IMG/VR virus record: IMGVR_UViG_3300031578_000122
Span: 1 to 42,437 of that record
Reading direction: 5' to 3' (one strand)
Origin: a virus
Length of the DNA: 42,437 nucleotides
Shown here: positions 1 through 42,437 of the stretch, in pieces
Position numbering within the stretch: the stretch's first letter is position 1
Layout of the letters: each line of letters begins with the position of its first letter
Position numbers and translations under genes: made by a program
Notes under the pieces: generated by a model
Told to the model about the DNA's origin: nothing
The model's input: the letters and a program-made list of their open reading frames with translations, nothing else
Database searches by the model: none

Positions 1-112
1 CTGAAGCTATTGATAAATTAAACGAAAGCCATGAATGAAATAGAAAAGAAAGCAACAGAAATCGCTGAAAAAATAAGTGGTGTACAACCGAGAAATCCAT
101 TTGCAGAAGCTA
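1..112. repeat. Terminal direct repeat, copy 1 (identical to 42326..42437)
   Basis: Bases 1-112 (ctgaagctattgataaatta...ttgcagaagcta) recur exactly as the last 112 bases of the window. This implies a circular or terminally redundant genome of 42,325 unique bp. Confidence 0.95.
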
Positions 113-246
113 CATTAAAACGATATACTGATTTAATCCTCCAATTCGCCAGAGAAATTGCAGAAGGACAAAGAAATTATGATGCGAGTTTCCCTAATTG
201 TGAATTACTCAAAGTAAATAAATTAATAACCGATAAAACAGAATAG
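31..246 (+). CDS. Hypothetical small protein (71 aa)
   Basis: ATG ORF in the AT-rich accessory arm. Its first 82 nt are duplicated at 42355..42437. In the circular form its ATG overlaps the stop of the preceding 50-aa ORF (atgaatga). Confidence 0.5.
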   Translation: MNEIEKKATEIAEKISGVQPRNPFAEATLKRYTDLILQFAREIAEGQRNYDASFPNCELLKVNKLITDKTE

Positions 247-417
247 ACAAAATTCAGCTTTGAAATGACAGTGATTTTTATTATATTTACAGTGCTTAAT
301 CAAATGCAATGCAAATATCAATTTGAAAAAATACCGGATATGGATTTCATGCAGGAAACTGTATGGAGCGGTTTCTGCATTGCAACCGTTAAGCATCCTA
401 AGTCCGGTTCTTTTATT

Positions 418-945
418 ATGGAAACCTGGAAAAATATTAAGGGGTATGAAGGACTTTATCTTGTGTCAAATTTAGGTAGAATAAAGAGCCTTAAAAGACA
501 ACGAATAAGAAAAATAGCAACAACAAGAATCGGTTATTGTGTGGTGAACTTGAGTAAAGATGGAATTAAGAAGTTAAAAACTGTACACAGGCTTGTTGCA
601 TTAGCTTTTGTGCCTAACCCAGATAATAAACAATGTATTAATCATAAAGATGGGAATAAACTAAATAATAAGATTGAGAATTTGGAGTGGTGTACTCATT
701 CTGAAAACAGTAAACATATGGTTGAGGTTTTGGGTATTAAGCCCCATTTAGGAAAGAAGCACCCCGAAGAAACGAAAAGAAAAATAGGATTTAAGAATTC
801 TAAGTTGACGCTGAATGATATATTGACGATAAAGAAAAGATATGAGTCCGGAGCAACACAGGTTGCGCTTGCGAAGGAATATGATGTACACTATGTTACT
901 ATAAACAACGTAATTAACGGCAGACAACTTGCCAGATTTAATTAA
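418..945 (+). CDS. HNH homing endonuclease (NUMOD4-type N-terminus, HNH_3-type core, C-terminal HTH)
   Basis: METWKNIKGYEGLYLVSNLGRIKSL is a typical NUMOD4 N-terminus. CINHKDGNKLNNKIENLEWCTHSENSKH is the HNH core. The C-terminus (ATQVALAKEYDVHYVTINNVING) looks like a DNA-binding HTH. The track ORF begins at 265, but family members normally start at the M-E-x-W-K motif, so 418 is preferred. Confidence 0.8.
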   Translation: METWKNIKGYEGLYLVSNLGRIKSLKRQRIRKIATTRIGYCVVNLSKDGIKKLKTVHRLVALAFVPNPDNKQCINHKDGNKLNNKIENLEWCTHSENSKHMVEVLGIKPHLGKKHPEETKRKIGFKNSKLTLNDILTIKKRYESGATQVALAKEYDVHYVTINNVINGRQLARFN

Positions 946-956
946 AATACTTTGAG

Positions 957-1190
957 ATGAAAATGAGAATGATTTACTTCAAGTGGTCACCGGTATCCAC
1001 GATAGTTTTAATAGTAACAATAGGCTTATTAGCGTATTACATTATCTCTAAAGGAACGGTAAATGTCAGTGGGTTCCTCGGGATAATGATGCTATTCATT
1101 GCCAGGGGGATTATGTGGGAGGGCTGGTATATGGAAAAGAACCAAGAGTTACAGGATAAAATCGACTTCCTTCAAACTCAAGTACGATGA
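957..1190 (+). CDS. Small membrane protein (two hydrophobic helices)
   Basis: Two hydrophobic helices are visible: VSTIVLIVTIGLLAYYII and GFLGIMMLFIARGIMW. The stop overlaps the next start (ATGA at 1187). Confidence 0.5.
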   Translation: MKMRMIYFKWSPVSTIVLIVTIGLLAYYIISKGTVNVSGFLGIMMLFIARGIMWEGWYMEKNQELQDKIDFLQTQVR

Positions 1191-1447
1191 AGGTGGTTAA
1201 GCAGAATAAGTACATAAGAATAATTGAGGTTCCGGAACCCAGGCATAAGGATTCGGAGTCTCATCTTATATTCAATAAGTCATCCAGTGATGTTATTGGG
1301 TGGCTGGAATATTACCCTAAGTGGAGGCAGTATGTTTTTTCCTCAGGGGATAATATCATCTGGAATAACACTTGTCTGGAAACCGTAATTGAATTACTCA
1401 ATGAACTCAACTCAACAAAGGTACCTGTTCGGAAACCCGGTGATTGA
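1187..1447 (+). CDS. Hypothetical protein (86 aa)
   Basis: ORF translationally coupled to the upstream gene by an ATGA overlap. No recognisable motif. Confidence 0.5.
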   Translation: MKVVKQNKYIRIIEVPEPRHKDSESHLIFNKSSSDVIGWLEYYPKWRQYVFSSGDNIIWNNTCLETVIELLNELNSTKVPVRKPGD

Positions 1448-1820
1448 TTACCCGGTAAAGTTCGGTAGGTATGGCACACACCAGCGTAATAAGTGGGGTG
1501 TATGGCTTATAAACCCAATGCTGAAATTAGGCTCCACCCCCGGGAGGATCTGCAAGGAATGTGATTACTTGATTAAGACCGGCTATCATGGCCGGGTGTA
1601 CTATAAGTGTCACCTAAGGGGATGCACCAGGGGAGGTCAGACGGACCACCGGCTGAAGTGGCCGGCATGCTCAAAGTTTATACCTAATACAGAATGCCAG
1701 GAAAAGATCAAGCTGGAAGAAAGGATGCTCAATAACCAGGAGGGTAGGCATAACCTTATGCTCGGTACTATCGTTTTATGTTCAATAATTTTTTGTGTCT
1801 TGATATGGATCTTTACTTGA
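1389..1820 (+). CDS. Cys-rich hypothetical protein with hydrophobic C-terminal tail
   Basis: Cysteine cluster: CKECDYL...YYKCHLRGC...WPACSKF. The C-terminus LGTIVLCSIIFCVLIWIF is hydrophobic. An alternative GTG start at 1440 would reduce the overlap with the upstream gene to 8 nt. Confidence 0.45.
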   Translation: MNYSMNSTQQRYLFGNPVIDYPVKFGRYGTHQRNKWGVWLINPMLKLGSTPGRICKECDYLIKTGYHGRVYYKCHLRGCTRGGQTDHRLKWPACSKFIPNTECQEKIKLEERMLNNQEGRHNLMLGTIVLCSIIFCVLIWIFT

Positions 1821-2239
1821 CAAAGGATGATTTTGGCCGGTTCATCCCGGCTTATGGTACTGACTTTGACCTGGCCAAGCGCATAAAGGTTGGGGAAACT
1901 GTCAAGGCTGTCGTCACCAGGCCCCGGAATTACGGCTTTCATAAGAAGTATTTTGCCATGATTAGATGTTTCCATCACTGTTTGCACGAAGAACTTGCTG
2001 ACAGGTATCCTACCAGGGACTCCCTCCTGGTGGCAATTAAGATCCTGGCCGGGCATTTCGATGTAAGTTTCCTTCCGGATGGCACCGAGGTACAGATCCC
2101 GAAGTCAATATCATTTGGGGCAATGGATGATTATGCATTCGAAGAATTTTATTCCCGTACCCTGGACATTGGATTAAAATATTTTTTGCGGGACATGGAC
2201 AAGGAGGAATTTGAACAGGAGATTTTGAATTTCCTGTAA
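1805..2239 (+). CDS. DUF1367-like phage protein
   Basis: TRPRNYGFHKKYFAMIRCFHHCLHE resembles the SRNPAFHRKVFAFFNFCF signature I recall for DUF1367 proteins of lambdoid nin regions. The track ORF starts at 1778. The ATG at 1805 (MDLYLTKDD) gives less overlap. Confidence 0.5.
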   Translation: MDLYLTKDDFGRFIPAYGTDFDLAKRIKVGETVKAVVTRPRNYGFHKKYFAMIRCFHHCLHEELADRYPTRDSLLVAIKILAGHFDVSFLPDGTEVQIPKSISFGAMDDYAFEEFYSRTLDIGLKYFLRDMDKEEFEQEILNFL

Positions 2240-2252
2240 TTCATTATATTTG
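2224..2252 (+). promoter_or_regulatory. Bacteroidota-type promoter (TTTG -33-like box plus TATATTTG -7 box)
   Basis: TTTG lies at 2224..2227. TATATTTG at 2245..2252 matches the TAnnTTTG consensus, 17 nt downstream, directly after the stop of the DUF1367-like gene. Confidence 0.45.
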
Positions 2253-2263
2253 TTTATTCAATG

Positions 2264-2296
2264 CCGGGATCGTTAAAAAGCGATTTCGGTTTTTAT
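2264..2296 (+). terminator. Hairpin plus T-run (intrinsic terminator-like) upstream of the transporter gene
   Basis: ccgggatcg (2264..2272) pairs with cgatttcgg (2281..2289), with two G-U pairs. The hairpin is followed by tttttatt. Confidence 0.45.
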
Positions 2297-2316
2297 TCAC
2301 CTAATCCATTTTAATT

Positions 2317-3729
2317 ATGCAGGTTTTTTCAAGTTCGCAGGGATGGCTGATTATTGTATCATACTTTGCTATGGTCATGGTTTTAGCATACCTGTACAGC
2401 TATCGTGACAAAATTCGCACGAAGCTGAGTTTTCTTGTAGCGAACCGCACTGTATCAGGATGGCCGGCAGCCTTCTCCATCGCAGCCACCTGGATATGGG
2501 CACCCGCTTTATTCATTGCGTCTGAGAAGGCATTTACGCAAGGGATTGCAGGGGTGTTCTGGTTTACGGTTCCAAACATTCTCTGCCTGGCAGTATTCGG
2601 TTTTTTTGCTACCAGGATGCGGAACATGGTTCCTGAGGGGTGGACCTTCTCGGATCATATCCGGACTTCTTACTCAAACCGGACTCATAACCTCTACCTG
2701 GTGGAGTCATTCGGTTTACAGATTTGCTCCTTTGCCGTTCAATTGTTAGCCGGTGGAGCAATTCTGCATAAATTGACAGGGATCCCGTTTTTCTGGACTA
2801 CCCTGGCAATGGCTGTTATCCCATTTGTCTATACATACCTTAGGGGTATAAAGGCCAGTATAATGACTGACCTATGGCAAATGGCATGGATAATTTTAGT
2901 ACTGGTATTGATCCTTCCACCGATATTGGGCCATTCCGGTGACCTGGTTAAGGGCCTGGGTGGATCGAGCGGAACCTTTGATAATTTATTTGGTAAAACG
3001 GGGTGGCTGGTGTTCCTTTCCTTTGGGATACCGGCAACGGTGGGATTATTCTCCGGCCCCTTTGGTGATCAAATGTTCTGGCAGCGGGTATGGTCCATCA
3101 AGAAGAAGGATGTCAAGAAAAGTTTTCTTCATGCCTCCTGGATCTTTGGGATAGTACCCATAGTTCTGTCCACCCTGGGATTTATTTATGCCGGTAGCGG
3201 GGCTGTGAATGTGGATACACAGTTAACCAATGTCCAAGGCCTTATGATGATCACACCAAGTAGATTAATCCTTGTGCTTTTCATGTTTATGATCCTTTCC
3301 GGGCTGATATCAACCTGTGATTCTGTGATATGTGCCGTGTCCTCAGTGGTTGGACATGATATTGCCGTGAGGATCCAGGAGAGAAATATTAACAGGAAGG
3401 TTAAGCCGGTAGTTATTGCCAGAATGGCAATGGTACTGGTTACTATCCTGGCAATATGTATAGCCAACATACCAGGTATCAAAATTTTGTACTTGTGGCT
3501 ACTTTACGGGACTCTGAGATCGTCTGTACTCCTTCCGACTATCTACGCTATCTTAAAAATCAGGATGAGTGAGAAGGGCTTATTTTACGGCATTTTGATT
3601 TCAATAGTCCTGGGGGTACCGATGTTTGCCATTGGCAAATTTGGCAATCATCTTCCCTGGATACTGGCCGGTACATTTACAACCCTGTTGGCCTCAGGAA
3701 TTATATCACGACTAAAATTTAAAACATGA
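2317..3729 (+). CDS. Sodium:solute symporter (SSS) family permease, substrate unknown
   Basis: A 470-aa polytopic membrane protein with about 12-13 hydrophobic segments. The N-terminal region is SSS-like (LVANRTVSGWPAAFSIAATWIWAPALFIASEKAF). GIKASIMTDLWQ matches the conserved G..a...tD..Q segment of the family. Confidence 0.8.
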   Translation: MQVFSSSQGWLIIVSYFAMVMVLAYLYSYRDKIRTKLSFLVANRTVSGWPAAFSIAATWIWAPALFIASEKAFTQGIAGVFWFTVPNILCLAVFGFFATRMRNMVPEGWTFSDHIRTSYSNRTHNLYLVESFGLQICSFAVQLLAGGAILHKLTGIPFFWTTLAMAVIPFVYTYLRGIKASIMTDLWQMAWIILVLVLILPPILGHSGDLVKGLGGSSGTFDNLFGKTGWLVFLSFGIPATVGLFSGPFGDQMFWQRVWSIKKKDVKKSFLHASWIFGIVPIVLSTLGFIYAGSGAVNVDTQLTNVQGLMMITPSRLILVLFMFMILSGLISTCDSVICAVSSVVGHDIAVRIQERNINRKVKPVVIARMAMVLVTILAICIANIPGIKILYLWLLYGTLRSSVLLPTIYAILKIRMSEKGLFYGILISIVLGVPMFAIGKFGNHLPWILAGTFTTLLASGIISRLKFKT

Positions 3730-4343
3730 AAAAACTAATCATTATCTCCACTATCCTCTTGGTGAGCCTGGCCGTTAATGCCCAGGTTTATGATGGGATA
3801 ACACAACCTATGAAGTACCGGTTCTGGACCGGTGCAAACTCTAACGGTACGACCTTCAGTTTTGCTGGATATAAGGTTGCACCCAACGCTACCCCCTGGC
3901 TGTCCCTTACGGGTGTCACTTGGTACACTTGGCACAACAAGCAGTTTTCCACTATGCTCTGGACTAATCTGAACTACAAAAAGCAGTTCTGGTTTCTTCA
4001 CCGGGTAGGCTATAATACATTCAGCAAGAAATTCTACCAGACGTACTCCGGAACATGGAAGGCACCAAATAATTTTATGGTAGATTTCACCTGGTCAAAT
4101 ATATGGAAACAGGATGCCGGGTGGCTGGACGGGGATCAACTTCAGTTCCTTGCCGGATATAAGTATAAAAGCCTTATTGTACTCAATGCCGGGTACCGGG
4201 TGATAGGTAATGGGCAGGAGGGGTTTATAACAAATTTCAGGTTGATGTTCAATAAGGGTGAAGATGTAACCAACTGGTTGCAGATGAAATATGATTTTAC
4301 CAACAGGGTGTTTGGATTGAACGTCGCATTTCATTTTAATTAA
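3726..4343 (+). CDS. Secreted aromatic-rich protein, probable small outer-membrane beta-barrel
   Basis: The start overlaps the permease stop (ATGA). It has a Sec signal peptide, MKKLIIISTILLVSLAVNA|QVYDG. About ten short alternating hydrophobic/aromatic stretches are present (FSFAGYKV, LTGVTWYTW, MLWTNLNY, FMVDFTWS, LQFLAGYKY, LIVLNAGYRV, FITNFRLMF, WLQMKYDF, FGLNVAFHF). The C-terminus is aromatic. Confidence 0.55.
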   Translation: MKKLIIISTILLVSLAVNAQVYDGITQPMKYRFWTGANSNGTTFSFAGYKVAPNATPWLSLTGVTWYTWHNKQFSTMLWTNLNYKKQFWFLHRVGYNTFSKKFYQTYSGTWKAPNNFMVDFTWSNIWKQDAGWLDGDQLQFLAGYKYKSLIVLNAGYRVIGNGQEGFITNFRLMFNKGEDVTNWLQMKYDFTNRVFGLNVAFHFN

Positions 4344-4349
4344 TATTCT

Positions 4350-4370
4350 GAGGGGGCCATGCGCCCCCTC
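4350..4370 (+). terminator. GC-rich hairpin closing the transporter cassette
   Basis: gagggggc (4350..4357) pairs perfectly with gccccctc (4363..4370) around a 5-nt loop. Only a weak T tract follows (tt). Confidence 0.45.
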
Positions 4371-4379
4371 TTAACTACT

Positions 4380-4955
4380 ATGGCAAAAAAGAAATTCTCC
4401 CACAAGGAGATAATAGTTCCTGTCTCAGAACTCAAGGAATTCCCCGGTAACCCAAACAAACATCCGGAGCCTCAGATCCGGGCTATGGCTGAGAACATGA
4501 AACGGTTCGGCCAGTACCTACGTATTATTACTGATGAAAATTACCTAATCCTTTCAGGTCATGGGAAAAAGAGATCCCTGGAACTTGCCGGTATGAAGGA
4601 GGCTAAGATCAATATGATATCCGGTATGTCTGAGATTGAAAAGAAGGTATTGCTCCTTGCTGATAACCGTATCCAGGAAATGAGTACCATCCATATGCCT
4701 GACCTTGAGGCGATAATAAAACAGGCAGCCACCCTGGACATACCAGGCTTTTCCCAGGATTATATTGACTCTGTAATAAATGAACTCACCAGGGACAATT
4801 ACGGGGTGGATCTCCAGGCTGACATGAATGGCCTCGGGCTTAACAGCCAGGGTCCAGGAGTGGTCGGGCAGATTGACCAGGACACTAACCCTGAGAAGGG
4901 AAAAGTATATAAAGAGATTGAATGCCCATACTGCAAAAACCGATTTGAGATATGA
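4380..4955 (+). CDS. ParB-like nuclease (ParBc) domain protein with C-terminal zinc-ribbon
   Basis: ParB N-terminal domain pattern: LKEFPGNPNKHPEPQIRAMAENMKRFGQYLRIITDENYLILSGHGKKRSLELAGMKEAKI. The C-terminus ECPYCKNRFE looks like a zinc ribbon. The track start at 4359 lies in the hairpin loop, so the ATG at 4380 is preferred. Confidence 0.7.
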   Translation: MAKKKFSHKEIIVPVSELKEFPGNPNKHPEPQIRAMAENMKRFGQYLRIITDENYLILSGHGKKRSLELAGMKEAKINMISGMSEIEKKVLLLADNRIQEMSTIHMPDLEAIIKQAATLDIPGFSQDYIDSVINELTRDNYGVDLQADMNGLGLNSQGPGVVGQIDQDTNPEKGKVYKEIECPYCKNRFEI

Positions 4956-5482
4956 AGGATCTATTTACCCCCTTAAAGAATATTCAATTTGTTGATAGGG
5001 ATACCCTCAAAGCAAATGATTACAATCCTAATAAGGTACTGGAAAGAAACCTTGAATTACTTGAGAAGTCCATCCTCAGTAACGGCTTTTGTTTTCCCCT
5101 GGTGGTAAGACAGGACATGACAATCATTGATGGTTTTCACCGGTGGCTGATAGCAGGGAGAGATCCCCTAAAAACACTCCTGGGGAACAAGGTACCTATA
5201 GTTATTGTCCAGCATGAAGATAAGGCCAAGGATGTTTATGGGACCATAACATTCAACCGGGCCCGAGGCACTCACCTACTGGAACCTATGGAGCGGATAG
5301 TCCAGGGGCTATTGAAGGACGGTAAGACCGTGAAAGAGATCAGCAACCACCTGGGGATGCGCCCTGAAGAAGTGTACCGGCTTACAAAAATGGACAGGGA
5401 GGCATTTCTCAATATCATGCTTAAGGGTGAGAAGATCCCCTCCCGGGCGAGGAAGATAACGAACACCAGGCAAACGTCATGA
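4952..5482 (+). CDS. ParB/IbrB-like domain protein
   Basis: ParB/Srx-fold core: LKANDYNPNKV...SILSNGFCFPLVVRQDMTIIDGFHRW. A C-terminal HTH-like segment follows (KTVKEISNHLGMRPEEVYRL). ATGA overlaps occur at both ends. Confidence 0.65.
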   Translation: MKDLFTPLKNIQFVDRDTLKANDYNPNKVLERNLELLEKSILSNGFCFPLVVRQDMTIIDGFHRWLIAGRDPLKTLLGNKVPIVIVQHEDKAKDVYGTITFNRARGTHLLEPMERIVQGLLKDGKTVKEISNHLGMRPEEVYRLTKMDREAFLNIMLKGEKIPSRARKITNTRQTS

Positions 5483-6573
5483 TACGTCAGGTTTACTTAA
5501 AAATAAATGTTTTTACAGCAGCCAGGAAAAGGCTTATAAAGTTCTTCCAGGACTACCCCGTACTTTTCTTTTCATACTCCGGAGGGAAGGACTCAGCGGT
5601 GGTCAGTCACATGATCAGGGGCCTGATCAATGAGGGGCTTATTGATCGAAGTAAACTGCTTGTGAACTTCTTCGACGAGGAAGCTATTTACCCTTGCGTT
5701 GAGAGAGTGGTCCTACAGGAGAGAAATGAGTATTTGAAATTGGGGGTGAAGTTTTACTGGTGGTGCCTGGAATTCAAGCATTACAATTGCCTCAACCAGC
5801 TAACCAGTGATGAAACCTTCATCTGTTGGGATGCCAGGAAGAAATCAGTCTGGTGTAGGCCCAAACCGGAATTTGCATTAAACTATCACAGGGACTTTAA
5901 ACTCGGTATGAATTACCAGACCTGGTCAGACAGGGCCTTTGGAAAGTATTACAATATTATAGGAATACGGGCCAATGAATCTGTCCAGCGGTTATCTGCA
6001 TTCAGTAAGATTGTCAAGAACACCCCGAAGGTGCTTTATCCTATTTATGATTGGAAGTTAAAAGACGTGTGGTTGTATATAAAGAAGTACCAAGTGCCCA
6101 TCCCTGACGCTTATATGTACCTGTATAAGGTAGGGGTGTCCGGTGAGGCGTTACGTATAAGCCAGTTCTTCAGCATCGATACAATACGGAGCCTACCCAA
6201 GGTGTTTGAATTCTACCCAGGCCTGTATGAATCTATTCTCAAGCGTGAACCTAACGTTGAACTGGCAGCCCTCTACTTTGAAACTGATATGTTCCGGTCA
6301 ACTAAGCAAAATAAGAAATTCAAAAAGGAGGATGACTATATCGGTAAGTTCAAAAAGGAATTTTCGAGAGCAATTCAACACCCTGACTCATTCCCTGGTT
6401 TTTATAATGCTAAGTTTTTACTCAGAACAATACTATGGGAGGATCCCGTTGCATATAAAATGATGTATCAGATCCTGGTGGCCGGTGATCCAAAGAACAG
6501 ACTTACCAGGTCATGTCAGATGCATATCTCGGGTAAACACTCCCTTGCTAAAGAAGTAATGGAGCGTCCATAA
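5479..6573 (+). CDS. PAPS-reductase-family PP-loop protein, IbrA-like (with DUF3440-like C-terminal region)
   Basis: PP-loop motif SYSGGKDS. The downstream pattern is PAPS-reductase-like (IGIRANESVQR, PIYDWKLKDVWLYI). The extended C-terminus (RISQFFSID...YPGLYESI) is consistent with the DUF3440 extension seen in IbrA-type proteins. Confidence 0.7.
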   Translation: MIRQVYLKINVFTAARKRLIKFFQDYPVLFFSYSGGKDSAVVSHMIRGLINEGLIDRSKLLVNFFDEEAIYPCVERVVLQERNEYLKLGVKFYWWCLEFKHYNCLNQLTSDETFICWDARKKSVWCRPKPEFALNYHRDFKLGMNYQTWSDRAFGKYYNIIGIRANESVQRLSAFSKIVKNTPKVLYPIYDWKLKDVWLYIKKYQVPIPDAYMYLYKVGVSGEALRISQFFSIDTIRSLPKVFEFYPGLYESILKREPNVELAALYFETDMFRSTKQNKKFKKEDDYIGKFKKEFSRAIQHPDSFPGFYNAKFLLRTILWEDPVAYKMMYQILVAGDPKNRLTRSCQMHISGKHSLAKEVMERP

Positions 6574-6576
6574 ATT

Positions 6577-7125
6577 ATGTCTAAAGGTGAAAAAGGCAAA
6601 GGAGGCAGGCCCCCCGTCGAACTCGATGAGAGGCAGAAGCAACTTGTATTGTACTATGCCAGGAATGGAGTTCCGACAAAGCATCTCGCTGAGTTACTGG
6701 GTATTTCGCGTTCCGCCTTTTATAATATTCTCCGCAGAGATCCTGAGGTTTATGCACTTTATAGACAGGGTGTCCTTCTTGCGAATGTTGCTGTCAGTAA
6801 TTGGCTGTTTGAATCTTGCAAGCCGGTGGTCAAGCAAATACCATTGATAGATGCTGACGGCAACCAAGTTATAGATCCAGGAACCGGTGAACCAAAGTTC
6901 TATGAACAGGTAGTACAGCGGGGATCTATTGAGGCTCAAAAGTTCTGGCTCCGGACACGGGCAGGATGGAAGGACCGGTTCTATATTGAGCATACTCCAC
7001 CGGTAGAGGATGATGATTTAGATGAACTTGAAATTTTACCAGATGAGGACATTAGAACCATCGTTGAAATTGGTCGAAAACTGGAAGGCTTACGAGAGGA
7101 AGATCGCGAGGAAATATCTGATTGA
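6577..7125 (+). CDS. Terminase small subunit (putative)
   Basis: N-terminal HTH (VPTKHLAELLGISRSAFYNIL) and an acidic C-terminus. It sits immediately upstream of, and overlaps, the large terminase. Confidence 0.6.
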   Translation: MSKGEKGKGGRPPVELDERQKQLVLYYARNGVPTKHLAELLGISRSAFYNILRRDPEVYALYRQGVLLANVAVSNWLFESCKPVVKQIPLIDADGNQVIDPGTGEPKFYEQVVQRGSIEAQKFWLRTRAGWKDRFYIEHTPPVEDDDLDELEILPDEDIRTIVEIGRKLEGLREEDREEISD

Positions 7126-8524
7126 GTTTATCCAGTACATGAAACCGGGGCTGGCATATCGCGCTCAATGGTTTCATAAGGTTATCTGTGAGAAAATAGA
7201 TGCATTGATCCGTGGAGATTTTTACAGGTTGATGATCTTTACACCCCCGCAACACGGAAAATCTGAAATTGTATCCAGGATGCTCCCAGCCTTTCTCCTG
7301 GGTCTGGATCCTGATACCAAAATGACGGTGGCCTCCTATGCTCAATCCCTGGCCAGGCAATTTAACCGTGAAACTCAAAGAATAATTGACAGTGAACGTT
7401 ACCGGGCCATATTTCCAAGGAGCATACTTGCCGGCATGGACACTATTGATACAGACAGTTTCCGGTCAGTGACCAGGACGGCCAGTGCATTTGAAATGCA
7501 TGAGGCCTTAGGAGGGCTTGTGAGTGTAGGTGTGGGGTCAGGCCTTACAGGTAGGCCAGTGGACTTCGGGATAATAGATGACCCCGTAAAGGACGCTGAT
7601 CAGGCCTACAGTGAAGTTTACCGGGATAAAGTATGGGAGTGGTACACTCACGTCCTTAAAACCAGGCTACACAATGAGAGTAAAATTGCATTCACAATGA
7701 CCAGGTGGCATGATGATGACCTGGCCGGTAGAATAGAGAAGATTCAGGATGAAAGCGAAGAACGCTGGGAAACGATTATTTTCCCAGCTATAAAAGAAGG
7801 CCCCCCTAATCAACATGATCCTCGCTATGAGGGTGAGGCCCTATGGGAAGAACGACACTCAGCAAAGAGAATCCTGGCTGTGAAGAAAATTTCAGAAAAG
7901 GTATTCAATTCCCTGTATCAACAGGTCCCGGCCCCGAAGGAAGGGAACCGTATTAAGGAAAAATGGTTCGGGAGGTTTTTACTTAGTGACCTGGAACACC
8001 GGGCCTATGATCATGACAAGGAAATCATTTGGGATTTTACAATAGATGGAGCATATACTGACAAGGATATTAATGATCCTACTGCAATTCTGGCCTTCTG
8101 CAGGATCTTTAATTGCATGTATGTCCGGGAGGTGGCTGTGGTAAGGATGGAAATGCCTGATCTTTTACGTTTCATACCTGAATTTGTATATCGAAATGGA
8201 TATAAGGAAACTTCCCGTATATGGATTGAACCTAATGCCTCCGGCAGATCAGTGGCGCAGATGGTAAAGGCAAATACCAAATTAAATATTATAATTGATA
8301 AGGCCCCGGAGATAAGCAAGGAGGCCAGGGTAGAGAAGTGTTCCCCTTACATGGAATCGGGTAGGGTGTTCCTGCTTGAGGGAGGATCCTGGGTAAATGA
8401 CTATCTTTATGAATTAAAAATGTTTTCCAACACCAAGCACGACGACCAGGTGGATGTTACCACGATGGCCATTGACAAGGACTTTGACTTTTCATCTGAA
8501 ATATATGACATGGCTACTATTTAA
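7022..8524 (+). CDS. terL: Terminase large subunit
   Basis: Walker A-like TPPQHGKSE and Walker B FGIIDDP. MTRWHDDDLAGRI is present, and the C-terminal nuclease motif is KHDDQVDVTTMAI. The start is uncertain: 7022 or 7043 overlap terS, and the next ATG is at 7139. Confidence 0.9.
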   Translation: MNLKFYQMRTLEPSLKLVENWKAYERKIARKYLIEFIQYMKPGLAYRAQWFHKVICEKIDALIRGDFYRLMIFTPPQHGKSEIVSRMLPAFLLGLDPDTKMTVASYAQSLARQFNRETQRIIDSERYRAIFPRSILAGMDTIDTDSFRSVTRTASAFEMHEALGGLVSVGVGSGLTGRPVDFGIIDDPVKDADQAYSEVYRDKVWEWYTHVLKTRLHNESKIAFTMTRWHDDDLAGRIEKIQDESEERWETIIFPAIKEGPPNQHDPRYEGEALWEERHSAKRILAVKKISEKVFNSLYQQVPAPKEGNRIKEKWFGRFLLSDLEHRAYDHDKEIIWDFTIDGAYTDKDINDPTAILAFCRIFNCMYVREVAVVRMEMPDLLRFIPEFVYRNGYKETSRIWIEPNASGRSVAQMVKANTKLNIIIDKAPEISKEARVEKCSPYMESGRVFLLEGGSWVNDYLYELKMFSNTKHDDQVDVTTMAIDKDFDFSSEIYDMATI

Positions 8525-8548
8525 TAACTCTCATTAAATTAAACTATT

Positions 8549-9178
8549 ATGATTTTAAATGACCAAAAAAGGAAGGAACTCGGGGGGCATTTCAATATAC
8601 TCCTGGACACGTATGTTTCAAAGTACGGCAAGGCTAAAAAGGAAGTGGCCGAAAGGCTTAACTTCCATCCTATGTACATTTCCATGTCCCGGAATCAACT
8701 GCAATGGGCTAAGCTACCCCAGAGATTTTGGGAATTGTTGGATGAAATATGCGGGTCGGGTATGTCACTGGCTGAATATCTCAAGGATAAGCCACCGGCT
8801 AAAGACAACAGGATGGACGTAGGATATAAACGGCCAGAGAAAAAGGAAACTGATAAGGAACCGGAACCGGCTCCACCAGGTGAAGAATTAAAACCATTTG
8901 AGGCAGTCACAAGGGCTATAAAGGAAAATAAAATGGACGGGAATAAAGCTGAAGGTATTATAAAGATACTGGCCCCAATAGCCTACCCTAATAAGGCCAT
9001 GCTCACCAACCGTCAGCTGGAGGATTTATATAATAAACTCAATGGAGTGTCAAAGGAGGATATTGAAAGGCTCCTGGACACTGGATGTGTGCGTGTTCCT
9101 GAGATGAAACAGAGTGTAAAGATAGACCTGGAACTCAACCTGGTATTAAAACTTAATGGAAAGGAGATAACTGTATGA
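8549..9178 (+). CDS. Hypothetical protein (209 aa), N-terminal HTH-like segment
   Basis: The ORF follows terL. KKEVAERLNFHPMYISMSRN is HTH-like. The central linker is Pro/Glu/Lys-rich. Confidence 0.5.
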   Translation: MILNDQKRKELGGHFNILLDTYVSKYGKAKKEVAERLNFHPMYISMSRNQLQWAKLPQRFWELLDEICGSGMSLAEYLKDKPPAKDNRMDVGYKRPEKKETDKEPEPAPPGEELKPFEAVTRAIKENKMDGNKAEGIIKILAPIAYPNKAMLTNRQLEDLYNKLNGVSKEDIERLLDTGCVRVPEMKQSVKIDLELNLVLKLNGKEITV

Positions 9179-9429
9179 GCAAACTTGAACTCGATCCTGA
9201 ACAGATCTGTAAAGTGATGGAAAAATTACCTGCCTTGATTGACAAGCGGGTATTCCTCTCGAGGTATTACTTCGAGGTTTTAACTGACGTGGAATTCACA
9301 ACCCTATGGTATATGCCGGGGCTGGAGATCATGGTCAGTAAGCGTACCCGTATGTATATTGAACAGCGCAGGAGGGCCTTAGGCCTGGTAAAAACCAAGC
9401 ATAACAGGGACGTAATACTCAAGGCATGA
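9175..9429 (+). CDS. Hypothetical protein (84 aa)
   Basis: ATGA overlap with the upstream gene. Confidence 0.5.
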   Translation: MSKLELDPEQICKVMEKLPALIDKRVFLSRYYFEVLTDVEFTTLWYMPGLEIMVSKRTRMYIEQRRRALGLVKTKHNRDVILKA

Positions 9430-9704
9430 AATATTATTCCAAGATACCCCGGTCAGAAAGGCTATGGATTGACTGGATTGCCAGCAGTATCAACCGCATA
9501 ATCTTTTGGGTGGCCCGGAGAATAGCCCTCAGTGAAAGTAAGGCTCACGGTGGGATGAGATATTATGTACTGGACGTATTTGACTCATACATGATCGTTT
9601 CCTCGAGGGAGAAACGGGATATCGACATGAAGATGCCCAAGGGGAAGAAGATGAATTTTGCTGAATTGATGAGGTCCCAGGTGTATATTACCCCTCACAC
9701 GTAA
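9426..9704 (+). CDS. Hypothetical protein (92 aa)
   Basis: ATGA overlap with the upstream gene. Confidence 0.5.
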   Translation: MKYYSKIPRSERLWIDWIASSINRIIFWVARRIALSESKAHGGMRYYVLDVFDSYMIVSSREKRDIDMKMPKGKKMNFAELMRSQVYITPHT

Positions 9705-9769
9705 AAAATTTACATAAGGATATTGAGCATTATTGCGTAAATTGTTCACATTATTAATAAATCAAAATC

Positions 9770-10186
9770 ATGACAAACGAATCAACAAGCCCCGAGGAAA
9801 AGATTTTAACAGCCCTGGAATCAGCCCAGGCCTTACTTGATAAGGGAGCATTCGCTAAGGCTGAAAAGCTAATAAAGGATCTGGATCCGGATGTAGAGGA
9901 AGTTCAGAAGATGAAAGTTCTCATTCACCAGGCCAGGTCGGAAAAGAGGGCAAAGGCGAAGAAAATTGAAAAGCCCCAAAAGAAAAAGGTCAAGGCCTCC
10001 GCTCCCAGGACAGTAACCCATGAATCCATACTTGAAAGTTTTGAGAAGCTGGATGCTGATCTGTCTGTACTGGAATCAAGGCAGAGGAATATTCAGAAAC
10101 CTTTCCGTCATGTTTTTTTCACCCGACGGAGGCTTGAGGTTATCGCATTAAATTTCAAAAAGGCAACAATGAGGCGAGTCCGATGA
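9770..10186 (+). CDS. Hypothetical basic/coiled-coil protein (138 aa)
   Basis: ORF after a 65-nt AT-rich spacer. It contains a Lys-rich stretch (KRAKAKKIEKPQKKKVK). Confidence 0.5.
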   Translation: MTNESTSPEEKILTALESAQALLDKGAFAKAEKLIKDLDPDVEEVQKMKVLIHQARSEKRAKAKKIEKPQKKKVKASAPRTVTHESILESFEKLDADLSVLESRQRNIQKPFRHVFFTRRRLEVIALNFKKATMRRVR

Positions 10187-11004
10187 TTATAATTACCATT
10201 GACAGCAAGCCTTACCATGCAGTGTACCGGTGGGAGGATCTGTCCCTGGGAAAATTCATCGAACTCTCACGTATAGAAATGCCGGAGAAATTGAAGGCCT
10301 TGTACGTTACAAGCGCCTCGATGAATACACCTGATGCCAGGGACAAAAAAAAGGCCAGGGAGGGCTATAAAATAGCCTCAGAGGCCATCCTTCCGGCAGA
10401 CCTGCGTAAGCATTTCCCTGAATATTATGGTAAGGTTATAGGGCTATTGTCAGATATCCCTAAAGAAGTGATTGACATAATGGATGCTGAATTGAGGGCT
10501 ACCCTGTATGATAATTATTTCAAAGGCTTTGTAATGTCCCTGGTATATAATTCGCCGGTGGATATCCTGGGAGGTAAAATCATTGAGTATAATCCTCCGG
10601 AGGTTACCAGTTTTGAAATAGGTGGAGAGGAATTCTTTTTCCCTGAATCATTAAAGATAGGAGGTGACCTGGTACCTATGGCCCATGAATCCATCCTGTC
10701 ATTTTCAGAGGCCTCAGAAATTGACCTGGCCATACAAGATTTAATGGATGAGGGGGTAAGTAAGTTCCCGCTATTCATGGCCGTGTATTGCAGGAAAAAA
10801 AATGAACAATACAGTGAGGGAATGGTTTTGGAACGTGAGCCTTTATTTAACAATGTGACAATGGATATAGCCTGGTCGCTTTTTTTTTACACAGGAAAAC
10901 TTATAACCGCCTTATCTCGCAGTTTAGCATTATTTTCAAGGGAGGCAGTTCGTCAAGTAATAAGAGGTCAAGTGGACTTATTAACTTCGGGATCCGGGGG
11001 CTGA
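10183..11004 (+). CDS. Hypothetical virion-module protein (273 aa)
   Basis: ATGA overlap with the upstream gene. See the finding on the stop-free -1 frame that continues past its stop. Confidence 0.55.
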   Translation: MIIITIDSKPYHAVYRWEDLSLGKFIELSRIEMPEKLKALYVTSASMNTPDARDKKKAREGYKIASEAILPADLRKHFPEYYGKVIGLLSDIPKEVIDIMDAELRATLYDNYFKGFVMSLVYNSPVDILGGKIIEYNPPEVTSFEIGGEEFFFPESLKIGGDLVPMAHESILSFSEASEIDLAIQDLMDEGVSKFPLFMAVYCRKKNEQYSEGMVLEREPLFNNVTMDIAWSLFFYTGKLITALSRSLALFSREAVRQVIRGQVDLLTSGSGG

Positions 11005-11067
11005 TATATGAGGTTGCCCAGGAGGGGGCCTATGGTCCTATCCCTGAGGTAGAGGCTGTAAAGCTAT

Positions 11068-11283
11068 ATGATTTTTTTAACTACCTGGCTTATGAACGGA
11101 CACAAAAGCAAAGCGTTGAAAACCTATACCGAAGCGGATCTCTTAAAAGAAAAGGTTAAGTTACTGGATCTTATTCTTGGGGGCCTATGCTCCAAGGAAT
11201 TAAACCAGGACGGCAGGGACTTCGTAAACAGGCTTAAGTACAGATTTAACAAAACCCTGGAAAATGAATTTAACAACCCTTAA
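11068..11283 (+). CDS. Hypothetical protein (71 aa)
   Basis: ATG ORF. Its first 90 nt are also open in another frame (see finding), so the start is uncertain. Confidence 0.4.
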   Translation: MIFLTTWLMNGHKSKALKTYTEADLLKEKVKLLDLILGGLCSKELNQDGRDFVNRLKYRFNKTLENEFNNP

Positions 11284-11674
11284 GGCGAGGCTGGAAGTAG
11301 TCACCGGCACAGATATTCAAAAAGTAACTTTTGATTTTGAGGATGCCCTGAACCGGGATCTCGATAAAGAGTATCCTATGGTATTTTGGGATATTGATAA
11401 TTCCGCATTCACAAAGAACATAAGTGATGGAAAGGAAACTTTTGTGGCCAACGTCTTTATAGTAGGGCCGTTTGATCATGACGCTGATGATAAGTTCACC
11501 AGGTGGGATGAATTGATTGATGACCTCGAGGCTTACCTGGTGGTAGTCTCAAACCTTGCAGATATCTCCCTGGGATCCCTGAACGTGGAAAAGGAACTTT
11601 ACCCTGCGGGGATACTCTCGGTGGATGACGAGATAGGGGTACGTTATCGAGTAACCTGGAAATTATGGTGCTGA
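11264..11674 (+). CDS. Hypothetical protein, possible head-tail joining component
   Basis: 136 aa, assigned only by its position among small virion-module genes. No motif recognised. Confidence 0.4.
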   Translation: MNLTTLKARLEVVTGTDIQKVTFDFEDALNRDLDKEYPMVFWDIDNSAFTKNISDGKETFVANVFIVGPFDHDADDKFTRWDELIDDLEAYLVVVSNLADISLGSLNVEKELYPAGILSVDDEIGVRYRVTWKLWC

Positions 11675-12210
11675 CCAAGGAAGAAATATTAGAACCCCTG
11701 GAGATCCTACTTCGTGATGAATTACGTAAGGAATGGGTTGCCCAGGGTCACAGTATGGGAGGTAAGGCCATCGAGGAAATTGATTTTGTGTCAAAAGCTA
11801 CAGCTGACACATTCTCCCTGGAAGTCTGGCTACCTAACTATGGTTACTTCCTGGATAAGGGCGTGAAGGCAGAGCAAATACCATTCTCAGGCCGTTCTGG
11901 ACATGGAGGGAAGTCGGCATATATTCAGGGCCTTATTCGATATGTACAAAAGAGGATGGGAATTCAGGAACTATCTGAGGCAAAGAGCGTGGCCTTTGCC
12001 ATAGCCCATACTCATAAGCGCGAGGGTATGCCCTCTATCGGATCTGAACGTTTCTCAAAAACAGGGGAGCGGACCAGGTGGTTCACCAACATCACTGAGC
12101 GCAAGGAGTCACTGATCAGGCAGACTATCTACCGGCTGGTGGAGTTAGTCTTAATGAAAAATTGGGATAAGATGTTAAATAAGTATATTCAACTTTATAA
12201 ATCTGTTTGA
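11665..12210 (+). CDS. Hypothetical protein, possible head-tail joining/tail completion component
   Basis: 181 aa, overlaps the upstream gene by 10 nt. Function inferred from position only. Confidence 0.4.
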   Translation: MVLTKEEILEPLEILLRDELRKEWVAQGHSMGGKAIEEIDFVSKATADTFSLEVWLPNYGYFLDKGVKAEQIPFSGRSGHGGKSAYIQGLIRYVQKRMGIQELSEAKSVAFAIAHTHKREGMPSIGSERFSKTGERTRWFTNITERKESLIRQTIYRLVELVLMKNWDKMLNKYIQLYKSV

Positions 12211-12211
12211 T

Positions 12212-13744
12212 ATGGCACTCACCAGAAACACCAGTCCAGAGGTATTCGATAACAGCGGTAAGTTCAATGTAACAACCTCACTTACTGAGGGGGCCAGCTA
12301 CCAGAACTTACGGATCCGTGCTGACCTTTATTATAAGGGTGTGGTTCTGGCTACAATAGAGCAACCTAAAGGCCTCGACGATTGGGACTTCGGTGGTATT
12401 CTACGTAGGCTATGTTCCCATTGGAGACCACCCTTAAATTCTACTTCAGTATCATTATTGCCAAAGATAAACAGCTACACCAATAAGATAACCGGCTGGA
12501 CAAATGACGGTGTGGACCCCTTCAGCGTGCATACTACCGTAGGGGCAAGATTTACACAACTGGAAAAGACTCCTGCCGGGGCTGCAAAGACGGCCTCAAA
12601 TAATATCTCAGTAGTTGCCGGCAGATATTATGCCTTTTGCATTTATGACTATGATCTTACCTCCGGAGAGCATCTTACTGTAACATTCGATGACGGGACG
12701 GCAAGCGGGTGGGATAATAATGTCATAGTATTGAATGCTGAATATGGTATTTACTTATTCATGTGTCGTACCACAACAGCCACCGGGAAGATTTACCTGG
12801 AAAACCAGGCCGGTGATACAGTGGTTATTAATGAGGTACGCTGCTATTGCCTTGAGATAGATCCGGAAACTGATGACTATTTCGGGTTCAGCGCTCCCTA
12901 TACAGTTCAATTTACTGAGGTTTATGAAGATGTCTCAGACGTAACCACTGAGGGGGCTACTGAGGATACTGAGGTATTCAGTTTTTTTAATGTCAGGGGG
13001 GTATTAGATGACTATGTATGTGACGGGACAGCTAAGAAGTTACTTATATCTGCCCTTGATGATGAATGGCCATACTTTGGAGGAAACAGGGATATCACTA
13101 TTGATGCAGAATTACATATCATCGGTATAACAAAGAAGTATTACCAGGGACTTGCCTATGAAACCAGTGGGAATCCCGGGGTATGGGCTCACGGGGACTA
13201 TGCATACCCAGCCTTGGGGTACTTTGCAGTAATACTACATAGGGGGCACGGGGCATTTGCAGCTACCCCTTTAGTTTCCTATGCTCATATAAGGATGTAC
13301 GATGAGGACGGGTACTTAGGGGGTAATGCCATAACCAGGGAATATTATATACCCACAGTCTCAAGGATAGTTGACACAAGCAAACACCTTCACCTATGCT
13401 GGAATAACTACATTGGCGGTATTCAACAATGGACATTCCTGGCTGGATTTGATGAGTCAAAGTTCGGGGTTAGGGATCTATATAAAGATAATGAGGGTAG
13501 AAATAAGGTGTTCAGTTCAGTGAGGGGAACGAGGCAAATACTACATTCCCATTATATCAGTGATGCCCAGGCTAAAGCCCTTGCTGAGTGTGTGGCCAGT
13601 GAGGATGCATACCTGGTTGATGATACCAATGCAGAACGGAATGAAGTTTTTATTGTTCCGGATAGCCTGGTGGCCGTAAAAAACGGGGATCTCTCATCTA
13701 TATCCATTGAGATAGAAATTATTCACCCGGAAGATTGGTCATGA
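12212..13744 (+). CDS. Large virion structural protein (510 aa), function unassigned
   Basis: Long ORF in the structural block. No enzymatic motif seen. Confidence 0.55.
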   Translation: MALTRNTSPEVFDNSGKFNVTTSLTEGASYQNLRIRADLYYKGVVLATIEQPKGLDDWDFGGILRRLCSHWRPPLNSTSVSLLPKINSYTNKITGWTNDGVDPFSVHTTVGARFTQLEKTPAGAAKTASNNISVVAGRYYAFCIYDYDLTSGEHLTVTFDDGTASGWDNNVIVLNAEYGIYLFMCRTTTATGKIYLENQAGDTVVINEVRCYCLEIDPETDDYFGFSAPYTVQFTEVYEDVSDVTTEGATEDTEVFSFFNVRGVLDDYVCDGTAKKLLISALDDEWPYFGGNRDITIDAELHIIGITKKYYQGLAYETSGNPGVWAHGDYAYPALGYFAVILHRGHGAFAATPLVSYAHIRMYDEDGYLGGNAITREYYIPTVSRIVDTSKHLHLCWNNYIGGIQQWTFLAGFDESKFGVRDLYKDNEGRNKVFSSVRGTRQILHSHYISDAQAKALAECVASEDAYLVDDTNAERNEVFIVPDSLVAVKNGDLSSISIEIEIIHPEDWS

Positions 13745-15837
13745 ATGCCAAGCTTTACATAGGAACTGACCTTATCGACCTGGGATCCCAGGAGATAAAT
13801 GTAATGTTTCAAGTCGTAGATTATAAGAATATCTTTGAATTTAGTCAGAGAAACAGGTCTTATACCATAGGCATACGCATGACCTCTGGTAATGAAAAGA
13901 TATTTAATTTCCTAAATACCCCCTCTGTACTTACTGAAAAGGCCGGGGATGCACGCTTGTATGTCAATAACCTTGAAATAATACGGGGTGCAATAAAAGT
14001 CCTGTCTATAAATCGGATTGAGATTAAGATAATAATTACCGGGGATAACTTTCTTGAATCACTTCGGGGTAAGTCTATCCGGGAACTTGATCTTTCAGCA
14101 AGTGATCACGCTTTCACCAAGGCAAATGTACTGGCCTCATGGTCTGGATCATATAATGTTTACAGATATCCTATGATAAATTTTGCCATGTTGATGTCCG
14201 GGGAAACCGGTTATACGGCAAGCTGGTTACCGAATGATTTTATTCCATTTTTTAGGGTACAGGATATCATGGAATTAATATTCAGTCAGTTTGGTATAGG
14301 TACTTCAGGAGCCTTTACCAGCCACCTCGATGACACTTCATATTATAAGAATATGTATATCTCCGGGGCTGAGGCCAGGGCAGATGAGGCCTTTATCAAA
14401 GGTAAGAACCTTGATGTTCTACCAGCCTTGGACACAGAAAATCAATCGCAAACGGTAATAGCTGATACAGACACCTCCCCTGCGGTACTACTTGCAGACC
14501 CCGTTAGTTTTAATACTGAAACTGAGGATGAAGGGAATGACTTTGCCTCAGATGTTTATACTGTCCCGGAGGAGGGGACATACCGGTTTCTGGCCAGGGT
14601 ACAGATCCGCATCGATGGACAGTTCCAGGGCCTCACCAGGACAGATGCCTATTATGAATTGAAGATACGGCATTATGACGGGGCCACAACCGTAACCCTG
14701 GCAGAAACAACTGACACCGGTGTTGCCCTGGATCTCGATGCAAGGGTCGTTGACGTGGACTCTGGATGGGTACACCTCGAGGCCGGGGATACAATTCATA
14801 TCCGGTACCATGCCTGGGAGGAACTGACAAATAATACCGGCAGTTCAAAGACTGTAACTCATTACCTTCAAGCCACAACCTCGTATTTAAAAAATGACTG
14901 GTCATCGAATAACCTTTACACCGGCTTGAATAAACAGGTAGTGGTTGCTGAGGTTCTTCCGGATATAGATCAACTGGATTTTGTTAAGGGGGTTATTCAC
15001 CTGGTTAATGGTAGGTTATTTCATGACCACCGGAGGCGAGTTACCGTATTTGAGGATGGAGACACCTTCATAAAAGGCTTTGGCACTGTATCAAATGCTG
15101 AAAGGATAATTGATATAACTAACTGGATTGATTATACTGAGCCTATTGAACAGGATCCAGTGATGAAAAACTACGCCAATAACCTTGCAATACAATGGAA
15201 GGAAGATACGGGAGACTACGCTTACACCAGCTATAAAAATATTAACGGTATTCCGCACAGGAAGGACATTGATTTTGAGAGCAGCTATGCAAAACAGGAG
15301 GCCAATGTAATATATAATCCAGTGTTCGCATCCACCGTTGAAGGGCAGAAACAGGATATGTCCCTATACACTGTAAACATACCCCGGATATTCGGTAATG
15401 AAAAACTCGATGAGACTCATGGCGTACCCCTGCGCAGGCCAATAGGTTTTATGCCCAGGCTTGTTTACTGGAATGGATTGACAGCCGGGTTCACCTGGTA
15501 TTATGACGGGGATACAAAAACCACTTACCCCAAGGTACACTGTCCGGATTGGAGTACATCACCTAACCCGTATTTTACATACTACATGGACACTATCAGA
15601 TATCTTCAATATGGGAAGATCTTGACCCTGGTAATGTTACCCCCTCCTGAATTTATGTCACAGTTCCTGGGCGTAGTGAATACCGAGGGTGAGTCAAGTG
15701 TAACCGATGCCAGTGAAAAGGAGGCTTTCAGGGCTATCTACCAGGCAAAGATTGAAGGGGTGTATGTTCAGATGTTCCTCAATAGGATTATCTTTGACGG
15801 TGTCAGGGCGCAGTGTGAATTCTTGATAAAACATTAA
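13741..15837 (+). CDS. Large virion structural protein (698 aa), possibly tail tip/baseplate
   Basis: The ATG at 13741 overlaps the upstream stop (ATGA). The track uses a TTG at 13735. Size and adjacency to the tape-measure gene suggest a tail component. Confidence 0.55.
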   Translation: MNAKLYIGTDLIDLGSQEINVMFQVVDYKNIFEFSQRNRSYTIGIRMTSGNEKIFNFLNTPSVLTEKAGDARLYVNNLEIIRGAIKVLSINRIEIKIIITGDNFLESLRGKSIRELDLSASDHAFTKANVLASWSGSYNVYRYPMINFAMLMSGETGYTASWLPNDFIPFFRVQDIMELIFSQFGIGTSGAFTSHLDDTSYYKNMYISGAEARADEAFIKGKNLDVLPALDTENQSQTVIADTDTSPAVLLADPVSFNTETEDEGNDFASDVYTVPEEGTYRFLARVQIRIDGQFQGLTRTDAYYELKIRHYDGATTVTLAETTDTGVALDLDARVVDVDSGWVHLEAGDTIHIRYHAWEELTNNTGSSKTVTHYLQATTSYLKNDWSSNNLYTGLNKQVVVAEVLPDIDQLDFVKGVIHLVNGRLFHDHRRRVTVFEDGDTFIKGFGTVSNAERIIDITNWIDYTEPIEQDPVMKNYANNLAIQWKEDTGDYAYTSYKNINGIPHRKDIDFESSYAKQEANVIYNPVFASTVEGQKQDMSLYTVNIPRIFGNEKLDETHGVPLRRPIGFMPRLVYWNGLTAGFTWYYDGDTKTTYPKVHCPDWSTSPNPYFTYYMDTIRYLQYGKILTLVMLPPPEFMSQFLGVVNTEGESSVTDASEKEAFRAIYQAKIEGVYVQMFLNRIIFDGVRAQCEFLIKH

Positions 15838-15840
15838 ACT

Positions 15841-18800
15841 ATGGCTGAGAAAATATTAGCATTCCGGATTGATGTTGAGGGTACCAGTAAGGAGGCTGAT
15901 GCCATATCCCGCATTGACATTGAACTTAATAAACTCAATGAGGAAAGGCGTGAGGCCATAGTCCTGTCAAAGAAAGAAGGGGAGGCCGGGGAGAAGGCCA
16001 GGGTGAAACTCGCTCAACTCAGTTCACAGACCAAGGATCTGCAAGTCAAGAAGGCTGAATTAAACCGGGTGGAGAGAGCATCGGCCAGGGAATTTAAGGC
16101 CACCGGTGGCTCAATGGAACAGCTTAGGGCCAGAACAGCGAAACTCAGGGCTGAGATCAATCAACTGGATATCTCTGACAAGAAGAACCTGGCCACCCTC
16201 AGGGCAAAAAAACTTGAGATCACAGCCAATACAAAAAAGATCCGTGATTTTGACCGGTCCATCTCTGGATCCTCTACCCTGGTGGGTGAGTATTCCAGAG
16301 GCCTCGTTAATGGATTCAGGGGCATTGGTATAGCCTTAGTCGGGGTGCTGGCCAGTGTGAGGTTACTATCAAATGCAGTACGGTCAGTTACCAATGACTT
16401 TGCTAAGTTTGAGACCGGGCAAATGGCTGTCCAGGGGTTGCTCGATGAGCAAAATAATCTTATTGCCGGGCAGACCATAGACATAATGAAGTCTTACGGC
16501 CTTGAAACACAGGATACGAATAAAGCCCTATTTGATGCTGTCAGTGCCGGGGTGGAAGCTGGGAAGTCTAATATGTTTATGGCTGAGGCCTCAAAATTGG
16601 CCCTTGGTGGCGTAACATCACTGTCAACTGCGGTGGATGGGATGACCACAATAATAAATTCTTATCACCTGGCCACCGATGACGCTAACCAGGTTGCCAG
16701 CGCCTTCTTTTCTGCACAAAAGTTTGGTAAGACTACAGTTGAAGAACTCAGTAAGTCAGTTGGTAGGGCAGCCCCGGTAGCAAAGCAGCTTGATGTAACC
16801 TACCAGGAGCTACTTGCTACCTATGCCATACTTACAAAAAACGGTATCGCTACTGAGGAGGCAGGAACGGCAATTCGCTCAATGATGGTAGCCCTTCAGA
16901 AGACCTCAAAGGAACAGCGTGACGCCTTTGATCGCCTGGGGATCTCTTATGGAGCCACCAATGTTAAGGCTGAGGGATTTTTTAATATTATGTCACAGAT
17001 CCAGCAGGCCGTAGCTGCCGGTGATGCTGAACTTATTGAATTGATCCCAAATATTCGGGCACTCACCGGGGCGGGTACCCTGGGAGCGGAAGCCCTGGCT
17101 GAATATGATGAGATCCTGAAGGTTGTGAATGAGGACTACGGGGAGGGATCGAGCCTGGCTAAAGCCTTTGCCCTGCAACAAAATAGCGTAAGGAACTACA
17201 TGGACCGGCTCGGGGCCAGTTTCAGGGCTGGACGTATTGCCTTGGGGAGTTTCCTTGCCCCCTTACTCAAGGGTTTTGTTGATATTGTGGCTCCAATAAA
17301 AAGGGCCAGTGATAGCATCCGGGAGCAGAAATATGAACTAAACGCCCTGGTGAAGTCAGCCACCTCAGTACTGGCCTCAGATGAGTCAAGGATACGAACC
17401 ATAAAACAGATCCAGGAACAGTACCCTGATTTTTTAAAGAACATTGATGCTGAGACAATATCAAATGACCAGCTTGCAACGGCCCTGGCAAAAGCTAATA
17501 CTGAATATGATAAGCGGATAAAGTATGAGATTGCCAAGGAGGTTTATGAGATCCAGAAGACAGCCATAGCTGAGTTGATCATCGAGGAAGGAAATCTCAT
17601 TAAGGTTTACGAGAATGCCCTTGAGGCCAAGAAGGAAGTAAGCAATGAGGAAGTTAATTTACTATCCACAGCCATACGGAATAAGGCCATAATCCAGGAG
17701 CAAACTATCCCTAAGGCCCTGGAGCGTAACAGGGCTAAGCAGGCAGAAATGAATGAGGCTATTGAAAAGTCCATACAGCTGATATCTGAAATGAATATCG
17801 TGTCAGCCGGTGGCGAACCTGGGGGCGGGGGTGAGGATCCAGATGATAAGAAAAAAAGATTAAGTGAGGAAGAAAAAAAGCGGTTAGTAAAAATTGCTGA
17901 ACTCAGGTTACAGATCCAGCGTCAAACAGCGGACTCAGAGATAGCCATTATCCAGGACCGGTATGACCGGGAATTTTATAAGGAAGTTGAATCATACCAG
18001 CGATTTGTCGAGGACATGAAAGCGAAGGCTGTTGAATACCCTGAACTGCAAAAAGAAATAGATGCCGTCCTCGAGGCTGTGGCCATTGAACATGAGATTA
18101 ATCTGCAGGAGATTATACTTGAGGGCCAGGAGGAACAGCATAAAATTAGAATGGAAAAGGATAAGGAGGCTGAGGAACAGCAAAAGGCCACCTGGGATAA
18201 GCGGGTACGTATTGCTGAGTTTGCACACCAGGCCATATCGGAACTTTTCTCCGTACTGCATGACAGCTACATGCAACAAAAGGCCATTGAACTTGAGCAG
18301 GCCGGGGATAATGAAAAAAGACGGGAGGAAATTGAGCGCAAGTATGCCAGAAAAATGAAGATAATAAATATAGGCCAGGCAATAATGAATGGAGCGCTTG
18401 CAGTAACTAAGGCCCTGGCTCATGGACTACCAATATGGAAATGGATAGAGGTTGGGCTGATCGGGGCTACCACCCTGGCACAGACAGCCATTATTGCAGC
18501 CCAAAAATTTGCCACCAGTGGAAAGGTTAAGCCTGGGTATGAACTCCCGGGATCCTCCAAGGGTGAGGATAACACCCTGGCCCTTGTTAAGCCTGGGGAA
18601 GTAATCCTTAATGAGAGGCACCAGGCCTTACTTGGTGGCCCTATGGCCTTCAAACGTATAGGAGTACCGGGCTTTGCCGGTAGTGGACTGGTAGGGGGGG
18701 CATTACCCCCGGTACAGGATGCCGGTAATATCAGTATTGAGTCTTTCACTCGCGGGATCTCAGCCGTCCTTGGGGATCTCCGGGTGGTACTTAATGTTAA

Positions 18801-18852
18801 TGAACTGCACTCAGCAGAAGATGAACTTGCCATTATAACTGAAACGCTATGA
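15841..18852 (+). CDS. Tail tape measure protein
   Basis: This is the largest ORF (1003 aa). Its core, GKTTVEELSKSVGRAAPVAKQLDVTYQELLATYAILTKNGIATEEAGTAIRSMMVALQK, is typical of tape-measure (TP901/PhageMin_Tail-type) domains. Long Glu/Lys coiled-coil regions flank the core. Confidence 0.85.
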   Translation: MAEKILAFRIDVEGTSKEADAISRIDIELNKLNEERREAIVLSKKEGEAGEKARVKLAQLSSQTKDLQVKKAELNRVERASAREFKATGGSMEQLRARTAKLRAEINQLDISDKKNLATLRAKKLEITANTKKIRDFDRSISGSSTLVGEYSRGLVNGFRGIGIALVGVLASVRLLSNAVRSVTNDFAKFETGQMAVQGLLDEQNNLIAGQTIDIMKSYGLETQDTNKALFDAVSAGVEAGKSNMFMAEASKLALGGVTSLSTAVDGMTTIINSYHLATDDANQVASAFFSAQKFGKTTVEELSKSVGRAAPVAKQLDVTYQELLATYAILTKNGIATEEAGTAIRSMMVALQKTSKEQRDAFDRLGISYGATNVKAEGFFNIMSQIQQAVAAGDAELIELIPNIRALTGAGTLGAEALAEYDEILKVVNEDYGEGSSLAKAFALQQNSVRNYMDRLGASFRAGRIALGSFLAPLLKGFVDIVAPIKRASDSIREQKYELNALVKSATSVLASDESRIRTIKQIQEQYPDFLKNIDAETISNDQLATALAKANTEYDKRIKYEIAKEVYEIQKTAIAELIIEEGNLIKVYENALEAKKEVSNEEVNLLSTAIRNKAIIQEQTIPKALERNRAKQAEMNEAIEKSIQLISEMNIVSAGGEPGGGGEDPDDKKKRLSEEEKKRLVKIAELRLQIQRQTADSEIAIIQDRYDREFYKEVESYQRFVEDMKAKAVEYPELQKEIDAVLEAVAIEHEINLQEIILEGQEEQHKIRMEKDKEAEEQQKATWDKRVRIAEFAHQAISELFSVLHDSYMQQKAIELEQAGDNEKRREEIERKYARKMKIINIGQAIMNGALAVTKALAHGLPIWKWIEVGLIGATTLAQTAIIAAQKFATSGKVKPGYELPGSSKGEDNTLALVKPGEVILNERHQALLGGPMAFKRIGVPGFAGSGLVGGALPPVQDAGNISIESFTRGISAVLGDLRVVLNVNELHSAEDELAIITETL

Positions 18853-19091
18853 TAGACATAAAGGTACGTACGGCCTCACTGTTAAAAGAAAACATCGGTA
18901 TCAGTGAGGACACTACCCAGGCCCTGTTCGATATAGGGGTGCTGGATGAAGGCACCTGCAGAAGGGTGCTGGTAAGGGAGGAATTTCTTTCAAAGAACCA
19001 GACTCTTCGAAAAACTGAATTAAAAATAGCACTGGCAGAGAAGTACTGTGTCAGTTTTTCAACCGTTGAAAAGTACATTTCCGGAACGTAA
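18849..19091 (+). CDS. Mor-like HTH transcription regulator (putative late activator)
   Basis: RVLVREEFLSKNQTLRKTELKIALAEKYCVSFSTVEKYI resembles the C-terminal HTH of Mu Mor/C-family activators. ATGA overlap with the tape-measure gene. Confidence 0.45.
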   Translation: MIDIKVRTASLLKENIGISEDTTQALFDIGVLDEGTCRRVLVREEFLSKNQTLRKTELKIALAEKYCVSFSTVEKYISGT

Positions 19092-19133
19092 AAAATGTGC
19101 GCAAAACATATTTGTTAAATCCTTAAACTTGTA

Positions 19134-20273
19134 ATGATGAAAAAGAAACTCCTTTTTGAATCACCCTGGATGACCGCGAATGAGGTTATTCGTGACATTG
19201 AGAATAAGGCTACAAAGGTTGTGGAGATTGATATTGACGGTGTTATCGGAGACCGTTGGGATGAAGAAGAAGCTAAGGCCATACTCACCAAAGAAACAAT
19301 GCGCAAGGAACTTAAGGCCCTTGCGGAATTGAAGGCTGAAAAGATCATCGTAAACATTAATTCACCAGGCGGGTCCGTGGCTCACGGCATATCCATTCAT
19401 GATCTACTGGCTCAGCACCAGGCTGAGATAGTAACCCGTGTTACAGGCATGACAGCCTCCATAGCAACCGTTATTGTCCAGGCCGGGGACACCAGGGAGA
19501 TATCTGACAATGGATTACTCCTGGCCCATCATGCCATGTACGGGATAATGGGAGGATTCAACCAGCTACAATTAAAGGAGTTAATTGATGATCTGGCAGT
19601 CTTTGACAATAAGATCATAAATATTTTTGAAAAACGGGGTGTGGAGAAAGACCCGCTCTTAGAGGTAATGGATGCTCAAACCGGCTATGGACGCTGGATG
19701 AATGCCCAGGAAGCTAAGGAGATAGGTTTTGTGGACTCCATCTTTGAGCCTATGAAGGCCGTAGCTATGGTAGATCCGGACACCCTGAAAGCATTACACT
19801 TACCTGAAATCCCATCAAATTTTATAAACATGGAAACAAAGAAAAAAGATGAAACCACTGATGACAGTAACAAAACGTTACTTGATCAGATCAAGGACCT
19901 GATCTCTAAAGTCATCCCTGCAAAGGATGATAAAGGGGAAGAAAAGGCCCCGGAGATCCCTACTGACCTGGCTGACCAATTGAAAGGATTTGAGGAAAGG
20001 CTTACCGGCCTCGAGCAGACCAATACAGACCTTACCTCACAGGTTGAAACCCTCACCGCTGACCTAAAAACGAGGACAGAAGAACTTGATGCCTCCCGTA
20101 TTACCGTGAAAGAACTTGAGACGAAACTTACCCAGGGCAAGGCCGGTTCAACAAAGATCCCTGGAGTGGACGGCCAGGAGGATAAGGATGACCTCAAAGT
20201 GGGTGAGGAGTCAAAGTCACTGGAGAATGATCTGGCCTCATTGAGATCACAAATGGCAGTGGTTCATCCATAA
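19134..20273 (+). CDS. ClpP/S14-family prohead protease fused to an acidic coiled-coil scaffold-like C-terminal region
   Basis: ClpP-like serine protease pattern: IIVNINSPGGSVAHGISIHDLL...VTGMTASIATVIVQAGD...LLLAHHAM. The last ~150 aa are Glu/Asp/Lys-rich coiled coil. Confidence 0.85.
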   Translation: MMKKKLLFESPWMTANEVIRDIENKATKVVEIDIDGVIGDRWDEEEAKAILTKETMRKELKALAELKAEKIIVNINSPGGSVAHGISIHDLLAQHQAEIVTRVTGMTASIATVIVQAGDTREISDNGLLLAHHAMYGIMGGFNQLQLKELIDDLAVFDNKIINIFEKRGVEKDPLLEVMDAQTGYGRWMNAQEAKEIGFVDSIFEPMKAVAMVDPDTLKALHLPEIPSNFINMETKKKDETTDDSNKTLLDQIKDLISKVIPAKDDKGEEKAPEIPTDLADQLKGFEERLTGLEQTNTDLTSQVETLTADLKTRTEELDASRITVKELETKLTQGKAGSTKIPGVDGQEDKDDLKVGEESKSLENDLASLRSQMAVVHP

Positions 20274-20306
20274 TTAACCCGATTTGTAAAACCAAAAATC
20301 AAAACA

Positions 20307-21740
20307 ATGAAACGTTTACTTTCTATTTTATTCAAACTTATCGGGGTAGTAATTCTGATACTCTGGATTGCATCCCCTGACATTATGGCTGACCCAGGTA
20401 TCATTTTCGGGTCAACATTCATCACTACCTCAATAACCTGGGGAGGGAAAGAAAACCTGGACTACTTCTTGAAACCGATGTTTATCGGTCAATCTCCCTG
20501 GGAGACTCAAGGAGTACGGGTAATACCTAATGTACAGAGTTCACAAAAGCTGAACTATTTCGGTACGGTACAGAAGATCCTCAAAGCCTATGCTAAGGGA
20601 TTCTCCGCTGCCAGCGGAACTACATATACCCAGCGTACCCTTACCGTCCATAGGATGAAGGCTGAAGCTGCTGATGATGCCCTGGACTTCTATCAAACTG
20701 TATTTGAAACAGGCCTCCGCACCGATGACTGGAATAACCTTGACGGGACGATGCTCAAGCAGATCATCATAACCCTATACCAAAATGCCGTAAGGAGTGA
20801 CGTGTTCAGGCAGTTCTGGCTCAATGACGCTTATAAGGAGACAGTATCCAGTGGAGTCATTACCGGTACTGCAGACGTTGATTATAACGTCTTTGACGGT
20901 ATGTGGAGACTACTCATGGACAATGCCAGCACCACCCCAACAGCCGGCACCCATATTTTCAGGCACACTGTAAGTGATGCTGCAGTAGCCCAGGTGAATA
21001 CCGTAACCCTAACGGGTACCGGAGGAACAGCAAATGTTACTGTTGGAGGGGTGGCTTACCTGGCGACTTTTGTTACCAGTATAGCCGTTACCTCAGCTGC
21101 CTTTGTGGCCCTTCATGCTGCTGCCCTTGCTCTCAGGGAGATAACATTGACCGGTACTACCACCCTGATATTTACTTCAGAAGTCCCTGGCCAGCCCATC
21201 CCTACGCCAACTGTTGCAACCGTTTCGGGTGACCTTACCGGCACGAATGCTGCTACCACAGCAAACACTGCACCTACAGCCCTGGCTTCCGGGGAAAGTG
21301 AAGATATCTTCCTGGCCCTGTATGTTGGAGCCAATAAGGTGCTTAAGGCCATAGAGCCAGGAAAGAAAGTTCTTTTAGTTGCTGACTTAGTGCTGGAAAA
21401 CTATATAACCTACCTTGAGTCCCTGGCAACGGAGCGGTCACATATCCTACTTGAAGACGGTAAGCAGTGGTACACATACAGGGGTATCCGTATCATAGCC
21501 CCGGGATGGGATGTACACCTGGAGGCAGACTTCCCTCAAGCCAGTGGCACCCTTCATGCCTACCCTCACAGGGTTATTTATACTACAGTGGATAACCTGG
21601 TGCTGGGACTTGATGCCATGAGCCAGTTTAATGAAACAAAAATGTGGTACAACCCGGATGAGGAAGAAAACCGTTTCCGGAGTAAGCTGGTGATGGGCTG
21701 TAACTACGTCCACCCGGATTACACTGCAGTTGCTTATTAA
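20307..21740 (+). CDS. Major capsid protein (putative)
   Basis: A 477-aa ORF directly after the protease/scaffold gene. An alternative start at 20385 (MADPG...) would remove a hydrophobic N-terminal segment. It contains a Thr/Ala/Gly/Val-rich insert. Confidence 0.6.
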   Translation: MKRLLSILFKLIGVVILILWIASPDIMADPGIIFGSTFITTSITWGGKENLDYFLKPMFIGQSPWETQGVRVIPNVQSSQKLNYFGTVQKILKAYAKGFSAASGTTYTQRTLTVHRMKAEAADDALDFYQTVFETGLRTDDWNNLDGTMLKQIIITLYQNAVRSDVFRQFWLNDAYKETVSSGVITGTADVDYNVFDGMWRLLMDNASTTPTAGTHIFRHTVSDAAVAQVNTVTLTGTGGTANVTVGGVAYLATFVTSIAVTSAAFVALHAAALALREITLTGTTTLIFTSEVPGQPIPTPTVATVSGDLTGTNAATTANTAPTALASGESEDIFLALYVGANKVLKAIEPGKKVLLVADLVLENYITYLESLATERSHILLEDGKQWYTYRGIRIIAPGWDVHLEADFPQASGTLHAYPHRVIYTTVDNLVLGLDAMSQFNETKMWYNPDEEENRFRSKLVMGCNYVHPDYTAVAY

Positions 21741-21752
21741 TAAGGAGGGATC

Positions 21753-22415
21753 ATGAAAAATATTAAGGCAATATTTTTATTTATAGGGGTACTCGCGATA
21801 CTGGCCTTTGTTATGGCCATGTTTGAGCAGATCATCCCTGCCGGGGTAACCCTGGGTTTTGCCCTGGCCGTGTACTCCAAGGCTTGTACCAAAAACGTTG
21901 GCGGGAACTCAGCGATTTATATCACTGAGGCTGCTAACCCCGCAACCATAGCCGTTACTGCAGGAGAGATTTCAACCTTAACAATGGGATCCGGAAAAAC
22001 CTTCCATCAGTTACAGGCTGATATTGACACTATCATCCGGGTAGAGGAAGGTGAAGGTGTGGGTGCTAATATGAAGTACAGCCACCGTGTAGAGGCGAAA
22101 TTTTCTAAGCCGGCAGTCGCTCTTAGCACCCTCCGGGATGCCATAGCAGGAGCCTCACCCTGCGGAATGCTGGCCATAGTCACTGATGGTAATGGAACTT
22201 CATGGCTCGTTGGTTACAATGAAACTGATGGTTTTGAACGGCCCCTGAGGCTTGTTCAGGACACCTTTAATTCAGGGGGTAGCCCCGTCGATGAGGATGG
22301 CCAGGTGGTAGGGATAATCCTCGGTGTGGACACCGGGTATATTGACCTGCCATTTGACTCAACTCTCGGGGGTACAATAACTGCAGGAACCGCACCCTTT
22401 ATAACCTACGCATAA
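21753..22415 (+). CDS. Virion protein (220 aa), possibly major tail or head decoration protein
   Basis: It is preceded by a strong SD-like aaggaggg (21743..21750), which is unusual in this genome. The N-terminus is hydrophobic and the rest looks beta-rich. Confidence 0.5.
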   Translation: MKNIKAIFLFIGVLAILAFVMAMFEQIIPAGVTLGFALAVYSKACTKNVGGNSAIYITEAANPATIAVTAGEISTLTMGSGKTFHQLQADIDTIIRVEEGEGVGANMKYSHRVEAKFSKPAVALSTLRDAIAGASPCGMLAIVTDGNGTSWLVGYNETDGFERPLRLVQDTFNSGGSPVDEDGQVVGIILGVDTGYIDLPFDSTLGGTITAGTAPFITYA

Positions 22416-22594
22416 TGATAGTCGTTAAAAGCGAATACAGGAATAAGGGTGTTGTTGTCCACCTCAGGCGGTCCTCAGGAGGGGTGATGAAGATTGAACT
22501 GGACTCAGCTGATAAGGTTCAATTGAAGGCCCTCAAGGATGCCGGCTATGAGGGTGTCGAGGACTCCATTGGTAAGAAACCGGCAAGCCAGTAA
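22415..22594 (+). CDS. Small hypothetical protein (59 aa), below the ORF-track cutoff
   Basis: The ATG overlaps the upstream TAA (taatg). Translation: MIVVKSEYRNKGVVVHLRRSSGGVMKIELDSADKVQLKALKDAGYEGVEDSIGKKPASQ. It fills an otherwise empty gap. Confidence 0.45.
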   Translation: MIVVKSEYRNKGVVVHLRRSSGGVMKIELDSADKVQLKALKDAGYEGVEDSIGKKPASQ

Positions 22595-22626
22595 GGTTCT
22601 TTTCATAGTAGTTAGGTTTAGTGAAT

Positions 22627-22665
22627 GAGGGGGTGAGGTTTGATGTCCTCTCCCCCTCTTTTAAT
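22627..22665 (+). terminator. Intrinsic terminator inside the morphogenesis region
   Basis: gagggggtgagg (22627..22638) pairs with cctctccccctc (22647..22658), with one mismatch. It is followed by ttttaat. Confidence 0.6.
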
Positions 22666-22675
22666 ATCAAACAAC

Positions 22676-23911
22676 ATGGAAGATACACAACCAATACTGG
22701 TAAACTCAGCCCTTCTCGGGCCTGGAACAGATGTTAAGCCCTGGTCACCGGTTAACTTAACCACCAAGGATTATATACCCTTCGGGTCAGATAACCTTTT
22801 CCCTCAGGCCCTGGCCCTGTTTTCCCGCACCAGCCCTAACCACCGGGGAGTTATCAACTCCAAGAATGTTTACCTGGGAGGGAAAGGCTTTGCCTCTCCA
22901 AAAAAAGACACCTGGTTAATTGATAACTTCATTGAAAAGTGTAACTATGAAGGGGAAAGCCTTGATGAGGTTCAGCGTAAATTCTTCCTCGATGAGAATT
23001 CCACCGGGAATGTCTGGATAGAATTGATCACTGACCGCAACCGATCCTTCCTTTGGGTGAACCACCTGGACAGCACAAAGGCACGTAAGTCCAAAGATAC
23101 CGATGAGATCATCCTTCATCCGGACTGGTACCGGGATACCGGGATAAGCGATAAGCACCGCAGGAGGCTACCCCTCTACCCTAATTTTAAGCCTGACTCT
23201 GAGGACGGCTTTTCAGCCCTGAGGTGCGTGTACCATAAGTTCAATTATGAACCGGAATTCACCAATTACGGGATCCCCTGGTGGTTGGCAGGAAAAGACT
23301 CTGTGCAGATTGACCTTAAGACCGGGAAATGGAACCTGGCCAGGCTGATAAACGCCTTCCGTCTTTCCGGAATAATGTTTGTTCCTGTAAAGGATGCTGA
23401 GGAAAGTAAAACTGTTATCAAGAAACTACGGGATGACTACACCGGTGAGGGCAACCAGGATAAACTTCTGGTGGTAACCAAATCCCGGGCCAGTCAATCA
23501 GAAAAGGCTGACCAGGTACAGCTTGTAAACAATAAGACTGAGGATGAAGGCTCCTGGCTGAAACTGCATGAGATGTCAGTGAGTGATATCATTGTGGCTC
23601 ACTCCTGGTATAGGGCCTTATCCGGGATTGTTGATAACTCAGGCTTTGACACACAGCGGATCCTTAATGAGTATAATGTTGCACTAAGCACCTACATTCA
23701 GCCCAAGCAGGAAGAATGGACAAAGCTTTATGTAAAACTATTCCGTGAGGTTATAAACAGGGATATTGAGTTAACTGTTAATAACTCACCCCCGGTAGAT
23801 ACCGATGACGGGATGTTCCTATGGGAACTACGTAAACAGAAGGGCCTTGACTACAATGAGAATGATGTGAAACAACAAAAGATCATTTATAATGGCAGCC
23901 TTTTTGACTAA
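22676..23911 (+). CDS. Portal protein (putative)
   Basis: 411 aa. The N-terminal segment FGSDNLFPQALALFSRTSPNHRGVINSKNVYLGGKGF resembles portal family N-termini as I recall them. The track TTG start at 22640 lies inside the terminator hairpin, so the ATG at 22676 is preferred. Confidence 0.5.
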   Translation: MEDTQPILVNSALLGPGTDVKPWSPVNLTTKDYIPFGSDNLFPQALALFSRTSPNHRGVINSKNVYLGGKGFASPKKDTWLIDNFIEKCNYEGESLDEVQRKFFLDENSTGNVWIELITDRNRSFLWVNHLDSTKARKSKDTDEIILHPDWYRDTGISDKHRRRLPLYPNFKPDSEDGFSALRCVYHKFNYEPEFTNYGIPWWLAGKDSVQIDLKTGKWNLARLINAFRLSGIMFVPVKDAEESKTVIKKLRDDYTGEGNQDKLLVVTKSRASQSEKADQVQLVNNKTEDEGSWLKLHEMSVSDIIVAHSWYRALSGIVDNSGFDTQRILNEYNVALSTYIQPKQEEWTKLYVKLFREVINRDIELTVNNSPPVDTDDGMFLWELRKQKGLDYNENDVKQQKIIYNGSLFD

Positions 23912-24407
23912 AACAGAAGTGGTCACCCTGGCCTTCACCCGAGGGGTGGACACAAAGAAGATCGAGGACGGGCTGATTGAGTCCATACAGGAAAAGCATA
24001 TAAGGCCCATCCTGGGGAATGACTTCTTTGAGGCTGTACTTGCCACCCCTGGGGATTACTCCACCCTACTGACATACCTCAAGAATGTGATTGCATGGTA
24101 TGTGAGGTATTATATCCTCCCGGACGTGTACCTGGATATATCCTCAACCGGTGTGTCTCAGATCCAGGGACGGGGAAGGACCAATGCAACCGGCACTCAA
24201 GTGAGCAGGGCGCAGGATCATGCCCTGGAAACAGTAAGGCTACATATTAACCGGCTCACTCAATACCTCAATGATAATTCAGATGACTATCCGAATTATT
24301 TTCTGGCTGGGAATGCTGACAATCGAATAACTATTGCCGGGGGTATAATCTTTGAAGATGACTCCCGCCTCACTGAGGATGATGATTATACACAGTTTTT
24401 AATATGA
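23892..24407 (+). CDS. Hypothetical protein, possible head-tail adaptor
   Basis: 171 aa, immediately downstream of the putative portal with a 20-nt overlap. Function inferred from position only. Confidence 0.4.
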   Translation: MAAFLTKTEVVTLAFTRGVDTKKIEDGLIESIQEKHIRPILGNDFFEAVLATPGDYSTLLTYLKNVIAWYVRYYILPDVYLDISSTGVSQIQGRGRTNATGTQVSRAQDHALETVRLHINRLTQYLNDNSDDYPNYFLAGNADNRITIAGGIIFEDDSRLTEDDDYTQFLI

Positions 24408-25006
24408 CTATCGATCTTCCATATAATCTATTCCAGGGACAGACCGTAACCATCGTCGGGGGTGGCCCGAGCCTAAAGGGATTTGATTTCTCCCGTATTC
24501 AGCAACCGGCCATAGGTATCAACTATTCCGTGGAATACCATGACAGCGTTATGCTGGTGGCCATTGATAGGATGTTTCATAAGAAGGAGCGATCCCTGGT
24601 AGATAGTTACATGGGTTATAAGGTCACCTGTAATGAAACAGAGGACCGGAGTTTCATTAAGGCCACCCTGGATCCGGACTACCATAACCGCAACCTGGAC
24701 TGGCATGTAATGAAGGTTAACCTCAGCGGGTATTTTGCCCTGGCCCTTGCACTCCAGCTGAGGGCCTTCCGGGTCTTTCTCCTGGGCTTTGACGGCGGAT
24801 ATGATACCCAGGCCCCAAGATTTCATGGGCATGCTTATAAAGGCTTAAAAACGGGCGATTACTATAATGTAAACCGGTATTATGATTTCTTTCATGGCAA
24901 GCCGGTGGTAAATGTAGGCCTGGACTCAAAGATAAAATGTTTTACACGGCTCCCGTTAAACTCGAACTTTTATGAATATAGAGCAGTCAGAAAAACTGAA
25001 GTATGA
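24404..25006 (+). CDS. GT42 (CstII-like) / DUF115 (MptE/Maf-like) fold protein, putative glycosyltransferase
   Basis: VTIVGGGPSLKGFDFSRI resembles the IIAGNGPSLKEIDYSRL N-terminus of CstII-type sialyltransferases and the G-x-GPSL motif of DUF115/Maf proteins. SGYFALALALQLRAFRVFLLGFDGGY matches the second conserved block (TSG...A.A..LGy..IyL.G.D). Confidence 0.5.
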   Translation: MTIDLPYNLFQGQTVTIVGGGPSLKGFDFSRIQQPAIGINYSVEYHDSVMLVAIDRMFHKKERSLVDSYMGYKVTCNETEDRSFIKATLDPDYHNRNLDWHVMKVNLSGYFALALALQLRAFRVFLLGFDGGYDTQAPRFHGHAYKGLKTGDYYNVNRYYDFFHGKPVVNVGLDSKIKCFTRLPLNSNFYEYRAVRKTEV

Positions 25007-25472
25007 ACGGATATGGAAGGGTCGCAGTTACAGATCCCGCTCAGCCGTACCATTCGCGTACTGGCTTATGGATGGAATGCACATCCAGGGACCGGCTCTT
25101 GAAATAGGATGCGGGGACGGGGCCACAATGGAGATCCTGAAAAATCATGGTATTGACGTTCATGGCTGTGATATAACTCTGGCCGGGTATAAGGGTAGCG
25201 GGTATGTTATGGAGTGTCCTGCCTGGGATCTACTGTATGGAGATAAGGAATTTAACTGTACATTCTCCACTGATACCCTGGAGCATATACCCCCGGAAAA
25301 AGTTCTGGCCACCGTGAATGAGATTATCCGGGTAACCCGTAAGGTAACCATTCACCAGGTAGCCACCTTCGAAATGGGAAACGAGCACCTTACCGTTAAG
25401 AAATGTTCCTGGTGGGAAAACTTGTTTGAGTCAAAAGGAATTGAGGTAATAATTTTAGAAAGGAAAAAATAA
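24972..25472 (+). CDS. Class I SAM-dependent methyltransferase
   Basis: Motif I is ALEIGCGDGATMEIL. It is followed by VHGCDIT and FNCTFSTDTLEHIPPEKV. The gene overlaps its upstream neighbour by 35 nt. Confidence 0.7.
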   Translation: MNIEQSEKLKYERIWKGRSYRSRSAVPFAYWLMDGMHIQGPALEIGCGDGATMEILKNHGIDVHGCDITLAGYKGSGYVMECPAWDLLYGDKEFNCTFSTDTLEHIPPEKVLATVNEIIRVTRKVTIHQVATFEMGNEHLTVKKCSWWENLFESKGIEVIILERKK

Positions 25473-25843
25473 TGGCACACCTTGACCCTTCAAGCGATAA
25501 TAAACTGACCATAAAGGAACAGCTAACGTCTTCTACTTACGTTAACCTGGCCATAACCTACGCTAACGTTGTAGCCTATCTTTATGATTTGGCAAATACT
25601 ATTATAAAAAAATGGAGCCGTGAAACTCAATCCGGTTATGAAACACTTTACGCCCCGGATGTTTATACCTTGGAATTTTATATTGAAAGGGGAGATCTTG
25701 ATGACTATCAGGCAAAGAAAGTAAGGCTGGAAATAAAGACCGTAGAGACGGTTGCCTCACGTGGACTGGAAGATGATGAAGAACACCTGCTGGGTAGCCA
25801 GGTTCTGATTGTTGGTGAATCAAATATGGGAGGCGCATCATGA
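25472..25843 (+). CDS. Hypothetical protein (123 aa)
   Basis: TAATG overlap with the methyltransferase gene. Confidence 0.5.
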   Translation: MAHLDPSSDNKLTIKEQLTSSTYVNLAITYANVVAYLYDLANTIIKKWSRETQSGYETLYAPDVYTLEFYIERGDLDDYQAKKVRLEIKTVETVASRGLEDDEEHLLGSQVLIVGESNMGGAS

Positions 25844-26385
25844 GTGTTGTATTAACCATAGAAAGCCGGGCAATTGAATTGACTGTGAATGAAGTAAACT
25901 TTGAGATCATAAGGGGTACTCATAATTCAAGCCTTGCAGGGGGCAGCGATACGGAGATTCAATATAATGACGGTGGATCCTTTGCTGGTGACGACGCTAA
26001 TACCTGGGATAAGTCTACGCATACTCATCGCCTGGGTACAGACTCACAGGATGCTGTTGAAAGAATTACAGGTAAAGCTTATGTGGATCCTGAAGCTGTC
26101 ACTTTTGCTGATCCCCTGAATTGTGATTGTACGAAATCGAACAATCATACGGCAACGCTCACCGGGGATACTACCATTAATCTCACAAACCTTTCTGCTG
26201 GGATGAGCGGGGTGATTGCACTTTTGAACGATGGAGTTGGCAGTCACTCATTAACACTTGGAGCAGCCTTTACAAAGGAGCTTAACGGCTCGGATACTTA
26301 CGATGATACCGCTGATAAGTATAACCTGATCAGCTGGTATTACGACGGGACCAATGTATTTTATACGATATGTAACGAGGCATGA
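25840..26385 (+). CDS. Tail fibre-like protein
   Basis: GGSDTEIQYNDGGSFAGDDANTWDKSTHTHRLGT matches the q-f/y-N-x-G-x-f-x-G...w-d...L motif common at phage fibre N-termini. ATGA overlap. Confidence 0.5.
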   Translation: MSVVLTIESRAIELTVNEVNFEIIRGTHNSSLAGGSDTEIQYNDGGSFAGDDANTWDKSTHTHRLGTDSQDAVERITGKAYVDPEAVTFADPLNCDCTKSNNHTATLTGDTTINLTNLSAGMSGVIALLNDGVGSHSLTLGAAFTKELNGSDTYDDTADKYNLISWYYDGTNVFYTICNEA

Positions 26386-27194
26386 CCTTTCCGCATCACA
26401 TAATAGGCCTGTTAAAAAAGAGTTCGGGGTGGACTCTCTGCCCTGAATATGAAGCGGTGTATAACTCTTATATAACAAAGCCAAGCGATCCGGATGCGGA
26501 GGTCGACAATGCTATGGTACTTGGCTGGGTAAATGACGGTGTTTGGGTAAAAAAAGACGGTCTTTGGGTATTTGCCAATCACGTTGCCGGGGCAGACAGT
26601 TTGCGGAATTGGAAATCGCCATCAGGAACGCTTGCCACAGCATACAATTCTCCGGTACATGGAATTTGGGAAGGATATACCGGCAATGGCTCAAATGCTT
26701 ATATAGATCTGAACTGGATACCTTCTGTTAATGGGGTGAATTATCAGCTTAATAGTGCGAGTATGCTTTTGTACACAAGAACAAATGTTACATCTGATGG
26801 ATCACATGGAACGAATTATAATACTGATAATAAAAATCTCGAAATAAATCCAAGAAGTTCTTCTAATAATGCTTGGGGGAAATGTAATAATACAACTCTT
26901 CTTTATTATGCAAATACTGATGGTAGAGGGATGTATGCAATTAGTCGTACGGCATCTGATTTGACAACACTATATAAAAATAAGGTTGCTATTAAAACAG
27001 CAACAAATATTCCAATCGGATTACCCACTAAATCAATTTACTGCCTTGCTTATAATGATGATGGTGTAGCTGCAGGATTCAGGGCAGATCAAGTTTCGGT
27101 AATTGCTTTAGGGTTAGGATTAACCCAAACAGACATAGACAACATAACAGACAGATTTCAAACACGCATGACATATCACGGAACACAGGTATGA
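26382..27194 (+). CDS. Tail fibre / receptor-binding protein with AT-rich lectin-like C-terminal half
   Basis: ATGA overlaps at both ends. Composition drops sharply after about 26700. The C-terminal half is Asn/Thr/Ser-rich, beta-like sequence. Confidence 0.5.
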   Translation: MTFPHHIIGLLKKSSGWTLCPEYEAVYNSYITKPSDPDAEVDNAMVLGWVNDGVWVKKDGLWVFANHVAGADSLRNWKSPSGTLATAYNSPVHGIWEGYTGNGSNAYIDLNWIPSVNGVNYQLNSASMLLYTRTNVTSDGSHGTNYNTDNKNLEINPRSSSNNAWGKCNNTTLLYYANTDGRGMYAISRTASDLTTLYKNKVAIKTATNIPIGLPTKSIYCLAYNDDGVAAGFRADQVSVIALGLGLTQTDIDNITDRFQTRMTYHGTQV

Positions 27195-27496
27195 AATGGA
27201 TAGTATTAACACCGGAACAAGCTGTAAAGTACAGGCAGTATAAAATGACTCCCTGGTGGGGAATAGACCCTATCCAGACAAAAGATGGGCGGTGGGTTTT
27301 AAGGGAAGATCAGATAGGAGAACTGGAAGGGTTTAAAATGGAACAAAAAATTACTTTACAGAAATTTGAGGATAATGATTTAGATTTAATTGCAGATTTT
27401 AAAACTATACGTAATATTATCGAACTTACAAAAGCAGACTTCCCGGAACCAGAAATTGAATTAGTAGAAACACCAATAATACCAAAAAAATCATGA
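27191..27496 (+). CDS. Hypothetical protein (101 aa)
   Basis: ATGA overlaps at both ends. Confidence 0.5.
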   Translation: MKWIVLTPEQAVKYRQYKMTPWWGIDPIQTKDGRWVLREDQIGELEGFKMEQKITLQKFEDNDLDLIADFKTIRNIIELTKADFPEPEIELVETPIIPKKS

Positions 27497-27777
27497 AATC
27501 ATTTTTAGGAAGAATGTCAGTAGCTAACGGGATCCGTCTTGAGACAGGTACCGCAGCCGTAACAAGGAGAATAGTAGGGCTTATTATCCGCACTGACACA
27601 GTTATAGCTGCCTGGACAGCCAAGGACGCTAATGGACGCACTATTGACCTGGTGGCCCTGTTTAATATCTCAGGGGTTACTCTGTATAATACAGATCCGG
27701 CATTTGTGATCCCAGGCAACCTTGAGCATATCAGTTACACCCTGACCAGCGGGACGGTTTGGGAAATAATGGCATAA
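27493..27777 (+). CDS. Hypothetical protein (94 aa)
   Basis: ATGA overlap upstream and TAATG overlap downstream. Confidence 0.5.
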   Translation: MKSFLGRMSVANGIRLETGTAAVTRRIVGLIIRTDTVIAAWTAKDANGRTIDLVALFNISGVTLYNTDPAFVIPGNLEHISYTLTSGTVWEIMA

Positions 27778-29618
27778 TGAAAAGGATATCCATAACGGCA
27801 ATACTTCTGTTTCTGGCCCTGGCTACAGTTTTTCCGCAAACGAGAACGGGGACCGGTATAGGGCTATTTAATCGCTTAAGGGATAGGTTGCTTAAAAGTA
27901 ATGCAGCGCCAATAGCTATTAATTTAAGCACCATAGGGAATGCCCTGACAGATTCAACTCTATATCTGGATTGGACTTATTTTGATGCCAATGGAGATGT
28001 TGAAGGAACAGGCCTATTTAAGTGGTACCGGAATGGAGTAGCTACTGATTCCACCCGGCAGTATTATTTATTAAGTTCGCCAGACTCAGGCTATCACATA
28101 AGGCCCTCAGTTATACCGGTGGCCCTAACCGGCCAGACACACGGTATCGAAACATTTTCTGATAGTGTGGGGCCTATTTTGACTTACATTCCCCGAGATA
28201 CTTTTTATGTCTCTACAACGGGGGATAATGGGGCCAATGGAATGACTACTGGTACACCCTGGCAGACGCTTCAATATGCCAATGACAATGCTTCAGCTGG
28301 TGCGGTCATAGCTTTAAAGAAAGGTGATGAATTCTCAGATGCCATTGCCATAAGAATAGATCGTGGCGGTACTGAAGGCAAGCCAACAGAATGGAATGGT
28401 TCAATTTGGGGTAGCGGTGCGAATGCTATTATTTCAACTGCCGGAAGTCGAGGTGGAGGCGAAAATGTTGCTTTAGTACATATCTCTGGTGGGTGTGAAT
28501 ATCTCACATTTCAGAATATAACAGTAGACGGTAACAACCAAATATGTTTTGGAATTGTCATTGGTTCATATACCGGGACATTCTCTCCCAATCTTGTTCA
28601 GAATAATGAAAACAATATCACTATTCAAGATTGCTATGTGACGAATATTGGGGATGGCAGTGCATATCTGCCTGGAATAATTGCTCAAACATGGAATACT
28701 GATATCTCAAATATAACTATACAGAGAAATACTATCGATAGTGTTGGCTCTCATGCCATCTCGTTTTATCCTGCCACTGATGCTGATGGCGCACCATATA
28801 TAGGTGAAATAAGTGATTCTTATATAGGGTACAATACTATAAGTAATTTTAGGGAATATACTTCTAATGTTGGCTATGGGATACATATCAACAACAAAAC
28901 AACAAACACAATAGTTGAACATAATACTATCGGTGATGGTGCCGGATCACAACTTGCTTTGGATCAAAATGAGGTTACAGCAGGTTATTTCCCAACAAAT
29001 ATAACGATAAGGTATAATTTACTTACCGGAAACATTGCTGCTGCTTGGCCTTTATTATTTGAGGTAGGGCAGGCAGTTAGTTGTGATGTATACGGTAATA
29101 TAATAAGAAAAACAGCAGGAGATGATAGTGGAGGAGGAATATGGATATTTAATCATGGAGCCAGGACGTCAGAAGGTGCAGATATGAATTTCTATTTTAA
29201 TACAATCTATTTAGCCGGAGGCAGAGGAATTATTGATATGTCTGATTGGGCAAGTGTGGTTGATTTCAAGAACAATATTATATATAGTGATGGAGTAGAT
29301 GATTGTGTTGAAATTTCAACATCAGGATCAATGACTCACAGCTATAATTCATATTTTATGTCCGGTGGTGATTTAGTACCTACAATAGATAATAATGGTA
29401 CTACTTGGAATTTGAGTCAGGTTGTTGCAAATTGGGAAGCTACTGCCATAGTTTCCGATCCTACATTTACCGTAGAATTTACCAATTTACACTACCAGAC
29501 AGGCTCACCTGTTGATGGAGCAGGGGTAACTATTTCCGGGATAACAGAAGATATGGAAGGCACGGAGATGACCGAACCGCCAGACATAGGAGCACTTCAT
29601 TCAATAGTCGATCCTTAA
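27777..29618 (+). CDS. Right-handed parallel beta-helix protein (pectate-lyase-fold depolymerase/tailspike-like) with N-terminal signal-peptide-like segment
   Basis: FYVSTTGDNGANGMTTGTPWQTLQYANDNASAGAVIALKKGDEF is typical of beta-helix enzyme N-caps. Repeated PbH1-like turns are present (NITIQDCYVTNIG, NITIQRNTIDSVG, NTIVEHNTIGDG, NITIRYNLLTGN, NFYFNTIY, FKNNIIY). The N-terminus is MKRISITAILLFLALATVFPQ. The ATG at 27777 overlaps the upstream TAA. Confidence 0.75.
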   Translation: MKRISITAILLFLALATVFPQTRTGTGIGLFNRLRDRLLKSNAAPIAINLSTIGNALTDSTLYLDWTYFDANGDVEGTGLFKWYRNGVATDSTRQYYLLSSPDSGYHIRPSVIPVALTGQTHGIETFSDSVGPILTYIPRDTFYVSTTGDNGANGMTTGTPWQTLQYANDNASAGAVIALKKGDEFSDAIAIRIDRGGTEGKPTEWNGSIWGSGANAIISTAGSRGGGENVALVHISGGCEYLTFQNITVDGNNQICFGIVIGSYTGTFSPNLVQNNENNITIQDCYVTNIGDGSAYLPGIIAQTWNTDISNITIQRNTIDSVGSHAISFYPATDADGAPYIGEISDSYIGYNTISNFREYTSNVGYGIHINNKTTNTIVEHNTIGDGAGSQLALDQNEVTAGYFPTNITIRYNLLTGNIAAAWPLLFEVGQAVSCDVYGNIIRKTAGDDSGGGIWIFNHGARTSEGADMNFYFNTIYLAGGRGIIDMSDWASVVDFKNNIIYSDGVDDCVEISTSGSMTHSYNSYFMSGGDLVPTIDNNGTTWNLSQVVANWEATAIVSDPTFTVEFTNLHYQTGSPVDGAGVTISGITEDMEGTEMTEPPDIGALHSIVDP

Positions 29619-29622
29619 AATT

Positions 29623-29898
29623 ATGCCTGAAACAAGAGCAAAAATAAAAGAATACCTTGCAATTAGTATCAGTGTATTGGCAATATTAGCTGCTATTGGA
29701 ACATACACAAACAGTAAAGCCCAAAAGGCAATATTTGAGTATAAGGTTGAGCAGAATGAAAAGGAAATAGCCGTATTGAAGGCAAAGACTGAACATATCC
29801 CTGTAATGCAGACCGATATTAAAAATGTTGCTAAAGACGTCGATGAAATAAAAGATATTGTTGAAATGATCAGGGATAAATTAATACCAGTACATTGA
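29623..29898 (+). CDS. N-terminally membrane-anchored coiled-coil protein (lysis accessory: holin/antiholin or i-spanin-like)
   Basis: A single TM segment (YLAISISVLAILAAIGTY) is followed by a charged helical region. It sits at the head of the lysis cassette. Confidence 0.45.
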   Translation: MPETRAKIKEYLAISISVLAILAAIGTYTNSKAQKAIFEYKVEQNEKEIAVLKAKTEHIPVMQTDIKNVAKDVDEIKDIVEMIRDKLIPVH

Positions 29899-30106
29899 AA
29901 TACTTGATATTAATAGTATCTTTACATAGCCTCAGCTGATTCAGTAAAGAGGGACACAACACTGAGTGATACAATAAAAGAGGACACACTATATGTATTG
30001 CATAAGGCCCAGATAAAAAACGTTCAATCTAACATGGATAGTCTTAAAGCAGATCTAAGTAAAATTATCGAGTACCTTGAAAATAGTCCAATAAAAAAGA
30101 AGTAAC

Positions 30107-30331
30107 ATGAAAACCTGGAAAGACATTTATCAGTATGCCCTGGGGGCGTTGGTTGTTATCGCATTTGTGGTCATTTTAATATTGATGATCTTCAAAGAAC
30201 CTGGGGATAACCAGGTACTTAATACTATGGTAGGGGCCTTTGCCTCCGGAGTAATAATGGTAATAACGTATTTCTTTGGATCCAGTAAGGGGAGTAATGA
30301 TAAAAATGAAATGATTAAGAATGGCAGGTGA
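30107..30331 (+). CDS. Holin (putative, two TM segments)
   Basis: 74 aa with two TM segments (ALGALVVIAFVVILILMIF and MVGAFASGVIMVITYFFG) and a charged C-terminus. It lies directly upstream of the endolysin. Confidence 0.6.
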   Translation: MKTWKDIYQYALGALVVIAFVVILILMIFKEPGDNQVLNTMVGAFASGVIMVITYFFGSSKGSNDKNEMIKNGR

Positions 30332-30334
30332 CCC

Positions 30335-30802
30335 ATGAGAACAATAAACCTTGCTGTATGGCACTGTTCCGCAGATGAGGCGGGGGTGGATCACCCCCTG
30401 GATTATTATGATAAGATGCACCGGGAGAAAAGAGGATTCCGGAAGGTGGGTTATCATATAATCATTCACCCTGACGGCTCCGTGGAATTTGGCCGGGAGA
30501 TATGGGAGATAGGTGCTCACGCCAAAGGGTATAATCGTAACTCCATAGGGATAATGTATGTTGGGGGCTTAGAGAAAGGATCCAAAACCCATGACCGGCC
30601 TAACGGTACCCCTAAGGATACCCGTACACCGGCACAGCGCAAGACCATGAAGGATCTTAAGCGGTATCTGGATTATATGTATTCAGGAATTAAGCATGTC
30701 GGACACCGGGATCTCTCCGTGGATCTGAACGGTGACGGGGTGATATCCCCTGGGGAATGGATGAAGGCCTGTCCATGTTTCGACGTAGCAACAGAGTTAT
30801 GA
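30335..30802 (+). CDS. N-acetylmuramoyl-L-alanine amidase endolysin (Amidase_2/PGRP, T7-lysozyme-like)
   Basis: Zinc-amidase pattern of the family: AVWHCSA...KVGYHIIIHPDGSVEFGR...GAHAKGYNRNSIGIMYVGG...GHRDLS...ACPCFDV. Confidence 0.9.
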   Translation: MRTINLAVWHCSADEAGVDHPLDYYDKMHREKRGFRKVGYHIIIHPDGSVEFGREIWEIGAHAKGYNRNSIGIMYVGGLEKGSKTHDRPNGTPKDTRTPAQRKTMKDLKRYLDYMYSGIKHVGHRDLSVDLNGDGVISPGEWMKACPCFDVATEL

Positions 30803-31362
30803 AAAATATTTCAATCATATTGCTGTCCCTGGTGATGACCTCCTGCATGACACAACGCAGGGTTTACCGGTATATAAGGGAACACCCGCTGCCTTCCACC
30901 AGTGATACGCTGATCAGGGAAGTGGTCAGGGACACTATTATTTACCGGGACACAACGATCTATATTACTTTACCTGGTGGCTCCGGGAGGGACTCAGTAG
31001 GGGTGGACACCGGGGAGGTGGAGATAAGGGCCAAGAAGCCCTCCCGGGGGCTTAATTTAAGGTATATCCCGGATACAGCTACAGTAAAAACTAACCTGGC
31101 CATAGCAAAGGCCTGGCTGGATCCTGGGCCACCGGCATACATTCACGTGACACTTCATCAACATGACACCCTCCTGGCCGTTAAGCTGGACTCAGCCCTG
31201 GCCAGGGAACAGCATTGGAGGGACCGGTATATGGAGGTAAAAAAGACGCAGACGGTACCACAAAGATTCATCCCTAATTTATATAAGGTGACATTCTGGA
31301 TAGTGATCATTGAGGTTATTTCTTTAATACTGTTCCTGGTGCTGAAGTTTTTTCGTATCTGA
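30799..31362 (+). CDS. Unimolecular spanin candidate (lipoprotein signal plus C-terminal TM anchor)
   Basis: The ATG at 30799 overlaps the endolysin stop (ATGA). The N-terminus MKNISIILLSLVMTSC has a lipobox-like MTSC. The C-terminus VTFWIVIIEVISLILFLVLKFF is a TM helix. Confidence 0.55.
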   Translation: MKNISIILLSLVMTSCMTQRRVYRYIREHPLPSTSDTLIREVVRDTIIYRDTTIYITLPGGSGRDSVGVDTGEVEIRAKKPSRGLNLRYIPDTATVKTNLAIAKAWLDPGPPAYIHVTLHQHDTLLAVKLDSALAREQHWRDRYMEVKKTQTVPQRFIPNLYKVTFWIVIIEVISLILFLVLKFFRI

Positions 31363-31394
31363 AATTTTTGTATCTTTCCCCCTCATGGTGATAT

Positions 31395-31450
31395 GGCCAT
31401 AGCCCTATGGCCTCCCGGCCCCCCTTGAGCAGGACAAGGGGGGCCTTTCT
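31395..31450 (+). terminator. Tandem hairpins; the second is a strong intrinsic terminator ending the late/lysis transcript
   Basis: ggccatag/ctatggcc lies at 31395..31412. ggcccccctt (31417..31426) then pairs perfectly with aaggggggcc (31436..31445) and is followed by tttcttattt. Confidence 0.75.
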
Positions 31451-31520
31451 TATTTAAAACCATTTTATATAAGGTTCAAAGAACATTTTTTTTATTCAGG
31501 GATAGGTCATGTTGAACCTT

Positions 31521-31552
31521 CTTATTACATTTGTGCCAAGTGTAACAAACAA
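31521..31552 (+). promoter_or_regulatory. Conserved promoter/operator element, copy A
   Basis: cttattacatttgtgccaagtgtaacaaacaa is 28/32 identical to 33591..33622. It contains a TACATTTG (TAnnTTTG) box at 31526..31533 and the inverted arms TTACA-N11-TGTAA. Confidence 0.55.
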
Positions 31553-31652
31553 CTGAAACCATGATAACTGCACTAATCCTCATGCAAACCAACGCTGAAC
31601 TGATTTTCAGCACAATTCAATTTATATTTTTATTCATTAAAACTCTTTAATT

Positions 31653-32444
31653 ATGGAAAAGACAATGTATTTCAACAGCGAAAACGGCCAGGTGTACACC
31701 GCTAAGGTTACCCTGAGCAACAATGCCATGTATGCAAAAATAGGCAAGGATGGTTATTATGTCGATGACGAAAAAAAGGAGGCCAGGGTAAAGTACAATA
31801 CCAAGTACGCCCTTCCCAAATCCTTTGAGAAGATTAACTGGAATGTCCCTATTTTACTGTCTGTAGCCAAAGGGCGCAGTGTCCGGGCCAAAGCCTTTAC
31901 TGATGTTCCGGATTCGACTGATATGATCTGGACACTTACTGAGTCAGGTCAGCTGAAGTATGTTGAATTCAAGAAGATTTCATTTGTGGATTCTACCCCG
32001 GTTGCAAAGAAGGCCCCGGAAAAACCTGTAATGACAGTCGTTCCTAAGGATGAACCTGGCAAGCCCATCCCTCAAAATTCAGAGAAGGCTCAAAAGATCC
32101 TTAAGAAGAACGGGATTGACACCAGCCCCAAGCCTGAAATGACCAAGGAACAGGCTGAGGAGATACAGGAAGATTCAAACATTCAGGATGTATTTGATTA
32201 TTTCAGGGCCATTGAAACTGAAAAAGATTTCAAAAAGGCCATTGATATAATGAATACGGAGGGATACAGCCTGTTTCATAAGCAGTCTCAGAAGGTTATG
32301 CATAATGTCAGGTTTGAGAAGGGTCGGAAGTTCATGGTCATTAAAGGGGACACCGAAGATGGAAAACGTACTTTTAAGGCCCTCCCGAGGGCTGTGAGCC
32401 GTTATTTCACTCTCCATAGGGTTACCCCCCCCTGTAAAGGATAA
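31653..32444 (+). CDS. Hypothetical early protein (263 aa), two domains joined by a Pro/Lys-rich linker
   Basis: First long ORF after the late terminator and promoter copy A. No motif recognised. Confidence 0.55.
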   Translation: MEKTMYFNSENGQVYTAKVTLSNNAMYAKIGKDGYYVDDEKKEARVKYNTKYALPKSFEKINWNVPILLSVAKGRSVRAKAFTDVPDSTDMIWTLTESGQLKYVEFKKISFVDSTPVAKKAPEKPVMTVVPKDEPGKPIPQNSEKAQKILKKNGIDTSPKPEMTKEQAEEIQEDSNIQDVFDYFRAIETEKDFKKAIDIMNTEGYSLFHKQSQKVMHNVRFEKGRKFMVIKGDTEDGKRTFKALPRAVSRYFTLHRVTPPCKG

Positions 32445-32545
32445 GGCCCCTCAGAAGGCTAAAAAATAGTCTCCATCACCAGAAACCAGGCCGGGATGAA
32501 ACCCGGCTATTCCTGGTAGAAAATCATTCATTAAAATCCTGCACT

Positions 32546-32989
32546 ATGGCACTTGACACAATTGCTGAAATTGAAATCTCCTACAACCCGGAGATACGCC
32601 CCTCTGACAGAATTCAAATAAAAGGATCTGACAAGGTGGCTGATGTTCTTATCCAGGACTGGGAAAACCTGGAACTTTATGAGACTTTTAAAATTATGCT
32701 ATTGAACCGGGCTAACAGGGTACTTGGGGTAAGCACTCATTCAAAGGGTGGAATTGCCGGAACTGTCATTGATGTTAGGCTGATACTTGCCACCGCACTT
32801 AAAGCCGGGGCCTGTCAAATAATAATAGCACATAACCACCCCTCAGGAAACTTGAACCCGAGTGAGGTTGATATGACTATTACCAATAAAATCAAGGCTG
32901 GATGCAAGGCCGTTGATATAACCTTACTGGATCATATTATTCTCACCAGTGAGTCTTTCTTTAGTTTTTCAGATGAAGGTTTAATTTAA
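32546..32989 (+). CDS. RadC-like JAB/MPN domain protein
   Basis: JAMM motif IIAHNHPSGNLNPSEVD, followed by TNKIKAGCKAVDITLLDHIIL, as in RadC/DUF2466 proteins. Confidence 0.85.
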   Translation: MALDTIAEIEISYNPEIRPSDRIQIKGSDKVADVLIQDWENLELYETFKIMLLNRANRVLGVSTHSKGGIAGTVIDVRLILATALKAGACQIIIAHNHPSGNLNPSEVDMTITNKIKAGCKAVDITLLDHIILTSESFFSFSDEGLI

Positions 32990-32999
32990 ATATAATGCT

Positions 33000-33341
33000 A
33001 TGAAAACACTATCGAGAAATGAAATGATGCAATCCCTCCGGACCATGTTCGGGGAGGATGAATTCATTAAGACCTCAGAGGAATTCTCCCAGGAGTTAAC
33101 TGGTGGAATATGGATGACTGCAGAACCCGGCCCTGACTGGAAGGGACTGCCTGTATTTGATTATTATGAGGAAGCTGATCTCCTGATGAGGGACCTCCGG
33201 GCTGAGTTTCCCATAGCCGGTGAATTCAAGCCCTCTTATGACCTGGGGGTGTTAATTGAATTTGGGGATTATTTGAAACAACGGGGCTGGTACACTGAGT
33301 GGTATGATGCCGGCACTATGATATTATGGGAGGCTCAGTAA
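33000..33341 (+). CDS. Acidic hypothetical protein (113 aa)
   Basis: ORF with about 22 Asp/Glu against 10 Lys/Arg by my count. It is aromatic-rich (GWYTEWYDAG). Confidence 0.5.
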   Translation: MKTLSRNEMMQSLRTMFGEDEFIKTSEEFSQELTGGIWMTAEPGPDWKGLPVFDYYEEADLLMRDLRAEFPIAGEFKPSYDLGVLIEFGDYLKQRGWYTEWYDAGTMILWEAQ

Positions 33342-33520
33342 TGGTAGAAATTAAGCAACTATACCTGATAGGCCCCGGAGCCTGGATCATCCACTTCGAA
33401 TATTCAGAGAGCGGGATGAACATATCCGGAAAGATCCTTCATGAAACTAAAACGCCTCTGATCTATCACCCTGAAGTGGCTAAGGGAGTAGTCCTGGCCA
33501 GGCTATCAATGGTAATTTAA
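33341..33520 (+). CDS. Hypothetical protein (59 aa)
   Basis: The ATG at 33341 overlaps the upstream TAA (taatg). The track starts at 33326. Confidence 0.45.
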   Translation: MVEIKQLYLIGPGAWIIHFEYSESGMNISGKILHETKTPLIYHPEVAKGVVLARLSMVI

Positions 33521-33537
33521 TCCATACCGTTGAGACT

Positions 33538-33574
33538 TCACCCCTTCTGGATACACCGGGAGGGGTGATCTTTT
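33538..33574 (+). terminator. Intrinsic terminator ending the first early operon
   Basis: tcaccccttctgg (33538..33550) pairs with ccgggaggggtga (33556..33568), 13 bp including two G-U pairs. The loop is ataca and tctttt follows. Confidence 0.65.
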
Positions 33575-33590
33575 GGCAGTCTCAATAACA

Positions 33591-33622
33591 TTTATTACAT
33601 TTACGCCAAGTGTAACAAATAA
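33591..33622 (+). promoter_or_regulatory. Conserved promoter/operator element, copy B
   Basis: tttattacatttacgccaagtgtaacaaataa is 28/32 identical to copy A. It has the same TTACA-N11-TGTAA arms and lies 8 nt upstream of the RHH gene ATG. Confidence 0.55.
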
Positions 33623-33629
33623 TAAACCT

Positions 33630-33794
33630 ATGGCACAAGTCAGAATCACATTACCCCCCGCCTTAGATCGTAAGGTGGAGAACCTCCAAGCGGAAGAGAA
33701 GGAGCGCAATGGAGGGGTACAATTAAGAACAAAGGCAGATCAGTGCGTCAATCTTATCGAGATAGCCCTTGATGCCTTATCCTTCAAGAAGTAA
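33630..33794 (+). CDS. Ribbon-helix-helix (Arc/CopG-like) DNA-binding protein (putative)
   Basis: The N-terminus MAQVRITLPPALDRKVENL has the beta-strand-then-helix pattern of RHH repressors. The track start at 33573 would read through the promoter element, so the ATG at 33630 is preferred. Confidence 0.5.
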   Translation: MAQVRITLPPALDRKVENLQAEEKERNGGVQLRTKADQCVNLIEIALDALSFKK

Positions 33795-33812
33795 CAACCT
33801 TAAACAACTATT

Positions 33813-35051
33813 ATGAAAAACGAAAAGTTTAAAGTTCTGGAAGTGGAGATCAAAAATTTCAAGAACATTTCTGATCTCAAGTTTTCACCTGGTGGAAACA
33901 ATGTTTTCCTGGTAGGTAAAAATGCCGTTGGGAAAACCAGTGTAATACAGGCCGTATGGTCAGCGCTCAGCCAGAAGGCACAGCCTACCATGCCCCTGAA
34001 AAGCGGGGAGGAAAAAGGCAATGTCCTGGTGGTCCTGGGTAACGATGAGAAGCGGTACACTATTGAAAGGCGTTACGTGGGAGATAATACCTACCTGGAG
34101 ATAACATCCCCGGATGGATTCTCAACAACCAGGGTGAGTGCTCTGGAAAACCTGGTGGGAAATATTGACTTTGATGTTTTCCAGTTTGTTGACCTGGCCA
34201 GGTCTGTCCCGGGACGGAGACAACAGGTGGATATCGTAAAGCAGATGATCGACCCATCCATTCTGCAGGATATTGATTCATTGAAGTCTGAAATTGCAGA
34301 AGAAAAGGAAAATAAGTCATTCTGGACCATAAAAAAGCGCGACCTCGAGGGTAGGTTCAAAGAGGCTGAACTTACATTGAGAGGGGAAAAGCCGGTGCCG
34401 GTGGATGTTAAGGAACTGCGCAGTAAGTATGAGGAAGGTCAAGAGCATAATTCCAGGCATGAGCAATTAATTTGGAAACAGACTGACCTCACAGAACAGC
34501 AACGCAAACTTGAGGCTCAGCTTAAGGAGGTTAAGGAAAAGCAGATGGCTATATCCAATAAGTTAACGACGATCCCGCTTATTGATATAACTGAGATAGG
34601 CAACCAGATCCGTCAGGCTGATCAGATCACAGCGGAAGTTGAAACCTGGGAGGCAGCGGAAAATATCAAGAGCCAATACACTGAGGCCAGGGAAAACATT
34701 AAAAAGCAGGATATCAATGTAGCTGACCTTGAAAGTAATATACAGACCCTTATTGCCTCAGCCAAGCTACCGGTTAAGGGACTTACCTTTAATGAGGATG
34801 GACTGCTTTATAACGGCCTCCCGTTCGATGACACGGCTCTGGCTACCTCAGAACTCCTGGGCATAGGCCTGGAACTTGCGATGGCTCAGAACCCACAGGC
34901 AGGGGTCCTGAAGATTGCTCGCGGGGAGTCAATAGGTAAGGAACTGATGGACTCCATACTGGCCACCGTGAAAAAGCGAGGCTACCAGGTATTCATCGAG
35001 CAGGTCAGTGATGAGGCCCAGGAACTGAAGGTTATAATTAAGGAGGCCTGA
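33813..35051 (+). CDS. SbcC/Rad50-like (SMC-type) AAA ATPase
   Basis: The N-terminus LEVEIKNFKNISDLKFSPGGNNVFLVGKNAVGKTSVIQAV carries a Walker A motif. A central coiled coil is followed by a globular C-terminal region. Confidence 0.65.
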   Translation: MKNEKFKVLEVEIKNFKNISDLKFSPGGNNVFLVGKNAVGKTSVIQAVWSALSQKAQPTMPLKSGEEKGNVLVVLGNDEKRYTIERRYVGDNTYLEITSPDGFSTTRVSALENLVGNIDFDVFQFVDLARSVPGRRQQVDIVKQMIDPSILQDIDSLKSEIAEEKENKSFWTIKKRDLEGRFKEAELTLRGEKPVPVDVKELRSKYEEGQEHNSRHEQLIWKQTDLTEQQRKLEAQLKEVKEKQMAISNKLTTIPLIDITEIGNQIRQADQITAEVETWEAAENIKSQYTEARENIKKQDINVADLESNIQTLIASAKLPVKGLTFNEDGLLYNGLPFDDTALATSELLGIGLELAMAQNPQAGVLKIARGESIGKELMDSILATVKKRGYQVFIEQVSDEAQELKVIIKEA

Positions 35052-35052
35052 C

Positions 35053-35298
35053 ATGGGTAAGGTTAAGTATTTTTATAAGGCCAGGTGCTTTTATACAGTG
35101 GAAGGGGAGATTGAACTTGAAAAGACTGCCAGTACTAATGTAATGTTTTCAATGATCCGTGAAAAGCATAACATCCCGAAGGAACTCGGGATTGATATAT
35201 CAATAAAAACTGAAGGCTATGACGAGGCTACAAAAAAAAGCAGATCAGAGGCAATTAAATTTTCCAAGCGAACTGATAAGGATGAGATTTCACCTTAA
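35053..35298 (+). CDS. Hypothetical protein (81 aa)
   Basis: It starts 1 nt after the upstream stop. Confidence 0.5.
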   Translation: MGKVKYFYKARCFYTVEGEIELEKTASTNVMFSMIREKHNIPKELGIDISIKTEGYDEATKKSRSEAIKFSKRTDKDEISP

Positions 35299-35409
35299 AG
35301 TAATCTGTACCGTGTCCAGGTTGACGGGAGATAATATGCCCCTTCGCAGAGAACTGGAAGTTGATAAGGATATGCACTTCATTTCATCCAGGGTTATAGC
35401 CCTGGAACT

Positions 35410-35440
35410 CGAGGCACTTTGACAGGTGCCTCGATTTTCT
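35410..35440 (+). terminator. Intrinsic terminator
   Basis: cgaggcac (35410..35417) pairs perfectly with gtgcctcg (35426..35433) and is followed by attttct. Confidence 0.55.
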
Positions 35441-35456
35441 TATATTACATTTTATT
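35440..35456 (+). promoter_or_regulatory. TTATATTACA-type promoter-like element upstream of the AAA_24 gene
   Basis: ttatattacattttatt shares the TTAT(AT)TTACAT core with copies A and B and with 38079..38088. It lies about 25 nt before the ATG at 35475. Confidence 0.35.
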
Positions 35457-35474
35457 CACTAAACAACTACAATT

Positions 35475-36443
35475 ATGGAAATCATTAAGGCGCACGAGCC
35501 TATTCGTGCAACGACGATCCGGGTCCTGATTTACGGGGAGCCTGGGATTGGAAAAACTACCCTCGGACTAACGGCTCCCAGGCCCTTGCTTGTGGACTGT
35601 GATAGCGGGGTGCGAAGGGTGGCCCCGCAGTTTCGATCTGACTATGTCCCGGTGACATCATGGAAGGATATCCTGGACGTCACTGAAGATCAACTCCCGG
35701 ATTATGAAACGCTGGTCATCGACACCGTAGGTAAGGCTATGGAGTTTCTTGCTGACCAGGTGAAAAAGGAAAACTATAAACTCACCAGTAAGACCGGTGG
35801 TCTCACCCTTCAAGGATGGGGAGCGCTCCTGGCACAATTCACGGACTTCCTGGGTAAGGTACAGCGCAGGGGTAAGCATATTGTCTTTGTTGCTCATCAC
35901 CGGGAAGGCCAGGAGGATGAAAAGCGGTATTTCAGGCCTGATATCTCCGGGAGATCACTCGGTAATATTGTACGGGATATGGACCTGGTAGGATATATGC
36001 AGTCCCGCAATAATGAACGTACCATCTCCTTCAATCCCACTGATGCATTTTACGGGAAGAACACTTGCAGCTTACCCCCGGTAATTAATATTCCGGATCT
36101 GTCACAAAGTGCAAGCAAGCCCCTGTCAAATATCTTTGGCCAGTACGAAACCATGCTCGAATCCCAGGCTGAAGTAATGAAGTCTTATGAGGAACTTCTA
36201 TCTGATATTGATATCCAGGTGGGATCAATTGAGGATCCTGACACGGCTGACTCCTTCTTCACCTGGTTTCAGGATATAGTTGAGATTTGGGACAGCCATT
36301 CCATTGCCAGGCTGAAGGTTGGGGAGAGGCTTAAAGATTTGAAAATCAAATTTGATAAGACCTCAGGCCGGGCCGTTTGGATAAACCCCCCGGTAGCTAA
36401 AGAATCTGTACCTTCACAGGACAAAAAGGATACAAATGTATAA
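35475..36443 (+). CDS. AAA_24-family (Sak4-like) RecA-fold ATPase, recombination protein
   Basis: IRVLIYGEPGIGKTTLGLTAPRPLLVDCDSG and LVIDTVG are characteristic of phage AAA_24/Sak4-like proteins. Confidence 0.75.
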   Translation: MEIIKAHEPIRATTIRVLIYGEPGIGKTTLGLTAPRPLLVDCDSGVRRVAPQFRSDYVPVTSWKDILDVTEDQLPDYETLVIDTVGKAMEFLADQVKKENYKLTSKTGGLTLQGWGALLAQFTDFLGKVQRRGKHIVFVAHHREGQEDEKRYFRPDISGRSLGNIVRDMDLVGYMQSRNNERTISFNPTDAFYGKNTCSLPPVINIPDLSQSASKPLSNIFGQYETMLESQAEVMKSYEELLSDIDIQVGSIEDPDTADSFFTWFQDIVEIWDSHSIARLKVGERLKDLKIKFDKTSGRAVWINPPVAKESVPSQDKKDTNV

Positions 36444-37053
36444 CATATATGCTACCCTCCTGGACAGCTTTCAATACATGCTGACAGGAAAGTTCGATAC
36501 AACCGAACAGGATATCATTGATCAACTTAACCGAGTTGAGATACCAAAAACGGAGGCCATGCTTAAAGGTACAGCCTTCCATTCCCTGACTGAAGGCCTG
36601 GCTGAAGTTTTAACGCCAAAGGATGGTTACTATGAATTTGAGTTTTGGAAATTTCCGGTTGGTCCAGTGGAAACTATTTCTGAGGCACGTAAAGGGGGCC
36701 TGCATGAGGCTTTTGTCGAGACATACCTTGATACGCCCCGAGGGGAGATAAGGCTTTACGGGATAGCTGACACCCTCCTGCGGGGGGATATCCTTGATGT
36801 GAAATGTACTGGCCGGTACCAGGCTCCCCGGTATAATAGATCCTGGCAGATGAAAACCTACCTAAAAATTACCGGTTCAAAGATGATTAAGTTCCTCATA
36901 ACTGATTATGATTTTGTGTATGGAGAGGAATACACCTGGCAACAATCCTGGGATAATGAACTCATGGATCATATTGTCAGGGTGATTGACTTCATTGAGG
37001 CCCGTGCTGATTTAATAACCCATAAAAAAGTTTACCATGATCCGAGACAATGA
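36436..37053 (+). CDS. PD-(D/E)XK family nuclease (Cas4/RecB-like exonuclease)
   Basis: The order GTAFHS...E...YGIADTLLRGDILDVKCT gives a D...D-x-K catalytic arrangement. Its position next to the Sak4-like ATPase fits. Confidence 0.6.
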   Translation: MYNIYATLLDSFQYMLTGKFDTTEQDIIDQLNRVEIPKTEAMLKGTAFHSLTEGLAEVLTPKDGYYEFEFWKFPVGPVETISEARKGGLHEAFVETYLDTPRGEIRLYGIADTLLRGDILDVKCTGRYQAPRYNRSWQMKTYLKITGSKMIKFLITDYDFVYGEEYTWQQSWDNELMDHIVRVIDFIEARADLITHKKVYHDPRQ

Positions 37054-37642
37054 TCCAAGAAGGTATCTATTTTTCGATACCGAAACCACCGGTGTCCCGA
37101 AGGACTACCGTGCTCCTGTTACTGACTCTGAAAACTGGCCCCGCCTGGTGCAATTAGCCTGGATATTCCAGGCTGCCGGGGAGCCTGACCAGGTAGGTAA
37201 TGATATTATCTATCCTGACGGCTTTAAAATTCCGGAGGATGCCAGTGCCATACATGGCATAACTACTGAAATAGCCAAAGAGAAAGGTGTTCCTTTAGCC
37301 AATACCCTATCAAAATTTTTAAACCTGGTGGATAGGGCTGACCTCATGGTAGGGCATAATATCAGTTTTGATATAAATATAGTGCGGGCTGAGATCCACC
37401 GGGTAAAGCTGGATGATGCCCTGGAAGGAAAGGGATCATTATGTACTATGATGAAATCTACAAACTACTGTAAGATGCCAAAGAAAGATGGGCGTAAGGG
37501 GTATAAATGGCCTACCCTTCATGAACTATATTTTACCCTATTTAATAAAGGCTTTGAGGACGCTCACGATGCCAGGGGTGATATAAGCGCAACGGTCAAG
37601 TGTTTCTGGAAGCTTTATGAAAAACAAGTAATACTGCTATGA
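37037..37642 (+). CDS. DnaQ-like 3'-5' exonuclease (DEDDh)
   Basis: Exo I is LFFDTETTG, Exo II is VGHNISFDINIV and Exo III is HDARGD. Confidence 0.85.
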   Translation: MIRDNDPRRYLFFDTETTGVPKDYRAPVTDSENWPRLVQLAWIFQAAGEPDQVGNDIIYPDGFKIPEDASAIHGITTEIAKEKGVPLANTLSKFLNLVDRADLMVGHNISFDINIVRAEIHRVKLDDALEGKGSLCTMMKSTNYCKMPKKDGRKGYKWPTLHELYFTLFNKGFEDAHDARGDISATVKCFWKLYEKQVILL

Positions 37643-38061
37643 TACGAGGATTTGAAAAATACACGAAGGATCTAACTGTAGTTGATAAGCGGGTTGCTGA
37701 GGCTTTGGCAAAGATGCTGTCAGCCAGGGAGGGATCTGATCTGGCCATGACTAATGAGAGAATAAGCTACTGGTTAAAAACAAAATATTGGAACCAGGAG
37801 TTTTCTGACTCAAAGATCCGGAAGTTAATAAGTTATATCAGGCTGTCACATTTGTGCCGAAGGCTGGTGGCCACCAGTCAGGGATATTACGTGGAGCCTG
37901 ATGATGATAAGGTCCGGGAATATATCCTGTCTTTAAGGGAACGGGCTGGAGCTATTGACGCTATTGCTGAGGCCATAGAAAAGGACATCACTCCGGTGCC
38001 TCAAAGCGGGGATCTGTTTGGATCAATAAGCCATACCTCACCCCGGGAGCCAGAAGATTGA
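37639..38061 (+). CDS. Hypothetical protein (140 aa)
   Basis: ATGA overlap with the exonuclease gene. Confidence 0.5.
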   Translation: MIRGFEKYTKDLTVVDKRVAEALAKMLSAREGSDLAMTNERISYWLKTKYWNQEFSDSKIRKLISYIRLSHLCRRLVATSQGYYVEPDDDKVREYILSLRERAGAIDAIAEAIEKDITPVPQSGDLFGSISHTSPREPED

Positions 38062-38078
38062 TATATCACTGAAATTTT

Positions 38079-38095
38079 TTATATTACACCACACT
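38079..38095 (+). promoter_or_regulatory. TTATATTACA-type promoter-like element upstream of the replication genes
   Basis: ttatattacaccacact lies about 20 nt upstream of the ATG at 38109. Confidence 0.3.
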
Positions 38096-38108
38096 AAATT
38101 CTGCAATT

Positions 38109-39023
38109 ATGGAAAAATGTAAATTCTGCGGGGGGGGTGGCCCCCTTCATAACCATCACATAATACCTGGAATTGAAACCAGTGATAATAAAATAAAGCT
38201 ATGCATTGATTGTCACTTCAAAGTTCATCATCCTGATAAGTTAAATGGAAATAGTGATCAATTTGAAGAATACTTTAAAGACGTAATTTCAAGGGATTTG
38301 CTTTCTGATGGATGGGGTATTATGCCTCGTAAAATACTTTATAATAATGAATTAACATCACTGGCTAAATTAATGTATTGTGAGTTATCAAGTTTAAGTT
38401 CCAGTAAAGGGTATTGTTGGCCAAGTAATTCATATTTAAGTGATCAATTTAATGTCACTGAGCGAACAATAAGGCGGGCATTAACTGAGTTGGAACCATA
38501 TTTGATTATTCAAAATAGAGGGGGGGCAGGAAGATTAATCTTTATTCATAAAGTTAACCAGGACAAAAATGTCCGGGTTGATTATGAACATGGACAAAAA
38601 TGTCCACCCCTTAGCAGTACTACCTCTATTGAATCTTTATCTTCTATTAAAGAAGAAGAAAAGATCAAGAAAAAAGAAAACATACAAAAGAAAAAAGAAG
38701 TTATCGAGGCCACAGTTACGGAGGTTATTGATTATTTGAACTTGAAGGCTAATAAGCGGTTTAATAGTAAGACGGAGGCACACCGTAGGTTTATACGGGG
38801 CCGGTTAACTGATGGGTTCAAACTTGATGATTTCAAGAAGGTTATTGACAAGAAGGTAGCCAAATGGACAACCAACCAGGCAATAAGGTCACAGATGAAT
38901 GACTATTTAAGGCCTGAAACATTATTCTGTGCTAAGCACTTTGAGTCATACCTTAATGAATCTGAATACTATCCATATAAAATCTCAGGGATAGATTATA
39001 CTCAGGTAAATGGAATTACTTAA
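38109..39023 (+). CDS. Replication initiation protein: N-terminal HNH-type zinc finger, central wHTH (DnaD-like), conserved phage C-terminus (Phg_2220_C-like)
   Basis: The HNH pattern is CKFCGGGGPLHNHHIIP...LCIDCHFKVHH. The wHTH is YCWPSNSYLSDQFNVTERTIRRALTELE. VIDYLNLKANKRFNSKTEAHRRFIRGRLTDGFKLDDFKKVIDKK...YLRPETLFCAKHFESYLNE matches the conserved phage replication C-terminus. Confidence 0.7.
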   Translation: MEKCKFCGGGGPLHNHHIIPGIETSDNKIKLCIDCHFKVHHPDKLNGNSDQFEEYFKDVISRDLLSDGWGIMPRKILYNNELTSLAKLMYCELSSLSSSKGYCWPSNSYLSDQFNVTERTIRRALTELEPYLIIQNRGGAGRLIFIHKVNQDKNVRVDYEHGQKCPPLSSTTSIESLSSIKEEEKIKKKENIQKKKEVIEATVTEVIDYLNLKANKRFNSKTEAHRRFIRGRLTDGFKLDDFKKVIDKKVAKWTTNQAIRSQMNDYLRPETLFCAKHFESYLNESEYYPYKISGIDYTQVNGIT

Positions 39024-39681
39024 GGAGCGCTACAAGGAGATCCTGGGTAAACTCCATAACCGTAAACCAGGAAGGCCCTCAACTATATTGATGGAGGGCC
39101 AGTTAGATTTACTTATTGACCTGGTAGGTGATATAGGAACTGAATTGATATCCAGTGATTATGTTATTGACCAGGATAATGATCAGATGATTGAGAATTT
39201 AATTCTCTATTTTATAGGGGATCCCCTCTTTCCAGGTGACTTGTCAAAGGGGCTACTGATGGTAGGTGGCCTTGGTACTGGTAAAACTACCCTATTCAAA
39301 ATTTTCCGTGAGATTCTCACCGGCCTACAAATCAAAGATTGGAACCTAAGGGTAGTGAAATGCACTGAGGTTGTGGAGGCCTGGGAGCATACTGGATGGG
39401 AGGGTGTAGCTAAATATAAAACCGGAGCATGGTGCTTCGATGACCTCGGGGAGGAAAACCTTGAGGCGAACCATTATGGCAGCCGGTATAATGTTATGGC
39501 TAAGATTCTGTCTGACCGTTATGAACGCTGGCAGGATGAGGGCCAGATTACCCATATATCAACTAACTACATTCCGAGTTTACTCGAGTCGAAGTACGGG
39601 GAGAGAGTTATGGACCGTATCGCTCACATGAGTAATGCCATGCTATTTAATAAACAAATAAACAGGAGGTTTCAGAAATGA
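39010..39681 (+). CDS. DnaC/IstB-like AAA+ helicase loader
   Basis: Walker A is MVGGLGTGKTTLF and Walker B is WCFDDLGEE. It follows the initiator gene with a 14-nt overlap. Confidence 0.7.
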   Translation: MELLKERYKEILGKLHNRKPGRPSTILMEGQLDLLIDLVGDIGTELISSDYVIDQDNDQMIENLILYFIGDPLFPGDLSKGLLMVGGLGTGKTTLFKIFREILTGLQIKDWNLRVVKCTEVVEAWEHTGWEGVAKYKTGAWCFDDLGEENLEANHYGSRYNVMAKILSDRYERWQDEGQITHISTNYIPSLLESKYGERVMDRIAHMSNAMLFNKQINRRFQK

Positions 39682-39884
39682 GCAGACCATTATTAACCCA
39701 GGCACAATTAAAGGACAGAACGACAGCTATAATCCACCAAATAGTTGAGGATTTTGGTGGTCATGATAACAGGGCCTTTATAAAGGCTTTAAAGGACTTT
39801 CGTAAGGCGGTGGTCCTGGAGGTTCACTATGAGTATGGGAGGCGTCTGAGGGGCGTAAAAACAGATATTGAGGCTTTATATTAA
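39678..39884 (+). CDS. Hypothetical protein (68 aa)
   Basis: ATGA overlap upstream. Confidence 0.5.
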   Translation: MSRPLLTQAQLKDRTTAIIHQIVEDFGGHDNRAFIKALKDFRKAVVLEVHYEYGRRLRGVKTDIEALY

Positions 39885-39922
39885 CCAATAATTAACTACT
39901 ATGAAAACAAAAACATTTGAAA

Positions 39923-40204
39923 ATGAGCTTACTGATTGATGATTTCTGCATTGCTGACACCGGCCTGGTTAAAGGAGGGGTGACTATAATAGTTAGCGCA
40001 ACCATACCCTCAGTTACAGATCCTGAGCCTGATGACTATTCAGAGGCCTTACAGGAGATAAAACAGATCCAACCATTTACCCCCTTAAAAATTTACGGGG
40101 TGAGGGTGGCACGTAATAAACGGTGGTATAATACAGACTATGGGTATATCAATGAGATAGCCCTATATGGGAAGGAGGTGCAAATTGAAAAGGATGTCAA
40201 GTAA
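39923..40204 (+). CDS. Hypothetical protein (93 aa)
   Basis: The track uses a TTG at 39917. The ATG at 39923 (MSLLIDDF) is more likely. Confidence 0.45.
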   Translation: MSLLIDDFCIADTGLVKGGVTIIVSATIPSVTDPEPDDYSEALQEIKQIQPFTPLKIYGVRVARNKRWYNTDYGYINEIALYGKEVQIEKDVK

Positions 40205-40520
40205 ACGGGCCAGGAAGGAAAGGGAATTGCGTAAGGTTGAGGCTGAACTGGATATGTTGCCAGGAAACCAGCGTTGCTACTTTTACCCCCTGGAAAGGAA
40301 ACGGGAATATCATCACATTATCCCGAAGTCAGAAAGTTTTAATCTTATTGCTGAACCTGGTAATTTACTGCCGGTAGGAGGAACGGCCCATGCCATATTA
40401 GATCAAGGTACCATTAGTGAGATCATGGGCCTACCCCGCATTCATGACTACCTGGCAAAGATGCTGGAACTTAATGAGGGTTACTATAATAGATTTATTC
40501 ACTTACGCTTAACTAAATAA
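40194..40520 (+). CDS. HNH-like nuclease (degenerate zinc ligands), basic N-terminus
   Basis: EYHHIIPKSE...NLLPV...AHAIL follows the H-N-H spacing and shares HHIIP with the N-terminus of the 38109 product. The ATG at 40194 overlaps the upstream stop. The track starts at 40167. Confidence 0.4.
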   Translation: MSSKRARKERELRKVEAELDMLPGNQRCYFYPLERKREYHHIIPKSESFNLIAEPGNLLPVGGTAHAILDQGTISEIMGLPRIHDYLAKMLELNEGYYNRFIHLRLTK

Positions 40521-40522
40521 CT

Positions 40523-40957
40523 ATGTATCAAAAATTACTTTTAATTGGACACGTCGGGAAGGATCCCGAGACAAAATACCTGGAAGGGGGTACTGCAGTT
40601 GCTAACTTAACCCTGGCCACCAGTGAGACATACCGTAACCGGGACGGGGAAAAAGTTACAAACACTGAATGGCATAATGTTGTTTTTTGGAGGGGCCTGG
40701 CTGAGGTCGTTGAAAAATATGTAAGGAAGGGTTCACTTATCCAGGTGGAAGGGAAGATACGGACCCGCTCCTGGGATGACCGCGATGGGAATAAGCGATA
40801 TACTACTGAGGTGGTTGCAGATGGGATGTTAATGCTGAGTAAAAAGACTGATGAAAGAGAACCCCTGCAGGAGCATGCCAGTGGACCCTCACCAAGACAA
40901 GAGCCAATACCCTCAGTATCTATCCCGGGGGAGGAACCAGACGATTTACCTTTTTAA
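40523..40957 (+). CDS. ssb: Single-stranded DNA-binding protein
   Basis: The OB-fold pattern is LLIGHVGKDPETKYLEGGTAVANLTLATSE...TEWHNVVFWRGLAEVVEKYVRKGSLIQVEGKIRTRSWDD. The acidic tip is PDDLPF. Confidence 0.92.
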   Translation: MYQKLLLIGHVGKDPETKYLEGGTAVANLTLATSETYRNRDGEKVTNTEWHNVVFWRGLAEVVEKYVRKGSLIQVEGKIRTRSWDDRDGNKRYTTEVVADGMLMLSKKTDEREPLQEHASGPSPRQEPIPSVSIPGEEPDDLPF

Positions 40958-40959
40958 TC

Positions 40960-41175
40960 ATGGAACAGCCATTTGAACTTGAAGATATTGAGGCCGTAAT
41001 AGTTATCATAAAGGCTAAGGGGAAACATTGGAGCATCATGCCTAAGCCTGGACGCAAGGAGGAAGGTAATAATTTACGTGTTGCCCTGGCTGTAGTCTTA
41101 CTGGAATCTCATAAAATAGTCATACCTTCATTGGAGGAAATACGTAAACAAAACAAAAAACAGCCATCCAAATAA
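40960..41175 (+). CDS. Hypothetical protein (71 aa)
   Basis: The ORF starts 2 nt after the ssb stop. Confidence 0.5.
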   Translation: MEQPFELEDIEAVIVIIKAKGKHWSIMPKPGRKEEGNNLRVALAVVLLESHKIVIPSLEEIRKQNKKQPSK

Positions 41176-41185
41176 AATCAATGAG

Positions 41186-41413
41186 ATGAGACTAAGGTTT
41201 TTAAACTATCGGAAATACAAAATGGGTAAGATGCCTTTAAGGTTTTATCTACCATGTTTCCATAAGTTTTGGAATGGTGAAATTTGGCATTTTACAATCT
41301 TTAGGGATTACGGTATTGAGTTGGATTTTAGGAAAGGCAGTATTATAGATTGGCTATTAACGAAAAAAGAAAAACAGGTCTTTTTAGAACGATGGTTTAT
41401 GAAACGTAATTAA
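41186..41413 (+). CDS. Hypothetical protein (75 aa)
   Basis: ORF at the start of the AT-rich accessory arm. Confidence 0.45.
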   Translation: MRLRFLNYRKYKMGKMPLRFYLPCFHKFWNGEIWHFTIFRDYGIELDFRKGSIIDWLLTKKEKQVFLERWFMKRN

Positions 41414-41463
41414 TATGGATAATTACGAACATTTATATAGCATTCAAAAGTTAAGGAGAAACA

Positions 41464-41628
41464 ATGAAACCGAAAATAAAATTATGTGATGGGTGTAATG
41501 TTAATCAGCCGTGGGAACATAGGTGTCATGGCGAAGGATGCTCTTGTGAGGAAATAGGATGTAAATATCACCAGGGTCGAATTAGTTATGATGAAGTGAT
41601 GAAAATTGTTAAAGAGGAACAGCCATGA
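41464..41628 (+). CDS. Small Cys/His-rich protein (54 aa), below the ORF-track cutoff
   Basis: An SD-like aaggag lies 7 nt upstream. Translation: MKPKIKLCDGCNVNQPWEHRCHGEGCSCEEIGCKYHQGRISYDEVMKIVKEEQP. The stop overlaps the next ATG (ATGA at 41625). Confidence 0.5.
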   Translation: MKPKIKLCDGCNVNQPWEHRCHGEGCSCEEIGCKYHQGRISYDEVMKIVKEEQP

Positions 41629-41963
41629 ATGAAATACAGCAATACAGGCAAGACTCTGCTAAGTGGATGGGATATGAGTATCGAATAGATAAAATTCCGT
41701 TTTACGAAAGTGATGGATCAGTTTCATACAATTCCTCTCCTAATTGGCATCCAGATGAATCCTATGAACAGATGCATATGATGTGGAATAAATTAAACAA
41801 TAAAGAAGTGTGTAATATTCATTGCAATGTTTGTAATGGAACATTAATAGAAATAGCACAGATAAAGCCCTGGGCAGAATTAGGTGAAGGGTGGGACAAA
41901 GATATCCGCATCGCCTTTATGAAAGCTTGGACTGAATATTATAAAGCCATAAGCCATGAATGA
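41625..41963 (+). CDS. Hypothetical protein (112 aa)
   Basis: ATGA coupling to the upstream small ORF. It contains CNIHCNVCNG. Confidence 0.5.
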   Translation: MNEIQQYRQDSAKWMGYEYRIDKIPFYESDGSVSYNSSPNWHPDESYEQMHMMWNKLNNKEVCNIHCNVCNGTLIEIAQIKPWAELGEGWDKDIRIAFMKAWTEYYKAISHE

Positions 41964-41987
41964 AATAACCAATAAAACAGAATAAAG

Positions 41988-42203
41988 ATGAAAACAGCAG
42001 AAGAATTTTTAAATGAAAAAATGGGAGATAAATCGAATTGGCCCGAACCCTATCCTACATTTAGGTCAGAACTTATTGACTGGATAGAATCCTATGCAAA
42101 GGAACATGCTAAAGCGGGATATAAAGCAGGTGTATTAAATGCTTATACCGTTTTAAATATAAATAAATCCTTTGAAGATTGGTACACTGAATACTTAAAA
42201 TAG
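41988..42203 (+). CDS. Hypothetical protein (71 aa)
   Basis: ATG ORF in the AT-rich arm. Confidence 0.5.
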   Translation: MKTAEEFLNEKMGDKSNWPEPYPTFRSELIDWIESYAKEHAKAGYKAGVLNAYTVLNINKSFEDWYTEYLK

Positions 42204-42210
42204 ATAAGAA

Positions 42211-42363
42211 ATGACAATTAAAAAGGCGATTGAAAAAATCATCAATCCTGACCACAGGCTTATACTTGCAAGTGAAACATCCTACAATGTAGATAAGAGG
42301 CTCAGGGATGCTATTCTTTTACTTGCTGAAGCTATTGATAAATTAAACGAAAGCCATGAATGA
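42211..42363 (+). CDS. Small hypothetical protein (50 aa), below the ORF-track cutoff
   Basis: Translation: MTIKKAIEKIINPDHRLILASETSYNVDKRLRDAILLLAEAIDKLNESHE. It runs into the terminal repeat, and its stop overlaps the ATG of the ORF equivalent to 31..246. Confidence 0.4.
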   Translation: MTIKKAIEKIINPDHRLILASETSYNVDKRLRDAILLLAEAIDKLNESHE

Positions 42364-42437
42364 AATAGAAAAGAAAGCAACAGAAATCGCTGAAAAAATA
42401 AGTGGTGTACAACCGAGAAATCCATTTGCAGAAGCTA
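42326..42437. repeat. Terminal direct repeat, copy 2 (identical to 1..112)
   Basis: Base-by-base comparison with the window start shows identity. Confidence 0.95.

Follow-up and report, generated by a model that had tools for sequence, protein, structure and literature searches.

Cyanophage PstS, a phage-encoded periplasmic binding protein, boosts host uptake capacity during infection by feeding the host's own ABC transporter, and secondary active transporters are, to our knowledge, rarely noted in tailed phages. In E. coli, the outer-membrane channel NanC feeds an inner-membrane sialic-acid transporter. The sodium:solute symporter (SSS) family (TC 2.A.21) includes DUR3, which transports urea with H+, and CHT1, which transports choline with Na+. 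Phage IbrA/IbrB-like pairs located upstream of terminase are labelled in the literature mostly as CysH auxiliary metabolic genes, and viral CysH-like genes with DUF3440 have been described in Bacteroidetes and Firmicutes phages (bioRxiv 10.1101/2021.01.05.425418). Our literature searches turned up no mention of an IbrA/IbrB-like module that includes a transporter or outer-membrane channel, of a phage encoding the outer- as well as the inner-membrane leg of an uptake route, or of a pairing between an SSS permease and a barrel.

The window analysed here, a 42,437-nucleotide stretch of DNA from a gut Bacteroidota phage (IMG/VR record IMGVR_UViG_3300031578_000122), carries such a pair directly ahead of ParB-like and PAPS-reductase-like genes, and the SSS-barrel pair together with this ParB/PAPS block is a widespread, previously undescribed phage gene block. 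In contrast to PstS, the phage brings a whole predicted pathway for both membranes, tied to enzymes of its own. The upstream neighbour, suspected in a first-pass annotation to be DUF1367-like, was confirmed as DUF1367/NinB by Pfam and PHROG profile searches, and the following features come after or overlap its end:

2224..2252, + strand: promoter-like pair of the Bacteroidota -33/-7 type, TTTG (2224-2227), 17 nt and TATATTTG (2245-2252), assigned by motif match only
2263..2298, + strand: leader hairpin and TTTTTATT, after the promoter-like element and ahead of the SSS start codon
2317..3729, + strand: SSS-family LeuT-fold secondary transporter, 470 aa (PF00474, phrog_20720, AF2, Foldseek)
3726..4343, + strand: 205-aa secreted protein of a new sequence family, predicted minimal 12-stranded outer-membrane beta-barrel (AF2, Foldseek)
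3726..3782, + strand: signal peptide (residues 1-19) of the barrel protein, with cleavage predicted between AVNA and Q (sequence, family conservation)
4350..4370, + strand: perfect 8-bp hairpin, GAGGGGGC-catgc-GCCCCCTC, dG -17.7
4380..4955, + strand: ParB-like protein, 191 aa, with a C-terminal CPxC motif (phrog_620, E 3e-28)
4952..5482, + strand: ParB_N-domain protein (IbrB-like), 176 aa (PF02195, E 2e-6)
5479..6573, + strand: PAPS-reductase-fold PP-loop protein (IbrA/DndC/BrxP-like), 364 aa (PF01507, E 5e-9)
6577..8524, + strand: small-terminase-like HTH protein and large terminase, the end of the block (HTH_23, Terminase_6N/6C Pfam matches)

The 470-aa permease is a sodium:solute symporter, as the first-pass annotation had expected: PF00474 matched over profile positions 1-405 of 406 (E 8e-21; 74.8 bits, cut-off 22.8), and phrog_20720 matched at E 7e-103. 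Its AF2 model (pLDDT 86.6, pTM 0.84) has a LeuT-type fold, with Foldseek TMq values of 0.73-0.82 to DUR3 (0.80-0.82), CHT1 (0.76-0.78), SiaT (0.77) and SGLT. By sequence profile as well as structure, DUR3 and CHT1 are the nearest solved SSS relatives, at only 15-20% identity, and the permease has more than 2000 homologues. While it shares the full-length LeuT-fold SSS architecture with DUR3, CHT1, PutP and PanF, it scored far under the cut-offs of its best NCBIfam equivalogs, PutP (TIGR02121; 53.1 versus 515.5 bits) and PanF (TIGR02119; 34 versus 328 bits), and stayed below that of the superfamily model TIGR00813 (102.5 versus 184 bits). It belongs instead to a separate SSS clade whose members adjoin PP-loop enzymes; an NJ tree did not resolve the monophyly of the two phage SSS clades.

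The SSS stop codon overlaps the start of the 205-aa frame in an ATGA (3726-3729), and the N-terminus of the latter, MKKLIIISTILLVSLAVNA followed by Q, fits a signal peptidase I site. Across 51 homologues A19 is nearly invariant and Q20 invariant; the mature N-terminus QVYDGITQP is almost invariant. No Pfam or NCBIfam match (E up to 0.1) and no PHROG or PADLOC match was obtained for the protein, whose homologues form 232 clusters with only 45 representatives among 1.84 billion proteins; one database ORF runs SSS and barrel together into a 762-aa protein. AF2 (pLDDT 86.7, pTM 0.76) confidently models an outer-membrane barrel of KdgM/NanC-like architecture behind a helix at residues 2-13 and a low-confidence linker, which upholds the barrel of the first-pass annotation and raises its strand number from about ten to 12. 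All Foldseek matches with E <0.001 were outer-membrane beta-barrel proteins, natural or designed, including designed 10- and 12-stranded transmembrane barrels, and the best natural ones were KdgM (TMq 0.61-0.63, TMt 0.71-0.73) and NanC (TMq 0.59).

Like KdgM and NanC (PDB 4fqe, 4pr7, 2wjq), which are monomeric, substrate-specific channels selective for acidic sugars, the model is a 12-stranded barrel of ~180-205 residues. In contrast to them, it is only 7-9% identical in structural alignments, has no profile match, lacks nearly all extracellular loops, carries QVYDGITQP as an N-terminal extension and comes from Bacteroidota phages, not Enterobacteria. With its compact, nearly loop-less barrel the protein represents a new outer-membrane family found specifically in Bacteroidota phages, interesting both for the study of outer-membrane biogenesis and as a scaffold for engineering. 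Along its strands a hydrophobic face alternates with a polar one, and most of the invariant polar residues sit on the more polar side; this periodicity was the sole basis for judging the pore lining and where the N-terminal segment lies. The conserved N-terminal segment, modelled at low confidence, could plug the barrel lumen. The NanC system shares its two-membrane logic with the phage pair; sialic-acid uptake by analogy with NanC and SiaT was not adopted, because DUR3 and CHT1 match better than SiaT and the likeness of the barrel is architectural only.

A barrel of this size, close to that of Lom, might also be a surface protein of the Lom/Ail/Bor kind, one that excludes superinfecting phages, confers serum or immune resistance or masks receptors, and that is only incidentally co-transcribed with the permease. 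Phage-encoded outer-membrane proteins with exclusion or resistance roles are well known. However, the model has 12 strands rather than eight, Pfam Ail_Lom did not match, and the structural search led to KdgM, NanC and designed barrels. With one exception the loops span 2-4 residues, leaving almost nothing exposed, the conserved residues are mostly polar and placed on strand faces rather than in loops, and the barrel was never found without the SSS gene. We consider a surface role, which had been listed as the alternative to uptake, highly improbable.

The genes right after the pair are of the same type as the phage IbrA/IbrB-like pairs, with a PAPS_reduct protein (PF01507) adjacent to a ParB_N protein (PF02195). 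The start of the ParB-like gene was corrected to 4380 by alignment with four homologues, and the ParB_N proteins encoded at Bacteroidota and Clostridia phage loci share 55-72% identity. The 364-aa PP-loop protein has an SGGKDS motif and matches BrxP (E 4e-7). The C-terminal catalytic motif of CysH, ECG(L/I)H, was not found in its sequence, and CysD/PRK13795 matches were weak and below cut-off; a sulfur-assimilation CysH function was rejected because the catalytic motif is absent. Pfam did not find DUF3440 in the window protein, but the domain is present in the PAPS_reduct proteins of two relatives (L131 and L169). An additional 260-aa PP-loop gene is optional in the block and missing from the window phage and from L004. 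PADLOC matched neither the SSS and barrel nor the 260-aa PP-loop protein, nor the AsnB-like and Toprim-like proteins that neighbour the cellular SSS genes described below, and membership in a defence system was rejected on these grounds. Modification of the 7-deazaguanine (Dpd-like) type was set aside likewise, with no TGT/DpdA or QueC/D/E in the annotated parts of the window.

A search for the same gene pair elsewhere, proposed in the first-pass annotation for IMG/VR and Bacteroidota genomes, recovered it from hundreds of phages and prophages. In IMG/VR an SSS gene precedes all 76 barrel genes for which upstream sequence is available, and both genes are present in 15/15 Bacteroidota-type loci of GTDB genomes. 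In almost every relative the order, on one strand, is SSS, barrel, (260-aa PP-loop), ParB-like, ParB_N, PAPS-reductase-like and terminase, and a ParB-like gene lies downstream of the SSS or SSS-barrel genes in nearly all phage loci. One SSS version alone, from B. ovatus/B. xylanisolvens prophages, is indexed in 2887 collection blocks and occurs on at least 1000 contigs; because a single version is so abundant, the SSS-ParB/PAPS block is a common feature of human-gut Bacteroides lysogens. Among GenBank phages, an SSS relative was found only in two unannotated fecal "Bacteriophage sp." records (40% and 23% identity), and the barrel in no record.

This distribution contradicts the initial description of the pair as a moron-like insulated cassette. 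As in the lambda lom/bor morons, a promoter-like element lies upstream, a hairpin downstream, and the product is envelope-targeted. In contrast to them, the pair is conserved rather than sporadic, occupying the same position in 76/76 testable IMG/VR loci, its GC content (0.42-0.49) is that of the flanks (0.43-0.48), its barrel has 12 strands instead of eight, and it runs into the ParB/PAPS block without a canonical terminator. The 4350-4370 hairpin, present where first described, sits within the 36 nt that separate the barrel gene from the ParB-like gene; it has no T-run and is no canonical intrinsic terminator, and in most relatives it is absent, the next gene starting a few bases past the barrel stop. 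The earlier worry about chimerism was excluded as well: a chimeric assembly, or capture of host DNA at the end of a prophage, is vanishingly improbable given uniform GC, synteny recurring in hundreds of viral contigs, and independent assembly of the phage from four samples with identical arrangement on contigs circularly permuted relative to each other.

With moderate confidence, we read the pair as a two-membrane uptake route that forms the front end of the ParB/PAPS module and feeds the adjacent enzymes. The barrel would act as a minimal 12-stranded channel in the outer membrane and the SSS as an ion-coupled symporter in the inner membrane, both probably produced from one transcript, with overlapping or closely spaced reading frames and a promoter-like element of host type just ahead of them. 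The two-membrane route, already proposed in the first-pass annotation, gains strong comparative support from phages of different hosts. In Bacteroidota phages the barrel accompanies the SSS, whereas in about 50 Clostridia prophage loci, including C. difficile, the SSS is followed within 100 nt by PP-loop/ParB genes without a barrel. That these prophages of monoderm hosts keep SSS and ParB/PAPS genes and lack the barrel supports the latter as the outer-membrane leg of one uptake route, and its presence in phages of diderm hosts and absence from those of monoderm hosts amount to a natural control supporting the functional assignment.

The pair is an optional front end of a conserved module directly ahead of terminase, composed of ParB/Srx-like and PAPS-reductase-fold PP-loop (IbrA/IbrB-like) proteins. 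We infer that it transports a small polar solute, coupled to Na+ or perhaps, as in DUR3, to H+, and that the adjacent adenylating enzymes would consume this solute during infection in a metabolic link to the ParB/PAPS proteins. Our best inference is that the solute feeds the PP-loop enzymes, possibly for nucleic-acid modification, which is a plausible product of these enzymes. The transporter link suggests that ParB/PAPS-like enzymes consume a small imported molecule, and the function of this long-unexplained pair becomes testable. Against this reading, an outer-membrane protein dependent on Sec and BAM would scarcely have time to act if the block is transcribed late, and the window phage and L004 do without the 260-aa PP-loop gene.

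The strength of this link also bears on the possibility that the two genes are an independent auxiliary metabolic or lysogenic-conversion cassette, scavenging nutrients for host metabolism beside the ParB/PAPS genes merely in an insertion-tolerant region. A promoter-like element of host type directly upstream is consistent with such independence. The TTTG-N17-TATATTTG pair is indeed present where it had been placed, overlapping the NinB gene end, and its downstream half fits the Bacteroidota -7 consensus TAnnTTTG, which is depleted in the window (23 matches versus 35 expected; nine on the + strand). The box recurs within -160..-15 of the SSS start in 50/62 distinct upstream regions of relatives, mostly at -39..-59. 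A sigma-70 scan, uninformative for Bacteroidota, returned only 9-of-12 matches scattered within genes. In addition, the 4350-4370 hairpin could attenuate read-through in the window phage, many relatives are prophages integrated in Bacteroides chromosomes, and in 15 of the 58 close relatives whose upstream sequence is long enough, the ParB/PAPS module lacks the SSS.

Conversely, among phage-type loci with enough downstream sequence, only two lineages, L085 and the deletion variants L164-L168, have the SSS without ParB/PAPS genes. The linkage persists across two host phyla and two gene orders, whether or not the 260-aa PP-loop gene is present, with different head types (portals of the Mu-like or the SPP1-like kind) and at 40-67% SSS divergence, and a hitch-hiking insert would not be expected to keep it so broadly. 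Flank-like GC and the close spacing of the next gene in most relatives likewise argue against a separate cassette. Cellular members of the SSS clade, too, are tied to a PP-loop enzyme, directly adjoining an AsnB-like amidotransferase (a PP-loop adenylating enzyme) in at least five phyla. We therefore regard an independent cassette as unlikely, though worth keeping in view. The adjacency could still reflect a shared insertion hot-spot before terminase rather than shared biochemistry.

The position of the pair at the head of a late/packaging block is also compatible with a sensory role, in which the SSS would be a transceptor for a barrel-admitted solute and signal through the IbrA/IbrB-like proteins to late-gene expression or packaging. 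Some histidine kinases use SSS domains as sensor modules, the B. ovatus prophage SSS bears a K/R-rich cytoplasmic tail of ~95 aa, and IbrA/IbrB, which SEED lists under the subsystem label "coactivators of prophage gene expression", were first described in that role. In contrast, no extra cytoplasmic domain is present in the window SSS, and at least 100 invariant positions are distributed through the transport core; phage ParB/PAPS proteins are not known to regulate transcription. A sensor is improbable in our view.

Returning to uptake, a more specific and rather doubtful version holds that the pair imports a small amine or amide, suggested by the substrates of the nearest relatives DUR3, CHT1 and PutP, and that the PP-loop ATPases ligate it onto phage DNA bases, guided by the ParB-like NTPases. 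The reaction would be an adenylate-activated substitution with TilS/GMP-synthase-type chemistry, and would constitute a new DNA hypermodification pathway dependent on a gut-lumen precursor, with the AsnB-like/SSS/Toprim-like operon of cells as its counterpart on the chromosome.

No tRNAs were found in the window, and an Rfam scan of its whole length gave no family at threshold, hence no riboswitch or known RNA in the SSS leader. The hairpin with a T-run noted ahead of the permease is real: it forms 12 pairs at 2263-2290 (dG -15.4 kcal/mol, z -2.07), followed by TTTTTATT. It could be a leader terminator or attenuator, or the terminator of the upstream operon. In the window it sits downstream of the promoter-like box, whereas relatives have a hairpin upstream of TAnnTTTG.

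The permease and barrel genes, whose ATGA overlap at 3726 was present as the first-pass annotation had described, stand among the following features:

2224-2252, plus strand: promoter-like pair in the sequence, TTTG-17 nt-TATATTTG
2263-2290, plus strand: leader hairpin of 12 pairs, then TTTTTATT (dG -15.4, z -2.1)
2317..3729, plus strand: 470-aa ORF of the sodium:solute symporter (SSS) permease
3726..4343, plus strand: 205-aa ORF of the barrel protein, with signal peptide
4350-4370, plus strand: perfect 8-bp hairpin (dG -17.7)

The permease matched PF00474 along the entire domain (E 8e-21), confirming its earlier assignment to the SSS family, as well as phrog_20720, a phage family of no assigned function (E 7e-103), and scored far under all NCBIfam equivalog cut-offs. 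An AF2 model built with 30 homologues was confident (pLDDT 86.6, pTM 0.84). Its closest structural matches were urea transporters of the DUR3 type (TMq 0.80-0.82), followed by CHT1 (0.76-0.78), SiaT (0.77) and SGLT; a sequence-profile search of the PDB returned its matches in the same order. Judged from its model, the permease is a bona fide SSS-fold transporter of a separate clade. In a neighbour-joining tree with no root placed, SSS proteins of Bacteroidota phages, Clostridia phages and cells formed separate clades. The SSS of the common Bacteroides ovatus/B. xylanisolvens prophage carries an extra C-terminal cytoplasmic tail of ~95 aa (L001:9430-9692), which is K/R-rich and coiled-coil-like; the window SSS has no such tail. 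In its place, L006 has two small overlapping ORFs (89 and 103 aa) between SSS and barrel.

The barrel protein had no match in Pfam, NCBIfam, PHROG or PADLOC. Four relatives came from the initial search and 232 clusters from a profile search, but only 45 family members emerged when 1.84 billion representatives were searched exhaustively by HMM. The family is narrow and unnamed. The signal peptide proposed earlier was borne out and ends in ...AVNA|Q, with Ala at -1 nearly invariant and Gln at +1 invariant across the family. The barrel proposed with it also held, except that the AF2 model contains 12 antiparallel strands (pLDDT 86.7, pTM 0.76) instead of about ten. At E <0.001, Foldseek matched this model exclusively to outer-membrane beta-barrel proteins, natural or designed; KdgM (TMq 0.61-0.63, TMt 0.71-0.73) and NanC (0.59) were the top natural matches, and designed 10- and 12-stranded barrels likewise scored well. 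Most strands have a hydrophobic/aromatic face opposite a polar one, the majority of invariant polar residues lie on the more polar face, and, with a single exception, the loops span 2-4 residues. The model suggests a protein that works like a minimal KdgM/NanC-type channel, resembling that family in architecture but not belonging to it by sequence. The Lom/Ail-like protein that had been offered as the alternative is ruled out by the number of strands, the length of the loops and the profile search; a role as surface or exclusion protein is very improbable. The permease joins a known family as a new clade member, and the barrel has a known architecture with a sequence that defines a new family.

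The most conserved stretch among 51 barrel sequences is the near-invariant mature N-terminus QVYDGITQP (window 3783-3821, residues 20-32), in which Q20, D23, G24, T26 and Q27 are invariant and every other position is conserved to 90% or more. The stretch is not part of the strands of the barrel, is modelled at low confidence, and could be a plug, an SSS-docking peptide or a biogenesis signal. One database ORF (P0241, 762 aa) joins SSS and barrel in a single protein, likely owing to a sequencing error or frameshift where the two genes overlap and not as a true fusion.

The SSS-barrel pair recurs in other phage and prophage loci. P0091, an SSS homologue with 55% identity assigned to the B. ovatus/xylanisolvens "chromosome", is found on at least 1000 contigs and lies in a prophage with the order SSS, 202-aa barrel, 260-aa PP-loop protein, ParB-like, ParB_N, PAPS-reductase-like, small protein, TerL and portal, which is repeated in a Mu-like phage (L004) and a further contig (L005). 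A GTDB scan with the SSS alignment as query, followed by tblastn of the window proteins on the loci, revealed SSS, barrel, PP-loop-260, ParB-like, ParB_N, PAPS and TerL in all 15 Bacteroidota-type loci (L006-L020; in L007, PP-loop-260 was lost to the contig end), and SSS, PP-loop-260, ParB-like, PAPS and ParB_N with no barrel in ~50 Clostridia loci, a diderm/monoderm pattern to be read with the caveat of Firmicutes labels on two of the 15 (L014, L015). These two are phage-sized contigs in MAGs labelled Eubacteriales and Oscillospiraceae that carry Bacteroidota-type SSS, barrel and TAnnTTTG promoter, and were probably mis-binned. In the Clostridia loci, less than 100 nt separate the SSS end from the next gene start, and a C. 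difficile prophage reads RusA ... SSS, PAPS_reduct, ParB-like, PAPS_reduct, ParB_N, TerS, TerL and SPP1-type portal. Scanning IMG/VR with the barrel alignment yielded 79 viral contigs; SSS lay directly 5' of the barrel in all 76 that have upstream sequence, and the full order from SSS through barrel, PP-loop-260, ParB-like and ParB_N to PAPS was found in 67. The SSS nearest in sequence to that of the window, at 67% identity, sits in the arrangement ParB, SSS, 212-aa protein, ParB_N, 187-aa protein, PAPS_reduct plus DUF3440, and ParB_N.

GC content is even throughout the cassette, and the window phage was assembled in four samples with identical arrangement on circularly permuted contigs, which excludes the chimerism raised by the first-pass annotation as well as a recent insertion of SSS-barrel, and leaves an assembly artefact a negligible probability. 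The uniform GC, together with conservation of the pair with the ParB/PAPS/terminase block across loci, also argues against the earlier view of a moron-like insulated cassette. The 8-bp hairpin supposed to close such a unit exists but lacks a T-run and is no canonical intrinsic terminator. Gene callers place the ParB-like start at ATG 4359, inside its loop; alignment with four homologues puts the start at 4380, so the hairpin is intergenic.

At the other end, the promoter-like pair and the leader hairpin with T-run were both found as annotated. TAnnTTTG is rarer than chance in the window (23 matches vs 35 expected), yet 50 of 62 distinct relatives carry it between -160 and -15 relative to the SSS start codon, mostly at -39..-59, a recurrence that supports a real promoter heading the block. 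Most likely, this putative promoter drives the entire block, beyond SSS and barrel alone. The window hairpin and T-run begin ~11 nt 3' of TATATTTG, ahead of the gene that opens the late/packaging block, a layout (2245-2298) that may recall the antitermination control of lambda PR'-tR'. A transceptor gating late functions is an improbable role for the pair. Whereas the hairpin follows the promoter in the window, in many relatives it precedes the TAnnTTTG box, with a conserved ACAAATGTTACA element 3' of the box. This element lies between box and SSS start in L001, L009, L012, L014, L090-L164 and others, often with a second GTTACA copy, and its bearers have a conserved GTGCGC-TTATTA-GGCGCAC-type hairpin just 5' of the box; both are possible operator or terminator sites, and the window has neither. 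Among 39 distinct SSS-barrel junctions, 11 show the 4-nt ATGA overlap, 12 have gaps of 4-38 nt and the remainder contain inserted small ORFs.

A comparison that took the ParB_N protein as its starting point covered 58 close IMG/VR relatives with 4.5 kb or more of sequence on the upstream side; SSS was present in 43 and absent from 15, demonstrating that the ParB/PAPS module can occur alone. Conversely, among phage-type SSS loci with sufficient downstream sequence, ParB/PAPS was absent only from L085 and the lineage L164-L168 (IMG/VR), in which the barrel (6001-6360) is cut at ~residue 129 and the whole block is gone, with TerL directly next. This looks like one deletion and a natural knock-out for comparison. 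An independent nutrient-scavenging or conversion cassette is a doubtful reading of the pair. We somewhat favour, as best supported, a two-membrane uptake route serving the adjacent enzymes, for which folds, gene linkage and the diderm/monoderm pattern are observed. The barrel would form the outer-membrane leg and SSS the inner-membrane leg, delivering a solute to the neighbouring PP-loop/ParB-like enzymes; that transport occurs, which solute it carries and how it connects to metabolism are what we infer. Our literature search found no paper with a transporter or outer-membrane channel in the phage ParB/PAPS-reductase (IbrA/IbrB, 'viral CysH') module, and the SSS-barrel pairing, its envelope-dependent presence and the PP-loop/ParB linkage together amount to something new to phage auxiliary uptake. 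The module is unexpected and widespread in human-gut Bacteroides prophages, and the SSS-barrel link opens the long-unexplained phage ParB/PAPS pair to experiment.

SSS proteins 44-49% identical to that of the window occur in Planctomycetota, Spirochaetota, Proteobacteria, Electrothrix and other lineages. There the SSS gene closes a conserved operon (L023:3794-8413) that recurs in several phyla (L021, L022, L024, L025, L028, L031, L033). It follows the gene of an AsnB-like amidotransferase, which is itself preceded by that of a TPR protein and, first in the operon, that of a ~325-aa product weakly matching Top6A/Spo11-Toprim; PADLOC gave no match for the operon. One alphaproteobacterial MAG has a ProRS-like protein 3' of SSS. 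With the PP-loop neighbours in phages, the SSS clade thus adjoins ATP-pyrophosphatase/adenylating enzymes in cells and phages alike.

The window is a ~43 kb phage genome with its major genes, and without exception its ORFs of at least 150 aa, on the plus strand, encoding head protease, portal, terminase and amidase endolysin. Among those window proteins that were scanned, neither an integrase nor a repressor turned up, so this phage may be non-temperate, in contrast to its prophage relatives. An HNH/NUMOD4 homing-endonuclease-like gene (265-945) lies amid small early genes 5' of NinB. The small-terminase-like ORF (6577-7125) and the longest large-terminase ORF (7022-8524) share ~100 nt, and the TerL start differs between gene calls of sibling contigs, giving products of 461-486 aa.

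Follow-up and report, generated by a model that had tools for sequence, protein, structure and literature searches.

What do three overlapping genes do that end directly in front of the terminase genes of a virus? The question was addressed for a locus in the window, the whole 42,437 nt stretch of viral DNA analysed, in which the ORF list places g1 (4359/4380-4955), g2 and g3 on the + strand (Table 1). Direct reading of the sequence located ATGA overlaps between g1 and g2 at 4952-4955 (GATATGAAGG) and between g2 and g3 at 5479-5482 (GTCATGATAC), and the three genes are predicted to be translationally coupled. The stop codon of g3 (6571-6573) is separated by 3 nt from the terS start at 6577, and the terL ORF as called overlaps terS by 104 nt. 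The trio sits where the replication module gives way to the packaging module. This arrangement agrees overall with a preliminary description made from the sequence alone, in which two details required correction: the zinc ribbon assigned to g1, and the extent to which g3 matches DUF3440.

Table 1. Features of the locus and the matches that define them.
Feature	Position	Strand	Product length	Evidence
Terminator-like hairpin and T-run, between ninB and the symporter gene	2263..2295	+		12-pair stem, T-run
SSF (sodium:solute symporter family) inner-membrane transporter	2317..3729	+	470 aa	PF00474 8e-21 (74.8 bits, cut-off 22.8); phrog_20720 7e-103; TIGR00813 2.7e-29
X, secreted, predicted KdgM/NanC-type small porin	3726..4343	+	205 aa	Signal peptide; AF2; Foldseek
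Perfect 8-bp GC hairpin/palindrome, GAGGGGGC-CATGC-GCCCCCTC, between X and g1	4350..4370	+		-17.7 kcal/mol, z -2.4
g1 (ParB1)	4380..4955	+	191 aa	phrog_620 2.6e-28; phrog_498 2.5e-22; PADLOC MTase_II 2.5e-7
g2 (ParB2; IbrB/YbdM-like)	4952..5482	+	176 aa	PF02195 2.1e-6; phrog_2159 1.9e-57; YbdM E 4e-24
g3 (IbrA/YbdN-like)	5479..6573	+	364 aa	PF01507 5e-9; phrog_2302 4.5e-69; YbdN E 5e-26
Small terminase subunit, terS (context)	6577..7125	+		phrog_309 7.8e-14; HTH_23 2.3e-7
Large terminase subunit, terL (context)	7022..8524	+		phrog_38 7.4e-96; Terminase_6N/6C

The g3 product is predicted to be a PP-loop ATP pyrophosphatase of the PAPS-reductase fold with a helical C-terminal domain. The SGGKDS PP-loop (residues 34-39) and a G-x-R-x-x-E-S-x-x-R motif (G162-R164-E167-S168-R171) are invariant in 53 homologues, a comparison in which neither a single cysteine nor an Fe-S-type Cys set is conserved across the family. 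A CysH-type AMG, reducing PAPS to sulfite and boosting host sulfur assimilation, is the common reading in virome papers, and it has on its side the PF01507 match and the PHROG label 'phosphoadenosine phosphosulfate reductase'. However, the conserved C-terminal catalytic Cys motif (E-C-G-L-H) is missing, and the SCQMH found near the C-terminus in the window is not kept in homologues. On g3, the NCBIfam models for cysH, PAPS_reductase and APS_reductase reach only 12-17 bits (cut-offs 154-254), the intact PP-loop is of the kind that binds ATP, and an obligate ParB-like partner has no place in sulfate assimilation. A sulfur AMG is contradicted by the g3 sequence and is essentially excluded. The preliminary description had already judged sulfate assimilation unlikely and such genes often misread, and the literature agrees that sulfur-AMG readings of such genes are routinely made without evidence.

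The long C-terminal extension described earlier amounts to ∼140 extra residues and includes a conserved GDPK motif in the helical C-terminus. It had been linked to DUF3440, but only the first ∼50-70 residues appear to be related, and remotely so. The BLASTP alignment with E. coli YbdN (PAPS_reduct+DUF3440) runs 48 residues into its DUF3440, and the g3 C-terminus alone aligns to DUF3440 in hhalign (probability 79%, E 1.5e-5), but the Pfam DUF3440 model does not match g3 even at E≤10. Foldseek matches of the AF2 model (pLDDT 83) are NcsA, PAPS/APS reductase, CysD, LarE, FMNAT, GMP synthetase and TilS, and the C-terminal domain has no structural match. Together with the invariant motifs and the lack of a conserved cysteine, the matches to adenylating enzymes mark g3 as an ATP-type PP-loop enzyme and not a reductase. 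No DNA-binding or base-flipping domain was recognisable in g3. Matches to BrxP (4e-7) and DndC (2e-3) are weak, and with 15.6 bits the DndC model stays well short of its cut-off of 290.

The g2 product is a ParB-fold protein with an HTH tail, as first described. Its score against PF02195 ParB_N is 28.1 bits (cut-off 26.3), the motifs NDYNPN, DGFHR and NRARGxH are invariant in the ParB N-domain, and the HTH occupies approximately residues 111-145. The g2 profile is colinear with the ParB N-domain and DNA-binding domain in the PDB (4umk, 7e-7); the C-terminal dimerisation domain is absent. It shares 36% identity with E. coli YbdM, the RefSeq 'IbrB-like domain-containing protein', and has 1246 representative homologues at E≤1e-3, as well as weak matches to SerK. 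Copies from phages of Bacteroidota and Firmicutes are 60-70% identical.

The g1 product begins with a ParB N-terminal (ParB/Srx) domain, continues through a helical region and a low-complexity linker, and ends in a single CxxC knuckle. No Pfam match was obtained in profile searches, and its best label is phrog_620, 'ParB-like'. It aligns to the N-terminal positions 30-171 of the 633-position DNA-methyltransferase profile phrog_498 and to positions 18-151 of 436 in PADLOC MTase_II, most of its tblastn relatives are N-terminal parts of phage proteins annotated as DNA methylases, and its profile matches the Spo0J/Noc N-domain in the PDB (4.5e-6). The domain belongs to a clade normally fused to phage DNA methyltransferases, and the same profile searches found no methylase domain in g1, both as previously noted. 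The CPYC end also stands, but a four-Cys zinc ribbon is rejected, since C182 and C185 are the only cysteines and form a single knuckle; the motif I-x-C-P-x-C-G is kept in Bacteroidota and Firmicutes homologues. The start at 4380, chosen earlier, is probably the true one, because ATG 4359 sits in the loop of the GAGGGGGC/GCCCCCTC hairpin and the alignment with homologues begins at 4380. In Box II, g2 (DGFHR) and g1 (SGHGKKR) deviate from the CTPase GERR motif, and clamp-like loading can therefore not be assumed for either protein.

The unit extends further upstream, to a symporter and a porin, an extension that the preliminary description had missed. The cassette of Bacteroidota-type relatives includes an SSF transporter, a predicted porin and often a second PP-loop protein (Y), and the window carries the first two (2317-4343), which alters the picture of possible enzyme substrates. 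PutP and PanF models fall far under their cut-offs on the SSF protein. X had no Pfam or PHROG match in profile searches, but its AF2 model, built from 4 sequences (pLDDT 73.5, pTM 0.67), has 12 meander strands, and Foldseek against the PDB returned KdgM 4fqe (TM 0.58/0.67), NanC 2wjr, VhGalP and designed 12-strand barrels. X is a secreted protein whose signal peptide is followed by a predicted outer-membrane beta-barrel of 12 strands, resembling the KdgM/NanC small porins. The SSF gene lies directly 5′ of the ParB/IbrA genes in contigs L005-L010, L015-L020 and L025, and in the six contigs L005-L010 X is fused behind SSF in a single 762-aa ORF. Ahead of the hairpin in front of the symporter gene lies TATATTTG (2246-2253), a putative promoter on the basis of its match to the Bacteroidetes -7 consensus TAnnTTTG. 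The palindrome between X and g1 occurs as one exact copy in the window, has no T-run, and may act as an attenuator, stabilise RNA or serve as a binding site for a protein.

The distribution of these genes was surveyed in 50,697 phage records. Homologues of g3 and g2 were counted in 222 and 227 records, respectively, with equal numbers in Flavobacterium (90/90), Mycobacterium (60/60), Streptococcus (21/21), Arthrobacter (12/12) and Bacillus (8/8); in E. coli, ybdN and ybdM are likewise neighbours (ybdNM). The g2-g3 pair forms the obligate core, and g1 is a frequent accessory. The assignment of this pair to the ibrA/ibrB type holds, as both proteins match their E. coli counterparts (Table 1) and the phage homologues are annotated IbrA/IbrB, 'co-activator of prophage gene expression'. 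The trio was found in phages of three phyla, mostly next to terminase genes, and the arrangement is beyond chance because it recurs in many independent phage lineages. Terminase neighbours were seen in the window, L001, L005-L019, L025, Kamiyu and Hendrix; adjacency is common and recurrent, with exceptions in S. thermophilus phages, Gaia and L022. A methyltransferase separates the trio from terS in Salgado, and SNF2 or other helicases lie directly upstream in 1H, D4276 and Gaia. The order SSF-X-(Y)-ParB1-ParB2-IbrA is found on differing backbones (Terminase_6 versus Terminase_3, SPP1- versus Mu-type portals), which reflects mobility of the cassette.

The position next to terS/terL in most lineages examined could mean that the trio is a packaging or DNA-processing accessory, in which the ParB-like proteins recognise or nick DNA near pac/cos and help terminase while g3 turns over nucleotides. 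This takes the ParB-like 'nuclease' domains as the nicking activity. Two arrangements would suit it: FCV-1 has the pair inserted between terL and the portal gene, and the genome of Microbacterium phage Hendrix starts with ParB2 and finishes with IbrA, so that its two ends fall within the module. However, the pair is also found at a distance from packaging genes and in bacterial chromosomes that have no terminase, and its association with unrelated terminase families makes a specific terminase interaction unlikely. Neither a nuclease motif nor a metal site was found, and the transporter, amidotransferase and cupin partners would have no role. This account is considered highly improbable.

A transcriptional role would also suit the location, as the region directly upstream of terS is the usual site of phage late activators. 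Here g2, like the ParB-family regulators VirB and KorB, would load close to where the packaging/late operon begins, activating or de-silencing late (or prophage) genes, with g1 and g3 as accessories. The co-activator annotation of the homologues, the prediction of YbdM as a transcription factor, the HTH of g2 and the unique palindrome just 5′ of g1 are in keeping with this. It leaves no role for the invariant ATP-pyrophosphatase site of g3, a second PP-loop enzyme, the GATase and cupin fusions or the porin and symporter, and several phages carry the pair among replication/helicase genes, at a distance from the late operon. In FP_Taranis, a RinA-like activator is already encoded upstream. Moreover, g2 including its HTH remains 60-70% identical in phages whose hosts have unrelated, very different promoter types, which favours a general DNA- or enzyme-directed role over a promoter-specific factor. 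A co-activator is regarded as unlikely.

Fusions of ParB2 give further indications of function. Class-II glutamine amidotransferase::ParB2 fusions are present in P0169 and P0175 (GATase_6, 2e-9), and in P0169 (L022), the sole context examined, the fusion adjoins IbrA(+DUF3440) and a second PP-loop protein. Phage Gaia encodes an ectoine-synthase cupin::ParB2 fusion. Deletion chimeras fuse SSF, a transporter or Y straight to ParB2, which places these genes adjacent to it, and FP_Taranis has a different multi-pass membrane protein at the SSF/X position. These features, with SSF and porin kept immediately upstream on differing backbones, could be explained by a small-molecule pathway whose final target is not DNA. 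The porin and SSF would import a solute, a ParB/Srx-fold protein would phosphorylate it or bind nucleotide (compare SerK, sulfiredoxin), and g3, with Y in relatives, would adenylate it in the manner of FMN adenylyltransferase or CysD, to yield a nucleotide-activated metabolite for host takeover, counter-defence or virion decoration. The presence of FMNAT and CysD among the fold neighbours of g3, the SerK matches of g2 and the fusion to small-molecule enzymes (GATase, cupin) are consistent with this. Against it, g2 retains a full ParB-type HTH DNA-binding domain, g1 falls in the methyltransferase-associated ParB clade, most pair-bearing phages and E. coli ybdNM have no transporter, and the helicase, methylase and terminase neighbours are unexplained. 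Such a pathway is doubtful.

In the trio, the widespread YbdN/YbdM (IbrA/IbrB) two-protein system occurs in a phage copy, with a second ParB-fold protein added. The reading preferred here, tentatively and at somewhat short of an even chance, is a ParB-guided, ATP-dependent DNA-modification module that acts before packaging. Both ParB-like partners point to DNA, g2 by the colinearity of its N-domain and HTH with ParB and g1 by its kinship to methyltransferase N-termini, and the neighbours are DNA enzymes (terminase, methyltransferase, helicases). The obligate pairing of g2 and g3, the ATP-type PP-loop of g3, the GATase and cupin fusions of ParB2, the conservation of g2 between Bacteroidota and Firmicutes phages and the mobility of the cassette also speak for this reading. 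In the proposed scheme, g2 and g1, the latter possibly dimerised via its terminal CxxC, would bind replicated phage DNA in a nucleotide-dependent manner and recruit or activate g3. Using ATP through its PP-loop, g3 would adenylate an oxygen function, either of the DNA itself or of a precursor later transferred to DNA, and a nucleophile would displace AMP to leave a covalent mark. In some lineages the nucleophile would probably be ammonia from the glutamine amidotransferase fused to the ParB partner, whereas here and in Bacteroidota-type relatives a solute taken up through the phage porin and symporter may serve as the nucleophile or as its source. The location at the replication/packaging junction suggests that the mark would be laid just before packaging, plausibly for protection from restriction-type defences in the next host. 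The analysis itself yielded the homologies, motifs, gene order, co-occurrence, fusions, missing CysH/DndC hallmarks and predicted porin fold; the DNA substrate, chemistry, use of an imported solute, timing and protective role are what we infer. The interpretation in the preliminary description is partly supported: the pair is of the ibrA/ibrB type, g3 is not a CysH and the three-component form recurs beside terminase, whereas the suggested activity on phage DNA stays a proposal.

We know of no modified base, DNA-binding assay or enzymatic activity for any YbdN/YbdM (IbrA/IbrB) family member, nor of a DNA modification matching ybdNM, which are core genes of E. coli K-12, although CitR represses that operon (PMC9068703). 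The only phenotype reported is transcriptional, IbrAB being said, in work by Sandt et al. in 2002, to activate prophage eib genes. The tight porin/symporter link could equally mean a purely small-molecule pathway and counts against DNA modification, as do the lack of a recognisable DNA-binding or base-flipping domain in g3, its structurally unmatched C-terminal domain and the deviating Box II residues of g1 and g2. The amidation idea for g3 is drawn only from the fusion partners, whereas the chemistry of the family (CysD, FMNAT, DndC) centres on phosphate or sulfate oxygens. The gene pair was already known; the function proposed here is inferred from partners, fusions and precedents.

In several precedents a ParB-fold protein works alongside an enzyme that modifies DNA. 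One DNA thymine dioxygenase depends on a phage ParB-like protein for its activation on dsDNA (PMC13229309), the ParB-like ATPase DpdB is required for DNA transglycosylation by DpdA in the 7-deazaguanine system, and DndB works with DndC. DndC (phosphorothioation) and BrxP of BREX type 4 share the PAPS-reductase fold with g3, and a Vibrio phage PAPS-domain::Dam fusion permits escape from Dnd restriction (10.1101/2021.05.05.442762). However, the window contains no cysteine desulfurase, DndD/E, TGT or dioxygenase, and since the DndC model falls far under its cut-off and no Fe-S-type Cys set is conserved, the chemistry of g3 probably differs from that of all these systems. According to a 2025 survey, ParB_N::DNA-methyltransferase fusions are typical of phages, are often encoded immediately ahead of the packaging genes and presumably act on phage DNA. 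The ParB domain in g1 falls in the same clade but is not joined to a methyltransferase, and the operon supplies a separate PP-loop enzyme instead.

GMP, NAD and asparagine synthetases pair a PP-loop adenylating enzyme with a glutamine amidotransferase, resembling the GATase::ParB2 fusion beside IbrA and Y in L022, and Gat-QueC of phage 7-deazaguanine pathways is likewise an amidotransferase-coupled PP-loop enzyme. The GATase is, however, fused to the ParB partner rather than to the PP-loop enzyme, and is absent from the window. KdgM/NanC porins function with a cognate inner-membrane sugar-acid transporter, as NanC does with the sialic-acid transporter, and X, whose modelled barrel is nearest to KdgM, NanC and VhGalP, is likewise encoded with a symporter; it differs in being phage-encoded and in having no KdgM-family sequence similarity. 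The closest relatives of the pair, E. coli YbdN/YbdM and IbrA/IbrB, are also two-gene units, adjacent or overlapping, with the same PP-loop, DGFHR and NRARG motifs. In contrast, g3 in the window lacks most of DUF3440 and has its own helical C-terminus with GDPK, g1 is present as a third partner with porin and symporter upstream, and the pair is phage-borne beside terminase, whereas ybdNM is a chromosomal operon repressed by CitR (PMC9068703).

The ~42 kb window is essentially a whole phage genome, and its + strand holds nearly all genes. Replication and recombination genes predicting a Sak4-like annealase, an exonuclease, an initiator, a DnaC-like loader and SSB occupy 33-41 kb, and this set resumes at the beginning of the window, where the genes for an HNH endonuclease and NinB lie. 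With replication genes on the 5′ side and the terminase (terS and terL) and structural genes on the 3′ side, the trio formed by g1 and g2, which predict the ParB-like proteins ParB1 and ParB2, and g3, which predicts an IbrA-like PP-loop protein, sits exactly at the early/late junction. Direct reading of the sequence confirmed the ATGA overlaps at 4952 and 5479 by which the preliminary description had linked the three genes, that of g2 and g3 being 4 nt, and the end of the trio 3 nt before terS. The cassette matches its surroundings in G+C content and thus gives no hint of recent acquisition.

Positions of the trio, its neighbours and related features in the window and in other phages or contigs
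Feature	Sequence	Position	Strand	Comment
NUMOD4/HNH endonuclease region	window	265-945		seen in positions 1-1200
-7 box-like and terminator-like element	window	2246-2295
Two membrane-related genes (SSF and X)	window	2317-4343	+	ORF list
SSF, symporter gene	window	2317-3729	+
X, porin-like gene	window	3726-4343	+
SSF/X overlap	window	3726-3729		ATGA-type
GC hairpin	window	4350-4370		between X and g1
Trio g1-g2-g3	window	4380-6573	+
g1 (ParB1)	window	4380-4955	+
g2 (ParB2, IbrB/YbdM-like)	window	4952-5482	+
g3 (IbrA/YbdN-like)	window	5479-6573	+
terS and terL	window	6577-8524	+	followed by structural genes
terS/terL overlap as called	window	7022-7125		different frames
SSF-X fusion	L005-L010	3831-6119		six metagenomic contigs
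Y, second PP-loop protein	L005	6121-6903
Y	L015	5057-5857
Y	L020	~1900-2700	-
Y	L022	7219-8001
Y	L025	2326-3108
GATase::ParB2	L022	8001-9152
Cupin-ParB fusion, gp104	Gaia (L027)	4614-5513
Helicase-IbrA-IbrB block	D4276 (L013)	1981-5762

The assignment of g3 and g2 to the ibrA/ibrB type was borne out by matches to E. coli YbdN (E 5e-26) and YbdM (E 4e-24, 36% identity), the latter named 'IbrB-like domain-containing protein' in RefSeq. In tblastn searches of 50,697 phage records, g3 matched 222 and g2 matched 227 with near-identical taxon counts, and the two genes are an obligate pair. HMMER found 1246 relatives of g2 at E<=1e-3 among 1.84 billion representatives, and a pattern scan of IMG/VR with g3 returned a single, weak locus. 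The trio is found in phages from three phyla, Bacteroidota, Firmicutes and Actinobacteria, and its gene order varies, being ParB1-ParB2-IbrA in the window, Riemerella phage PJN03 and many metagenomic contigs, and ParB1-IbrA-ParB2 in FP_Taranis, MT836198, mycobacteriophage Kamiyu and Arthrobacter phage Salgado. Identities across phyla are 60-70% for ParB2, 34-52% for the IbrA-like protein and 26-42% for ParB1. Outside phages, 5379 of 5426 complete E. coli genomes carry ybdNM, which is repressed by CitR (PMC9068703). One record, OR845499.1 ('Escherichia phage ECO95 1-6-1', 2297 bp), matches chromosomal ybdL-ybdM-ybdN of E. coli at ~75% identity across 94% of its length and probably represents a piece of enterobacterial chromosome, not phage DNA.

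The g2 gene predicts a protein of 176 aa that matches PF02195 (28.1 bits, cut-off 26.3) and aligns colinearly with solved ParBs across their N-domain and DNA-binding domain, in agreement with the ParB fold and HTH tail described from the sequence. NDYNPN, DGFHR and NRARG-x-H motifs are invariant, and the C-terminal dimerisation domain is missing. ParB1 (191 aa) begins with a ParB N-domain, which a linker connects to one conserved C-P-x-C-G knuckle. Its N-domain is that of the phage DNA-methyltransferase clade (phrog_498, 2.5e-22, profile positions 30-171 of 633) and its tblastn matches sit under annotated methylases; methylase profiles are matched in the N-terminal part only, as expected for the proposed methylase-type ParB domain that lacks the methylase. 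The CxxC claimed for this protein is conserved, but the zinc ribbon was not upheld, since two cysteines are insufficient to make one; by analogy with the Rad50 hook, the CxxC may form an inter-subunit zinc site. Against the PDB, g1 and g2 gave weak matches by single sequence and profiles were needed. A word-based search recovered 2 homologues of g1 and 4 of the porin-like X, so both families are thinly sampled. Neither protein is a canonical ParB (ParABS CTPase). Box II reads DGFHR in g2 and SGHGKKR in g1 instead of GERR, TIGR00180 scores 23.4 against a cut-off of 58.45, the proteins stop after the HTH or CxxC, and no ParA partner gene was seen among the ORFs of the window.

The start of g1 is most likely at 4380, because an ATG at 4359 lies in a hairpin loop and homologues align from 4380. 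This hairpin, a perfect 8-bp GC palindrome (GAGGGGGC-CATGC-GCCCCCTC; -17.7 kcal/mol), is unique and lacks a T-run. The database gene call for g1 (198 aa) begins within its loop. There is no second good copy of the palindrome in the window, and hence no parS-like array was found.

The g3 product (364 aa) matches PF01507 (PAPS_reduct) at 5.1e-9 (36.8 bits, cut-off 22.5); the SGGKDS PP-loop noted earlier is invariant among 53 sequences, and a G-x-R-x-x-E-S-x-x-R motif is invariant in the family. PAPS-reductase-like genes are among the most often reported 'auxiliary metabolic genes' of viromes and are usually read as sulfur metabolism. However, the NCBIfam CysH, DndC and CysD models score g3 an order of magnitude under their cut-offs, and assignment as a CysH PAPS/APS reductase was rejected (TIGR02057 13.1 vs 254.2, TIGR00434 12.8 vs 165.1, NF002537 17.1 vs 154). 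The catalytic C-terminal Cys of CysH (E-C-G-L-H), the absence of which had been proposed as a check, is indeed absent, and SCQMH (346-350) of g3 is not kept in homologues. That g3 is a CysH-type sulfur gene is extremely improbable, and the sulfur reading is untenable for this large subfamily because an ATP-type PP-loop enzyme is locked to a ParB-like DNA-binding partner.

A DndC/SspD/BrxP-type phosphorothioation enzyme was also rejected (TIGR03183 15.6 vs 290.4); the PADLOC matches to DndC (2e-3) and BrxP (4e-7) each cover only ~50 residues, and no cysteine desulfurase, DndD/E or BREX core genes were detected in the window ORF list or in scans of selected proteins. Cys96, Cys104 and Cys116 are kept only in the Bacteroidota-type subgroup and are missing from the FP_Taranis and Flavobacterium-phage (1H) homologues. 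An Fe-S or persulfide mechanism is thus not common to the g3 family.

A single-sequence search of the PDB with g3 gave no match. Foldseek comparison of its AF2 model (pLDDT 83) returned only the general adenine-nucleotide alpha-hydrolase fold, represented by NcsA, PAPS/APS reductase, CysD, LarE, FMN adenylyltransferase, GMP synthetase and TilS, at query-normalised TM scores of 0.3-0.4 that reflect a generic PP-loop fold. With no Foldseek structural match to the C-terminal domain, the model gives no substrate clue. DUF3440 (PF11922) was not matched in g3 by Pfam search at E<=10 and is matched by 1 of the 53 family members. The BLASTP alignment with YbdN enters its DUF3440 for 48 residues, and hhalign of the g3 C-terminus alone against the DUF3440-bearing group, using independent sets, gave a probability of 79% (E 1.5e-5) over 70 columns. 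The remaining ~70 residues of the extension are unrelated to DUF3440 and are subfamily-specific, with a conserved GDPK-x-R motif.

Placement beside the terminase, at first described for this genome, holds in most lineages with all three proteins, either directly or within one to three genes, but not in S. thermophilus phages, Mycobacterium phage Gaia or contig L022, where helicases adjoin the pair. A function of the trio as a packaging accessory, as its position in the terminase-linked lineages might suggest, is quite improbable. The reported activation of prophage eib genes by IbrA and IbrB is a genetic phenotype only. A co-activator of late genes would fit both the IbrAB annotation and the place 5′ of terS; it would leave the enzymology and the transporters unexplained and is considered unlikely. 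In Microbacterium phage Hendrix (L029, H77), the linear record closes with IbrA, annotated as 'adenylyltransferase', and opens with ParB2, after which come two further ParB-like genes and terL, so both genome ends lie within the module. The helicase-IbrA-IbrB block of Streptococcus phage D4276 lies directly 3′ of the anti-CRISPR gene acrIIA5, an anti-defence neighbourhood.

The cassette extends upstream to the symporter gene SSF (PF00474 74.8 bits, gathering score 22.8; phrog_20720 7e-103), for which no substrate-specific NCBIfam model reached its cut-off. SSF is directly 5′ of the ParB genes in every Bacteroidota-type contig retrieved via close g3 homologues, on backbones with differing terminase and portal families, and also in MT836198, which is alone among GenBank phage records in carrying a close homologue of the window SSF. 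An exception is the isolated Riemerella phage PJN03, which has the trio and no SSF match. MT835682, with a distant SSF and no trio within the 9 kb available, is uninformative on this point. FP_Taranis carries a multi-pass membrane protein in the SSF position, and hhalign did not relate this transporter (gp35) to SSF (probability 6%). SSF and X are translationally coupled by their overlap. X predicts a protein with a signal peptide and a 12-stranded barrel closest to the small porins KdgM and NanC. Its AF2 model, built from 4 sequences, has 12 strands at a moderate pLDDT of 73.5, and Foldseek against the PDB gave TM scores of 0.58/0.67 for KdgM and 0.57 for NanC with 8-9% identity in the structural alignments; X had no Pfam or PHROG match and was not placed in the KdgM family by sequence. 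Just 5′ of the SSF start, TATATTTG fits the Bacteroidetes -7 box consensus, with a terminator-like hairpin and T-run within 10 nt on its 3′ side; this element may act as a leader/attenuator, or may be no more than the ninB terminator. Rfam and tRNA scans of the whole window gave no match.

Together, SSF and the predicted porin X would form a complete two-membrane uptake route. A porin- and symporter-fed small-molecule pathway fits the transporter link, and is unlikely, if a little less so than late-gene co-activation. Also unlikely is nutrient-dependent DNA hypermodification, in which a solute imported by the phage would be put on phage DNA by a YbdN/YbdM (IbrA/IbrB) catalytic core. The KdgM/NanC-like porin and SSF would import an exogenous small molecule during infection, one or more ParB-guided PP-loop enzymes would use ATP to activate it and would join it to phage DNA ahead of packaging, and lineages that lack the transporter would instead take ammonia from a fused glutamine amidotransferase. 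In the six contigs where SSF and X are fused in one 762-aa ORF, the joint is a ~110-residue coiled-coil-like linker with an internal signal-peptide-like segment ending ...HAQ|VYDGITQP. Such an architecture is unusual in an outer-membrane barrel; it implies that the product is cleaved internally or has another topology. A further gene, Y, which is absent from the window, recurs in the cassette of Bacteroidota- and Actinobacteria-type phages and predicts a ~260-aa protein, the second of the PP-loop type (WSGGKDS, GRRxxDGN; phrog_424 1.7e-18).

Fusions to ParB2 were accepted where the joined domain is complete. P0169 and P0175, two g2-family representatives, each have at the N-terminus a complete class-II glutamine amidotransferase (GATase) domain, and the P0169 contig (L022; phage-like, 67% G+C) contains, in this order, three ParB1-like genes, a cupin, IbrA with DUF3440 and Y, followed by the GATase::ParB2 gene. 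In Gaia, gp104 joins an ectoine-synthase-type cupin (PF06339 1.3e-32) to an IbrB-like ParB and adjoins gp103, an IbrA with full DUF3440, and the helicase gp102. PP-loop enzymes that work with a glutamine amidotransferase, as known for GMP, NAD and asparagine synthetases, typically act by adenylating a carbonyl or carboxyl oxygen, which is then replaced by nitrogen. By analogy with this chemistry, the GATase::ParB2 fusions make an amidation-type step plausible in at least some lineages; for the window, itself without an amidotransferase, we can only infer such a step. P0128, P0129, P0138, P0147 and P0149, in which a transporter, SSF, Y or terL is joined to ParB2, were rejected as true fusions because the junctions fall inside domains, and were counted as evidence of adjacency only, not as Rosetta stones. 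In P0065 the Y N-terminus leads into IbrA, with the junction at the SGGKDS motif that both share. All six resemble products of deletion within the cassette, which may stem from degraded prophages or be artefacts of assembly.

On homology and synteny, the reading tentatively preferred, at a little under an even chance, is that the trio performs a ParB-guided, ATP-dependent modification of DNA before packaging, in line with the activity on phage DNA first suggested. It is favoured by partners that bind DNA or are associated with DNA enzymes, by neighbours that are themselves DNA enzymes, by a conserved active site and by direct precedents for ParB-fold activators of DNA-modifying enzymes. A phage PAPS-domain protein that defeats Dnd restriction also points this way, namely a Vibrio phage PAPS::Dam fusion that allows escape from Dnd (10.1101/2021.05.05.442762). 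JSS1_004, considered as the Dnd-evading phage PAPS reductase, was rejected because it is a kinase.

The pair is known and widely annotated (IbrA/IbrB, or 'PAPS reductase' and 'ParB-like'), and its near-terminase position is visible in many deposited genomes, so the system is not new in kind. In the literature searched, no description was found of strict pairing statistics for g2 and g3 homologues, of the methylase-type ParB1 as a recurrent third component, of the porin, symporter and second PP-loop extension, or of amidotransferase and cupin fusions to ParB2. The methylase-type ParB, Y, the GATase and cupin fusions and the porin with its symporter lead from 'function unknown' to specific experiments in culturable phages, and the phage function, once found, would also explain the core operon ybdNM of E. 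coli and the old IbrAB phenotype. A DNA mark, if confirmed, would define a new enzyme class for phage DNA modification and add a further case of ParB-fold loaders for DNA-modifying enzymes.

Two further features of the window were seen. The NUMOD4/HNH endonuclease region has a G+C content of 0.33-0.36, compared with 0.41-0.48 in the rest of the examined region, consistent with a mobile homing-endonuclease insertion. As called, terL overlaps terS by 104 nt in another frame, and its true start may be further downstream.
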